Source: Podospora anserina
Lineage: Eukaryota
Reading direction: 5' to 3'
Length of the DNA stretch: 64,000 nucleotides
NCBI GenBank assembly: GCA_017654855.1
Contig: CM030333.1
Coordinates: 4,402,001 to 4,466,000 of the forward strand
Shown piece after piece: positions 1 through 64,000 of this stretch. The position numbers were made by a program, and so were the translations under genes. Position 1 is the stretch's first letter. Each line of letters starts with the position of its first letter. The notes under the pieces are model-generated. The model did not search any database and was not told the DNA's origin. It worked only from the letters and a program-made list of their open reading frames with translations.

Positions 1-1806
1 GGTAATAGGGGGGGCTATGGACAGAAGAGGTGGTGAGATGTCTGATCAGGGGAGTGGGGTATTAGACATGGCTTTTGGTGCCCAATCTGTACAGCCACTG
101 ATTGACAGAATGGGAAGAGTTTGAGAAAATATATCATGTTTTTTGGACTTTGGTAAACACCTGAAGCGTTTTTTTTTATTTGACCAGTATGTTGCCGTCT
201 TGGTGATCGGATACCTCTTTGGAAGGATACACACAAGGCCGGCAAGGTTAAGAAAACAACGTCATGGATGACGGCCGGACGAAAGTCTAGCCTGATAGCA
301 AGGGAATGACTATATATAATTCAAAAAGCAACTGGATGCTGGGAAAGGAAGGGTATTTTGTCGTTTGATTGCGAGGGATATACCTATGCGGCCTTTTGGC
401 GGCAGGATATAGAGTATGTCTTGTGGTGTGAGTCACTGTCACTGTATTGGCTGGAGGTATTAATTCTGGGTTTGGGGGGTGGGTGAGTGGGCTCTTGTGG
501 GTGGAAAATACGGCAGTGTGGAGCGTTGACCAAGTTGACGGGTTAATGTTTGATGTGGTTCACGTCATAAAACACATACACATTCTTCAGCAGCCCATGT
601 GACATTTCAATCACTTCGACTTCTTCTCCCTTGTACACCATCTAACTCATTGCCACTACCACTACCAACTACAGCTACGAATACAGCTACTTTTTTTCTT
701 TTTTTCTTACAGCACGTGAGCAGTGGGTGGGGAGCGGGAATCGTGAACGGTCTTCATCAGGGCAGGCAGGCCATACGTAGGTAGTCGTCAGGTTTCTCGT
801 CACCATTGCAAAAAAGAAGAAGCCATACCATCCATTCATTGTAGTAGGGCCCCCGCTATAGAAGGAAGAACGAGCAGGTCTTTGAATAATAGAAGAAACG
901 ACAAACAAAAGTAACCGAAAAAAAAAGATAAAGTAGAAGAAGAAGAAGCAAAAAAAAAAGAGTGAGACACATAGTCGTCCGGAGAAGAAGAATAGGAAAA
1001 GAAAGAAAAAAAGGGAAGAGAGGAAAATAACAACAATATTCGTCCAGAAGCTTCTCGGAAAGCAACCACACCCCCATTCTATTGCAACCCAAACCAATTT
1101 CCCCTTCCTCCCTCCGCTCTCCCCTCTTTTTCGCTTTTCCCTCTCTCCCTCCTCCAGCAGCCGTCCCCTCCCTTGACCAGCCAACAAACACTTGCCTCTG
1201 TGATTTCATCTGGTGTCCCAAGTAGTAAACCCGGCACACAAGACTTTTCTGTATCTGCAGTCCGGCCCACTCTTTCCGTCCCGGTGTACCTTGCCCATTG
1301 AAAGGCGGAGAAACGGAGCGGAAAAAGGCTGAATGATTCTTGAGGATCGATTATTGATTCGAGGCGCAATGGCCAATAGCCCTTTTTGTTGTAATTTTGC
1401 CCACCACTCCAACCACCCATCCAGCCACCCTGAGCCCACTGAAAGCCAACCACCAAAAGCAGCAAGATAATAGCATACTCCCTCGCGTAGACTGAAATGA
1501 AGTAACCCCGATGCTATGTACTTCGTCGAAATCTGAATTATTAACAACAAAATCATCAGCATTCATGCCCCGCCTGAGCGGTCGTTGAACCGACTGGGTG
1601 CCGCCGTCTAATAAGCTCCAGTATCATTTTCGTCAACAGACATTGCGAGGTATTGGTAAAGCCAAACGCAGGGCTCGCGGCATGAGCCAAGGGGGAAGAG
1701 TGGTCGTGTGAATTGGGATGGGATGGAGATGACGACTTTCAGGAAAGGATGACCGCCTGTTGCCGAAGAGACTGTAATTATTTATGCAGACCGATCGATC
1801 CAAAGA

Positions 1807-4026
1807 TCACCGCTGCCCCCTGCCAGAGCCCGCCGAGTTCTGTCTCTCGTGCGTGGGCCGACGGTCTCTCCGGTCACCGTCCTGGAGGTTGAGTGAATCC
1901 AGCCTCATCTGGTTGTCCTCGGTTGCGTCCACTTCGTTCAAAGCGGGCATTTGGGTTACGGCGGTCCGGGTTGGTGGGCCCCCAGCAGCCGAGCTCGTTC
2001 CATTGAGAGATTTCCGCCGGTTGGCTTGCTCTGCGATGGCAGCCCACTTTCTCTCGCGAAGAGCTTCCCTCGCGGATGCGCTGTTCTGCTGCTCTGTGTA
2101 TTCATGCGAGCAGTCGTCAAACAGCTGGGGGTTGATCTCCATAAACAGCTTCATAGCATTGTACACCATGCCATGGATCGTCCTGCCAAAAGTTAATCCC
2201 ATGCACGCGGCTGGGTCGGAAGACAAGTTACATACCTATTCCAATGGCCCTTGGAGTTCTCATACAGAGGGGCAAACATGATAGGGAGAATGATCTCAAC
2301 ATTGTCGCTGACCAAGTTGCAGAAGTACTCGTTGTTCCAGAAGTAAAGAGCCCTTTCAGCGACCTGGAAGTGGGGGCTGGCAACCGATTTGGCGAGCTGA
2401 TGGAAGAGAGGCTCCTGAACCTTGGCGAACTCGGCTGGGTCCATGACCTCGAAAATGTCTTCAACCTCATTGAGGAACATAACCTCTTTGGTACTGTTGA
2501 CTTTGGGCCAGTAACGCAACAAACCGAGAACCACCTCTTCTGTCAGGGAAGCATCCTTCTCGAGGAACTGAACAATGCAGTACGCAAGTTGAGGGTGGTA
2601 CATGCTCAGGCTCTTGACTTTGTGGAGGGGAATCAGCACCCTGGTAAGGAACAGCTTGTGCTCCTCCTTCAGGGGCAGAGCAAAGCCGTTGATGATGGAA
2701 CCGAGAATTTCCAACAACTCCGCGATGCCGTTAAAGCGCTCCGTCTCGTAGGTGAATTGGAAAAACACATTGTTGATCGAGCGGCGAATAAAGGATCGGA
2801 GGTTGAGGAATTTGCCGTAGATACGGTGGAGGGTGGTCTTCAAAAAGTCGCGCTCCCTAGGGTCCTCAGAATCAAACAACTCGAGAAGTTGGAGCACAAA
2901 GCTGTGATCAATGTATGCCTTGGCGATGTTTGTGTTGAAATCCTGGCTCTCAATGAACCGGAGAAAGAACTCGTACACGACCTGAATATGCGGCCAGGCA
3001 ACCTCCAACACAGGCTCGTCCTCTTCGGGATCGAAGGCCTCGCCCTGAGGGTTCATGGGAGGCGGGATGGGGCGGAACAGGTTTTTGGCAAACATGCCAA
3101 CCACGACTGGATACATGGGTTCTGTGATAACCTGACGGTTGTTGGCCACATAATCCAAAAGCTCATGAAGCGCCAGCCTCTTGATCTCCTTGGACTTCAT
3201 GTCGGCACTGGCATCGTTGAAATCGAAGATGACGTTGCATTGATCAATCTTCTTCATGAACAGATCCTCGCGGCGTCCAGGGGGGACCTCGTGAAAGCCG
3301 GGGAGCTTCTCGAGCTCGCGATGAGCAGAGATGTCAAATCGTGACGAATGTTGCCGTCTCGGCGTCTTGGGGCCCTCGAGGACATCCTTGGGGGTTTGAT
3401 GCAGTCGGTCAAACATCAGGGACTTTTGGCCGGCTTTCGGAGGGGCGAGGTCGTGGGGCATGGTTTCGGCGGCACCAGGCGGGGGGACGTGCTACAAGGA
3501 AGATGTACGTCAGTGTCAAGGTTCACAGAGCATTGGCGCGAGCAGCGATTCTCACCGGAGCACTTGGGCTGATGATGACGGTAGGCGGGAGAGTGCCGTG
3601 TCTAACGGGTGTGCTGCCTCCATTTGCCCCCGCTGTCTGACCTCCCAGGCTACCAAAACGATCCGGGCCACCGGCGTTCTGTCCGGCGCCAACCTGAGCG
3701 TTCAGGGTGGCATTTCCATGATCATCATGAACAGCGCTGTTGGGCGGCAGAGGCTTGTTCAAAGTCGATGTAGAACTGGACGGGGTCAGATTTGGCGACT
3801 GGTTGGCGTCCTTGGAGTTCGGCGAAGCCGTTCCGTCCTTCGAATCCTTATTCTTCTTGGAGGACTTGCTTGAGTCCCTGTCCCGACCTCGTGAGAGCTA
3901 AACACCCACTGAGATTAGCAGCCGAATCGAGACACATTCATCCAAAGAGCAGATGGCGCAGAGAATGCACAATGTGATGAATGTTGAAGATGGGATACCT
4001 ACGACTCTCTGGCTGAAACGCTTCAT
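1807..4026 (-). CDS. rts1: Protein phosphatase 2A regulatory subunit B' (B56/Rts1/Par1 family), 4 exons, ~665 aa
   Basis: B56 motifs in ORF 2193..3461 ([66 protein letters not shown]). Exons 4026-4003, 3897-3556, 3491-2236 and 2182-1807 have GT-AG introns and keep frame (1998 nt). Confidence 0.95.
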
Positions 4027-4411
4027 CTTGGTGGACAACAGCTTCTCGTCTGTGGGGCGGTTAGAGGCGCCCAACTCGACCCTACTGCTGGGAACAGAGC
4101 ACGTCGTTCAGCGGTATGCTCGGGTAGGCAGGAAGGCAAGGGTCAGGCTATCCCGTGCAACGCGGTTGTTCTGGTGATCGAATGTTCCGACGAGTCCCGG
4201 GTTGTGCATTCACGCAATCGACACCGACAGACAGGTATGTGGTCGCTTCAGAGCGCGCCGGGGGTTCGTCGTGTTGCTGCCGGATGATCAAGACGGCGGG
4301 TCGGGGCACAGCTCTGCCAATGGCGGGGCTTGAGCGGCGCAGTCGAGGAAGAAGCTGAGTTGTCGGGATCGGGGTGCGGGTGCGGTGCTGGGTGCAGCGT
4401 GCGTTGCGTGG

Positions 4412-4439
4412 TGGTGCTTGGTGCTTGGTGCTTGGTGCT
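4412..4439. repeat. (TGGTGCT)x4 heptamer tandem repeat in the PP2A upstream/5' leader region
   Basis: gtggtgcttggtgcttggtgcttggtgctt read directly from the sequence. Confidence 0.85.
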
Positions 4440-5621
4440 TGCCAGCACGGACAAGGCAGGGCGATTGAGGAGAGCGGGTCCTACCCCAAGGGCAGCAGAT
4501 GACAGACGGAGGACGGAACAGCTGCCAGAGCGACAATCGCAGCGGCAAGTTGGAGGATATAAGATGGGCTGCTGGAGAGATGTCGTCGCGATCTCAAGCT
4601 CGACTAGTGAATGCTCAAGTTGGGCCCGCACCTGTGATGTTTGATTTGAATGCGATCCGAAGCTGGGGTAGTTTGGGAAATGGATGCTTGGGCTGGGCGT
4701 TCCAGGTGATAGGTGGTTTTGCGGGGCTGTTGGAGGGTTGAACGTGATGTTTTGGATTTGGCGTGTCTGGGTTAAGTAAGGCGTATCACGCATTCACCTG
4801 CATACATGAGGCTTGCCCAGATGATGAATCAATTTCCTAGGATCTCGGGCCCGTCATAGGTGACGCTTTACGGGATAGTGGAATCCCGAAGTTCCAGCTG
4901 GTCAAGTTGAGACAACGGATTGGCACCTGGAGATGGGACCAAGGGGGAGACACGGGGAGTCGGACGTGCTGGAAATTAACCACCAGGTCCGCACTGAACG
5001 TGACACGAGGCTGAGCATAGGCTCACAGTCGATGTCCAGGTATCTTCCCATAACCGCAACGCTACTTCTCGATTGGCTATCTATCTGCCTATATGCCCAT
5101 CTACTACTTTGCGGTCATGATGCCCTCCAGGGCTGAAACTTTACAAAGTTGAACGCAATAGCTCCTCGAATTAAGAGCATGTTCACCTAACTTATAGATC
5201 TAGGTAACATATGTTGTAGAAGTGGGGCTACTGCTATTGTCATCCCTGCTCGTAGCCAACCCTAACAGAAGCTCAACCTTACCTCGTCATTTTTCGTAAA
5301 CAACACTCGATCACAATACCAACCAAACAAACCACTTTCCTCGAGAAAATTGCTTTTGGAGCTACAAGGAGAATACACGACGATCAATAACGGAGAGTTG
5401 ATCCCCATCGTAAGGTTGCGCCACCAGCCTAACCGTTGAGCTTCGCTCTAGCTTCGACTTGCATTCAACAAGGCCGAAACAAAGCCCAATCCCCACAGCC
5501 AACCCTGCCGCTCGAACCCTGTTTGACACTAGCTTCTCACTCACGAACTCTTTTACACCCATTTTTGCGCCTCGATCTTTCACATCACGATCGAGATTCA
5601 ACCATAATCGCGCGATTCATC

Positions 5622-8080
5622 ATGGATCCAGAAACCCAGAAAGATGAAGAGCAGGCGCCCATATACACCATTCCTTCAAGGCGACTCGGTGCTCTTGAGC
5701 ACCCAATGATCATCAAAAATCTCGACAAAGGCATCAAGACCTTGGGTCAGAACAATGCTTTCCAAGCCGTAAGTTGCATCACATGAAGGTTCACAATCTA
5801 ATACTTACAATCTCTCAGATTCTCGACTCGGCCAGTCCCCAAATCTCTGTGCCTCTCTACCTCAGACCAGATAATCCCACCGCCCGCCCTCTCACCTCCC
5901 ACAACGCCCTCACCCACAATGTCGTCCTCAAGGTCACAGTCCCCAAGCGAACAGGTCGCAAGCGCAAAAGAGGAACCGACGATCCCTGGGAAGGTGAAGT
6001 CCTCCCTCCATCCGACTCGTCAGAGGTCCTCTCCCGCGATCAACTGGACCACCCAGCCATCATCCGCCGCAAACTGCAAGATAATCCCACGACCTACACC
6101 GTCACCCCAGTCGGCATAATCAACAACACCCACCGCTATCGCGGCCTCGCCGACTTTCAGTACTCCCTCTCTCACTCCAAGTTCATGAACAAGTTCGTCT
6201 CCAACGTCTTGCCGGGTGACATCAACAAACTCAAGAACTTCTCTTTGGCTCCCGGGATTGAAACAGGCAAAGACATCGATTTGATCCCACCCCCTTATTT
6301 CACCCCAATGTCGCTGCCTTTTAGTTATGGGTACAACCAAAACCCCCACACAAAGGAACTCGCCTCTGGTGGCTCAAAACTCGTCCCAGACGGGGTAGAC
6401 GACAACTCTGACGAGGACGATGAATACGCCCGTGTGGTCAACGTCACAGCCCGCGGCCCAGCAGCGGGTTACTTCATCGCCCAGGATGAATACCCTGTGC
6501 CCACGGCACCCAAAAAACAACCCGACATGACGGACCCCCAAATCGCCGCGATTATCAATGAAATGCGTGCTGCCATGGAGGAGAGACCAATCTGGACACG
6601 CAGGTCGATGTGGAATCGGCTTGGTGCCAAGTTCGCGGAACTACCCAAGAATGGCGGGCTGGTGAGGCATTGTCTGCAGTTTGCGGGGTATCAGTTCAAG
6701 GGGGGCCCGTGGAGGGATGCGTTGGTGAAGTACGGCTTGGATCCGAGATCTGACCCCAAGTATAGGGTGTATCAGACTTTGATATTCAAGCTGCACAAGA
6801 CGAGAATTGGGAGCGTGGGACGGAGCTGGCAGGCGGTGAGGAGGAATGAGATTTCGGTGACGAATTTTGGGAGGTACTGGAGGGAGTTGGGGGTGGGCAA
6901 TGGGGCTCCGAGGATGGGTGGGAGGGTGGATGAGGCGTTGTTGAGGACGCATGTGTTTGACGGGGAGAGTTTCAGCACGGATGGGAAGGTGTGGCAGGTG
7001 ATTGATATTACTGACCCGCTGCTGAAGAGTTTGTTTGAGGGGGCCGAGGTGAGGCAGGTTTGTGATAATGAGGTTAGTGGCTTCTATCACCGGGTTTTGT
7101 GGTCGGTGGCGAAGGCGATTATGAAGACGAAGATGTTGGCGGTGAGGTTCAACCGGGAGTTGAGGGATGAGGACTTTTCGGCGGCGTTGGAGGCGGTTAG
7201 GGGCCCTGAAAACGGCGGCGATGGGGGTGGGGGTAGGAGTATTGGGATCAGTTTGCCGGATTTGAACCTGAGCCCGGAGGAGTGTGAGCAGTTGAGGGGG
7301 CACAAGATGAGGCCGGGGGTGAAGCAGGGGACGAAGAGGGATCGGTGGGCGGAGAAGAAGAAGAAGACGCATTATCGGGTGAGGATCCCGTTGAAGGATG
7401 TGGAGGAGAAGGAGGCGAGGAAGATGATTTGGTTGTTGACTAGGCATGAGAAGAAGTCGGAGGACGAAGGGGGGGTTATTGACCCCGCTTTGGCTGGGGT
7501 TGGGGTCGAGGTTGTGGGGGGTAAGGAGAGTTCTGCTTCCACGGCTGACAAGGAAGTACAGAAAGTTGCAGAGAAACCAGACGGTGTTATGCCGAGCATC
7601 GAGGGCGCTGGCGAAGAGGAAGAAGATGATGATGAAGGCGGTGTACTCCAAGACATCCTCGACGACATGGAAGAAGACGAGGAAGGCAGTAGCACCAGTG
7701 ACAGTGAAGAGGAAGAAAACGAAGGCGAAGAAGAAGAAGAGAGTCTTGACTCGGAGGAAGACTTGGAAGAGGATGAAGAAGAAGACGAGGAAGAAGAGGA
7801 CGAGGAATTCGACAGCCAACAGGTGGGTCAGAACCGCGGTATGGCTATACCCACCAGCAAAAAGACTGTCACTTTTGAAGACGGACTTGGTGTGGTACAA
7901 GAGGAATTTGACTATGATGAGATGGAGGAAGAGGGTGATTACGATGAAGAGGAGGAGGGCTACGGGGATGGCGAAGAGTTCGGGGGTTATGATGAGGATG
8001 AGGAAGGGTACTATGATGATGACGAAGATGGGTATCCAGAGGAGGAGTACTATGATGAGGGTGGGGTTGGATCGTGCTGA
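5622..8080 (+). CDS. tfc1: RNA polymerase III transcription factor IIIC subunit (tau95/Tfc1/Sfc1 family) with long acidic C-terminal tail
   Basis: Exon 1 5622-5768 (MDPETQ...EHPMIIKNLDKGIKTLG), intron 5769-5818 (GTAAGT...CTAAT...CAG), exon 2 5819-8080. Family motifs THRYRGLADFQY, ERPIWTRR and FKGGPWRDALVKYGLDPR. Confidence 0.9.
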
Positions 8081-9082
8081 TGAACCGCAGCACTGAGCCG
8101 GTGGTCTACATGAGACAGCGCGTCATAATCTGCCAAAGGGTTTGCCATGTAGCGCATTGCTGGATGCAGTGTATATATCACAGCACAACTCATGTATATG
8201 TACCTTGTAATGAAGCATACATATCATTATGACCCAACTGACAACTCTGTCCATGATGGCCTAAAAAGAAGCAAAAGAAGACCACCCCTCCTGGGAGGAG
8301 GACCCAGCGCAACGGAATGAGAATCCACTATGTTAACCGATACACCAGAGGGGTCTGCTCTTCGGTCTGATATTGCTTGCCTGTTTGATGGAAGCTGCTG
8401 GCGGAAGACTATATCGTATTGGGCAGTGAGGTGGGCAGGCGGGTGGTGGCAGGAAGAAGTGCTTGTCTTGAGAAGGGACGTGGCGGTAGAGTCATCATGC
8501 CGCGTGACGTTGGGTGGGAGGAACTAGGAAAGGAAGGAAGGGGCGGGGAGAAGGCAGGAGGCAGGCGGGTTCTTGCCTCGCGGTTGTTAGGCAGGCAGGA
8601 ACAACGATGTGGACGGTCCCGTCTTTCCATATGGCAGGGTCAAGAGTTCTCGCGGCAAACATCCCATTGAAAAACAGATGTAGCTCTTTGAAATGGCCTG
8701 TTTATACATTGTAGTTTACATGTGTGGATCCTATACATTTAAAATTATATGTTCATACCACCCCCTGATTTCACACACAAGGGTAATCCAACTCCTCACA
8801 AGTAGAGTAATAGCTGAACCCCCCCCCACCCCCCCCCAGTTCCATGGATGAGCATTCCACCACGGGTACCACACCCGCGAGTCCATCGCCGAATCCCCCC
8901 AGTGCGGCCCAGAGGCAGCTGAGATGCCAGACTGAACCCGAGTGTATGGGCTGACTAAAGGGGTTGGACAGTCCCCGGTAACCAAACGGCTGATCGTTGA
9001 TGTGGGCCGGGCCTTTGATCTTGAGCTTTGTTGGTAAGAGGAAGAGGAGACCTGGGTTTGTACAGGATAGCTGCGCTTTGTG

Positions 9083-9103
9083 GTTGTTGTTGTTGTTGTT
9101 GTT
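9083..9103. repeat. (GTT)7 microsatellite
   Basis: Direct reading. Confidence 0.9.
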
Positions 9104-10718
9104 GGTCCAGGCACTGTTGCAGTCGAGAGCCCGGGGGACAGATAGGTAAGGTAATTTGTTCACTTGTAATTGCTGACAGGCCGAAAGAACAGCCAAATCG
9201 GTGGGTTAAGGCTGGTTGCTGGATACTTACATTGAAGCACTTGGGTGGGTTGTACTTTTGGGCCTCGTGAAGATGTTTCGTCAAGTTCGGTCGTAGAATA
9301 AGTGTAACTCCATTCTTCTCCACAGGCCATCGAATTTTCAAGCCAGCAACCATAGACACAGTTTCAGTGAGGCCTTCTGTGATCGAGGCCTCCGGGCTTC
9401 TTTGATGACGATTTGACCAGAGAACCGAACGTTGGACACCGCAAACCCATAGTCTTCACACGCAAGCACCTTGTTCGCACAGTAAGACTGAAGGGACTGC
9501 TTGAGCAATGGATACACAAGTGATCTTCCAGGTATAACCGAAATTATACTTCGCCGCTGGTGGAGGTGTGTAATAAGTGATTGTTATCATGTAGCAGTTA
9601 CTCGACAGGCACTTGATGGCATGACGGCTTTCGTAAAGGTCATTGGCCACGCAGGCAGCCCCGGCTGCATCACCGGCACCATCGTTGATATTGAGAGCTA
9701 ACTGTAGCTGGAAAGCGACCGTTTAGTTAGCGCACCAGAGGTCTTCATAGGAGGAGAGCAATCTCCAGGCGCACCTCTCTGTCGACGGCCGCCCAGTGAG
9801 GATGGGAGCTCCATCCCCCGTTCTCTGAACTTGTCCTCGAGAACTTCCTGCTCGGCGGTGTTGTCTGGGTCGGCAGAACCGCCCTGACAAATAAGAGGGG
9901 ATTGACATCGTCGGGTGGATCTTGGTCCTTCCAAGCGGTGACGGCGCCGTTGGCAACCTGGACCCACAGGAGTATTGAGCTGCTGCTTCATGTCACAAGT
10001 CCCGCCGACCCAAGAGACATCGAAGCACTGGATATCAACAGTGTGAAGTTTGCTCTATCGGGTAAGATTGCGAGCATGTAGCAGTGGAAATAGTGCTCTT
10101 CACGATAAAATCAGGAAAGAAGGAACCAGTTTGATGAAGGCTGGCCGCCGACGTGTGGGGGAAAGCGTTGATGCATCATGTTCAAGATAGACACGTTATG
10201 GTTTACCAGCTTTCTCTCTATCTCATCTCACCTTGAGCCATGCACATCGTCGAAATTACACCCAGGTATCAAGGGTTGCTTCTATAATCTCGCATTCTTC
10301 TTGGAGCCCCTCATTTGCATGACACCCTTTCAAACTTGATCAAATGTGAGTATGCCAGGAATCAGTCAGTCACAAGCTAGCAGTTCCCTGACTTGCACTA
10401 CATATGATCATTCGTGCCTTCGTCTGCTGTCGATTGCTGCCTGGCAATAAAGCAATTTACGATCATGGCAGGCGCCCGTGCGGGTTGTAGTTGCCATTTT
10501 TGACCAGAATTCCCCAGCTAACCAATGACTGCCAAAGCAAGCAGCTTGCGTGATGTGTGCGAGTGTAGGGAAGGAGCAAAGCGAGCCGAGGGCACCTCAA
10601 CTCTCCTGTGGTCAATGAGATCGGATTGAAGGTTGGCAGTTTCACATCTTGGGGCCAAAGCATCGCAACTCAGGCAAAAGACAGGAAAGAAGAATATCAT
10701 CGACCACCAATCATCAAG

Positions 10719-11177
10719 ATGTCCAAGCGCACAAAGAGTACGTATCACCCATCTTCCACCCGATAGGCCTTGCCAACACTTCACAGAAGTCGGGATTGCC
10801 GGCAAGTACGGTGTCCGATACGGCGCCTCACTCCGAAAGCAGCTCAAGTGCATTGAAACTACTCAACATGCCCGCTACCTCTGGTAACTCCTCCCTTGCT
10901 GCCTCTGTCTTCAGACATTTCTTCCTGACCATGTTGAAGCCCCTCCTGCGGCAAAAACGCAATCAAGCGGGTTTCCACCGGTATCTGGAAATGCAATGGG
11001 TGCAATAAGACTGTGACTGGAGGCGCCTACCTTCTCTCGTAAGTTGAGCTCTCACTTGGGCATGGAGAAACGGGCAGCCAGGACTTTGCTGATGAATCTG
11101 CTCAAAGGACACCTGCTGCAACAACGACTCGTTCAACGCTTCGTCGGCTCCGCGACCTCAAGGAAGGAAAGGTTTGA
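10719..11177 (+). CDS. rpl43: Divergent 60S ribosomal protein eL43 (L43/L37a) paralog, 4 exons, 94 aa
   Basis: Exons 10719-10737, 10787-10883, 10940-11038 and 11108-11177 (285 nt) splice to [94 protein letters not shown]. The CxxC...CxxC zinc ribbon is intact. Confidence 0.9.
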
Positions 11178-11786
11178 TATGTCAACCCCCATGATGGAAA
11201 GAACATGTGGTCGGATGCTTGATCATGGCCGTCTTGGAGATGATTTTGTTTTGACCCTCGGCACCGGGTTCCATGTCAGGTAGTGCACTGACTTCACATG
11301 AATGGAAGAATATTGCGAGAACTGTGCCAGCCGGAGCCAGTCGATGTATGGTTCACGGTCCAGACATAACTGCAATGTCCTTGATCATCGAGCTATCCTC
11401 GGTTTGGCATGCGCGTGAAAAGGAACTTTGGTGTAACCTCTTGAACGTGCATACAGCTGCAGGTATTTTGCTCAGCCTGATTCTGCGTGCCAACCGCTAA
11501 TGCATGGCCTTATACGAGCCATTTGAATTGGTTTGTTTGCTCTGATATCCGAAATCTTGCATGAATCACAGCACAATCGGGATGGCGATGGTTGAGTCCC
11601 GCCAAGCGCCCATTGACACACAAGAAAGCCTGTTGGCTTCCCTTGGGGCTGGGGATAACAACGTTTTCACAAGATCCCGCCTGATGTTGGATATGATCTG
11701 AGTCACGGTGGAGTTTTCGTCAGATCGCAGCTTTCAAGCCTGTGCCAAGTTGCAAGAACGGGAGCTGCCGATGCAGGAGATCTGTA

Positions 11787-13081
11787 CTGTGGTTACGTAC
11801 AAAAGTTTTGCCCCCTTGTCAAGTACCGCCCAGGGCCTTGTTTTTTTGGCTAGGCCAACTTCGGCCAAAATTCTACCGCAATTTCCTCCAGACCAGTATT
11901 TTCCACCTTTCAACACCACTTAGCCAGCCAGCCAGCACCACAATGGCTCCCAATCGCCACCTTACTACTGAAGAGCGTCAACGAATTCGTACCCTTTATT
12001 TCGACGGCCACCTTAGCCAACCCCGAATTCAAGAAACCACTGGTTATACGAAATACCAAATCCGCCATGCGATACGAGCCCCGGCGGCCGAGGTCGCCCC
12101 ACGATCTGGCCGACCACGCGTTATTACGGCCGATCAAGAGCTCGAGCTTATTCGGTATGTGTGTGAATCAAAGGCACACCGTCGGATGAGCTTCCTGGAG
12201 CTTTCTATTGCCCTTTTCAACTCCCTTCTTAACTGGATTACGATTCGCAACGCCCTTTACCGCCACGGATTTCGCCGTCGAGTTGCTCGGAAGAAGCCTC
12301 CTATTTCAGAAGCCAACCAGCAAAAGCGACTGGCCTGGGCTATAGAACATAAAGACTGGACTCTCGAACAATGGCGTACAATCCTTTGGAGTGACGAAAC
12401 CTGGGTAGTTGGTGGTCCTCACCGTAAGCAGTATGTTACACGCCGAATCGACGAGGAATGGGACCCTACTTGTATCGTTGAAAAGCACCAGAGAAAAGGA
12501 GGGTGGATGTTCTGGGGCTGCTTTTACGGCTCAACTAAAGGCCCTGGTATCTTCTGGGAAAAGGAATGGGGATCGATCAATGAGTATTCTTACCGAAAGA
12601 ATATCCTTCCTAACGTCCACGAATTTATTAACGATACCTTCGAGCAACACCATTTACAGCTTTCTTTTTATGCAGGACGGCGCACCTGGCCATCGAGCGG
12701 CCGGTACGAAGAAGGATCTTGAGAATAGGAAGATTAGAGTAGTTGATTGGCCTCCTTTTTCCCCAGATTTAAACCCTATTGAATCCTGTTGGAATTGGAT
12801 GAAGGATTATATTGAGGATAAATACGGCCTTGAGGAGAAGCCGTCGTACGCGAAGTTGAAGAGGTACGTGGAGGAGGCCTGGCAAGAGCTTCCGGAATCT
12901 TACCTTCAAACGCTGTTGGATTCGATGCCCAGTCGGTGTGAGGCAGTAATTGCAGCGAATGGTATGCATACAAAATACTAGCTATAGATATGGTGATTAT
13001 TTTGTAGAATACAATCGTCAGGGTGGACCTTGACTAGCGCGAGTACTTGACAAGAAGGCAAAACTTACCCCTGCACCACAG
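11787..13081 (+). mobile_element. Tc1/mariner-superfamily (DD34E, Tc1-like) DNA transposon, 1295 bp, TA target-site duplication
   Basis: TA at 11785-86 and 13082-83. Imperfect ~40-bp TIRs: left CTGTGGT-TACGTACAA-AAGTTTTGCC-CC-CTTGTCAAGTAC; right (reverse complement) CTGTGGT-GCAGGGGT-AAGTTTTGCC-TT-CTTGTCAAGTAC. Internal transposase. Confidence 0.93.
11943..12981 (+). pseudogene. Tc1-like transposase with one +1 frameshift near 12661-12669
   Basis: MAPNRHLT...RSGRPR (HTH/GRPR), WSDETW (first D). QDGAPGH...SPDLNPIE (D34E) follows in the +1 frame. One extra T in CAGCTTTCTTTTTATGCAG joins ORFs 11742..12722 and 12409..12981. Confidence 0.88.
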
Positions 13082-14520
13082 TAATTATTCTGAGCAAGAA
13101 TAGACCGCCGATCGGAACTGTCAAACAAAGGTACCGGCAGCTTGGTCAGGTGCGGCTCCGATCCGAACCCCAACCCGGGGCTGGCGGCTATCTTAACGTT
13201 TCGCGTGACCAACGCTTGCCTTGATGGTGTAGGGTGCTCACAGACAGGCAAGACAGGCTGGCAGATGGATCCGCCCCGTGCGCTGGTGACAACTTCCACA
13301 TGTGATCCAACCAGCGATATCGATCTCTTGTGCGGCAGTTTCCCGCTTGGTGCGCTTGTGTCAGTGCTTGGGAGATGGGAGGTAGCCTGGAATTGGAAAG
13401 TCGGAGATGTGGTTGTAGGGAAGGAGAGCAGTGGTGGCCTCCGCTCTCATTAACAGCGGAGCAAATAAGCCGCCCATGAATTGGTTAGCATCTCCTTTCT
13501 TACCCAACCTTCCAACGCCTCCTCAAACATCTCCGTGGTACTTTCACGAATATCCGTCGTGTTCAGCGGAGAGAGAAGTCCGAAGCAAGTGACACGACAG
13601 GCCCAACTCCGCTTGTTCCCGATCATGCTTCAACGCCAGTGGTCCAGGAGGGTAGTGGTGCGTATGATAGATTTGGAAGCTGCAGAGCATCGACGATTGT
13701 GATGGCATCTTCCCCTGATCCCCCTGATGTCAACATCCAACCGGCCAAGGCAACAACACATTGCCTCCACGGATGACCAACGCTTGGGATTGTCATTGGA
13801 GCTTCAACCAACACGTGTACCGTCGGCTTTAGAACTTGACTCCAAAGGAATATCTTAGTGCCCTTTCAACTTGATTGATGCTCCTCGGCTCAATGCTTCG
13901 TTTCAAAGGCCGCAGCGCGGGGCAGGAGCCGGCCGATTGTTGTTGACTTGTTTGTTCTCCCCGCAAAGAAGCAGCAAAAGTGGTGACGTAGTTTTTGCAT
14001 TGTCAGGTTGGAGTTGGCCAATTGTGGGTCATCTTGGCAGCGAAAGAGCCCCTCTTGCGTCACCGACAAGGACCCAAAGAAGCTTTTGGGCTGACTGGGG
14101 CTAATCCGCTAATCCGCTTTTGGGTTGCTCTAGAACGTCACTTGGAGATTTAGGGCAACCGTTGCAAAACACCCAGACTGGCAGGAGCAGTTATGGAAGT
14201 GAAGTTTGTCTGAGAAGGCTGAAGTGACAGATTTTGAGGATATCGGCCTTCAAGATACAGTTCAGACCGTAAACATTTACAATCTTCCAACTGACAGTTA
14301 CCAAAATGTTCCCATAGTTCATTAACGATCTAGCTGCATGACCCTGTAGACATCAAACTGGTCAACAGTAGGACGAGTCCCTAATTGTGCTATACTATTC
14401 ATGCTGCTGCTAGCAATTGGGTAATGCAGTTTCAAAGGACCTCACAAGCCCCACAGGCCTGAGCCACAATTGTGCACCTACCTTAAATGGAGAGGCCACA
14501 ACGGCTGGTCAACTGGTAAC

Positions 14521-14810
14521 TGACGTCATGGCCTCCTGAACGCGCGGTTGTCGCGGAGGGGTGGGGTAGTTTGTCTAAACTTGCGTGTACTTGCCTCTTT
14601 GATGGCTGCAAACGCAAGGCCATCCGATCCGTACTTGCCTGCAATAACTAGACAAGGGCCGAATTAACGCAGGGACAGCGGAATCATGTGAAGGAAGTAG
14701 CTACGTCATAGGAGCTTCTCCTCCGTCACACCCCTCTGATGCCTTTCGAGGAGTCAGTCAAACCAGAAATTTGCAAGCGGGCCAGACCCCCCATCGATTG
14801 TGTATATAAT
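14521..14810 (+). promoter_or_regulatory. Putative grg-1 promoter: CRE/ATF palindrome TGACGTCA (14521), SYGGRG CreA-like sites (~14553-14566), TATA-like TATATAA (14803)
   Basis: Motifs read directly from the sequence upstream of a glucose-repressible gene homolog; function is inferred. Confidence 0.5.
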
Positions 14811-14943
14811 CTCCCATCTTCCACCTTTCAGAGCTGTTCTTTTTCTTCCATCATCAAACAACTCTAGCAGACAATCGACCACTACACTCTACAAACAACT
14901 TTCACACTCAAACAAACAACTTTCACCACCTACAACTATCAAA

Positions 14944-15216
14944 ATGGAGACCATCAAGAACGCCGGCAACTTCGTCGCTGACAAGGTCAACGCTGCCACC
15001 TCTGAGGCTTCCAAGACGACCAACAAGGAGGTCGCCAAGGACTCCAATGCTAGCGCCGGCACTCGGTAAGCATCTCTCCCTTCTCCCCTCATTACTTGGC
15101 ATCCAATTAACACCCTCAACAGTCTCGACGCTGCTGGCAATGCCATCTCCGACAAGTTTGACGAGAAGAAGCACGAGGCCTCCGCTGAGACCAACAAGCA
15201 GAAGGCTACCCACTAA
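14944..15216 (+). CDS. grg1: Glucose-repressible protein Grg1 / clock-controlled ccg-1 homolog, 71 aa, 2 exons
   Basis: METIKNAGNFVADKVNAATSEASKTTNKEVAKDSNASAGTR | intron 15066-15122 | LDAAGNAISDKFDEKKHEASAETNKQKATH*; strongly optimised codons. Confidence 0.92.
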
Positions 15217-15960
15217 GTGCCTTTCACTATCTCAATAACCGCCTTCTGACACCTTCAACCGCTCATCATTGACGACATCGACCACTGCTTCTTTCGGGCT
15301 GGGAGAGACTTGATCACAATGGGTTGGTTTTGGACATCATGGGGTGATTGATGGGAGGACTTTTGGGGCATGGATTTCAGTTTCTTTAGGGGACAGTGGA
15401 TTTCGGGAAGGAGGATTAGCATTTTAATACCCCCGACTACTAGCTCGGTAGCTTGATAGTCAACCTCGCTTCTTACCCATACTTTTTTGTGCCTTTTGCT
15501 GTGCTTGGTGATGTGACTTGTTCTGTGCCTTTCTGCCGACATCTTTCTTGCTGTGAATTTGCAAGAGTTACTGGTAAAATCCACGCTTTGAATCGAGAAT
15601 GCTTCTATCTATCGCATGATAGTCAAAAATTCAGAGAGTAGTATTCCTGCTTCCACAACGTTGATATCAGCCAATTCCAGAACATCTTGAGCTGTTCAGC
15701 ATGAAGCCAAGTGGAGAAAGTTTGCCCCATATCCACTAGACAGATAGACCCTTGGCGATGGTATCCAATCCCAACCCAGAATCCGGGGTCGGAGACAGCC
15801 GTAGTCAGGCTTGGCACCAAGCAGGTGTGACATGGGGTATCACCACCAAAAATTAATTTTACTCTTGAACGCGACGTGCAAACTCGCGGCGATTTTCCCC
15901 CCAGCTTCTTCAATACTTTGAAAGTCAATCGACCGGTCAATACAGCGCCAAATCACAGCC

Positions 15961-16850
15961 ATGGACTTCTCGACACACTCGTCGCCCTCGGGCGCCGAAG
16001 CCCTTACCTTTATAGAAATGATCGACCAGACGACCATCATCTCGCTGCTCTCGACACTCGCGATCCTGTTCACGGCGCTGGGGATTTCGAAACTGGTATT
16101 GGACAAGCACACTCCGGGGAGGCTGAGGTTCCTGTTTGTCTGGCATGCGTTTGACGCGCTGATCCACTTCATACTGGAGGGGAGTTTTGTGTGGCACTGC
16201 CTGTTCAGCAGCACGTCGGTGAGGGAGGTGAAGGGGGATTACTTCCCGACGCCGTATTATTATTTGGGGCGGGACCAAAAGGGACGGGTTTGGGGCTCGC
16301 AGGCGGCTGTTGGGCAGGAGGGGTTTTTGGGTGCTATGGCGCAGTTGTGGATGGTGTATGCCAAGGCTGATCGGAGGTGGGCGGGGGTTGATTTGGCGAC
16401 AATGAGTATTGAGATTATTACGGTTGTTTTTGGGGGTGTGATGGCGGTGTTGGTTTGTTGGGATTTGGCGAGGAAGAATGTGGCTAGGGGGAACTTGGCT
16501 AGTGAGTATATTCTCGGGGAGGTGGAGGTGAGGAAGGGAGGATTGCTAATGGGAGATACAGTGATCATTCTTGCGACGGCCGAGTTGTATGGTGGGTATA
16601 TGACTTTTATGCCGGAATGGTTGAGCGGGAGCGCCAACTTGGATACGAGCAACTTTATGTACAAGTGGATTTTCTTGGCCTTTTTCAATGTAAGTTGTTT
16701 GATGGCGATGTCGTGGGGGGGAGGTTGCTAACGGTTTGATAGGGCCTTTGGGTGGTTATCCCTCTGTATGCCATCTACGTGGCTGGAGCGGACATTTACG
16801 ACGCTATCTGGGTCAGGTCTATTGTTGAGGAGCAGAAGAAGGACGAGTAA
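15961..16850 (+). CDS. Emopamil-binding protein (EBP)-like / EXPERA-domain membrane protein, 3 exons
   Basis: Motifs WHAFDALIHFILEGSF, LWMVYAKADRRW, ATAELYGGYMTFMPEWL and FFNGLWVVIP. Introns 16502-16561 and 16690-16742; stop TAA at 16848-50. Confidence 0.88.
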
Positions 16851-19534
16851 AGCGTGCGATGAGAAGGGCGGTGGTTCGTGGAGAACGATGATATACGTTG
16901 AGGGGTTGATACATCATTATCTAATGACTGATGTTTGATGCTGTGAAGAGTGGGGGGGTGCTGGTATATGGGTATAAAGAAATTGCGAACTGTAGGTACG
17001 ACATGGCTGTAGGAATGAACAAAATGCATATACTTGATGCTTTGGGCTTTGTTGAGGGAGCCCTGAACCCAGCCGGAAATCTCATGAGAACCTCGCTGCA
17101 AAACCAGGTTCGCCAGGCACATCATAACACATTACGATCATACAAGTCGATATCCTTGGCCAGCATCAATAGCTGGAGCGCATCAAAGCCAGCCAGCCCC
17201 ATGTCAGCCACATGCATGGCGGATCCCACGTTGGTGACAGACGTGTGGCGTTGATGCTACAGACTAAACCGGAAAGTTGGGTGGCCCTCCGCAAAGCAGA
17301 GCCTGTAGCATACCCCCTTTTCATTTCGGAATTCTAGACTTCCAGCTTCCTCTACCCACCAGACCGTAACCCATGACAATGCTGGAGTCTAGAGCCGCTG
17401 GGAACTCGTGTCAAGCTTCATCCAGCCTGGGCAAGCTCGGCATCCTGCTGACCCTGCTCGCTTCCTGTTGTACCTTATCGTCCTTCAAGAGAGTCTAGAA
17501 TTGTGAGATAGGTACCGACCCGCGAAAAGCAAGGCGAATAAAGTTCCTAACCTCCGAGTCCGAGGGAGCTAGCAGGAGCAATACTTTGGTTGTCGACTTC
17601 TGCCAAGCTCCGTATTTCAATCTAGGTAGGGCTGGAGCAAGTTGTAAAGCTGGCCTGTTGGCATAGGGGCCACTAGCGAGCATCATTTTCAACGATCTTC
17701 CGACGGTGTCGATACGAGGCATGTCGCCTTATCTGCTTGCTACCTTCCCCGCAATGATGTTCGCAAGGCATGGCTGGCTTTCAAAGGAATCCATCGTGGG
17801 ATCTCTTATCTCAGTTTGGAAGTTATGGGGGAGGGGGAGAGGCCAAGTGAAGTCCCTTGTCGGGTGACACGAGGGTGATGGGATGACCGCAACCTGATAC
17901 ATGCTCTGCTTCAGGGGATGCGAGGGGTGGGTGACAACGGACGATGGTCGATGGAATCGAAAGAAGCTTTTATTGTGGGTGCTGAGGGGAGGAAACGTAG
18001 GACAGATGGGACTGAGTGCATCGTTAAACCTTGATAGCTGGTGATGATCGATCCGGATCGATGTTGTGGTGGACTGATGCACTTTCATGACTGGCCTTGA
18101 GGACTGAGGTCAGTAAGAAGGCTCATTGCAAATGACAAAACTAGTGATGACTGAGACTGAATTGATATTATGCCAGGGCCTGTGGGCATGAAAAGCAAAG
18201 CAGTCTATCTTTGGACAGGCTGTATTGATGCTGGGAGGCTATCCAGAGAACAGGCTGGATGGGCCGTGAAGATCTCCAAGCAGTGGAAGGAGTGTCGTTG
18301 ACTTGCACAGATCGCATGTCTCTCGGTTTGATCTGCAGCAGGGGTTGGCCCTGCCTTTTCAGGAGTCTTGGCATGTCACTCAAGAGCTGCGGGGGGTGGA
18401 GCTTTGACCAGTTTACGGCTCTTGCGGCGACTCCGGATGGACCAGGGGGCCTCGCTAGTGCAGAAGACGAAACTGGGGGTTGTCACGAAACTGCCTCAAC
18501 CCCACGTCGCGACAATGCCTCGCTGCACTCATCACAGCACAATTCGAGCTCTTTGCCCGCCCACAGCGAGAGAGTTGAGCTTGGGCCCCGAGCCGAATCA
18601 ATGGCTTACCTTTGCATCCCAGCACAGGGTGCTCGCTTTTGCCACGCCAAGGTTGCTATCATGACGAGCTCTGGAAGGCAAACTCTGGATAGCAGCTCAA
18701 GTTCAGGTTGAGTTCTTCTGCCCCTACCTCAAGATACCATAGCTAGAAACAGTTTTCTAGGCAATGACTGGTCCCAACATCTCGATAAACGACCGTCTCT
18801 GCGGCCTCTGGGGGAAGACAATGACACCCTGAGCAGGATGGGATGGCCTCCCGTCTGGCCATCAGCCACCTTCAAGGGGCCAAGATCGCTTTCTGCCTGA
18901 GCGGCCGCACTTGAGTCGCCATCTCTCCTGGGGATTTGAAGATGCCCAGCCCACACCCCTGCTCGGTTGTATCCTGTCCGGGAGGGGACCATCCCAAGCT
19001 CTCGTCAACGTTTGCCGTCTCTTCGACAACCTGACCGGGAGAGCACATGGTGCTCTGTCCCCATTTTAATGCACCGGTGTCTCCCCTTCAGCACCCTGCT
19101 TCTTCTGGAAGAGACCCGCGGTCTGCAAGTGTCTGTCTGCCGTTCTTTGCCTTGGTTGGATTGGCCCATTCATCAGCCCTGGTCCCTGTTTCTATTCCCA
19201 GTCGAGGGCAAGCAGCAAGTGCTGGGTGCTCAGGGACTGTTTCGTCTGGCCCGTGGTTGTGCTCAAGGTGTGCCCACCCCTGCCGAACAGACGGGCTTAC
19301 GAGAGTGGAATGCGGGATGGCAGGATACCATTACACTCTTGCTTCATCCATCTGTTTGTCTTGATTTGTTCCTTTTTCTCCCCCTTCGCTTCTTCACCAC
19401 ACATCGGCCGGCGCCGTGTTTACGACCTCGACGACGTGGATTAGATGACTTGACGACGGACGGATTCAAGGGCACTGCTACGGCAATCTCGCCATCGCCG
19501 ACCTCGCGGATAGACAGACACCGACAGAGCCCAA

Positions 19535-21695
19535 ATGTCGCCACTCGCGTTGGTAGATGAGGTGATTGCCTCGTGGTTGCAGTCGCGGGACGACACGGGG
19601 ACGATGCCGCAGAACAACTTCAACAGGACAGGAACCAACACCTTCCAGACGGCTCGGAACCAAACCACCACACAGCAGATGTTCTTCAACGAACTACGAT
19701 TCGCCGCTGCCAGATCCATTCGAACATCGACCATCATTTTAGCTTCTTTTAATATTATTGCTTCTTTTGCGACCGCCGTGGGGATCCTGGTTGATTCGTA
19801 TTTCAGGGAAAGGCGGAACAACAGGTCATACAGGTTCAAGCGGAATGGCTTCAACTTTGTGCCCGAAGGCGAGATCTATCCGCTCATTTTATCAATTGGA
19901 ATTTTCATTCAAAGCTTGGTCTTTGCCGGCGCTCAGTCGACTGGCCTCGACGGACTTTTTGGCACGGGATGCACTATGATGGCATTGGTCATGTTGCCTG
20001 GTGAGAAGAAACCTTGGTCTCAGATGAGTAGGTTGGAATTACGCCTGCTGACATTTACCAGCTGTGTTCCTGGCGCCTTTTATTCAGCTTGTCTTTGGTG
20101 TTGAGTTGACGTTGAGGGCACTTCGAAAGGAGTTGTTTGCCCCACGGGGGAAATGGAATGTGTCGATTTGCTCAGCACTTGTTGGGCTGTTTACACTTGC
20201 CATGTTTCTGGTTGCCGACTTTGACCAGTCTCCAAACTTTTGCTTAACCTCGCTCTTTTGGTTTGTTGCTCACTACTCGACGGCATGCTTTGGGCTTCTG
20301 ACGGCCATAGCCTCGGTACTTATTATCTGCACTGTGGTGATCTTCATCAAGCTACACAGCAGCATTCAGATCGAGGTGACAGCTCGCGTGGCGGCCTCGA
20401 GGATGGTTTATTACCTGGCATTGGGAGCCATCTCGATTGTAAGTTAATCCATGTGATTTTGATCAGAACCAGTTGCTCACCTCTATCAGTGTTTCATGTT
20501 GCCATATTTCTACGTTTTGACCTTTCTGAACCGGCGAGGCCAGAACAACAATTCTCTCAATCTTTCAATGGTTGCTGCGGTGGTGGCAAACATATCCGGA
20601 CTCATGAATGGCGGGCTTTACCTGTTCTTGAAGTCAAACACCATTTCGACCATTGGACCTAGGGACAAAATCGGCGAGTACGAGAACCGCAGGGCCAGAT
20701 ATAAGATTGAGCGGCGGTATACCATGGACGACGCAGACTCGGAATTCGGATTCGATGAGGATTTCAAAAAATACAAGACGGCCGCTGATCTTCGCAGGAT
20801 GGATAGCGAAGAGACTCTGACGGCCTACGAGAAAGAGGAGATGGTGGATGCTAAGAGCATGCGCAGCGTGAGGCCACCTTCCACCATCTACGGTCGACGA
20901 GGCCCTGCGTCCATTCGCTCCTTCCGCTCCAACAGATTGATGTCTGCGGCATCCAACGTGTTCATGCCGAAAGCGCCAGAACGAGCCCGTGTTTCGAACG
21001 CAGCCGGTGGGCACATGAGAAAGCGCTCCAACTACTCATTATTTCCTAACAAGAACTCCGGCGCCAAGTCGTCACTTACCTTCCTTCCTGCCACCACATA
21101 CTCACCCAACAACAACGACCACCTCAAACCACCACCCTCGATGGGTAACCTTGCCGCCTTCCGCCACCGCAGAGACTCGTCTCTTATCTCATCAGCGACG
21201 GTTCAGATCGGACTAAGATTCTCCTCTGTCGACGATATCCCACCAGTAGCCCAAACAGTCGTCACAGTTCAGGACCCTCATGTGTACAACTTGGAGTGCC
21301 CCAACGTGGTCAAGGAGCTTCAAGCCAAGGGCATCAATGTTCAGCTCAAGCGTCCCGTGGGCTTGGACTCGGGAGCCTCGACACCAACCGGCTCGACGAA
21401 AGAAGGGTCTCCTACAAGTCCGGGCCGAAGTCCAGTCAAGGATGCGAAGATGAAGACGCTGCCGCCTGTGCCGAGACCCATGATTGACACCCAGTCTGTA
21501 ACGCCGGCACCACCATTTCAGGAGATCACCCTGAGCCCCAGTGTCTACAGCCCACAAAGCCCCAGCAAGGCCAAACTCGTCCCTCCAGCTAAGCCGGCTA
21601 CCAACCCACGGAGTCCCCCCATGGTACCACCACCACGACGAACAGGCGAGACGACACCACCTCCTGTGGCGGATGGAAAGAATGCCTGGATATAG
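19535..21695 (+). CDS. Seven-transmembrane GPCR-like membrane protein with long Ser/Pro-rich cytoplasmic tail, 3 exons
   Basis: Introns 20001-20061 and 20439-20489 join ORFs 19535..20104, 20064..20447 and 20496..21695 in frame. Seven hydrophobic segments, Cys at the start of TM3 and in the TM4-5 loop, GxxNxxxY in TM7. Confidence 0.78.
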
Positions 21696-24600
21696 GACCA
21701 GTTACAAGAACAATAATGTGCGCGCGTGTGTGTCTTGTCAAGCATTTTCTGGTGTTGGAAGGTTAGCATAGGATGGTGTTGATGGATGGGTGTGTGCCAT
21801 GCTATCATGATGGGTTCGGTGGGGGTGTACGAAGGTGGTGATGATGATGGTGATTTCTCTTTTCCACTCATTCATTCTAATCTTTTTAGAGAGATTTGCC
21901 AGGACGGGCATGGGATGGTTGTCTTTTTTCTTTATTTATATATACCAACCACGCGGTTGACACCGTACTCTTTTTTTTCTAACTTTATATACCATTGAAA
22001 TGGCATGACATGCCTTGAGGGTGTCTATCATTTACTTTTTATCTTTCTACGTTTTCCGTCTCTGTTTTCATTGTGGTGTTGTCTTTGGTCTTTTTTCTTC
22101 TTTGCCTGGGGGGGGGGACGGGGTCTGTATTTCATGAAGGCGTCTCTAAGATGGTGGGTGGCGTATGAGAGACGGCCTTTTGTCGGATACAATTATTGAT
22201 ACTGCACACAACTTTAAGCACGTTCCTTTTAGTGGTAAGATGAGGGGAGGTGATGGGTGGGGAAAAGCAGGTCTTGGAGGCGAGTTGTGATGACTAGGAG
22301 GGGGGTTTGTTAGCAGGCATGTTGCCTTGGTGTGAGAGGGCTTGGTTGAGACGGTTATTGTAGGATTGAGAATAGGACAGGATGGATTATTCGGTCTATT
22401 GTCATCAGGTTAATACTTGACAGCATATCACTAGGCCTCAAGATTGTGTTACATGTCGCAGACTTGCGTCGAGAACTTTGATCTTTCACATTCTGTTTTG
22501 AACTATAATGCCAGAGTCAAGAGCTCGGAAGACGACAACGGGAAGTACCTAGTAAGGATGTGAAAGCTGCATTTTTATTTATGTGCTCATTGACACAGGT
22601 TGGACTATCACAGTCATGTGTGGGACTCAATCTCAGTTACTAAAGAAACGAACTATCGTGTTATTAGGAGCCATATCTCGTTTCTGGGCTCGAGGCTCTC
22701 AATTCCTGAATACATGTCGAGACCTCGTTGTTTGTTATTTGTTTAGCGTCGAAGAGCCATTCCGGCAATTTAATTTGATGATTTTCAACGTAAGGATCCA
22801 GGTTTTGGAAAGATCTTCATATTGGGGCTCTTATTGTGGCATCAAGCAATCTCAAACAGAGTGACCTTTCACTTCAAAGTTCGAGGCTTGTGCTGATTTG
22901 CCAATAGAAATATCAGTTCCAAGTGGATATCAGGCTCGTGGGCAACATCATTCTTGTCCACGCACATAATAAGTAGAGTTCTCCTTGATGACCGAATTTC
23001 CATGATTGTTGTTGACCAGAAAAGGGGTCATGGAAGCCGGGCAACTCCACCAAGCGGCATCGACGCCCAGCAACGGTGGCTGGCTGTAAGTCGAAACTTC
23101 CCGTCATCCTCTCCCTGCATATGACCGCTTGCCCCAAATTCCACGCATTCTAAATGCCCGTACCTATGCATCGGTGCTAACCCCAAACTGAGCCCTGGGC
23201 GGGTTCCAAGACGGTAAGAGATGCACTCCATCGAGAGATCATACGACAAAAGTCCTCCAGATCGGGCATTCCAAGACTTCGAAGCCAAATTGGGATAGAA
23301 CCCGCTGCCCCAAGAAAGGGGGTCAACAGCCTTGTTTATATTTCCAAACCGCTCCTTCAGACTCCTGCATTGAACCAGGCGTCTGGCTCTATGTACTCGA
23401 GGTACTTGACGCCACGAGCCCAACTACATCGACCTTTCAACCGCTTTCTCTCCCTTGAACAGGCGCTCAAACGTGCTCTCTCAACGGCCTACAAGCACAT
23501 TACCTTAGTCCAAACCAAGGTGCGTTTTCCAACAAGGCGGGTATGCACGCCGTTGTGGTGTCTCAAGCCCCCTAAGGCTCGCCTCCCATCGTGACTGGGC
23601 AGCCCAGTCAAAGCCCCAAAACTTGACAACTGACTAGTTAAGGGGGTGGCTTTCCATCTGTCATCTCTATCCGCGCGCGCCCGATGACCCGGCCGCACGC
23701 CCGCGGACCAAGGCTTCTCCCAACCAACCAGTTGGGCAGGACGTTTAACGCCGCGAAAGGTCGGGTGGAAGGAGTGCCCCTGGCTGCCAGTTATGAAGAG
23801 GAAACAACACGAAATGGAAATCGCGTCCCCTTGCATATCGGGCGCGAGATTTGCACACATAGCAACAAAAGCAAGACAGCAGTGAAATTTTGACGCCTTC
23901 TTTTTGCCTGCCACCAACCTAGGTACTGAACAGACGGGACCGAGAAGTCACTGCGAGTATCAACACCGAACTGCTCCAAGTACCGGTCAAGCCTAGAATT
24001 GTGACCACCATCCAATGTGATGTGACCGGCAGTTCATCATGTCATGTCCTCAATGATGTGAATGATCCACGATGCAAAAAATGTGACAACCACACAGGAA
24101 GCCTTACAACCAACCCTACCCGGTAACTCCCCCTCCCGAACCAAAAAAAACCAAGGCCTAGATTAAATAGACATCGACATCATCTCGTCGATCATGTTTC
24201 CAACTGCTCCTCTCCTCCTTCAACAAGGGTTACAACGTCGCACTCAAAAGCAAGCCACTCATTGCCGGCTCCCCCCGCGATCCCTTCCGTCCTCTGTGCC
24301 ACACACCTACCCACCCACCCGCGATATATGAGAAATCCAGACCCTTTCTTCAATCTTGGTCAACTGATAGACAAAGCCGAGAAGGTAGACGAAATGGAAT
24401 TTTTGATCGCCGACCACTGCAGTTGCAAATCTTTGCATTTTTTCCCCCTCATCGACAAGGCGGGCGGCTTGCAGCATGCGTTACCACCCACACACCACCA
24501 CCACCACCACCACATTTCCATTTTCCATTCTTCCCCTCCCACTTCCCTTGTCCCCCTCTTCTCCTCTCTACTCAGATCCTTGAGGAAGTAGATAGGCAGA

Positions 24601-27600
24601 GTAGGATTCAGATCAAGACAAGGCAACCAAATCGTGCCCATCTTTTCACCACGGAGTTTACCGCCTCTTCCTCGAGGTAGTGTAGGTAGGCACCTGTATC
24701 CCATCCTGTCTAGCCTTCCCAACCACACGCCGAGAGAAGCGATCAAAAAGCAAAATGAAACAAAAAGTGGCGTTTTTTAAACGCCCTACCTCCCACGTCA
24801 AAAACAGGGGTCGCCAGTACGAAGGATCTCATCGGATTGGTCTGTTGCTTCACCCACCCTCAAAAGTACCGTCACCAAAATCTAGACCTTCTTTCCTACA
24901 TCTGCCCGCGCATTGGGACGATTCCTGTCTCGTCTTAGCGGAGAGGCGGTGATGGCATGATTTATAAGTCCCAAAGTGCCGGGTCGGCCGCTAATGGTTT
25001 CTTGTCGGGAAACATGGGGAGATGGTGGTTAAGGTGAGCAGTCAAAGTTGGCAAGGGATGGGAGAAACAAACAAACGGTGAGAGAGACATTTCTCCATAT
25101 GTACCCCTATTTTTCACGATGAGACGGAAACATCTCCGGATACCTACCCAACGAGATGTTGAGAACAGACGGGTCTGTGAGTACATGATGTACAATGCCC
25201 TATCCCAATTCCAAACACATGGCTTTTCACTCCTGCCTTGCATAGCATAGAATCGGCAGTGGACATCAGTAGTCTCAAAACTTTGTTCATCTCTTCTAGC
25301 CTTATTACCTCCAACGCCCAAAACCGATGATGCACGTTCTGGAGAAAGTGATGAGGCTCGACCACCACCGCCATCCCTACTAGCAAACCACGGTGCCACG
25401 TTGTCCGTTGTCCCCCCGCCATCAAAGCGTTCCCTAGATAGCCTTGTGGGGTTTGGTTGGGGTTGTTCGCAAGATATCAAATCACGGCAAAGTTTTCAAA
25501 ATTCTCTCTGCACCCCATGTTGCGAAAATGCTAGCTCGCGCAACCGATAAAACTCACCCCATTTTCTTCCATTCGTGGCCCGTCCCACTTCCCATTCGGG
25601 AAACTCGGCCGGGTTTGTTGCAAGCTGATGAGCATGCGGCTAGCAAATGGTTGGGTTAGTTTTGCGTGAGCGGTTGGTGGGAGAGTAACCTCACCAGAGG
25701 TAACTGCCGGGGGATTGACAAGTACCTCTCCTAAGTAAGGTAACTAGGACGCCATCGAATCGCAAATTCCAATCTGTCGGGTGGTGCAGAGAACAAGGGT
25801 TGATTAGAAAAGAGAAGAAAAAACAAAATGCCATGCCGTGATGCTGCTGCAGCGGCGGCGGCGGGGTCTAATCCAAAGGTCCAGATTCCCGGAATTTGTT
25901 GCTTGTCACCACCTTGTTGACCTTCAACAAAGCTGCAGGCGAGAGATCTCTGGACGCCTCTTTCTGTCCCCCTCCCTCCCTCGCCTAAAATGTCTCGAGT
26001 TTTGTTTTCTGCCGGTAAGGCAAGGACCCTGAAAAAAAGCCACAGACAAACAGAGAGAGATAATCAGATGATTAATAGCATCTCGGAGGTCTTGCCCGTC
26101 TGGAAATTCAAGTCATGTCCGGCATCATATAGTGTTACAAAACTGACATGAATATCAATAATCCATAATATGCAACAACAACTGTAAGACACCGTCGTCC
26201 CGGTGCAGTTGAGTTGCAAGCAGCAACCCGGAACATTCCCACTTTCAGCCCTCCCCCCCCGGTGTTGTTGTGCAAGTCAAAGAAAGAGAGAGAAATGGTT
26301 CATGTCAGTACCCGCGTCAAATTGATTTTGTTTCCCGTAATCCTGGTTCCCTTGGGAGGAACTGCAACCGTCTCGTCAAATCGTCAAAATCATACCAACT
26401 CATCATATTTCCCCCCCAAGTCATTCCTGCTTTTATTTTTGGCCTCTCCCAATGGTGTGTGTGCGTCGCGCGGCACTGAAAGGAAGATCCCGAACCACTC
26501 TCCCGGGACACACAACGCAAAACAAAAAACAAAAAGCCTCTCCCTTCTTTTCCCCCCTGCCCTCATCTTGTCTGTTCTCTTGTCACCTGCCTAATCGGGA
26601 CAAATCAGGGACCCAAGGACCATGGTGATGGCGCCTCAAGCGCGCGCGCGCCGCCGGGGTAGGGAAAAGCCAGATCTTTGGTTCCGATCCCCCCACCCAA
26701 AACACCACCCCCAAGATTGTGTTTTGTTGTGAGGTGAAGCATGACGAAACCCCCCGCTCCCATGGGAGGAGCGAAATGAAATGCTACCTCATCTTCAACG
26801 ACGACAACAACAAGGCAAGAATGATGGGGGTTATTTCTGCGCGCGCACATACTGCGCGTGGAATCCAGGGTCCTGTCATCAGTGCTGTGTGTGGGAATCG
26901 ATCAAGTCCGCATGTCCGCGATCCCAATATAGGTATCTTTGTTGTTGTAACCATGGATATAGGTTCGTCAGTCAATCGTGTGATATCCCCCCCCCTCCCC
27001 CCCCGTCCCTCTCCGTCCCTCTCCGTACCTCAACACCCAAACACCAGGATAATCCCATCTTCTGCTCATATTAATTGGCTTGGGTCCCGAGAACAAGTCA
27101 AATCCCAATTAACTGATGAGCCCCCAGTCTGTATCTCAATCGCGGCTCTCCACAGAGATGACATCGTGGCATCTTGGCACTGTTTCCAGGCCTCCTGCCA
27201 TCATCCAGTTATTCCTTCTCTTGGGCCCGCTTGTTTTTACCGAAGTTTTAATGTTTTTGTTTTTGGCACACTCACGTTCATGCGTTTTCCATCTTGTCGT
27301 TCCAAAACCAAAATGCACGGAACTTTGAAAAGCGCGGCCCCCTGGTTCATCATGTTATCTGGCCCGAGCCCAAAAGACACAGAAGCGTCTGCAACCTCGT
27401 CATCGAAAAACTAATAATAACGTACCGAGAAATGTGTGTGCTGTGTGTGTGCAGAATGTGCAAGACATGATGTGGCAAGAAATACGAAGCGAAAACTTCC
27501 TAGACATTCTTCCTCATGGCTGGCAAAACAGGCCAAGCAAGGAGGGATGAATCGTCATGATCCGCGCGGGGGAAACCAAGAGGAGGTGTGGTGTTGAGAG

Positions 27601-30088
27601 CCCGCGGTCTGGAACACCTCTCGCAAAACTTCGCTTGATAATATCACCCAGTGAGTGCCCACCTTCAGCACCACCCTTTCCCTTCGCTCGCTTGTTGAGG
27701 GAAATATCAAGGCCACCCATCCATCCATCTGTCAAGGGTGGGCGAGCGAGGAAAGTGGTCCCGTGTTGCAACCAAGGCGGCGCTGCTTGTGCCACCGCTG
27801 TGAGAACTGGGCGAGTAGTGAGGTCCTGCCCGCAAGCACTGTACTGTACTATATATCAACCGCATGTTATGATCTGCAGGACAGCGATGCCCACGCCCAT
27901 GTCGAGGTCGATGGGGGTATGGGTGGTGCCGCCCAATACCACCTCCTGATGGAAAATGCGTGTGACACTTCGAGTGAGATATCCATGGGAAGCGACTCGT
28001 CAATCAATCACGGACGGGAGGGGGGAGAGTCTCATCGCATTTCTCCAAACTCGTATCTTCCATTCACCTTGTTCGCTGGCTGCCAGATAGCAAGTGTGGT
28101 GCGCGCCCCTGTTCAAGAACGCCGCCGGGCCCGAGCCTCAACCCTTTTCCCCCGCTATCATCGGCTAGTTCCTGAACTTCCTCTGAGGGGACGATGGGCC
28201 CAGAACCCTAGTGGGCGATGATGGTGAGTGATGGCTGCTGTTGATAGGCTGCGTCGAGATAAGCATACCGGAAACTTGGCGTTCCGGGGCAAGGTCCAGC
28301 GAATATGACCCCCCGTCCCTGTCTAGCTCGACTAGTTCACCACATTTCCCTTTTTGAACGAGGCGCTAGATCGACAAGCGGGATGGCGCCTTCAGGCGTC
28401 TCTTGGGGCCCATCACGGACCTCATCTCGTCCAAAGACACCCAGAAGCATGTCGTCGTCGCAGGAAAAACCAGTCACCATCGTGGACACAACATCTGCTA
28501 GGAACTCCATGGTCTGTAAAATGCTGTGTTCCCGTGAAACCAAATCTCACTCGTCCATAATAGTGTGAAATCGTATAGTGTCTTGACCTTGGAATTAATT
28601 GACGGACCCTTGCATCTTGTCGCCAAATTTAGGACCACAGTTACATCGGACAGCAGACCTTCACTGCCCCAACCTTGTCCACCACCGTCACCGTGCGGGC
28701 CGCTGTTTAAACTCCGACCAAGGTGTGAGCATCATCATGACCACCCACCTTCTTTCCTGCGGTGCGGGGGTATTGGGGTAGCGGCCGTCAGGTGGCACGA
28801 CATGTTTGAACACTTGGCCGCTTGACATGCCCGGTTTCTCGTTACCTCGCAGCGTTCCAGCGATGCGGGCATGCGTCAAAGGCTCTGCATCGGAAAAAGG
28901 CCTTTCTTCAAGTGCTTTCAGTCGAGTGTCATGCAAACCGCACCACCCCGAGCCTCGCAGTCTCGGTTGAATGCGGCAACCAATGTCTATTGTCTTTGAT
29001 GGCCATTTCCAACCCTCGATTGGCTCCCACCACCCTCGGTGTGCCCGCCGTGTGGTCGTAGTAGGTGAGTCGAAATATTGATTTTGACGGCGGGTTCTGG
29101 AAATTGATATTAGTGACGGGAGGTCCTCTTGGCGGGGTTTAACGTGCGTGCAGCAAGACGGCGCCTGCGACGGTCTGTCTTTGCGCCTGTGAGAACGCCG
29201 CTACCCTACGCCATCCCATAGCCATATGCCGGACTGTTGACCGATGTGGCGCTTTGCTTGCCACAGGATGAAGCCACTGTGACTGTCCTCTGAACTTTGC
29301 TGGACAGCGTTTGACCAGCGAATGGGAAACCATCGGGGAAAGACATGATATGTTTTCCTGTTCTCTCCTGGACGCCGATGGTCGGTGATTGGTCACACAT
29401 GTCACCAGTTCTGACCGTGGAATATGAGGTCGGGGTGATATTACCCAACTTATCAGGCCTCATGCGAACGGAACTTGCCGGCTAGGAAGGTCACGGTCCT
29501 CTCTTTCGGACACTGTGTTGCAGCATGGCGGATCTTGGTAAATGAGGGTTCAACCTCAGATGTATCTTGAGACGTGGCTCGCGTCCTACAGACGACAAGT
29601 GTCGCAGGAGATTTGACTCTGATTTATCATGTTGTTAGTGGAGGGAGACATAGGAACTTTGCTAAACTATGTCTGAGTAGTTGCTGTCTGGACACTGAAA
29701 TTGTCCTGTCGAAAGTGTTCATGCAGTCCAAGCGGTTGAGGAAACACAAACTTACTAGTCTGTATTTGGACTAGCCCGATAATGAGCTCGTTTACATTTT
29801 CTACTTTTGTTTTATGCTGGTCGGTCACTGCCGCGATCTCACAGGGCTCGTCTGGAAAGTTTGGAGATCTGCAGCTAAGTGGACAGGGGCCAACACAAAA
29901 GATCTCTCTTTGGGACTTCGTTGTTGTGTATCAAGGAGCTTTCAAGCGGGGTTGTTGAGACGTTGACCGTAATAACTCGAAGACTACCGGAACGAAGCCC
30001 GAGCTTGACTCTTGACCGAAGACTGGACAAGATGGACGGTGCCTGCAAGCTGTCTGTCATGACGTGAGGTAGTCTGCTCGCTTCGTGT

Positions 30089-30137
30089 GCACTGACGAAT
30101 GAGCACTGACTGATGAGCACTGACGAATGAGCGCTGA
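30089..30137. repeat. 14-bp minisatellite, 3.5 copies (GCACTGACGAATGA)
   Basis: GCACTGACGAATGA GCACTGACTGATGA GCACTGACGAATGA GCGCTGA. Confidence 0.9.
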
Positions 30138-33100
30138 TCGGTGGTTGCTTGGAATGGCCGGTCTGTCTTTCTGGACACCGGCGGTGGGTTGCCGGAGTCT
30201 GGTGGGATGAAGCGGCCGGAGTCGGTCCGTTGTCAGCCGGGCCGGCGAGGGTTTTGTCCTTGTTCTCGGATCCGGTCCGGGATGGACAACCATCTCAACG
30301 CCACCATGCATTCCACTGCAGGTGCAATTCTGCTCTCGAAATTTGGGGAGCGAATTGCTCTTTTCGTTCAGTCTTGGTCCATACCCAGTTGGTCGAGATG
30401 GCGTAAATGATTGGGGGCTGTCCTCTGCTGTCACCATCTTGGAGGGGCACGAGGGGGTGACGGTTTGTGGTTGATGTGTGTCCCAGTCAAGTGGGGTGGT
30501 CGGCAGAGGGCCAGGCTGTGGGCGCTGTCTGGGCGATCTCCGCATGGCTTGATTTGACTGGAGATGCACACCGCTCGGGGAGGCCGCCTTGGCAGGACCC
30601 AGAGAGGAAAACGCGGCGTGCACGGGCCAAATGGTTTTCTCCGCTTGCTTCGTGTCCGAAGGTCGGCATCGCGAACATGTTGTCGTCGCCGGCGTTATGA
30701 TGGGATGGGTTACGACTGCTTGAGAGATGGAGAATATCAACAGTCTGCCTTGCCAGTGATCTTTCTTGCAGCGGGAAGCTCCCGAAACCGTCCTCAGAGC
30801 CTTGCAGAGGTCAACATGAAACTGCCCAGCAGGCCTGTCGCACTGGTTGCCCAAAATGGCTTCGAGATGTCATTAGATCAGTGTTCGAACGAGAGTGGAT
30901 GAAAGGGTGAGAGGGTGCTGCCGCGGGTAGGGGTGCGTTGCGTTGCGATGATGCGCTGGGGAATCAACACAAAACTCTTCAGCCAGGGTTCCTGACGACA
31001 TTGAGAACATGGATGCAGCTGTGGAGATTGACGTGCGAAGTACCTCAGGGCTTGGTCGAAGTACCAGTGGAACCAGGGCAGTGTATTACATAAGGTAAGG
31101 TGTGAGTTGGCGGGTTCTCTTCTGAAAACCGCGCACAGCAAATCGACTGGTGGTCCACTCGCAGCATCACTGGGCTCAGCCCTATCACTGTTCCCAGATC
31201 GAGAAAAGATGTTGCAAGATTTCAGCCACGCATCGGTTTCTATGTAAGGTATGTTGGCACCGACCTTTCGAACACGTCGATATCAGTCTTCACCTGCGCG
31301 TTGGAAGCTCTACATTTCCAACTTGGATTAACAAGGTGAGCAGCTCAAGCCTATCGCCACGTTTCCGAGCAGGATGGATGTTCCCCCGTCAGTTTGGCGC
31401 TAGACAGGCATCATTGCCGACTGCCCGGGGGATGAGCACATTAAAATCTGATGAACGACTGCTCTGACCGCTCCCTGACATGGACTATTATCACTATTAT
31501 TCGTACCCACCTGTTGAAAACTTGAGTCGAGGGATGTTCAAAGGTAACAAATCTCTCATTATCAACAAAAGTCGTTGGTGAGAATCCTGCGGCGTAGGAC
31601 TCTTGTCTCTTCGGGTGAATTCATCCGAATCTTACTGTCGTATGGCTACGTGCCCGGCCTGCTGTGCCAACAAGAGGCATCATGCACCCCCATGTTGCAC
31701 TCCAGATGGACTTGATTGTAGAATCAAGAAATCTTTATTCAGCGAAACTTCGAGGGTACTCGCGGCTCTGCTGCAGTGCGTTTGGCTGCTCTTGAGCTGG
31801 TCGCTTGTTGGCCGACATCAAACTGCTCCAGGCCTGATGTGTCGAGACCCAAGGGACGAGAAACGAGAAAAAGAAAACAAGCCACTCCCCTATTTCCTAC
31901 AGATCGTGGACATTCGTTGGGTCCAATCAGATTGCAGGATTACATTGGCATTAACATGCACCACTGCATGGCATGGACCCTGTGTGCCGCACTCAGTGAC
32001 GGGACTTGTTTGGCACCACCGCAACCACCAACCAAGCATCAAGTCATGGACTGCCAGAGGTCTTGAATCATCGTCGAGATGTCTGACCTCTCTGCCAGGA
32101 ACCAACGTCAGCCTCTGCGTGTCCAAAGCCGTAGTGCGGCAGGGACTCGGGCTCACTGCCGGCGGGGGTGGCGGAGCGAAGCATGGTTCGCTAACAGCCG
32201 TTTGACTGAAATAGACCAACAAGTCTGGGCACGGCATGGCACTGGATAATGGCATGAAGTGAGTGGTGATGCTTCTGCCAGTGTTTCGGATGGAAGAGAA
32301 GATTGGAAAGATACGAACTGAATAGGGCCTGAGACGAGCATGTGGTAGAGCCTCGACTGTGCCATCGCGAGGCCTCGAATACATGAGAGCATGTCGGCTT
32401 CGCATCGCTCATTGGCCGAGTCCATCCACACAAAACGTTGGAGCGTAGACGCACTCCGAAGGGCTGCTTGCTTCGACCCAAGCCTGTGACTGAACCCCAC
32501 GATTGGGACCTGGTGGTGGCTCTCACGCGAGGTGGCGCCAAAGCTTGGCAGGAAGTTGTACACTTGCAGTCAGGTTATCTGATCTCACCACGCTTCGATA
32601 GGAGCTGCACCTGTACTCGTATCCGTGATAGCTATGGTGGATGAACGGATTTTCTTTCAGACACCGAACCAGCAAAACACAGTAGACTATGCCCGAGAGC
32701 ACCACCGACTAGAGCCAGGCAATCCGAGCCTGCGGGTGCTTGCATACACGTAGGCAGACGACTTTGACAATGGAGTCCGCTACTTACTGCCTTGCCTCAG
32801 GAAATGGAATTTATGAACTAGTACTGTCGCAGTCGGTAACGTTAGCAGGAGATGTTGCCTCGAACAAATCCACACTGTCGGTATCTATCTAGAAACATAG
32901 ACAGAACGACACACCGGGCGCGATGAGGTCCTTCCTACATGGATCGCTTGGAATGAAATTGAATCGTATGTAGAATATCTGTACGTCGACCGGTGTCACA
33001 GCATTGTCTCTGCTTTGACTGGTCCCGACTCCAAGGGTAGCACCGCCCCCGAAGCCGTGTCTTTTTTTGGATTTTACCTTTTTGAAGCTCCCCCACAGTT

Positions 33101-36100
33101 CCGGGAGAGACACAGGTCCCGCCCCGCCCGTAGCCGTAAAGAAGCCAATAAGCCACGGAATGGTGGATCATGGCGACTCAGCCACGCCAAGACCTCTTTG
33201 GGCATCATTGGAACTTTGAGGTTTCTCCAACAATTTGATCTCTTTTGCAGGACTGGCACTTCAACGTCGACGTCTGCAATAGTACCAACAACCGGGAATC
33301 ACCCGGCAGCATTCAAGTGGATATGAAGGTTGATGGGAATGTGACAGGAATATAGCTAATGAGCATGTGTTTACTACGTAGCACATGCCATCTCCAAATA
33401 AGCAGGGCGAAACATCAGGGTCCTATGCACTTCTCACATTGACAACCGACTCTCTTGCCCTGCGTCGGCTCCTCGATCCACAACAGCTTCCGGTACATTC
33501 TTTATCAGAGACACTGTGCCGCTTTCCGCTGGCCCCGAATGGTCCTGATGTCTGAGGCCCTTCGTTCGTCCCGACTTGCATCATAGAGTGCCGTGTTACT
33601 TGGCTTTGCACCGATTGTGATGGTCCACCAGAAGGAGATCCAGTGGGTCGCCCCGGATCACCGGTTGTGCAACTCGATCCAGAGATACATACAGATTATC
33701 AATTTCGCGCTCCCGCATCGTGCATCGCTTCATCAACGGCCACTGCTGTCGCTGTTGACGTTGGAAAAGCGAATGTGATCTTGGCACCGATATGTCATCT
33801 TTGATACCACATTACACTTTTACGCTAAAAAGCTTGGCTTAAACAAACATGGCGGGTGATGCTGATCAAACAGTGTCAATTGGTCGCCCCCAGTCCACAG
33901 TACCAAACTACAGAATCTTGCTCTGTTCTGTTCCCGAGCCTGTATTTCTAGTGTTCCTCGCCGGGCATTCTCCGATCAAACGAAACACAGAAAAATGCAT
34001 TAGAGAAGAACAGCAACACGTGTTCGGCAAGACAGACAGGCACGGACAAATTATCCACTGGATGGGATACGGAGATGGAAAATGATGGGTTCCGCAGCCG
34101 GCAACATGGGTGCTCGTGCTGCTGCCATTTTAACCAAGCCGTCGCACCCGCATTATCCGAACTCTCATTTGTTTTTGGTGGACCATCTGATTTCTTGCGG
34201 GTTGAGACCAAGACCGTGACATCTCCGCGCCGGCGCCGGATCTATGTACGAGCCCGCAGGTTTTTCCCTGATACTTACGTCGTTCACCTTGACCACCCTC
34301 GGCCGAACGAACACGAGCCTCGGATGGGTTCGACCTCTCATTTTTCTCGCCCTGACGGGACATGCAACATGCTTGCATCATACAACACAACTTCGGGCTT
34401 CACCCACGGGAACTGTTCATGGTAGCTATATGTCATAAGGTAGCATCTTTCCAAAGTTCCGGCTTCGGTTTGACAGGCGGCCAACAGGTGGAAGAAAAGG
34501 ACAAGAAAAAAGGATGACATGGCACGAAACAACAACAACAACAACGCGAGGGCACCGGAACACATGCCGATTCCCTGCAGGACAAGATCTTTCTAGTAAT
34601 AACTAGTAGAACTGTTTACTGTTGGCTTCAACGGTCCCCAGTTGGAAAAGGCCCAAGTCAAGTCATGAGATGCCAAGAGCCACTGTGCACACCCACGCAG
34701 GACATCACATACGTCAAGCCACGATTTGCTGCACAAAAAGTTGTACACTCTCCTCCCCTCCTTTTTGGCAGGACAGCTCTGCCTAATGCGGGTGCAGATA
34801 AGGCTGTGCACTTTATTTCGAGCGTGCACAGCACATTGCACATCACACCCGTCTGAGCTTCCCATTGGCTGCTCAGGGCGGTCAAGCCACTATGTACATG
34901 TTCGAAGGGCAGCTTAATCATCGGACGGCCGGAGGGGTAAGAATGCGCAGCAGCTACCCGCACCGCAGCACAGCACAGCACAAAGAGGGATGGAGTAAAA
35001 ATATCTTTTTTCTTCTTCTCTTGCTGTATGGATTCGAAGCAGTTGACGTCTTTTCTACATGCTGCGATATACCGGGACCTGCGGCACGGCCAGAGCCTCC
35101 ACAATATCACGGCACTTGTGGTGATAACCTCTCGTGGGTCAGATCGCGAATCGTGATCGCAGCCAAAGGTCCACTTCGGAGCCACCAGAATTCTGCAATA
35201 CCGGTGATGGCGTTTTTCGCTCTCTGCCGGTTGCCCCGTGGCCGGCGGTCGGTCATCTCTTGGCCGGCTTTGCAGTGGAGAAATTGATCAGAGGTGATGC
35301 TTGCAAAGAAGGGTCTCGCCCCCTCGACGTCGACTGCGAGGAGGGGTGGTGGGTGAGGAGTCTGTTTCTGGTGAGGGGAGTGAGGGGAAAAGCATGCTTT
35401 AGTCTCCCAAAACGGCGTATGGGCCGTGAGACAAGTCTTTGAAGGGCTTGCCCGTTGTACAACAGCCACAGGGACAGCAACAGATGATCATCAACCTCAT
35501 GATGAGGGAAACAGGCGGTTGGCGTCAGTTGCTGCGGTCATCCCGGCCGCCTACTATAGTTACCTGTCCCTCATCAGGGGAAAAGAAGCAAGTCCTCAGT
35601 GATAAGAGGGAAGACATCGAAACACCATCCTGTCTCGCTTCCGACACTGATGCCCCTTGCGCCGACAGCAGAATCTATGATAGCAACAAAGGAGAAGGGC
35701 ACAAATAGCAGGTAGCCAGCGAATGGCAATGTCCGGGCTGGTTCCAGAGTCCAGAACGTGGGGGACAGAGTACCCGATCAGGACGAGGAGCAGAAACAGT
35801 TTCAGTGATGAAGAGCGGGAAGGAGATGGCCGACCATGGTCGCGGCTGGTCCATTCTTCGGGACCCAGAGGCGTGGACGGGATTTCATCTCTCTTCTGTC
35901 TGTCTTGCATTCTTCCTGATCCTCCTCTGTCTTGTTGATCCGGGGACTTCTGACTGACTTCCATCTGGGGGAGAAACAGAAAGGGAAAAGTAAACTGCAA
36001 CTGCAAGCACGCACCAAGCCTCGAGGTCTCCGCCGACACTCGCTAACCCCTGTCTTTGTCGGTGGCCAACCAGAGGTTCGGAACTGACCAGGACTGGAGG

Positions 36101-36644
36101 GAACCCATCCCCCGCCCTCCCTTGTATCTTGTACCTTTTGTACTCCTTCATGTACCCAGCCTCATGTCACCATCCCAATCCCAATGTACCTCCGTCCCAG
36201 AAGTGAAGTCGCTGGGCCCCTGCCCCATGCCCCCCTGCCCCTGTCAACCCTCCCCTTGTTCCCCTGCAAATTCGTGAACTGACCACAGCCTCTCTGACTG
36301 GGCACTGGGGCCCTACTGGGAGATCGATGCCTCCACCACCTCTGGGCCTGCAAGATGTGAATGGGGGGGTATTTAGAATCCTCATCCCCCCGCCCAAACC
36401 TTTCCACTGGCGCACCTCATCCCGTGTCAAACACCAAATCCATATCCCCGGATCCAAACAAGTCCACCGCCTCGGGCCGTCTCCGACAAGGACTTACACA
36501 CTCGTTCCACTGCGGCTTTGGTGTATAATAACAATAGCTTGGAAAGAACAGCAGAACAGCAGAGTTTTTGGAAAGAGAGAAGATCAACACAACCCGATCA
36601 GCAACAACACGGCACAGTCCCACACCTGAGCAGGCACAACTGAG

Positions 36645-36710
36645 GTCCGTCTCTTAAAGCCCACGCGCTGCCACGAGGCAGCTGGACTGACGCCATTTGT
36701 CTCTCTCTAG
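36645..36710 (+). other. Putative 5'-UTR intron of the C2H2 transcription factor gene
   Basis: G|GTCCGT donor, CTGAC branch and CTCTCTCTAG acceptor, 30 nt upstream of ATG 36741; TATAATA at ~36524. Confidence 0.55.
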
Positions 36711-36740
36711 CTCAGCATCTTCTTCCTTCACAGGCATCAA

Positions 36741-39221
36741 ATGGCGGCAACTGGCCACCACGAGGCCGACGACTACAACATGAGCTACCCAGAACCCCCT
36801 CACTTCTCATCCGCGCCCATGGACCTGGGACTTTCCCCAGAGCCCTACAGCGCCTACTCCAGGTCATCACACGAGTTCCCGACGACAATTGGCTATGAGC
36901 ACGGAGCCATCTACACCGCCGACACACCATACCTCTACAGCCATAACGGTAACCACGAGAGGTCATCACCTGGCATGTACCCAGACGACAGCGATCTGAG
37001 AGGACCAGCTTCGGATCTGAGCATCGCCAGCGCCTCATCCTCCAACGCGGGCTCCCCAAATTCGAGTCACGGCCAAATGGCGCCGATCCCTGAGTGGGCC
37101 ACGGGCCCCCACGGACTTGGGGTTACCCCGGGCATCGTCGACGCAAGCGACTTTCACCTCCCCGGCAGCGAATATTCATACGCGCCCGGTGTCTATGGTG
37201 ATGAGTACAGCACAGCTTTCGAGTATCCCAGCGGGAAAACACCAGGCTTTGTTGGTGAGTTATCACAGATCCCTAGGTCATCTTCTTGTCTTTCTTCTCG
37301 CCGGGACTGGAGTCCGCGACACCAGACCCATGGTTCGTGTGCCTCCATCTCCTCTTCGGATTCCTGCGATTCTGGATCTACCATTGTCGCTCCCAAGGTC
37401 CCGGGAGCGGCTTCTTCCTGTCTCGCTGTCGATACGCGTCTGGCCCAGTCTGTGGTGACTACATCGTCAACCTTCAATGTCACACCTTCCTTTTCAGCTG
37501 CTTCTGCTTCTTCTTGTCCTTCCTCGGCGGCCTCCGGGCTCGTCTTTGCGTCTCCTGCTTCTTCTACATCTTCATTCTCTTCTCCTCAACTTCCAGCATG
37601 GAGCAGTCCCCCTCTGGGGGACAGCCCTGCGGCTCGTCCCAAGACGCCCACCAATCGTCTCCTTTCATCTCCTTTTTTTGCCCAATCCAGCGGGCATTTC
37701 GTTCCTCCTCTTCAGAATTCCTGTTGGTTTCCTCTGTCGCAAACGCAGATCTTGACCCTTGGCGGCCTTGCTAACCCGAAGCGTTTGCCCGTTGCAGATC
37801 CCATCTTGATTCACCCAGACGCGAGACCAATGACCATGTCTGGCTTTGAGCAGCAGCCATATTCGGCCCAGCCCAACTCCGCATATCCTGCCTCTCCTGC
37901 TCTGTCTGCCTCCCCACAACTGCGAAACGGCAGCACTTCGCCCTTCATGCACAACAACTACCAGTACTCGCCATACCCGCCACCAGTGGAGGCCCAAAGG
38001 AGACCAAGCCTTGTTTCTTTCCACTCCAACTACTCGGGCGAGCAGCAATACAGCGGCGATGAGTTCAAGGAGAAGCAGAGGTGCCCACATCCCGAGTGCG
38101 GCAAGGTGTTCAAGGACCTCAAGGCGCACATGCTCACTCACCAAGAGGAGCGCCCCGAGAAGTGCCCCATCACAACATGCGAGTATCACGTGAAGGGGTT
38201 TGCGAGAAAGTGAGTTGTCTTTTGACTTGGAATCAGTTGCGGGATACTAACAAGTGGTCTCATCAGATACGACAAGAACAGACATACCCTTACACATTAC
38301 AAGGGCACCATGGTCTGCGGTTTCTGCCCGGGGTCTGGCTCCGCGGCCGAGAAGTCGTTCAACCGTGCCGATGTGTTCAAGCGCCACTTGACTGCTGTGC
38401 ACGGTGTCGAGCAAACACCGCCCAACAGCCGGAAGAAGGCTGCCGCTGGAAACAACGGGACCAAGAAGTTGACTGGCTACGCCCCTGATGCGACTGGCAA
38501 GTGCTCCACTTGCTCGTCAACCTTCAGCAACGCCCAGGACTTCTACGAGCATCTTGACGACTGTGTGCTCCGCATTGTCCAGCAAGAGGACCCAGCAGAG
38601 GCCATCAACGCCCAGCGGTTGGCCGAGGTGGAAAACGATCGCGATGTACACAACACCCTGGAGAAGAACAACCTCCCAACAACCACCATGACACTTCAAG
38701 ATGGCGAGGACGAGGATGAGAACATGGATGACGGCGATGAAGATGAGCTCAGGGCTCGCGGCCTCAAGGGCTCGCCCACCAAGAGGAAGGGTGGAAACCC
38801 ACAAAACGGCGTGCAAAAGTCCCGCGGGCTTACACACTCGCGCGGCGGTGTCACGCTCCCCACCAAGACCCGGGGTCGCAAGAACAGGCGCGACTATCCT
38901 TCCTCATGGGGCTTCGACAAGGGTCAGATGACAATGAAGAAGCGCGTCATGGCGGTATTCGACGGCCCCCGCCGCCTGGCCAAGGATGACATGATGCTCT
39001 CGACCGAGCAAGAAGTCCGCATCAAGCTCTCCGACGGCAAGTCCTACGTCACCGACCTCGACATGCAAACGCTCAAGCGTGCCGACGGCTTCCTCAACGC
39101 GACCGAGGAGGAGAAGGGTCCCTGGGTCTCGGACGACCCGACCGAGGAGCAGCTCAAGCAGATGCTTACCTACACCGCCCCGGAACCAACAACCACCGCT
39201 GCTGCTGCCGCCGCTCAGTAA
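36741..39221 (+). CDS. C2H2 zinc-finger transcription factor (conserved Pezizomycotina family), alternatively spliceable first coding intron
   Basis: Fingers CPHPECGKVFKDLKAHMLTH, CPITTCEYHVKGFARKYDKNRHTLTH and CGFC...FNRADVFKRHLTAVH, plus CSTCSSTF...HLDDC. Intron 37255(or 37723)-37797 and intron 38210-38266. Confidence 0.92.
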
Positions 39222-41352
39222 ATACCATGACTGTTTCACTCACTCTTCTTTCACTTGAGGTTTATACTGCAACAACTACCAAACTAATCATCACCATCAT
39301 ACATCGTCACATTTACTTTTTGGGCTTGTTGGTTATAGAGGGGGTATATTACCTCTGGGGATCTACAAAGAGTTTGTAAAAATACACGCGGCGTTTTTTC
39401 TAGGGGGGCTGGTTTTATATCCCATGGGATTGATTGGATTTGGCTGGGAACATTATGGCATTCATGGGGCCTTTTTTTTCTTCTTTTCTTTTCTACTCTG
39501 TGACATTATTTTTTCTTTTTCTTTGTTTTTTTTATGCTGTCGCCCTGGAAATTTGGGAGAATAAGGAATGGGAGGGCCTTAATGACTGCAATGAAATACC
39601 AAATGGGGGTTTTTTTGGGAGGGGAGAAGGGGAAGGAATGGGGCTATAAGGAACTCAAAAAAATTATTCTTATTATTACTACGAGACCAAAGTAAGAGTG
39701 GGAAGAGGAAGGGGGAGCAAACACTACCTACCCAGGGACTTGGGGAAATTTTCTTAGCTCTTGTTTAGTATTACTACTACAACAACAACGATACCCATAT
39801 TGTTCTCAACACCTTTTCTTGCGATTTGCTATTTGATGTTTGTGTGCAGAGGAACAAAGTTGGTTGCTTATATAGTAGTTATTGGTATGGTTTATTATTT
39901 ACTAATGGGCTCGCCGTCGCTCTTGTTAAGTTGTGGGATATGGAAGAGTGGTTTGTCTGAGTTTTTTCTTTCTTTAATCCTTTTTTTTTTTTGTTTTTTT
40001 GCGCCATTTAATAATGGCAATAATGATGAGATATTGATTGTGATTCGTGACATTGGTGACACAATCTCCCAACGGTATTGGCATATGATCTACAAAAAAA
40101 GGTTTAGGTTTCTGGGTCACTCACCCACCTAGTTTTGTGTGTGTGTTTTTACCTTTCTCATCCTTTCTGGGTGTGATTCATTATCTATCCATTATTGTTT
40201 TGTGTGGGTTTTTGTAGCAGGTTTGGGGGAAGGGGGGAACCGATTCGCTATGTTGAAAATGGGACCACCACAACCTCTCCACCCGCCCAGTCCTGACGCA
40301 GAGCACCACCGCCGCGTTTCTTTTTGCGGCTGGAGATGTCCCTGGCGCAGCAGGTTGTTGAAAAGACGGCGTTTTGGAAGCATGACTGGGGTAGAACAGG
40401 GAGGATGTCGGTTTATGGGACTGGTAACTCCCCTTGAGCTCACTTTTATTTGGTATTTGGGATGTCAAGGAGAGGTTGGAAGGGACGTATGTGAAGGGAC
40501 TGGTGAGGAACTGAGCGGTTTGGCCTGTTTTGCAGATGGTCAACTTTCGGTTTGTGAGGGCGGAAAAAAGGGTGGTGGTTGAGAATGGGGGGTTGGTGGG
40601 GTGGTGTTGTTTTTTGAGTTGGTTGAATACCCATGGTGCTGGGGAGGAGGCGAAATCATTTGGGGGTGATGGGTTAGCATGGTGTTGGACCTGTGAGTTG
40701 GATTGGAACTGGCATGAAACACTTCACACCGGAATTTCACAAAGAAAGTAGCAAAAAAGCAAAGACGTAGAGAAAAGCAGATCATGCTAAATCACACTGC
40801 TTGTTTTATTGATATAAAGTGTGAAGCTCTACTTTGAAACTGTTGCTATGTAGTGTGATTTGTGCACTAAAACACTTATCAAATTTCATCGTGTCACCGA
40901 TAAGCTCTATGCGATTGCACGCGGGTTTCGACGGCTCACGGCTCGCGCCGACACTGGGGTTGGCTGTCCACCCAAAACAAGAAAAATACCTCGAATGCAT
41001 AGAAACAGTGTTCTGTAGCCGTTTTTTTTGGGCTTCCAACGGACGTTCCGGCTGGTTGTGAGTGTCTGAGCAAGCTACCCCTCCATTGACTGGCGACGAC
41101 AGCGACCCCACGTCCAAAAACTCGCGATAAACAGATAAGCTAAGGTAGTTAGTTGGCCTGAGTGGGCTTCTGGGAGCTTCCTTTGGTGGGGTGATCAACA
41201 CCAAGAGTTGATATCATCACTGATTGTGAGCTTCACTTGCAGAGTCTCACAACTCCATCTCACTCACCTCATTTCCCAAGAAACACTCACCATTCTCACC
41301 CCTCCTCTCACCTCTCAATCTCACCTCCCAACATCCAAAGTAATAAAAAAAA

Positions 41353-42258
41353 ATGGCCCTCACCTCCCGCCTCGCCCTCACCGGCCCCGACACCACCGAC
41401 CCAGAAGACTACCTCTCCTCCTCCCTAGGCATCATCTTCCCCGACGACGTAACCAACCAACACGGCGACGCCGACCACGGCCTCCTCTACACCTCCCCCC
41501 ACCTCCCGCAACCCCTGCAATTCTCGCTCGCCAACGTCACCGAGGAAAAAGAGCGCCACCTCTTTTCCCATTACCTCTGGAATTCATCCCTCATGCTCGC
41601 TGAACTCATCGAAGCCGGCACTCTGGGGCTGGACATCCCCTGGTCAGGCCTCGGTGGCGAGATCAAAGATTTTGATGTCACGGGCCTGGAAACGGTGGAA
41701 TTAGGGGCGGGGACGGCACTGCCAAGTATAATGGGGGGTTTGATGGGGAGCAAGAGGGTGGTGGTGACTGATTATCCTGCTCCAGAGGTGATCAAGACAC
41801 TCAAGGAGAATGTGCTGAGGGGAGTGGAAAAAAAGAATGGGGTTGATGGGAGGTATCGTCTTGAAGAGGTGGTCGTTGAGGGACATGGGTGGGGGGAATT
41901 GGAGACGCCATTGGCGGAGGGAAATAAACACCAGTTTGATAGGGTGTTTGTGGCGGATTGTCTTTGGATGCCGTGGCAGCATGTGAATTTGAGGAGGTCG
42001 GTTGGGTGGTTTTTGAGGGAGGATGAGGATGCTAGGGCGTGGGTTGTGGCGGGTTTCCATACGGGAAGGGAAAAGATGAGAGGGTTTTTTGACAAGGAGA
42101 AATTGGCTGAGGTAGGGTTGGAGGTGGAGAGGTTGTGGGAGAGGGATTGTGATGGGGGTGAGAGGGAGTGGGTTTGGGATCGGGGGGTGGAGGATATTAG
42201 TGTTAGGAAGAGGTGGTTGGCGGTTGGGGTGTTGAGGAGGATACGGAAGAGCGAGTGA
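41353..42258 (+). CDS. nnt1: SAM-dependent protein N-terminal/lysine methyltransferase (Nnt1/Efm7 family), 301 aa
   Basis: LFSHYLWNSS, motif I VELGAGTALPS, VVVTDYP and ADCLWMP; single exon. Confidence 0.88.
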   Translation: MALTSRLALTGPDTTDPEDYLSSSLGIIFPDDVTNQHGDADHGLLYTSPHLPQPLQFSLANVTEEKERHLFSHYLWNSSLMLAELIEAGTLGLDIPWSGLGGEIKDFDVTGLETVELGAGTALPSIMGGLMGSKRVVVTDYPAPEVIKTLKENVLRGVEKKNGVDGRYRLEEVVVEGHGWGELETPLAEGNKHQFDRVFVADCLWMPWQHVNLRRSVGWFLREDEDARAWVVAGFHTGREKMRGFFDKEKLAEVGLEVERLWERDCDGGEREWVWDRGVEDISVRKRWLAVGVLRRIRKSE

Positions 42259-43367
42259 AGGGTCGTCGGGGTCGTCGAGTTCGAGGCGATCGGTAGGTGA
42301 GGTGGGATGCCGGCCATAACTTCATATCCAGCTGGTCGAGTCTTTGATTTCCCCCATTCCTGTTATTCCTGGCTCTTTTATGCGGTCCTTCCTGGGTCTT
42401 CCATCTTTGTCGTGCCCCATCTGACTCTCATAGCCTCTTCTCATGATCCTCGCTCTTTCTCTTGTCGTCCATCCTACTTTTCTCATGTCATCCCATCCTT
42501 CAGCCCAAGTCGTCCCGAATGCAGTAAGGCGTATCTCAAATTTCCATATCGGGCGATCCCAGTTGTCCAGCTCGTCCACAATCCAAACACCACCAATCTC
42601 CGATGTTGACATAAATTTCCCAACCCCCAAGCATAACCAAATCTCAGAGAAAAAGGGGAACGGGCACCAGCGTTCTTATAGACAGCCCTCCCCTCTCCCC
42701 CCAGAATCAGCGCGGAATTCATCCGCTCCTCAAGTTTTCAGCTCCCCAAGCCAAGACCACTGACGAAGCAGTGGCGCGAGTGAGATCCTGGGGGTAAAAG
42801 TTCAGCTCGGCCAAACAAACCCAGCGTGATTGGGCCAACCGTCGTATTCGTGGCGCCCGCCAGCCAGTTGAATAAAACTTCTTGACGACGGCGAGCCAAC
42901 TGTCACTTCCTGCTGACGGGGCTGTTTGCAAAAGCATTGAGTGTAAGCTGAAAGATGCCGAAGGCCGAGTATATATGTTGGCGGTGAAAAGATGGGAGCG
43001 GAATACAAGCCGGGAAAGCACACAAGTTGCAGATAGTTTGTAATGGTATGCAAAGGTGAAATGAAAGGCAAGAGGTCTCGAGTCAAAAAGACCCAGAGGC
43101 CGAGGCCGGGTCCTGCTTTAATCCCCCTTCTTGGCTTGGACAAACGGCTCCACTATATGACGGACAAGATACCCAAGTTGGTGAGAACGAGCAACGCGAA
43201 GGAAGGCTATTACATAAAATACCGGTTATGATTTTTTCCTCGAATGCCAGTCATCTCAACTTCTCGAGAAATTCATGAAGATTTGTGCTTTTGTGGAATG
43301 CATTCCGCATCACGAACCAGCTGAATGTGATTGCATGGTTCTTCACTTCTAGGTACCAAACTGGGCT

Positions 43368-43393
43368 CTTGGCGACCCTGCTTGGCGACCCTG
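43368..43393. repeat. 13-bp direct tandem duplication CTTGGCGACCCTG x2
   Basis: Direct reading. Confidence 0.85.
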
Positions 43394-43502
43394 ATCGTCT
43401 TGACGGATCTGGACGATCTTGAAGCTAAGAAAATAAGGGTTACTTTGGAAATGCTTCATTTTCGTGGGATTGGATAAGAGGGAGGGTCTTGTTGGATTGA
43501 GG

Positions 43503-44378
43503 CTACAAATCAGCAGGCTCAACCCTCCATCCAAAACCCGCGGGGACGTCGCTGTCCAGCATCCTCATCCCGGACGCTACACAGATGTCCATGACGACGC
43601 TGCGGACAGCGTTTTACCCCATCGACCGTGGCACCGCCATTGAGAGCTCCTCTGAGATGGCCTTTTAGCTGAGGATTGACCCGTGAACTCATCAGCTTTG
43701 ATTGGGGCCAGCGAGACACAGCATCAACCTCACATCTTGTGATATCAACCCGGCAATCATGACATAGGAAGTCTCGACGGCGCCGAGGACATTGCTGTTG
43801 CTGAGAATGTAACCATATACCAGGCGAGCGACGAGGCCGAGGTCTTCGGTTCCTGATCGGTCCATTTGACCCATGACTCTCTTGGTTATTTTACCGTAGA
43901 TGCCCTCGAAGAATTCTTGTCCGCGTCTAGAATCTGGGATACTGGGGTGTCGTGAATATCAGATGGTCTTCCTTCGGCGAGGGTCCTTGCGGCTCGTCGA
44001 GAAGGTCATCTGGTGTTACTTTCTTGACCTCTAGAAGGGCGTTGATGGTCTGGTGAATCATGAGCGTTGCCACAGATCTAATTTACCTTAGACTTGGAGG
44101 ATACCTTTGGGATACCTGTGACGGCGGCAGTTTTGATCAAGGCCTCACACATTCATCGTGAGATGTCTCGTTTCTCATCGAAACTTGGCAGAGTGTCTTC
44201 GCCACTTGGCCATTTTTGACTCAACGTATGCAAGGACGCTTTCTGGATTTCATCCGGCCGATTGAGTTGTGAAAGTGTTGTAACCGCAATGAAGTACCAG
44301 GTATTAGCTGGAAGATTTGGGCGACTTCGAATTGCTGCGAGCAAGGCCGGAGTGATGATGGAGGGGAGAGTTGCTTAT
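43503..44378 (-). pseudogene. Pseudogene of an AhpD/carboxymuconolactone-decarboxylase-like fungal protein
   Basis: Fragments ATLPSIITPALLAAIRSRPNLP..TWYFIA..LSQLNRPDEI, MCEALIKTAAVTGIPK|TINAL, GQEFFEGIYGKITKRVMGQMDRSGTEDLG, ETSYVMIAGL|VNPQLKGHLRGALNGGAT and AVRSVVMDIC. No ATG at the expected start, in-frame TGA at 44153-55, and at least 3 frameshifts; two introns are retained. Confidence 0.8.
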
Positions 44379-44753
44379 GGTTTGGCGTTGAACTTGTAAA
44401 TGAAAAATGAATTGATGTGATTGGACCGAGCCCCCTTTTTCTTCAGCTCTTCAGCAAACAGCTGCACCGCCACTCATTCGATGGAATGCAAGTCGGGTGT
44501 GGCTGGTGGCTTGGCAGCGTCACTGTCACAGGTGGTGGTGTCGTTCGGCTCGGGCATCTGATCCTGGCTCTTTCCATAACGTGGCCAATTGATTACCATA
44601 ATCTCAAGAGCTCTCCAACTGCGGCGGCACCTCCATCTTGCGCAAACAACCATGGCGACTTGACTCTTGCCGCCATCTTCGTTAACAATCACCACTTAAT
44701 CGAACAGACATCTCCCGCTTTCTGCGCTCTTGTTGCAAAATAAACCCAACAAG

Positions 44754-47507
44754 ATGCGGCTCCAGTGGTACGCAACGGTAGGTTGAACCTCCAGCTCCAC
44801 GACGGGTTAAGGAGCTCTCGTGAACTGTGCATATCATCAACATACTGACTGATGCTGCCAACTACAGGCCTCCATGGCCTCTGCAGCCGCCGTGGTCGCA
44901 TCCGCTTTCTATCAACGTGCCAATTTCTACTCGGCCATGGTCCATCTTGCGCAAAGTAGCATGTCTCTCCTGGTACGTCCCTCTTGTGCCCACTTACACG
45001 CCTTGGGGCTCGTCTGACAGCAGGCCATTTAGGTTCTCGCAAATCTGGTGTTTGTTGTCTATGGATCTCTTGTGTATGGCTTCCAACGCCTCTGCTTCGG
45101 CCCCCTGCGACCGACCGAAATCGAACAACTCTACGAACGGGGCTGGTTCGCCGTCACCGAAACCTGCCTTGCCATGACCATATTCCGGGACGAACTCGGC
45201 CCCTCCTTTGTGATCATGTTTACCGCGCTCATCACTGGAAAGGTGTGGGGTTGGATCAGTGAAGGTCGCGTCGAAGTGCTGGAGCAACAACCCCCTGCGA
45301 ACCCCCGACTGTTCCATACCAGACTCAGCGTCTCTCTGCTGGTCAGTATTCTTTACGACGTCTTCTTGCTCAGCTATGCCGCCACTACCGTCTGGCAACA
45401 AGCCCGCCGTACCGTCATGGTCATGTTCCTATTCGAGTTTGCCGTCCTCACGGTCTGCTCCCTGCACACGACTGGTCGGTATATCCTCTCGCTGGTGGAG
45501 CAACAGGTCAACAGGATCCAATCACAACAACGCTTGGAAGAACGCCGTCGCCAGGTTCGAGAGCAGAGGGCCGAAATTCTGAGGCGGAGAGCTGAGGGTA
45601 CCGCTGAGGATGATGACGAGGAACTGCCCAACGAGGAAGATGTCGACGAGATGGACATTGAAGTGCCAGGTTGGGAATCCAAGGGGCACTGGATTTTGTC
45701 CCTGGATCTTTTTGCAGGTCAGTGCTTACGACAGCTGCCAAATGCTCTGCTCAACCGCTAACAGTTTACAGACTTTGTCAAGCTTACTCTGTATACCGTC
45801 TTCTTCTGCGCTCTTGTCATCTTTTTCAACTTCCCCATACATATCGTCAGAGACTGGTTCATGACCGCGAGGTCGTTCCTAAAGCGTCTACGAGCCCTCC
45901 TCCGCTATCGACAAGCGCTCAAACACATGGACCAGTACCCCGATGCTACAGTGGAGGATCTTGGCAGAGATGAAACCTGCATCATCTGCAGAGAAGAAAT
46001 GCGCCCTTGGGATCCCAACGATACCAACCAGATCGAGAGAACGCGCGCCAAGAAACTTCCATGTGGCCATATCCTGCATTTCGGTTGCCTCAAGAGTTGG
46101 TTGGAGCGTCAACAAGTATGCCCAACCTGCCGTCGTCCTGTCGCACGCGAAGGTCAACAACCTGCGAGGAACGGGGATGCCGTGGTGTTCAGGTTGGGGC
46201 TCGGTTTGCCTCCTGGCCCAAATCAGCCGGCGCAAGCACAGTTTCCACCAAATGGTCAGCCTCCTGCAGGTCAACCACCACAAGGGGGAGCGGCGGGACT
46301 TCAGGGGAACAACAGGAATCGCAACGTCCGGATGTTTAACTTTGGGCCTCTCAGACTTGGGTTTGCCCAGGGTGGCGTTGAGGAGATCAGAGAGATGGCT
46401 CAGAGAATGGGTATGCCGCCAGATGCTGCTCACCCTGCGCCTCCCGCACCCGCGGCTCCTGCACCGGCTGACAATGCCGCTGTCAACGTCAATACACCTG
46501 GTGCTGGGCTGGATCAAATCCGCGGACAGCTCACTGACCTTAGCACGCGAATCCAGCAAGAGATGGCCAACCTGAACCATGCCGCGCACGAGTTGTATCT
46601 TCTCCAGCACATGGTCAACGAACTGACACGGTTGCGCCAGACGCCTACACAACAAGCTGGTCAGCGACAAGGAATACCTCTTGTTCCAGGTCAAGTTGTT
46701 GTGCCTCCTCAGCCTGTGGCTAACATCCAGCATCTAGCTCAGGCACCTGCTCAGGCAGCTGTTCAACCAGGAGTTCAACCGGCAGGCCAACCTGCTACCC
46801 AGCCACCTGTCATGCTGCTAGGCCAACCTTATATTCAGGGACAGCCTCATCCTGCGCTTCATCATCCAGGGGTATTGCAAGCGCAGGTGCATGCATTTCT
46901 GCCGAGGGCCCAGCCTACTATTGGTAGGCCGGGTGCTGAATCAGGAGCGGCTATTCCTGCTGGAAGCCCAGATCTTCCCGAGGGTGTGACGATTCCGGCG
47001 GGCTGGTCACTTGTCCCTCTTCAAAGGGCGGAGAACGGGGTGGTAGAACCAAGTCCGCTCTGGGGCCAGCTGCCTGCGAACGCTCTTAGGGATAGGTTGC
47101 AGAACCTTGCTCCAGAGAGGCCAAGATCCTCCTTGTCCAGGGGCACGAGTCCTTTAGGCCGAGACACGACTTCGGTCGCTGGGTATGAGGCGGAATCATC
47201 GCAAACAGCTGAAGCACGTGGTGCTGTGCCATCAGTTGCTGCCTCAAATACACAACGAACTGTGTCTCCATCTCACACAGCATCAACAGCCACTTCAGCT
47301 GCTCCAAATTGGGGTGGTCCGGCGCAGCTCTTCGGCGGTCGAACTACCTCCCCTCCGCAAACCGAGGCTGAGGCAGGTAGGAGCAGAGCAGCTTCAGAAA
47401 GCAATGGGTCTGCCTGGCCAAGTGCACAGAACGGCAGTACCAATAATAGCAAGAGCACCGCCCGGCTGGCTTCGGTGGAGGACGCTGAGAATGAGGAGGA
47501 TGAATGA
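44754..47507 (+). CDS. hrd1: ERAD E3 ubiquitin ligase Hrd1 (RING-H2), 4 exons
   Basis: Exons 44754-44777, 44868-44972, 45033-45717 and 45772-47507. [58 protein letters not shown]...[28 protein letters not shown]. Confidence 0.95.
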
Positions 47508-48181
47508 AAAAAAAGACAGCCAGGTTACCAGTACAGGAGATACATACATCATCACAGGCCTTTTGAGGGCAGTTACAGCATTTTGGGGCGTTTAGCGGGT
47601 TGGGGATTTTCTCTACAGACTTGGTCGGTTTCTGTGGACGTTTCGATCCCGTCCACTTGATACTCAGCGCAAGAGCGGGCTTAGAAATACCAAATGCATT
47701 TCCATCTCAGCTGCTTCCTTCTCCGTTACTCTTGCTCTTTCGACTGTGTGCCCGCAAGAAAGTACCACCCTATCGACAAGATAAATGGCACTGTAAGTCG
47801 ACACATGTTTTATTCCGAACCATGCCTCGAGAAATGTTAATAAACCTCAAACGATAGTTAATAGATCTGAAATGAGGGTCAATCGGCCTATTTTCTTATT
47901 AAAAAAAGGAAGGTGTAAGTTGCCGTTATTTTATCCATGGTGTGTGGGTGGTGCTCACACAAGGCAGGCACATACGTGGGTCTGGCTGTTTAAGAAACCA
48001 CATGCCGGTTTTTTCTTCTTTTGGTTTTGTCTCAAGTTTGCATCATCCGACGACGATCGTCTCGTTATCCAGTTGTTTACTCTACTTTGTAGTGCTACCT
48101 ACTATCATTGCTTATCCTTCAAGGATTTTACATACACGCAGCTCAGCAACCATCTTTTCTGCTCCTTCTTCTCCAACACCC

Positions 48182-51100
48182 ATGGGGGACCATTCCGTGA
48201 GTCCTGAGGAGAGCGCCGAGAACAGCATACGGCCCGTCGATGATGATGTTCAGATTTTCCGGGGTGGTTGTCCCGATACAATTGCTGCCAACTGTGCATT
48301 TTCAGACGACGACGAGGAGGGCTTTTCTTGCGATGAAACGGCGGACGGATCACGGAATCTACCAAAAACACCTGCGGTCGAGCAAAGAGAACAGAAGGAG
48401 ATGGCCGGTTTGAACAAGACACCGGCCTTAACGTCCCAGTTTCAGCCAGCTCGAGCAGACCAGGGGGCCCTTCTCGCCCACGACAGGACGTTGGTGTACA
48501 ATCCTGCCTTGTATCATCATCACCAGCCCGGCCAAGTGCCAGGATACCATGCTCCTATGCCAGGATACTGCCCTCGTATTCCAGGATACCGAGCACCTCT
48601 GCCACAACTGTCTATGCCAGGACACTACGCTCCTATGCCAGGACACTGCCCTCATATCCTAGGATATTGCCCTCGTATGCCAGGATACCGAGCACCTCTG
48701 CCACAAGCACCTATGCCAGGATACCAAGCACCTTCGCCACAAGCACCCATGCCAGGATACTACGCTCCTATGTCAGGATACAGAGCACCTCTGCCAGGAT
48801 ACCAAGCAGCTCAGCCAGAAGACTACCGCGCCGTGCCGGACCGGGTGCTGGGCGAGCAGGCTGGTCTGCCAGGAGGAGATGGCAATCAAATGGATGTCGC
48901 TGCCGGCGCGACTCGGAATAACGGGTCAGATGCGCCGGTTCACGGCTTTTAGCAAATGCCGGGGTATGTTGCTCCTCGCAACCCTCACGGTCAACCGACG
49001 GGTGGGTTTGAGCCCAACTCGTCGTATCCAACCCCGCCGGTTACCGCCGCGGGCTCGCATCGATCCCACAGGTCTGTCGATTCGTTTGGCAGCTGGAGCG
49101 GCGGGCTGTATACAGCAGAGGACCATGAGGAGTTTTGTTCTGATGAGTATTTGACTAGGGAGTTTGAGATGAAGGGGGTGGAGGAAGGGAGCGATTTGTA
49201 TTGGAAAATGCGGAAAGACAGGGCGCAGGAGGCTGTTGATGTCATCTGCCGTTCGATTGAGAGAGGGAACAAGTTGGCGGCTGGGGATCCGACGCGGACG
49301 GCGCAGCCCATGACGACGGAGGGGGGGCTCTCTGGCGAAAGCTCTGTCGAGGGCTCTGTCGGGACTGAGTCTGGAAGGTCGTCGGAGTGTGATGTGAACA
49401 TGAGGGGAGGGGATTTCAAGTATCGCTACAAGGATCTTGTCGGAGACGGGCGGGGTAAGGAGAGGGTATGGAAATGGAGACGTCTTCATGTGGTTGATAC
49501 GGAGGAAGGTGTGGAGGGGCGGACTGGCGGGCGCCTTGATGCAAGCCATGGTGAAGCTTCGGTCTCAAAACGCCTATCAGTCTCGGCGGGGAAGGGGGTT
49601 GTGGAAGAAGAAGGTTTCGAGGTTATTTCTGCCATGGGTTCTGCTGCCACAAACGGGCGAGAGAGCAAAAAGTTTTCTCATCCTCTTTTCTTTGGCAGCA
49701 GTGAAAATTATCAACAGGGGCAGGATATAGACCTGGCCATCACCAGCTCCAATAAAGGCAACAAGAGAAAGCGGTTGAGGAGATTTTTTGCAGGTTTTCT
49801 TCCCCGGTCATCGACGAAATCTTCCTCTGCTGGCGCTCAAGGCAATCGGATATCCGACATGGAGAACAGACCGGATGAATCACGCCGCCGACTGTCATCA
49901 ACATGTCCTCCTATTCCGCCGGCTCGAGGTAGCAGCTCCCGCGCTGAGGGGAGTAAGACAAGTGTTTTGTCTCCTGGGGATAGGAGCCCCGCCGACAATG
50001 AAAACCAGGCACGGTCATCGACTGAAGATGCCTCCCAGACTAGCTCATGGTCTGCAGCTGGTGGCGATTCCGACATTGTCAAAACCAACACGAACACCAG
50101 CGACACCAGTGTGGCGGACACGAGTGATGATGATAATAATACTGCCGAGACCAACCCAGTCACAGCGAGTATGGATGACGACCACATCAATACCACCCTA
50201 GCCCAGACACTAGCTTCCAGCATGACCATTACCAAGGACGAAGCCCCGAGCAGCAACGAAGCCTCGAACAGCAACCAAACAGACACCACTACAGCCGAAC
50301 AAGAACAATCCGAAGAAGTCATCGACTACGCCTCCATGGTAGCCGAAGCAGGTGACTACTTTTTTGACCCGTTCGGCACCGAAAGCAGAGAAAAAGGCAA
50401 GGGAATAGACAGGAGCGTTACTCCCCCTTACCTCTACCACGACATGTACCATCTTTGTCCTCCTCTCGAGATCCCGGAGTGCCCGTACCCGCCACCAGAT
50501 AATGAGGACGGGACGCCGTGGTACGTAAGGTCCGAGAAGGATGAAGAAGAGCGTCGAGAACTTTGGAATAACCGCCCGCAGTGGGCGAGGGATATTGTGG
50601 AGCAGGTTAGAAGGGAGCGGGAGGAGGCGGATAGGTGGAGACACGAGCAGCGGGTTAGGGATAGGTTGCCGCCTTTGGATTTGAGAGGTCCGCCGCCTGT
50701 GCCGGAGAAGAGGAGGCATAGGGTTGGTCAGGGTGCTGCTGCGATGAGTAGTGAGGATTGGGGGTTTGCTGGGAGGGGTGGGGAGGGAGTTGGGACTAGG
50801 GGGATGGGGGTGCCGGATATCTTTGGGGGTGGCGGCGGTGGTGGTAGTGGTAGTGATAGGAGAACCACCACCTTTGTTGGAGGAGCAAGCGGGCGGGATA
50901 ATAGGTCGCTTTCTTATGCGGAGGTTATGATAAATGCCAGGAGAAATGAGGCTGCGCAGGCGGGGGCTGCTGCTGCTGTTGCTGCGATGCAGGGGAGGAA
51001 GAAGAGGAGGTTTTCGTTGACGGCGTTGCCAGAGATTCCGAGGGGGTTTGGAAGGTTGATGGGACGGGTTATTGGGCATAATGGGGGCCATGAGAACAGC

Positions 51101-51256
51101 GAGGTGGTGGAGGAGAAGGAGGAGGAAGAGGGGGTTGTTGAGGAAGAGGGGGTTGTTGAGGAAGAGGAGGATGTGGGACGGGGTGAGAGGGGAGTGAGGG
51201 GGAGTGAGGAGAGTGAGGATGGGATTTTCAGTCGGTCTGTGAGGCCCTGGGTTTAA
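48182..51256 (+). CDS. Orphan low-complexity protein of ~1024 codons interrupted by one in-frame TAG (48950-48952); candidate editing- or readthrough-dependent gene
   Basis: ORFs 47942..48952 and 48956..51256 share a frame and are separated only by TAG-CAA. First ATG with good context is 48182 (ACCCATGG). The MPGY repeat motif occurs on both sides of the stop. Confidence 0.7.
48536..48810 (+). repeat. Coding minisatellite of 21-bp/36-bp units (CCAGGATAC core) encoding (M/V/I/L)PGY(H/C/R/Q/Y)(AP/PR) repeats
   Basis: About 11 imperfect units: VPGYHAP MPGYCPR IPGYRAPLPQLS MPGHYAP MPGHCPH ILGYCPR MPGYRAPLPQAP MPGYQAPSPQAP MPGYYAP MSGYRAP LPGYQAA. Confidence 0.9.
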
Positions 51257-51632
51257 AGGGGGATGCTGGATCGGTTTTTGGATGATGGTTTTTACAAAGG
51301 TGGGGTGTCAGATTGTGAAGGGGATGTTTTGTGATTGGGTGAGTTTTTTATCGTTCTTTTGTTGTGGTTTATGGACGAGTTATGGTTGAATACCTACCAT
51401 GGTTGTGTGGATGGGTAACTCTCAGCGAAGGACACGCTTTGCATGTATTTGAGAAATTGTTAGCCAGAAGGAATACAGCGGAATATAATGTTTAAAACGC
51501 CTCCATGATTACCGGAGTTATGATGCCGATCAGAATCATCGCCTATAATGTGGATATAAAAACACCGCTTTCAACCTAAAAACTATTATACATCATCATC
51601 CAGGGATACTGCAGACTGTGTATAACAATCTC

Positions 51633-54266
51633 TCAAAGCGGCTGCAAATCCTCCCTGCATATGGGACAAACCAGCCGCTTCCTAAACCACTGCTCCAAGC
51701 ACTTTGTGTGAAACATGTGCCGGCAGGGCGTGATCATGTACGACTTCCTCTCCAGCATGTCAGCCATGCTCCACGACGGGTCCGGCTTGCCCGTCATCAC
51801 GACCGGCACCAGCATCTCCTCCCTGCAGATGGCGCAGTCCACATTCCTCAGCGTCATGCCCCTCTGCCTCAGCTCCTTTGCCCTCTCCCTCAGCTGCCCC
51901 CTGTGGTCGTGGCCGTGGCCTTCGGCGGTCGACGACGACGACGACGACGACGAAGCAGACTCGAGAAATTCAAGACCGACGACAACCCCGCTCTCGATGT
52001 CATCCTGCCTCAGGATGCGGTGGTAGTCCCACACTTCTGGCATCCAACCTCTCGGAAACGGGATGCCCAGCCGGGGCTCCCAAAAGTTTTGCAGGATCAG
52101 CGTCAGGAGCTGGGCCCACACCCAGGCGACGAGGATGGAGAAGGTTGTGTAATCGGTCGAGACGAACAAGAAATTTTTGTCGTAGAGGTAAAAGTACGCA
52201 AACGGGGCGAGGCGGCAGAGGGATTGGCCTGTCAGAAAGTTCCAGGAGAAGCTGCGGCGGCTGTTGCGGCGGGCGTTTCGCCAGATTTGGGGGAGCCAGA
52301 GGGAGAAGTAGAGGAAGGAGATGGTGTTGATGTAGATTGAGCGGGCGCGGGGGGGCCAGGAGAGGGAGAGGATTGTTAGGACCATGATGGCGAGGATGAG
52401 GAGGAAGAAGTAGAAGATTACGGGGGCGAATTGGGCTGTTTGGGGGCGGTTGGTTGGTGTGGTTGTCGTTGCTGGGGCTGTGGTGGTGGTGCCTAGGCCT
52501 GGGACGGCGCCTGCGCCGGCTGCGACGTTTTCTGCAATCTCGGCGTCGATGTCTTGGTCTGAAGGGATAATGATCGGGGGAGAGGGTGCCCTGGGAGGTC
52601 CAGCTGTTACTGGCGGGGGCAGAGTGCCTGAGGTCTGTGGGACTGCCGGAGCAGGAGGTGGTGCTGGGGCGGTAGTGGTTGTGTTCGTAGTACCCGTGTT
52701 GGTGGCTGGAGGAGTATCGCGAGCTCTCCTCTCTGGTTCACTGCCACGGATGCTGGCCAAGAGTCCAGCTCCGATAGCCGATGACATGAACGAGACAAAT
52801 GTTAACAGCAAGGCAGAGTGAAACCCGTCAGATGCACTGACAGACCAAGCAGATGAAGCTGAGAAAACCAGGCCATCTGCCAGCAACATCATTGACATGC
52901 TCCAAAAGCTCAACCGATTGAGCGTAGAGGGCGTGGGGGATTCTTTGATCTGCCCTTTCAAGAGTATGACTTGTACTGCGTATACAAACGCGAAAACTAG
53001 CAGCGAGTAGTTCACCCGAGAAAGAAGCACCTCCTCCTTGACACCAACAAGATGCTGGCCATCTGCGGGTGGGAATAAGGGAGGTCCCTTAGACTCGAGA
53101 TAATATGAGCAGTCAGGCGACCAGGCGACGAGGGACATTTGCAGCTCAGGTAGCTTCGTGTTTCGAGCGCCAGTAGGATAGCGAAGCTCCCGCTCCAGAT
53201 CGTCGATAATGGAACGCGACGAATCCATGAATCCCTTGTCATGTGTATAGTGATGGTCCAGGGCATGCAGTTGCAGATACAAAATGTATTCACAACGGGG
53301 TAGTGTGCCACCAAAGTCCCCTTCAATGACCGGATTCCATGGGTTGGATATATCTGGAAGCCTGCTACGTTCTCTCTCTCGCAGCGTTTCATCGACAGTG
53401 TGGTTCAACAGACGTTGACTCGTCTCGAAAAACTTGGCGTGAGGCGTGAGGTGAGGCAAGCCAAAGATGCCCGCGAATTTCTCACTAGTTGTAGTCAGAA
53501 TCATCGACCCTTGCAATGGCCAGTGAACACCGTAAAGTTGCATAACGAAACTGGCAGCAGAGGTCTCTTCATCCTGAAAAGTTGCCACAGCTGAGATCTC
53601 CCTCGCAACACCCGCCGTATGGCTCTCTTTCTCATCTTTTGGAGTCTCCCGATAGCAGCTATCTGGTGTGTCATCCTCCTCAAGGCGTAGGACAACAGTG
53701 CCGTGAGACCCAGTGACATTCCAGCCCCAGTCGACATCGTCCACCATCCAATTGACCCCAGGAGCAACGGCAGTGAGGTTGAAGTTATCTCTGTACTTCG
53801 CAGCCGACCCCTGACGACGGATCCACTTCCCCTGGACAGTGCCCGTCGCATTCTGCCATGTCCTCTTCGCCGAACCATGAGCCCACTCGTCCCCTCCTTC
53901 CTGCGGTGGGTAGGCATGTTTGCTCCACTGACGACACCGATCCTTGAAATAATCAAGATCCTCCCATGCGAGACCGTCACTTTCCCGAAACCCGGTGAGA
54001 TTGAGATACTTGGGCTCTTGCCATGGCGGCGCCCCTTCCTTGTGTGCGTGGGGAGAAAAGTCGCCCCAGTTGGTGCTGTTGAGAATGCCGTGAGCAGCCC
54101 TCTGGCGGCCAAGCCTTTCTGAGGCGGTGAGATATGGTGTTGATATCAGTGCTGGTGCATCGCTCTCAGAGAAGAATGTGAGATAAAAGATGAGCACCAA
54201 GAGGAGCATCTGCCCCCGGTCACTCTGCTGCCGTCGCTGTTGTTCATCCTGTTCTTGTTCAGGCAT
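51633..54266 (-). CDS. tul1: Golgi transmembrane E3 ubiquitin ligase Tul1/Dsc1 (RING-H2), 877 aa
   Basis: LTTTSEKFAGIFGLPHL, CEYILYLQ, multi-TM region with SLWLPQIWRN and GQSLCRLAPFAYF; C-terminal CAICREEM...YMITPCRHMFHTKCLEQW...CPICR. Confidence 0.93.
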   Translation of the reverse strand: MPEQEQDEQQRRQQSDRGQMLLLVLIFYLTFFSESDAPALISTPYLTASERLGRQRAAHGILNSTNWGDFSPHAHKEGAPPWQEPKYLNLTGFRESDGLAWEDLDYFKDRCRQWSKHAYPPQEGGDEWAHGSAKRTWQNATGTVQGKWIRRQGSAAKYRDNFNLTAVAPGVNWMVDDVDWGWNVTGSHGTVVLRLEEDDTPDSCYRETPKDEKESHTAGVAREISAVATFQDEETSAASFVMQLYGVHWPLQGSMILTTTSEKFAGIFGLPHLTPHAKFFETSQRLLNHTVDETLRERERSRLPDISNPWNPVIEGDFGGTLPRCEYILYLQLHALDHHYTHDKGFMDSSRSIIDDLERELRYPTGARNTKLPELQMSLVAWSPDCSYYLESKGPPLFPPADGQHLVGVKEEVLLSRVNYSLLVFAFVYAVQVILLKGQIKESPTPSTLNRLSFWSMSMMLLADGLVFSASSAWSVSASDGFHSALLLTFVSFMSSAIGAGLLASIRGSEPERRARDTPPATNTGTTNTTTTAPAPPPAPAVPQTSGTLPPPVTAGPPRAPSPPIIIPSDQDIDAEIAENVAAGAGAVPGLGTTTTAPATTTTPTNRPQTAQFAPVIFYFFLLILAIMVLTILSLSWPPRARSIYINTISFLYFSLWLPQIWRNARRNSRRSFSWNFLTGQSLCRLAPFAYFYLYDKNFLFVSTDYTTFSILVAWVWAQLLTLILQNFWEPRLGIPFPRGWMPEVWDYHRILRQDDIESGVVVGLEFLESASSSSSSSSTAEGHGHDHRGQLRERAKELRQRGMTLRNVDCAICREEMLVPVVMTGKPDPSWSMADMLERKSYMITPCRHMFHTKCLEQWFRKRLVCPICREDLQPL

Positions 54267-54832
54267 CGTGGCGGAGTCGCAGCTTGCTTGCCAGCCTAGT
54301 TGAAGCTACTATGGTGGTGTAGGAATCATATTTCAATGTCGACGAGCTCCCGGTATGTAAAGCCTGAGATTTGGATGATGCACCTTGAGGCGACGACTTG
54401 TATGGGTCTCGTGATCCTTGCTACTGTTGGGCGATGTCGTAATCAGTATGAGAGGGTAGAGTCACGACGAATGTAGTTCTTATCTGGAAGGAAACAAACA
54501 AAACTCGAATTATCGTGAGCAACTTAAGTCTCGTCATGCAAAGTGATGCTTTAATGGACGATGATGTCTTCGTAATAATATCGTCGGGTGAGGCAGCTGC
54601 TGCAAGGGTACCTTCAAGCTTGGCATCGAACAGCGCGCGGCCCTCTGACTACCACAGTGTCGTTACTGGGCTGTGCACCGTGCTATCAAATAGTGCCCTG
54701 AAAGCCAACCCCCCACCCGTTGAACCAGCTGCTCATGATCAAAAACACATTGACAGCAACCTCTTCCGCACTGTACAATCATCCAGAAACTGCTTCAGTC
54801 TCCGCATACAAAAGTACCGGACAAAAATAAGT

Positions 54833-55182
54833 ATGGCTTCCAAGAACGAATCCAACGCCAACAACACGAGTCCAACAAATGTAAGTTGCCCCCTTCCTGT
54901 GTGCAAAGCTACTAAAGCTAACCATGACCCCTTAGGCCTCTGGCGACAACGCCCATGCTGAGCTCACGGTCCAACTCGAAGACCTTCTGAACACCCTCTC
55001 GAACAAATTTGCTGGCGTTTCTAGTGAAATCTTTGCAAAAAGTAAGTCATCACCCCTGGCGACCACCAACATGTGGCCTGGTCACTCACGGAATAATACT
55101 AGTGGACGAGATGTCGCGTCGCCTGGACAATCTTGAAGCACAGCTAGCAGCCAACAAGGACAAGAAGTCAAGCTCCGGCTGA
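54833..55182 (+). CDS. Heat shock factor binding protein 1 (HSBP1) family, 3 exons
   Basis: MASKNESNANNTSPTN | ASGDNAHAELTVQLEDLLNTLSNKFAGVSSEIFAK | MDEMSRRLDNLEAQLAANKDKKSSSG*; introns 54881-54935 and 55042-55102. Confidence 0.88.
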
Positions 55183-55404
55183 AATCATGCGTGGCCAGAG
55201 CATCTGTAATTACGAGCAGGAGTTCATGGAGTTTTCAGGAGTCGTGTTTTGTTTGTTAAACCTCATGGGATACACTGCCTTTGTTGCTACCCAAAATATT
55301 ATCATACACGTGCCATCTCACTCGCTCCCAACGCCTACGCCTTTTTCAGCCTTAGGAGAACGTTTGCCTTTTATAAATTTCTGTATCACCAGATCCACAC
55401 TTGT

Positions 55405-56561
55405 TTAAAGCTCATCCTTGCCAGTGACCTTCTCGACAAACTTGCGGAGGATGTTGGTCTTGGTGGTAAGCTCATCAAGCTTGGTAGGGGCCAGACCACC
55501 CTTCTTGAGGATACCCTCCAAACGGGCGAGCTCCTTAGCAGCAAAACTGTCGCTCTTGCTAAGCTTGTCAAAGACGCGGATGTAGTACTCGGCGTACTTG
55601 TACTGGGCATCCTCCTTGAGGCTCTCAGCAGCCTTCTTGACCTCGGCAGCGGCATCGGTAAGGGGGGTGCCACCAATGTACTTGGTGACAATCTCATCGA
55701 GAACGGCGAAGGTGCCAGCGGTGGCATCAACACCGCCGCCGGCGGCGCGGTGGGTACCGGCCTGCTCGTTGAGGAAGGCAACAAAGGCCTCCTCAGAACG
55801 GCCACCGTTGTAGTCCTCGGGAGTGGTGCTGCCCTTGGGGAAGAACTTGATGGTGGGATACGAGGTCACACCATAATCGTTGGCGGTGGCCTTGCTGTTC
55901 TCAGCCTCGGCATCAACCTTGGCAATGACGACGTTGGGCTCGTTGGCGAAGGTGGTGGCAAGAGACTCCCAAGTGGGGGCAAGGCTCTTGCAGTCTATGG
56001 AGCTGAGTTAGCATTCTGGTTTTGAGATTTCAATATAGGTGGACACCTACGTCCGCACCAGGGAGCAGTGAAAGCAACAAGAACGTGCTTGTCACCGCCA
56101 ATGGTGTTCTTGAAGGTAGCATCGGTCAGGTAGGTAACACTACTGGGAGGAGCGAGCTTTTTCTTGGACTTGATACCAGTCTTCTCGGTGATGAAGGCGG
56201 TCAGAGCCTCGAGGTCACGTCCACCATTGTACTCTGTTGGCTTGTCACTCTTGCCATCGAACCACTTCAGTGTAGGGAAACCCTGGACACCAAAACGCTT
56301 GCCCAACGACCTTTCGGCATCGGCATCAACCTTGGCAATCTGGACATCCTTGGTGAACTCGAAGGCGTGGGCGAGCTCCTCATAGACAGGAGCAAGGCTC
56401 TTGCAATGGCCACACCATGGGGCGAAGAACTCGACGAGGGTGGGCTTCCCGGACTTGAGGACGACTTCGTCGAAGTTGCTAGGGATAAGGTCGAGGACGG
56501 CAGACTTGGCCGCGACAACAGCCGTGAGGCCGGCGAGCATGAAGCTCTTGAGGAGAACCAT
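55405..56561 (-). CDS. erp38: Protein disulfide isomerase ERp38/TigA, 366 aa, 2 exons
   Basis: Signal peptide, two APWCGHCK thioredoxin sites (the second split by intron 56050-55995), ERp29-like C-terminal domain, KDEL. Confidence 0.95.
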
Positions 56562-57169
56562 GGTGGTGATGTCGTACCACGGCGGTTTGCGGGATGGGTG
56601 TTTTGAAATCGAGCTCGATGCAACAGGGGCCGATGAAAAAGGTAAAGATGGATAAATTCAGAGAGCCGGCTCTATTGAATAGATGCCTCCAGGCAAATGC
56701 AAATCAAGGGATGCTTTGAAATCCCAGAAAAAGATGCCACTTTGCAGAAGAGCTCGCTGACAACTGGCGGCGCAATCCTGGCACATCGGCTGGAAAGCTT
56801 CCCCAGTTTTGCAGCTCCCGCCCCGCCATCTGAAACAGTGCCAGCGACTGCAGCAAGCGCACTGTCCCAACATGCCATCAAATCCCTGTCAAATCTGCAG
56901 ACAGCTGATAAGCGATAAGATACGGGGCTTATCAGCCAGCGGGCGGTGAAGTAAAAAGACCCACAATTCCAGGCCAAGCGCCACAAACGCACAAGCCACC
57001 CACCAGCGAAGCCCTCCCGCACAAGAAAAATCTCGTGTCCATATTGCGGAACTCCCTAGCAACATTTCCGGCCGACCACCGCTCTCCGTCGACGACATCT
57101 TCACGCCAAACCCACCCCTCTCCGAAATTTGCCCTTTTTCGCAAGGAAAAATTCCATCAATCTCTCAAG

Positions 57170-57697
57170 ATGTCTCACGAGTCTGTCTGGAACTCCCGCC
57201 CCCGCACTTACGGCAAGGGCTCTCGCGCTTGGTAAGGAATCACAAAGAAACCCCACAACATCCATCACGAACGATACCGCCGACGAACATGGGTACCAGG
57301 AGGAAGGCATATCGGATGGGGGAAGAGCTAGGGTTCTTGGGCAAGAGGAGGAATGGAAAGAGGAGGGAGGGGGATAAGCCATCACGATTTCACACGAAAG
57401 AGAGAGAGAACCTTGAAGAACAAGTGTGGCTAACGATAGATTTTTCGATATATAGCCGTGTCTGCACCCACCAGGCTGGTCTGATCCGCAAGTACGGCCT
57501 CAACATCTGCCGTCAGTGCTTCCGTGAGAAGGCTGCCGACATTGGTTTCGTCAAGGTACGATAACAACTCCCCCGATTTCGAGATCCGAGCACCACATAC
57601 ACAGAACCCCGAGCGATTCACACATCCACACCCCCGCCGATGCCACTTCAGAACCGAACATACAGAATACTAACATGTGACACAACAGTACCGGTAA
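57170..57697 (+). CDS. rps29: 40S ribosomal protein uS14 (S29), 3 exons
   Basis: [21 protein letters not shown] | [33 protein letters not shown] | YR*; introns 57232-57455 and 57556-57688. Confidence 0.96.
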
Positions 57698-58707
57698 ATC
57701 ACCCACTCTAATGTCGGGAGACATGGAGGGTTTGACAACCACGGGGCTTCCGGGTTTTGTGGTTTGATGACATGACGGGGAGAAGGGGAAAGGGAAACGG
57801 TGACAAAAACGGAATTCTTTGGGGAAACCATGGGCAAAGTGGGGGGGGACGGATACCAACCAGAACACCCTTTTTCGCCGGCTGGGAAATAAGAACAAAA
57901 AAGGGACAAACTTTGTGATTTGACGACCACTTTACGGAAGAAAACGGGCTGAAGGAAACCGACAACTGATATTCCGAAAGATCAACAAGGCGGCCAGCGT
58001 TGGGATTCTTTTCACTCATTATTTGCATGGGATAAGGGGGAAACCAAGGCCAACAAAGTGGGAGTTATCACGGGTTTTACCTTTTTTTTTGTGAAAGCAT
58101 CCTTTTTTGTGCTTTTTCTGAGAAGAGCAACTGAAATGACCCAAGTTGCAAACACACACTCAAGGTGCATTCTTGTTGTTTGCTGTTGTTGTTTTGTTCG
58201 CGCGTGCCCAGCGAATAGATCTCGACATCTGCTTTGATTGATGGGAGAGTGGGCATGGTTTACTCTCAATGGGACATCACATTCGTGGACAATGATCAAA
58301 TTCCAAAAGCGCTTCCACCATCCCATTCCCACTGCGTGTGACATCATCTCATCTCTTGTACAAGTCTTTCTTTACCTTCGTGATTCATCATTCTCTCCCA
58401 TTTCCTTTTGTATGTCTTCTATATTACAGTATTTTAAAACAACAACCGAAGCAGAAGGAGGGGAGATCAGCCGAGCCCCAAGTGTAATAATGCACAAAGA
58501 ACCCCCAGGGCACAGCTTCCAAACTGGCGCTTTCTTTCTAAACACATCATGATGATATACAGTGTACAAAGTTCGTTTTCAACGCCAAAGCGCCCCCATC
58601 CCCCTTATCCACACACGAAACCAAGGGACCCCTTCCATTTTTGTCCCGGCCGTGAGTTGTTGTTCTTTGATTTTTTATTTGATTTCATTATTTAACTCAT
58701 CGAGAGT

Positions 58708-60154
58708 TTACTCGAGGATGCGGGTGACGAGACCAGTGGCAACAGTGCGGCCACCTTCTCTGATGGTGATGCGCATACCGGCCTCGACGGCAACGGGGTT
58801 GTAGAGCTCGGCCAACATCTCGACGTTGTCACCGGGCATGACCATCTTGCTGGAGGCATCCTCGGTGCCTTCAGGGAAGTAGAGGGTGACGGACTCGTCG
58901 GCGGAGCGGATGTACATCTGGGGGCGGTACTTCTCACCGAAGCCGGAGTGACGGCCACCTTCCTCCTTGGACAGGACGTAGAGGGAGAGCAGGAACTTCT
59001 TGTGGGCAGTGACGGTGCCGGGCTTGGCAACGACCATACCACGCTTGATGTCCTCACGGCGGACACCACGGAGGAGAAGACCGGAGTTGTCACCGGCGCG
59101 GGACTCCTCGCAGGACTTCTTGAAGGTCTCGATGTCGGTGACCTTGGTCTTGATGATCTCGTTGGATTTGCCAATGAGCTCGATATCGGCATCTCTCTTG
59201 AGAGTACCACGCTCGACACGGCCAGAGACAACGGTACCACGGCCGGCAATGGAGAAGACGTCCTCAATGGGCATGAGGAAAGGCTTGTCGGTGTCACGCT
59301 CGGGGGTGGGGATCCACTCATCGACAGCCTTCATAAGCTCATCGATCTTGGACTCGCCAATCTCGGGGCGCTTGCCCTCCATGGCGCAGAGAGCAGAACC
59401 GAGAACGACGGGGGTGTTGTCACCGTCGAAGCCGTACGAGGTGAGAAGCTCACGCATCTCCATCTCGACGAGCTCCAACATCTCGGGGTCCTCGAGGGCA
59501 TCGACCTTGTTGACGAAGACGACGATTCTCTGGATACCCATCTGGCGGGCGAGGAGCAAGTGCTCACGGGTCTGGGGCATCTGTCCATCGGAAGCAGCAA
59601 CGACAATGATGGCACCATCCATGGAGGCGGCACCGGTAATCATGTTCTTGATGTAATCAGCGTGACCAGGGCAGTCGACGTGTGAGTAGTGGCGGGCCTC
59701 GGTCGAGTACTCGATGTGGGCAGTGGAGATGGTGATACCACGCTTGCGCTCTTCGGGGGCCTTGTCGATAGCGCCATACTCGAGGAAGTTGGCCATGCCC
59801 TTCTCGGCTTGCCTCTTGGTGATGGCGGCGGAAAGGGTAGTCTGTGGGAGCTCGGTTAGTGGGGGGTGAGGGCGCAAATTGGGCGCATTCCCGGAGATGT
59901 GCGGACCTTTCCATGATCGACGTGACCGATTGTGCCTTGAACAGTTGTTAGTAACGGTGGCAGGTTCGAGATAATTTGAGGATTAACGCACCAATGTTGA
60001 CGTGGGGCTTGGTGCGCTCAAAAACAGCGTACGACCGGGCAAAGTTAAGGATGGGAGTGCGGGTCTGGCGCTGGAGCTGGACCAGAGGAGTGGCAGACTG
60101 TCTGAGGGTAGCCGCCCTCAGGAAGGGGGCAATGGTTCTGAGGAGGGCAGGCAT
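58708..60154 (-). CDS. tuf1: Mitochondrial translation elongation factor Tu, 3 exons
   Basis: Presequence [11 protein letters not shown]..., then [11 protein letters not shown] | TIGHVDHGK (29-nt exon 59935-59907) | TTLSAAIT..., [24 protein letters not shown]. Confidence 0.96.
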
Positions 60155-60850
60155 GGTGACAATCTGGGAATCGCTCACAAAAACAGAGGGATGCCGAAAG
60201 AGCGGAGAGGTGGGATCAACTGGATGTTGAAGAGTTCGAGCTGCACAAGTTAGAAAATTTGGGAGCTCGGGGGTTCATCCAAACCCGCTAGTGCTGCCCG
60301 GGTCGGGATTGCACGGACTGCCTTGCGCCTCGTGCTGTTTATCTGCATTAGCCTCATCCGATATCACGTGGGTTCGTGCGCAACCCCGCGAGCCCCGCGA
60401 GTACCCCGCGGGCAGTTTTCGTCGCGGACTCGCGATAGATGCCCGCGAGGCATGTCGTGAGGCCCAAGGTGTACCGGAGTGGAGGCGGGGCTGGCAAGTG
60501 ATATGGTAGGTTGCGCGGAAGAATGCTCAATATCAGTTAACGTCATTCAATATCTTGAAGAGGAACTTGCAACAAGGGCCCCTCGACTCTGACATCTGTA
60601 ACCAATTGGCATGTGCTGGTGTTGAGTGAGTTCTTTCCTCTTCCTCCATTGCGGGTGCCCCACTGTTGCGGCTCAGAAATGTGGGCGGAGCAGCGCCTTC
60701 CCAAATAACAGGCAACTGTTTCTGATATCTCACTGAATTGTGCATTGCAAACACTCTCACTTTGACGTTGCAAATGAGATCGGAAACCGCTCTTTGAAAG
60801 TTGGTCTCAATATGCCCAATTTCCTTTCCATTCTCACATCAAATCAACTA

Positions 60851-60922
60851 TCCGGTATAGTGTAACGGTTAACATATCGCGTTTTCACCGCGAAGCTCGG
60901 GGTTCGATTCCCCGTACCGGAG
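60851..60922 (+). tRNA. tRNA-Glu (TTC), intronless
   Basis: Acceptor TCCGGTA/TACCGGA, D-arm GTGT/ACAT, anticodon arm TCGCG-TTTTCAC-CGCGA, T-arm CGGGG-TTCGATT-CCCCG. Confidence 0.95.
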
Positions 60923-60966
60923 TCGATTCCATCACCAACACTCCACAGGAGTGTTGGTGATGATTG

Positions 60967-60971
60967 TTTTT
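60967..60971 (+). terminator. Putative Pol III oligo-T terminator of tRNA-Glu
   Basis: First T5 run downstream of the tRNA. Confidence 0.6.
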
Positions 60972-61921
60972 GGTCTTGTGGTATCTGTTTTGCTTCATTT
61001 GCGTCATCCGCTGCCATGAGGAGGTGTTCCTTCCATTTTTTGTGGAATTTGGGCACATAGCAGGCGTTGCTCCCTCTCTTCATGTTCGTTGCATGCTTTT
61101 TTTTGGCTTTCCTGGCCCCACCTAGACTTGTCGTTCCTTCCGCAACTGTTGGCCCCACCATGCACTTGCACAAAGGAGGTTGTGACACCTCGGCTTCGAG
61201 TTTACAGGTTTTGTCTTATACTCATCAATGTCACCGCCGTCAACACATTTTCCAGCAACAGTTGCTGGAAATGTGCCAACAGCGGCCAGACCGATTGGCA
61301 GAAATCCCGAGATCAGCGAGGCGATTGAGATCTCCGTGAACTCTTCTTCCAACACCTCACACTCACAATAAAGTGCGACAGCCACCACATCCTCCCAGGC
61401 TCCCATCTTGAAGTTCTTCTCATTTTCAGACATCAATATAAGGTGAGGCTCGAGCTCTGCCCAGACTCGGCAATCGCTGACTGTCTGGGCGATGCTTGGC
61501 ATGGTTGTGGTAACCTTTGGTGTGGCTGAACACAGGCGTAACTAAAACATGGTCGTCTGAGTATGCTCAACTGGCTAGGTAGAATACAAGCAGATGGCGT
61601 AAACGCCTATCCTCAACAACTGATGACTCTGATGGTGTGAATCACCGCCGGCCTGGCCAGCAGGAAAGATAAATATCTCTCCCAACAATGCTTGGCAGTC
61701 TCACCACCGAGATCTCATCCGCCTTCCACAGAGTCCAGCATCTCCTGGGCTTTAGCAAAGGGTACAATGTCGTACTAATCTGTTCGTCAGGTCCGCCGTA
61801 CTCTCAGCAATCAATGCCCTGATGGTTGGTGATGAGAATATCACAATATCTGTTTGGGGAATTCCTCTGTTTCATTCCATCCTGTATGCTAAATCCGTCC
61901 CAAACAAATATCTAATTGCAT

Positions 61922-62007
61922 GGTCCGCTGGCGTAATGGCAGCGCGTCTGACTACGATTTCATATTAATCCATCAGGAGGTTCCAGGTTCGACCCCTGGG
62001 CGGATCG
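61922..62007 (+). tRNA. tRNA-Arg (ACG) with 14-nt intron (61958-61971)
   Basis: Acceptor GGTCCGC/GCGGATC, anticodon arm TCTGA-CTACGA[intron]A-TCAGG, T-arm CCAGG-TTCGACC-CCTGG; T6 terminator 62008-62013. Confidence 0.95.
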
Positions 62008-62600
62008 TTTTTTCTTGCCTGGGACTCCCACTCTTGGGAGTGATAACATTCCACGTTGTTGATTTTGGTCTGGCCATTCAGTCATTTTTGTTTTAGAAGC
62101 GAGAATTAACTCCCCCAAGATGTTTTGTGACTCTTTGGATTCGCTTGGTATCCAGCCTCGTAAGACGGCAAAAAACACAATCTCAAAAAGACTCGAAGAC
62201 GTCGAGGATAATCCAGGGTTAGGGTCCCGCCACAAACTCGAATCCTGACTGCGCTCACTCTCGGTTTTCTCAAAAAGCAACTTCAGTTGATTTTTTCCAC
62301 ATCAGTGTGTTCGTGAATAGATTCCCTTGTTTGTACCAATATGTTTGATGCTCTATTTTCCCACTATATTTGACGTTCTCGGGAAAAGCGGAGTATCTTG
62401 GTCAGCAACAACCATCGGCGGTCCCTCACGGCCACTGCCGCCGCCGCCGATAGCAGCGCCGAGACTTTAAAACAAGTCGGCCAAACCCACTCACTCACTC
62501 ACTTGGTCGCTGGGTGAACTCACCTTGCATGCTTGTTTCATAAACTTCAGAGACTCAAACTTCCCTTGTGAACACGACTTTTAAATATTTTTATTGAAAC

Positions 62601-63935
62601 ATGGAGGTGGAGGAGGATACGTCATGGAACGGCGTCGAACACACGGGCGAGGAGGCCATCGATGTCGATGAGCTAAGAGTCATGTATTGCGCTGCTGATT
62701 CTTTCCAGTAAGTTTTCATCTCACCATCACATCACATACATATTGGATTGAAAATATTGACATGAGACGGCAGACAATACCCCCGCCTGGCCCACTACCA
62801 AACCACCCACCTCCGCCGGCAGTCCTTCTACTCCCTCCCCCAAGCCCACCTCCGGCTCCTGTCATCCCCACCGTTCAACTACCTCGAAACGCTTTCCAAA
62901 GTCGACGACTGCATCGACTCCAACGCCGAGCTGTCCAGGGCCATCTTCAAAGCTGCCCTCTCAAACTTCAACCTGGGGGTGCCCGACGAAAAGTCACGGA
63001 CTGCTACTGACACCCTTAAAATCCCGGATGAGTGGGCAGGCTGTGCAAAGAATGGGGATGTGGACAAGGCGAGGAGCACAATTCGTCAGTTCTACCGGGA
63101 CTGGTCGGCAGAAGGAAAAAGGGAGAGGGATGTCTGCTTCCGGAATGTCTTCAAGGTTGTTGAACAAGAGCAGAAGAGGTTGAAAGAAGGGGAGAAACTG
63201 CGGGTTTTGGTGCCGGGCGCGGGGTTGGGGAGGTTGGTGTTTGAACTGTTTCTACGGGGGTGTATAGCGGAGGGGAATGAGATTTCCTACCACCAACTGC
63301 TGGCGAGCTCTTACATCTTGAACTGCTGCGAGCGGGCGGGGCAGTACGAGGTTTTTCCTTGGGTGCATGGGTTTTCGAATCACAGGACAAGAAGGGATCA
63401 GTTTAGGGGGTACAAGGTGCCGGATGTGCACTGTATGAGCGAGACAATGAGGGTGCAGGAGGAGACGGGCAGGGTCGGCGAGATGAGCATGACGGCTGCG
63501 GATTTCTTGTGCGAGTACGCCAAGGAGGAAAACGCGGGGGCGTTTGATGTGGTGGCGGCGGTTTTTTTCCTCGATACGGCCCCGAACCTGATTAGGTATT
63601 TGGATGTGATTTATGGGTGTTTGAAGCCGGGGGGGGTGCTGGTGAACTTTGGGCCGTTGCTGTGGCATTTCGAGGGGGTGATGCCGAATAAGAGTGAGAA
63701 CCAGGCCCATATGAGCGGCGGGGATGATATGACGGGGATTGCGGAGCCGGGGAACTTTGAGCTGACGGATGAGGAGGTGATGGAGCTGGTGACAAAGGTT
63801 GGGTTCGTGGTTGAGTCGAGGGAGACGGGGGTCGAGGCGCCGTATATACATGATACCGAGTCCATGCTGCAGACTGTGTATCGAGCCAGTACGTGGGTTG
63901 CGAGGAAGCCGGTCATCAAGGCGGATACTTCTTAG
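62601..63935 (+). CDS. Carnosine N-methyltransferase (N2227-like family), 2 exons
   Basis: Exon 1 MEVEEDT...YCAADSFQ, intron from 62709 (GTAAGT) to 62773 (CAG). Motifs DVDKARSTIRQFYRDWSAEG, VLVPGAGLGRL, GNEISYHQL, FFLDTAPN and NFGPLLWHF. Confidence 0.92.
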
Positions 63936-64000
63936 AGGGTGCATATATTTATCTCAAAAAATAAAACAAAAATGCTCAAAATGCTAAATAACAACTCCTC

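Follow-up and report, generated by a model that had tools for sequence, protein, structure and literature searches.

A conserved in-frame stop divides a transcribed gene of Podospora anserina: a candidate for sexual-stage premature-stop correction

Sexual development, ageing and meiotic drive have long been studied in Podospora anserina, a classic model of fungal genetics. In a 64,000-nucleotide stretch of its genome (GenBank assembly GCA_017654855.1, contig CM030333.1, positions 4,402,001 to 4,466,000, forward strand; referred to here as the window, with positions counted from its first letter), a long reading frame is divided by a single UAG. The locus raises the question of whether this stop separates two independent products, marks the decay of a gene, or is overcome by the translating cell and, in the latter case, by what means. 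The reading favored here, which was given a probability of about one half, is that the split gene has its premature stop corrected by A-to-I editing in the sexual stage.

One reading frame with a single internal stop

Translation of 48182-51256 gave 1025 positions, with the in-frame TAG at 48950..48952 as the sole internal stop. The upstream ORF (48182..48949, forward strand) consists of 256 codons beginning with ATG 48182 and encodes an acidic N-terminal part, a set of MPGY.AP repeats and a linker ending in APVHGF. The downstream ORF (48956..51256, forward strand) is in the same reading frame and consists of 766 codons, which begin with ATG 48956 and are closed by a TAA whose last base is 51256, so that the end of the stop codon and the second start are 3 nt apart. 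The first-pass annotation of this DNA had described one TAG between two ORFs of the same frame, with the text HGF-stop-QMPGYVAP across it and MPGY repeats upstream, and the translation agreed with this description in each respect. The base proposed to be edited is A48951, within the TAG. Ahead of the TAG, 349 codons are open, the preceding in-frame stop being the TAA at 47900, and 767 codons are open after it. Across the six frames of the 64-kb window, 23 of the 4064 stop-to-stop intervals reach at least 256 codons, and single stops with at least 120 open codons on each side occur in 4 places. The one further large single-stop case, TAA 45759, is located in intron-like sequence (CTAAC..AG) of the neighboring gene. 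The split gene is flanked by two RING E3 ligase genes, and its synteny with the sister species holds by gene number, the counterparts being the gene models numbered ..._211960.

In addition to lying in a long open frame, the upstream ORF has in-frame codon usage and thus looks coding. For its non-repeat parts, the codon-usage score was best in frame (+0.136 and +0.15 bits/codon, with -0.14 to -0.57 bits/codon in the other frames), and these values are near the score of the downstream ORF (+0.163 bits/codon). The leader at 48002-48181 was not coding-like by the same score. A start at ATG 48002, which would provide a hydrophobic N-terminus, was rejected because the in-frame codon score was not the best one there and the GC content by codon position was 0.37/0.55/0.35. 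No Pfam family matched the upstream ORF. Homologues of the upstream part were found in the Podospora complex only, the search having matched P0005 and three low-complexity hits.

A tandem array at 48537..48807 (forward strand; period 21/36 nt, identified with Tandem Repeats Finder) encodes the repeats (M/I)PGY.AP(LPQAP), and the copy number of these repeats varies among lineages through in-frame indels of 33 and 5 codons. The first residues of the downstream ORF, MPGYVAP, represent one further repeat unit; as the unit recurs immediately after the stop, the array spans the TAG. A more extensive internal duplication between the upstream and the downstream ORF was considered and discarded, since the MPGY.AP unit alone matched (8/19 identities, E = 0.19). 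A separate length polymorphism of 3 nt was found in a CAT/CAC run encoding HHH (48511..48519, forward strand); the RNA contigs of runs X15, X16 and X17 are without 3 nt at 48513, and the HH allele of the run was present in P0011, P0013 and P0015.

The downstream ORF belongs to a family that is found in the Podosporaceae only, has no domain and is predicted to be disordered. The designation of this gene as an orphan in the first-pass annotation was roughly right in that there is no Pfam domain; relatives do exist, and these are confined to Podospora, Triangularia and Cercophora. Searches of Pfam with P0002 and P0003 returned no families at E <= 1, and the sole Pfam match of the read-through protein was CaiF_GrlA (E = 0.3), which is under the family cut-off. 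The UniRef label "Rrn9 domain protein", which is attached to sister-species proteins, was not retained, as the Pfam Rrn9 model was unmatched. The Atlas model of the downstream protein has a mean pLDDT of 0.39 and a pTM of 0.19, and a search of the Protein Atlas for leads on function gave nothing at >=0.9 by features and TM values of <=0.17 by structure. A metagenome scan with the family alignment yielded 96 pattern matches and no relatives, and a scan of metagenome contigs for exact 20-mers yielded no matches.

Transcription, age and maintenance of the split gene

Spliced RNA contigs extend over the stop. Two introns (forward strand) precede the split gene, including (i) an intron of 65 nt (GT..AG) at 47793..47857, for which the joint 47792>47858 was found in contigs of 4/4 runs, and (ii) a leader intron of 53 nt (GTAAGT..AG) at 47915..47967, for which the joint 47914>47968 was found in 3/4 runs. 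The first of these introns belongs either to the transcribed leader of the split gene or to the 3' UTR of the RING gene that precedes it. Because the contigs of X15, X16 and X17 carry these GT..AG joints upstream, they represent spliced RNA; the RNA nature of all four runs (X15, X16, X17 and X20) was judged from their spliced contigs alone, and X20 is without cover over the TAG. In the three remaining runs, which are from three studies, the same contig records that bear the upstream joints continue over the TAG and are colinear from 47968 to 50758, 50703 and 49426, respectively, with no joints between 47968 and 50703. As the spliced contigs are unbroken across the TAG, there is no intron at TTTTAG. 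Use of TTTTAG as an intron acceptor, which the first-pass annotation had named as an outcome that would speak against its proposal, is therefore ruled out. The base at 48951 is A, and no other letter, in the consensus contigs of these three runs, a type of sequence that drops minority variants and hence partial editing.

The stop is present at the same position in the sister species. In the protein comparison, it directly follows HGF in all six upstream-ORF variants, from three lineages, that were found among proteins of 140-448 aa, a size range that leaves fragmented upstream ORFs outside its reach. Moreover, all four full-length annotated sister-species models, as well as one ORF call of 757 aa, begin at MPGYVAP. 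The stop is therefore neither a sequencing error nor private to a strain, two possibilities that the first-pass annotation had asked to be checked. A sequencing error is also ruled out by the presence of all sampled window words in 14 runs from 4 studies and by ORF calls ending in HGF on 20 contigs (cluster 2). That the four full-length sister models begin with the first Met downstream of the stop is probably a systematic annotation error.

These models could also be taken to reflect two products formed without any recoding. According to this explanation, the 766-aa protein is made from its own AUG 48956, through a shorter transcript with a start just ahead of this AUG, leaky scanning or termination-reinitiation, and the upstream ORF either encodes an independent 256-aa PGY-repeat protein or is what remains of an N-terminal extension that was lost. 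The models of Triangularia setosa (QBC36DRAFT_232934, beginning MPGYQPRPQ) and Cercophora samala (QBC41DRAFT_213711, beginning MP-VGP) start at the Met homologous to 48956, suggesting that a protein from this point is functional in relatives; the ancestral start could have been there, and this was counted against editing. The upstream part is covered by none of the three non-Podospora orthologues as annotated in their gene models (C. samala, T. setosa and T. verruculosa, QBC40DRAFT_226917), and two separate products would explain why this part is without a homologue beyond the complex, as well as why the downstream ORF is open though no edited RNA was seen in the contigs. However, annotation pipelines never read through stops, and models beginning with the first Met that follows a stop are thus equally expected from an unrecognized conserved stop, as in the four full-length Podospora models. 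The RNA contigs also show continuous transcription over both ORFs. On such a long transcript, a scanning ribosome cannot reach AUG 48956, because 18 ATGs are found between 48182 and 48955. The last of these, at 48930, is out of frame, with an ORF that runs to 49154, and a dedicated start site for the downstream protein must therefore fall within 25 nt of AUG 48956. Furthermore, if Met 48956 was the ancestral start, there would be no explanation for approximately 156 upstream codons outside the repeats, which are open and in frame and look coding. Two products without recoding are regarded as possible, though on the unlikely side.

Substitution patterns indicate that the downstream ORF has been maintained. 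A comparison of six sequences from outside the window revealed at least 89 missense and no nonsense changes in this ORF, and the only two indels are in-frame, with no frameshifts in the 5 full-length sister sequences. For 89 missense changes, 3.8-5.0 nonsense changes are expected under neutrality (P(0) = 0.007-0.022); if the truncated model of P. bellae-mahoneyi, which is shortened to 459 aa, hides one lesion, P(<=1) is 0.04-0.11 and the neutrality test is weaker. Based on these sequence comparisons, the downstream ORF is still selected to stay open. For the upstream ORF, with 21 missense changes and approximately 1.2 nonsense changes expected, the neutrality test is without power.

Amino-acid divergence reaches up to 7.6% downstream and approximately 6% upstream, which points to weak sequence constraint and would be in line with a young unitary pseudogene, in which the ancestor of the complex fixed a nonsense mutation and the two halves have been decaying since, without a second hit so far. 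The complex is young, the P. bellae-mahoneyi model is truncated, and one more distant relative is represented by only three ORF fragments (71-116 aa) on a single contig. In addition, neither recoded RNA, in the contigs, nor recoded protein was seen; a fused protein of >760 aa, and with it a fused ORF of about 1020-1100 aa, was absent from the protein collections searched, including ORF calls on assembled RNA runs, and an uninterrupted long ORF was not found in any relative in these collections. These negative results also count against editing. A unitary pseudogene is, however, predicted to acquire further disabling lesions at the neutral rate, and neither nonsense changes nor frameshifts were found where several of the former were expected. 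Transcription has been kept up, and the frame has remained open over the full 349 codons before and 767 codons after the stop. Decay of the gene is consequently considered highly improbable.

Sequence context of the stop and possible routes past it

A48951 is preceded by two U residues (-1 and -2) and followed by G, C and A in positions +1, +2 and +3 (UU-A-GCA), in agreement with the first-pass annotation. In the account given by a review, fungal A-to-I editing prefers U at -1 (>70%) and A or G at +1 and +3, and favors hairpin loops similar to that of A34 of tRNA (PMC11156358). The context of A48951 matches this published preference with its U(-1), G(+1) and A(+3). With regard to structure, CGGC at 48943-46 is complementary to GCCG at 48958-61, and a possible stem-loop at 48943..48961 (forward strand; CGGC-U-U : A-U-GCCG, with one U.U mismatch) would place A48951 third in a 7-nt loop, UUAGCAA, like A34 of tRNA. 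Five of the six flanking positions are paired, including four G:C pairs. This anticodon-arm-like geometry, which was selected after the site was seen, is reached by 3 of the 867 TAGs in the window, counting the one at 48950.

A hairpin with seven pairs and a 4-nt loop had previously been proposed for this site. While the CGGC/GCCG complementarity on which it was built is real, this exact form is less stable (-3.7 kcal/mol) than a 4-bp stem with an 11-nt loop (-4.6 kcal/mol), and the fold depends on context. A fold of 60 nt had a z of -1.46, with A48951 paired, and when the site was folded in 24 different contexts, the stem formed with a probability of between 0 and 0.97 (mean 0.29) and the probability that A48951 is unpaired averaged 0.58. 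As a baseline, 77 of 400 sampled TAGs fall in hairpin loops of the MFE structure.

The stop could also be passed through constitutive readthrough of UAG-C, with a small full-length fraction made in all tissues and no editing. Both ORFs would then be kept under selection with the RNA unchanged. In eukaryotes, readthrough is favored by a C in position +4 and by CAR in positions +4 to +6, and the UAG is indeed followed by C and by CAA, so the earlier description of UAG-CAA as leaky is valid for this half of the context. In the readthrough motif of tobacco mosaic virus, UAG-CAR-YYA, a second half follows that is missing in the Podospora gene, where AUG replaces YYA and the sequence reads CAA-AUG. 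Readthrough in such partial contexts usually amounts to a few per cent or less, and we know of no fungal cellular example with a UAG-CAA-AUG context. Readthrough would further leave the anticodon-arm-like complementarity around A48951 unexplained, and it appears very unlikely.

Under premature-stop correction, the favored reading, the ancestral coding sequence would have run from ATG 48182 to 51256 as one gene of approximately 1024 codons, and the UAG at codon 257 would have been fixed before the species of the Podospora anserina complex split. On vegetative mRNA, the ribosome would halt at the UAG and produce nothing longer than the PGY-repeat protein of 256 aa. In the sexual phase, A48951 would be deaminated by the Tad2/Tad3 (ADAT2/3) mRNA-editing activity of the Sordariomycetes, which would convert UAG to UIG (Trp) and allow synthesis of the full disordered protein, HGF-W-QMPGY and onward. 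Such a process is referred to as "premature stop codon correction" (PSC, or restorative editing). This reading draws on the conserved single stop, the unspliced transcript over it, the open downstream ORF, the coding-like upstream ORF, the repeats that span the stop and the fitting base context; the editing event, its stage specificity and a function of either protein form are what it would presume. Sexual-stage mRNA editing is reported in a review for Neurospora and Sordaria, members of the same order as Podospora (PMC11156358), and ADAT-type genes of P. anserina are reported to be differentially expressed during sexual development (bioRxiv 10.1101/2024.12.09.627484). For Podospora, a literature search turned up no catalogue of A-to-I mRNA editing.

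A broader and rather unlikely version of premature-stop correction is that the stop represents a switch kept across the family and already present when Podospora, Triangularia and Cercophora diverged. The F-stop-Q-M-P-G codons would then mimic the anticodon arm of tRNA-Ala(AGC) and be read by sexual-stage Tad2/Tad3, with a short PGY-repeat protein in the mycelium and a long nuclear-type disordered protein in fruiting bodies, and this mimicry would be the reason why the models of the three genera share a Met-Pro start. If so, the locus would be a gene with two isoforms, and the boundary between them would be determined by an editing signal that resembles a tRNA and is conserved as RNA.

Comparison with known systems

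The natural substrates of Tad2/Tad3 are tRNA anticodon arms with A34, with which the Podospora site has in common the loop register Y32-U33-A34-N-N-A37. The window itself contains an intron-containing tRNA-Arg(ACG) (61922-62007); its loop reads C-U-A-C-G-A where the site reads U-U-A-G-C-A, and both have a G:C-rich stem and a 7-nt loop. The loop triplet of the site, AGC, is the anticodon of tRNA-Ala. Unlike a tRNA arm, the stem in the mRNA contains a U.U mismatch adjacent to its closing pair and has no tRNA body, and its fold is not robustly predicted.

Within the Sordariales, the same editing mechanism is documented for Neurospora rfk-1 (bioRxiv 10.1101/2020.12.30.424869). As described in that source, rfk-1 (RFK-1A/RFK-1B) and Skc1 of Fusarium verticillioides have an early UAG in common with the Podospora gene, and unedited rfk-1 mRNA gives a short protein while mRNA edited in the sexual stage gives a longer one, which is the two-isoform scheme proposed here. 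By contrast, rfk-1 and Skc1 encode small spore-killer poisons within drive elements, whereas no sign of a drive element was seen around the Podospora gene, in its syntenic position between RING E3 ligase genes. The extension past the UAG also differs, with 767 codons in the Podospora gene and 28 in rfk-1/Skc1.

The PSC pseudogenes of Fusarium graminearum (PUK1, AMD1 and PSC01-71; Qi et al. 2024, PMC10776026; reviewed in PMC11156358) share several further characteristics with the Podospora gene, as far as they are described in these sources. These include (i) a transcribed ORF that is intact except for an in-frame UAG, (ii) U at -1 and purines at +1 and +3, (iii) conservation of the stop among related species, and (iv) a disordered "hypothetical" protein without a domain, with the stop in the N-terminal part. 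Among the F. graminearum PSC pseudogenes, 50/71 are reported to have disordered regions and 43/71 to encode hypothetical proteins (PMC10776026). In contrast to the Podospora site, which is known here from sequence and consensus contigs, editing has been measured in Fusarium, where intact orthologues also show the ancestral codon; none was found for the Podospora gene, whose upstream part is present in one complex only. Podospora also represents a different order, the Sordariales. A gene that is split by a single UAG and has both halves apparently maintained provides an easily engineered test case for restorative editing in Podospora, and it could reveal a function of the unedited short product in its own right, an open point in the debate on adaptive versus harm-permitting editing (PMC10776026, PMC13431901). 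If A48951 is edited, for which the chances appear to be about even, the Podospora gene would join the known PSC-type targets of premature-stop correction.

A reading frame parted by a single stop

An upstream ORF of 256 codons (ATG 48182 to 48949, plus strand) is separated by an in-frame TAG (48950-52, plus strand) from a downstream ORF of 766 codons in the same frame (plus strand, from ATG 48956 through a TAA whose last base is 51256), and this is the one internal stop in the 1025 positions translated from 48182-51256. The open frame before the TAG spans 349 codons and is therefore longer than the 256-codon ORF itself. Stop-to-stop intervals of at least 256 codons are rare (23/4064 across the six frames of the whole window), and single stops with at least 120 open codons on each side occur in four places in the window. 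The upstream ORF contains a tandem array (48537-48807, plus strand; period 21/36) encoding (M/I)PGY.AP units, and residues 1-7 past the stop, MPGYVAP, represent a further unit of this array. The split ORF is a real and non-random observation.

The sole other large case open on both sides is TAA 45759 (plus strand; 242 open codons before, 581 after), which sits in intron-like sequence inside the neighbouring RING-H2 (Hrd1-like) gene; as aaccgCTAACAG around this TAA resembles an intron branch site and acceptor, it is probably part of an in-frame intron rather than a recoded stop. Single TAGs at 40130 (plus strand) and 56674 (minus strand) have 124-149 open codons on each side. The split gene is flanked on both sides by RING E3 ligase genes, the downstream neighbour (51633-54266, minus strand) encoding an 877-aa transmembrane RING E3 ligase (DUF2921 and RING-H2, Dsc1/Tul1-like). 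Two tRNA-Glu genes are located at 8283-8354 (minus strand) and 60851-60922 (plus strand).

Transcripts across the stop

Assembled contigs of four sequencing runs, presumed to be RNA, were aligned to 47600-51700. Two plus-strand GT..AG introns were found, 47793-47857 (joint 47792>47858, contigs of all four runs) and 47915-47967 (joint 47914>47968, contigs of three of the four), which indicates that the runs contain spliced RNA. Both introns lie past the upstream RING gene's stop (47507) and ahead of ATG 48182, and the surrounding exons could belong either to the split gene's 5' leader or to the 3' UTR of the RING gene. The 57-nt exon between the introns carries an ATG at 47872; in the spliced transcript this begins a short upstream ORF of approximately 22 codons.

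In runs X15, X16 and X17, each from a different study, contig records with both joints are colinear from 47968 to 50758, 50703 and 49426, respectively, and their colinearity across the TAG shows that TTTTAG does not serve as an intron acceptor. The DNA-encoded TAG is present in the RNA contigs, and the sole difference from the window over 47600-51700 is an in-frame 3-nt deletion at 48513; no base differences, and no edited RNA at A48951, the candidate edited base, were seen in these consensus contigs, which drop minority variants and therefore give nothing firm on editing. The deletion falls in a CAT/CAC run (48511-48519) that is polymorphic by one codon, encoding HHH in the window, whereas RNA contigs from three studies and a number of ORF calls have HH. 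An assembly or sequencing error at the TAG is ruled out by 14 further runs from four studies, which contain all sampled words, and by ORF calls from 20 contigs that terminate at this position.

Conservation of the stop and of both halves

The window comes from the Podospora anserina species complex, since the best protein matches are sister-species proteins, led by Podospora pseudocomata QC762_211960 (760 aa, 97% identity), with counterparts in P. pseudoanserina, P. pseudopauciseta, P. comata and P. bellae-mahoneyi. When 1.84 billion representatives were searched exhaustively with HMMER, 10 proteins reached E <= 0.001. Real relatives beyond Podospora were confined to Cercophora samala (720 aa, 56%), Triangularia setosa (757 aa, 42%) and T. 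verruculosa (694 aa, 39%), and the other hits were a Podospora upstream-ORF cluster, three fragments from one contig and three low-complexity matches. A profile search (4 clusters) found nothing beyond these relatives, and no Pfam family matched the split-gene proteins. The UniRef name "Rrn9 domain-containing protein", carried by four sister-species proteins (P0002, P0007, P0008 and P0009), was not matched by a Pfam model at E <= 1 and looks like an unsupported automatic transfer. The Atlas model is predicted to be disordered (mean pLDDT 0.39, pTM 0.19), and a search with it found no usable look-alike. Conserved blocks in the downstream ORF (IDYASM..EAGDYF, PPARGSSS, NTSDTS, GPPPVPE.RRH, VPDIFG, LSYAE and GRL.GRV.GH) show that it encodes a real protein, though a fast-evolving one.

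A query with the upstream ORF matched two clusters comprising six distinct sequences from three lineages: the window's species (polymorphic for HHH/HH and with a single R/Q variant), a form of 342 aa and a comata-like one of 309 aa. All six can be aligned over their full length and terminate in ...HGF, and all four full-length annotated sister-species models begin with MPGYVAP. Because of these shared ends and starts, a stop at this position, as seen through proteins, predates the radiation of the complex, and a strain-private lesion is ruled out. The fifth sister model, P0006 from P. bellae-mahoneyi, is shortened to 459 aa and begins only at downstream-ORF residue 302, and P0019-P0021 are three short ORF fragments (71-116 aa, 69-80% identity) of a more distant relative on one 12-kb contig; each of these may reflect either decay of the gene copy or an artefact of annotation or assembly.

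A young pseudogene, which would evolve neutrally, appears improbable. The downstream alignment of seven sequences has 91 variable columns among 766, with at least 94 changes, or at least 89 once the window sequence, having been picked for openness, is left out. With a nonsense-to-missense ratio of random mutation of 0.043-0.056 taken from the window's own codons, 3.8-5.0 nonsense changes would be expected under neutrality versus none seen (P = 0.007-0.022; P = 0.04-0.11 if the short P. bellae-mahoneyi model hides one lesion). Both downstream indels, one of 6 codons and one of 3, preserve the frame. From the lack of nonsense changes and the in-frame indels, we conclude that the downstream ORF is translated in living species. 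For the upstream ORF, with 21 changes and approximately 1.2 nonsense expected, the neutrality test is without power, and its three in-frame indels all lie within repeats, so the frame may have been kept for mechanistic reasons only. Scored against the codon usage of the window's other long ORFs, the upstream non-repeat parts do best in the ORF frame (+0.136 and +0.15 bits/codon, versus -0.14 to -0.57 in other frames), similar to the downstream ORF (+0.163), while the 180 nt preceding ATG 48182 are not coding-like. Codon usage, the open stretch of 349 codons and a repeat unit crossing the stop indicate that the ancestral reading frame ran across the TAG.

Routes to the downstream ORF and comparison with known editing

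There are 18 ATGs ahead of AUG 48956, counted from 48182, the last of which (48930) opens an overlapping out-of-frame ORF, so a scanning ribosome on the long transcript would fail to reach AUG 48956. The routes left to downstream translation are UAG editing, UAG readthrough or a dedicated start site within approximately 25 nt of the AUG. Independent initiation at AUG 48956 is a less probable route, even though the T. setosa and C. samala models begin at the homologous Met (MPGYQPRPQ and MP-VGP), which may be the ancestral start and would then favour this route. Gene models always begin after a stop, as in the four full-length Podospora models, so the same Met start would be expected if the stop were conserved family-wide, and an open, in-frame, coding-like upstream ORF is very hard to explain if Met 48956 is ancestral. 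Constitutive readthrough of the UAG would also yield the downstream protein but seems a poor candidate.

Fungal sexual-stage A-to-I editing by Tad2/Tad3 favours U at -1 (>70% of sites), A/G at both +1 and +3, and a position in a hairpin loop, preferences shared with tRNA A34 (PMC11156358, PMC10776026). The site of A48951 matches the published sequence preferences, and the flanking bases (U, U before; G, C, A after) are as the first-pass annotation read them. That annotation also placed the TAG in a hairpin loop: complementary flanks can indeed be drawn, but the stem is not robust in thermodynamic folding (probability 0 to 0.97, mean 0.29, over 24 folding contexts; 60-nt fold z-score -1.46), with A48951 unpaired at a mean probability of 0.58. 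Drawn as an anticodon arm, in a register picked after seeing the site, the sequence has UUAGCAA as its 7-nt loop, the A being third, closed by U-A, a U.U mismatch, C-G, G-C, G-C and C-G. In that post hoc register, 3/867 TAGs in the window, 48950-52 included, can pair at 5 or more of the 6 flanking positions with 4 or more of the pairs G:C, and 30/867 have at least 5/6 pairs of any kind. The UAGC at the site also corresponds to U33-A34-G35-C36 of tRNA-Ala(AGC). The window's own natural A34 substrate of Tad2/Tad3, an intron-containing tRNA-Arg(ACG) gene (61922-62007, plus strand), has the loop C-U-A-C-G-A; ARAGORN mis-reads its anticodon as "acga".

Against editing, no fused protein spanning the stop was found in the protein collections searched, no uninterrupted orthologue among the relatives searched, and no homologue of the upstream part outside the Podospora complex by HMMER. 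We give a probability of about 0.5 to the split gene being a target of restorative editing of the premature stop codon correction type. Restorative editing, if true here, would be a known mechanism and not a new one, and the split gene would be valuable as a test case that is clean, conserved and amenable to genetics, in a model fungus for which no published A-to-I editing catalogue was found in the main texts searched. In Fusarium graminearum, an in-frame UAG is corrected by such editing in 71 "pseudogenes", 50 with disordered regions and 43 encoding hypothetical proteins (PMC11156358, PMC10776026). Within the Sordariales, editing of the early UAG of Neurospora rfk-1 is documented to gate a short versus a long isoform (bioRxiv 10.1101/2020.12.30.424869).
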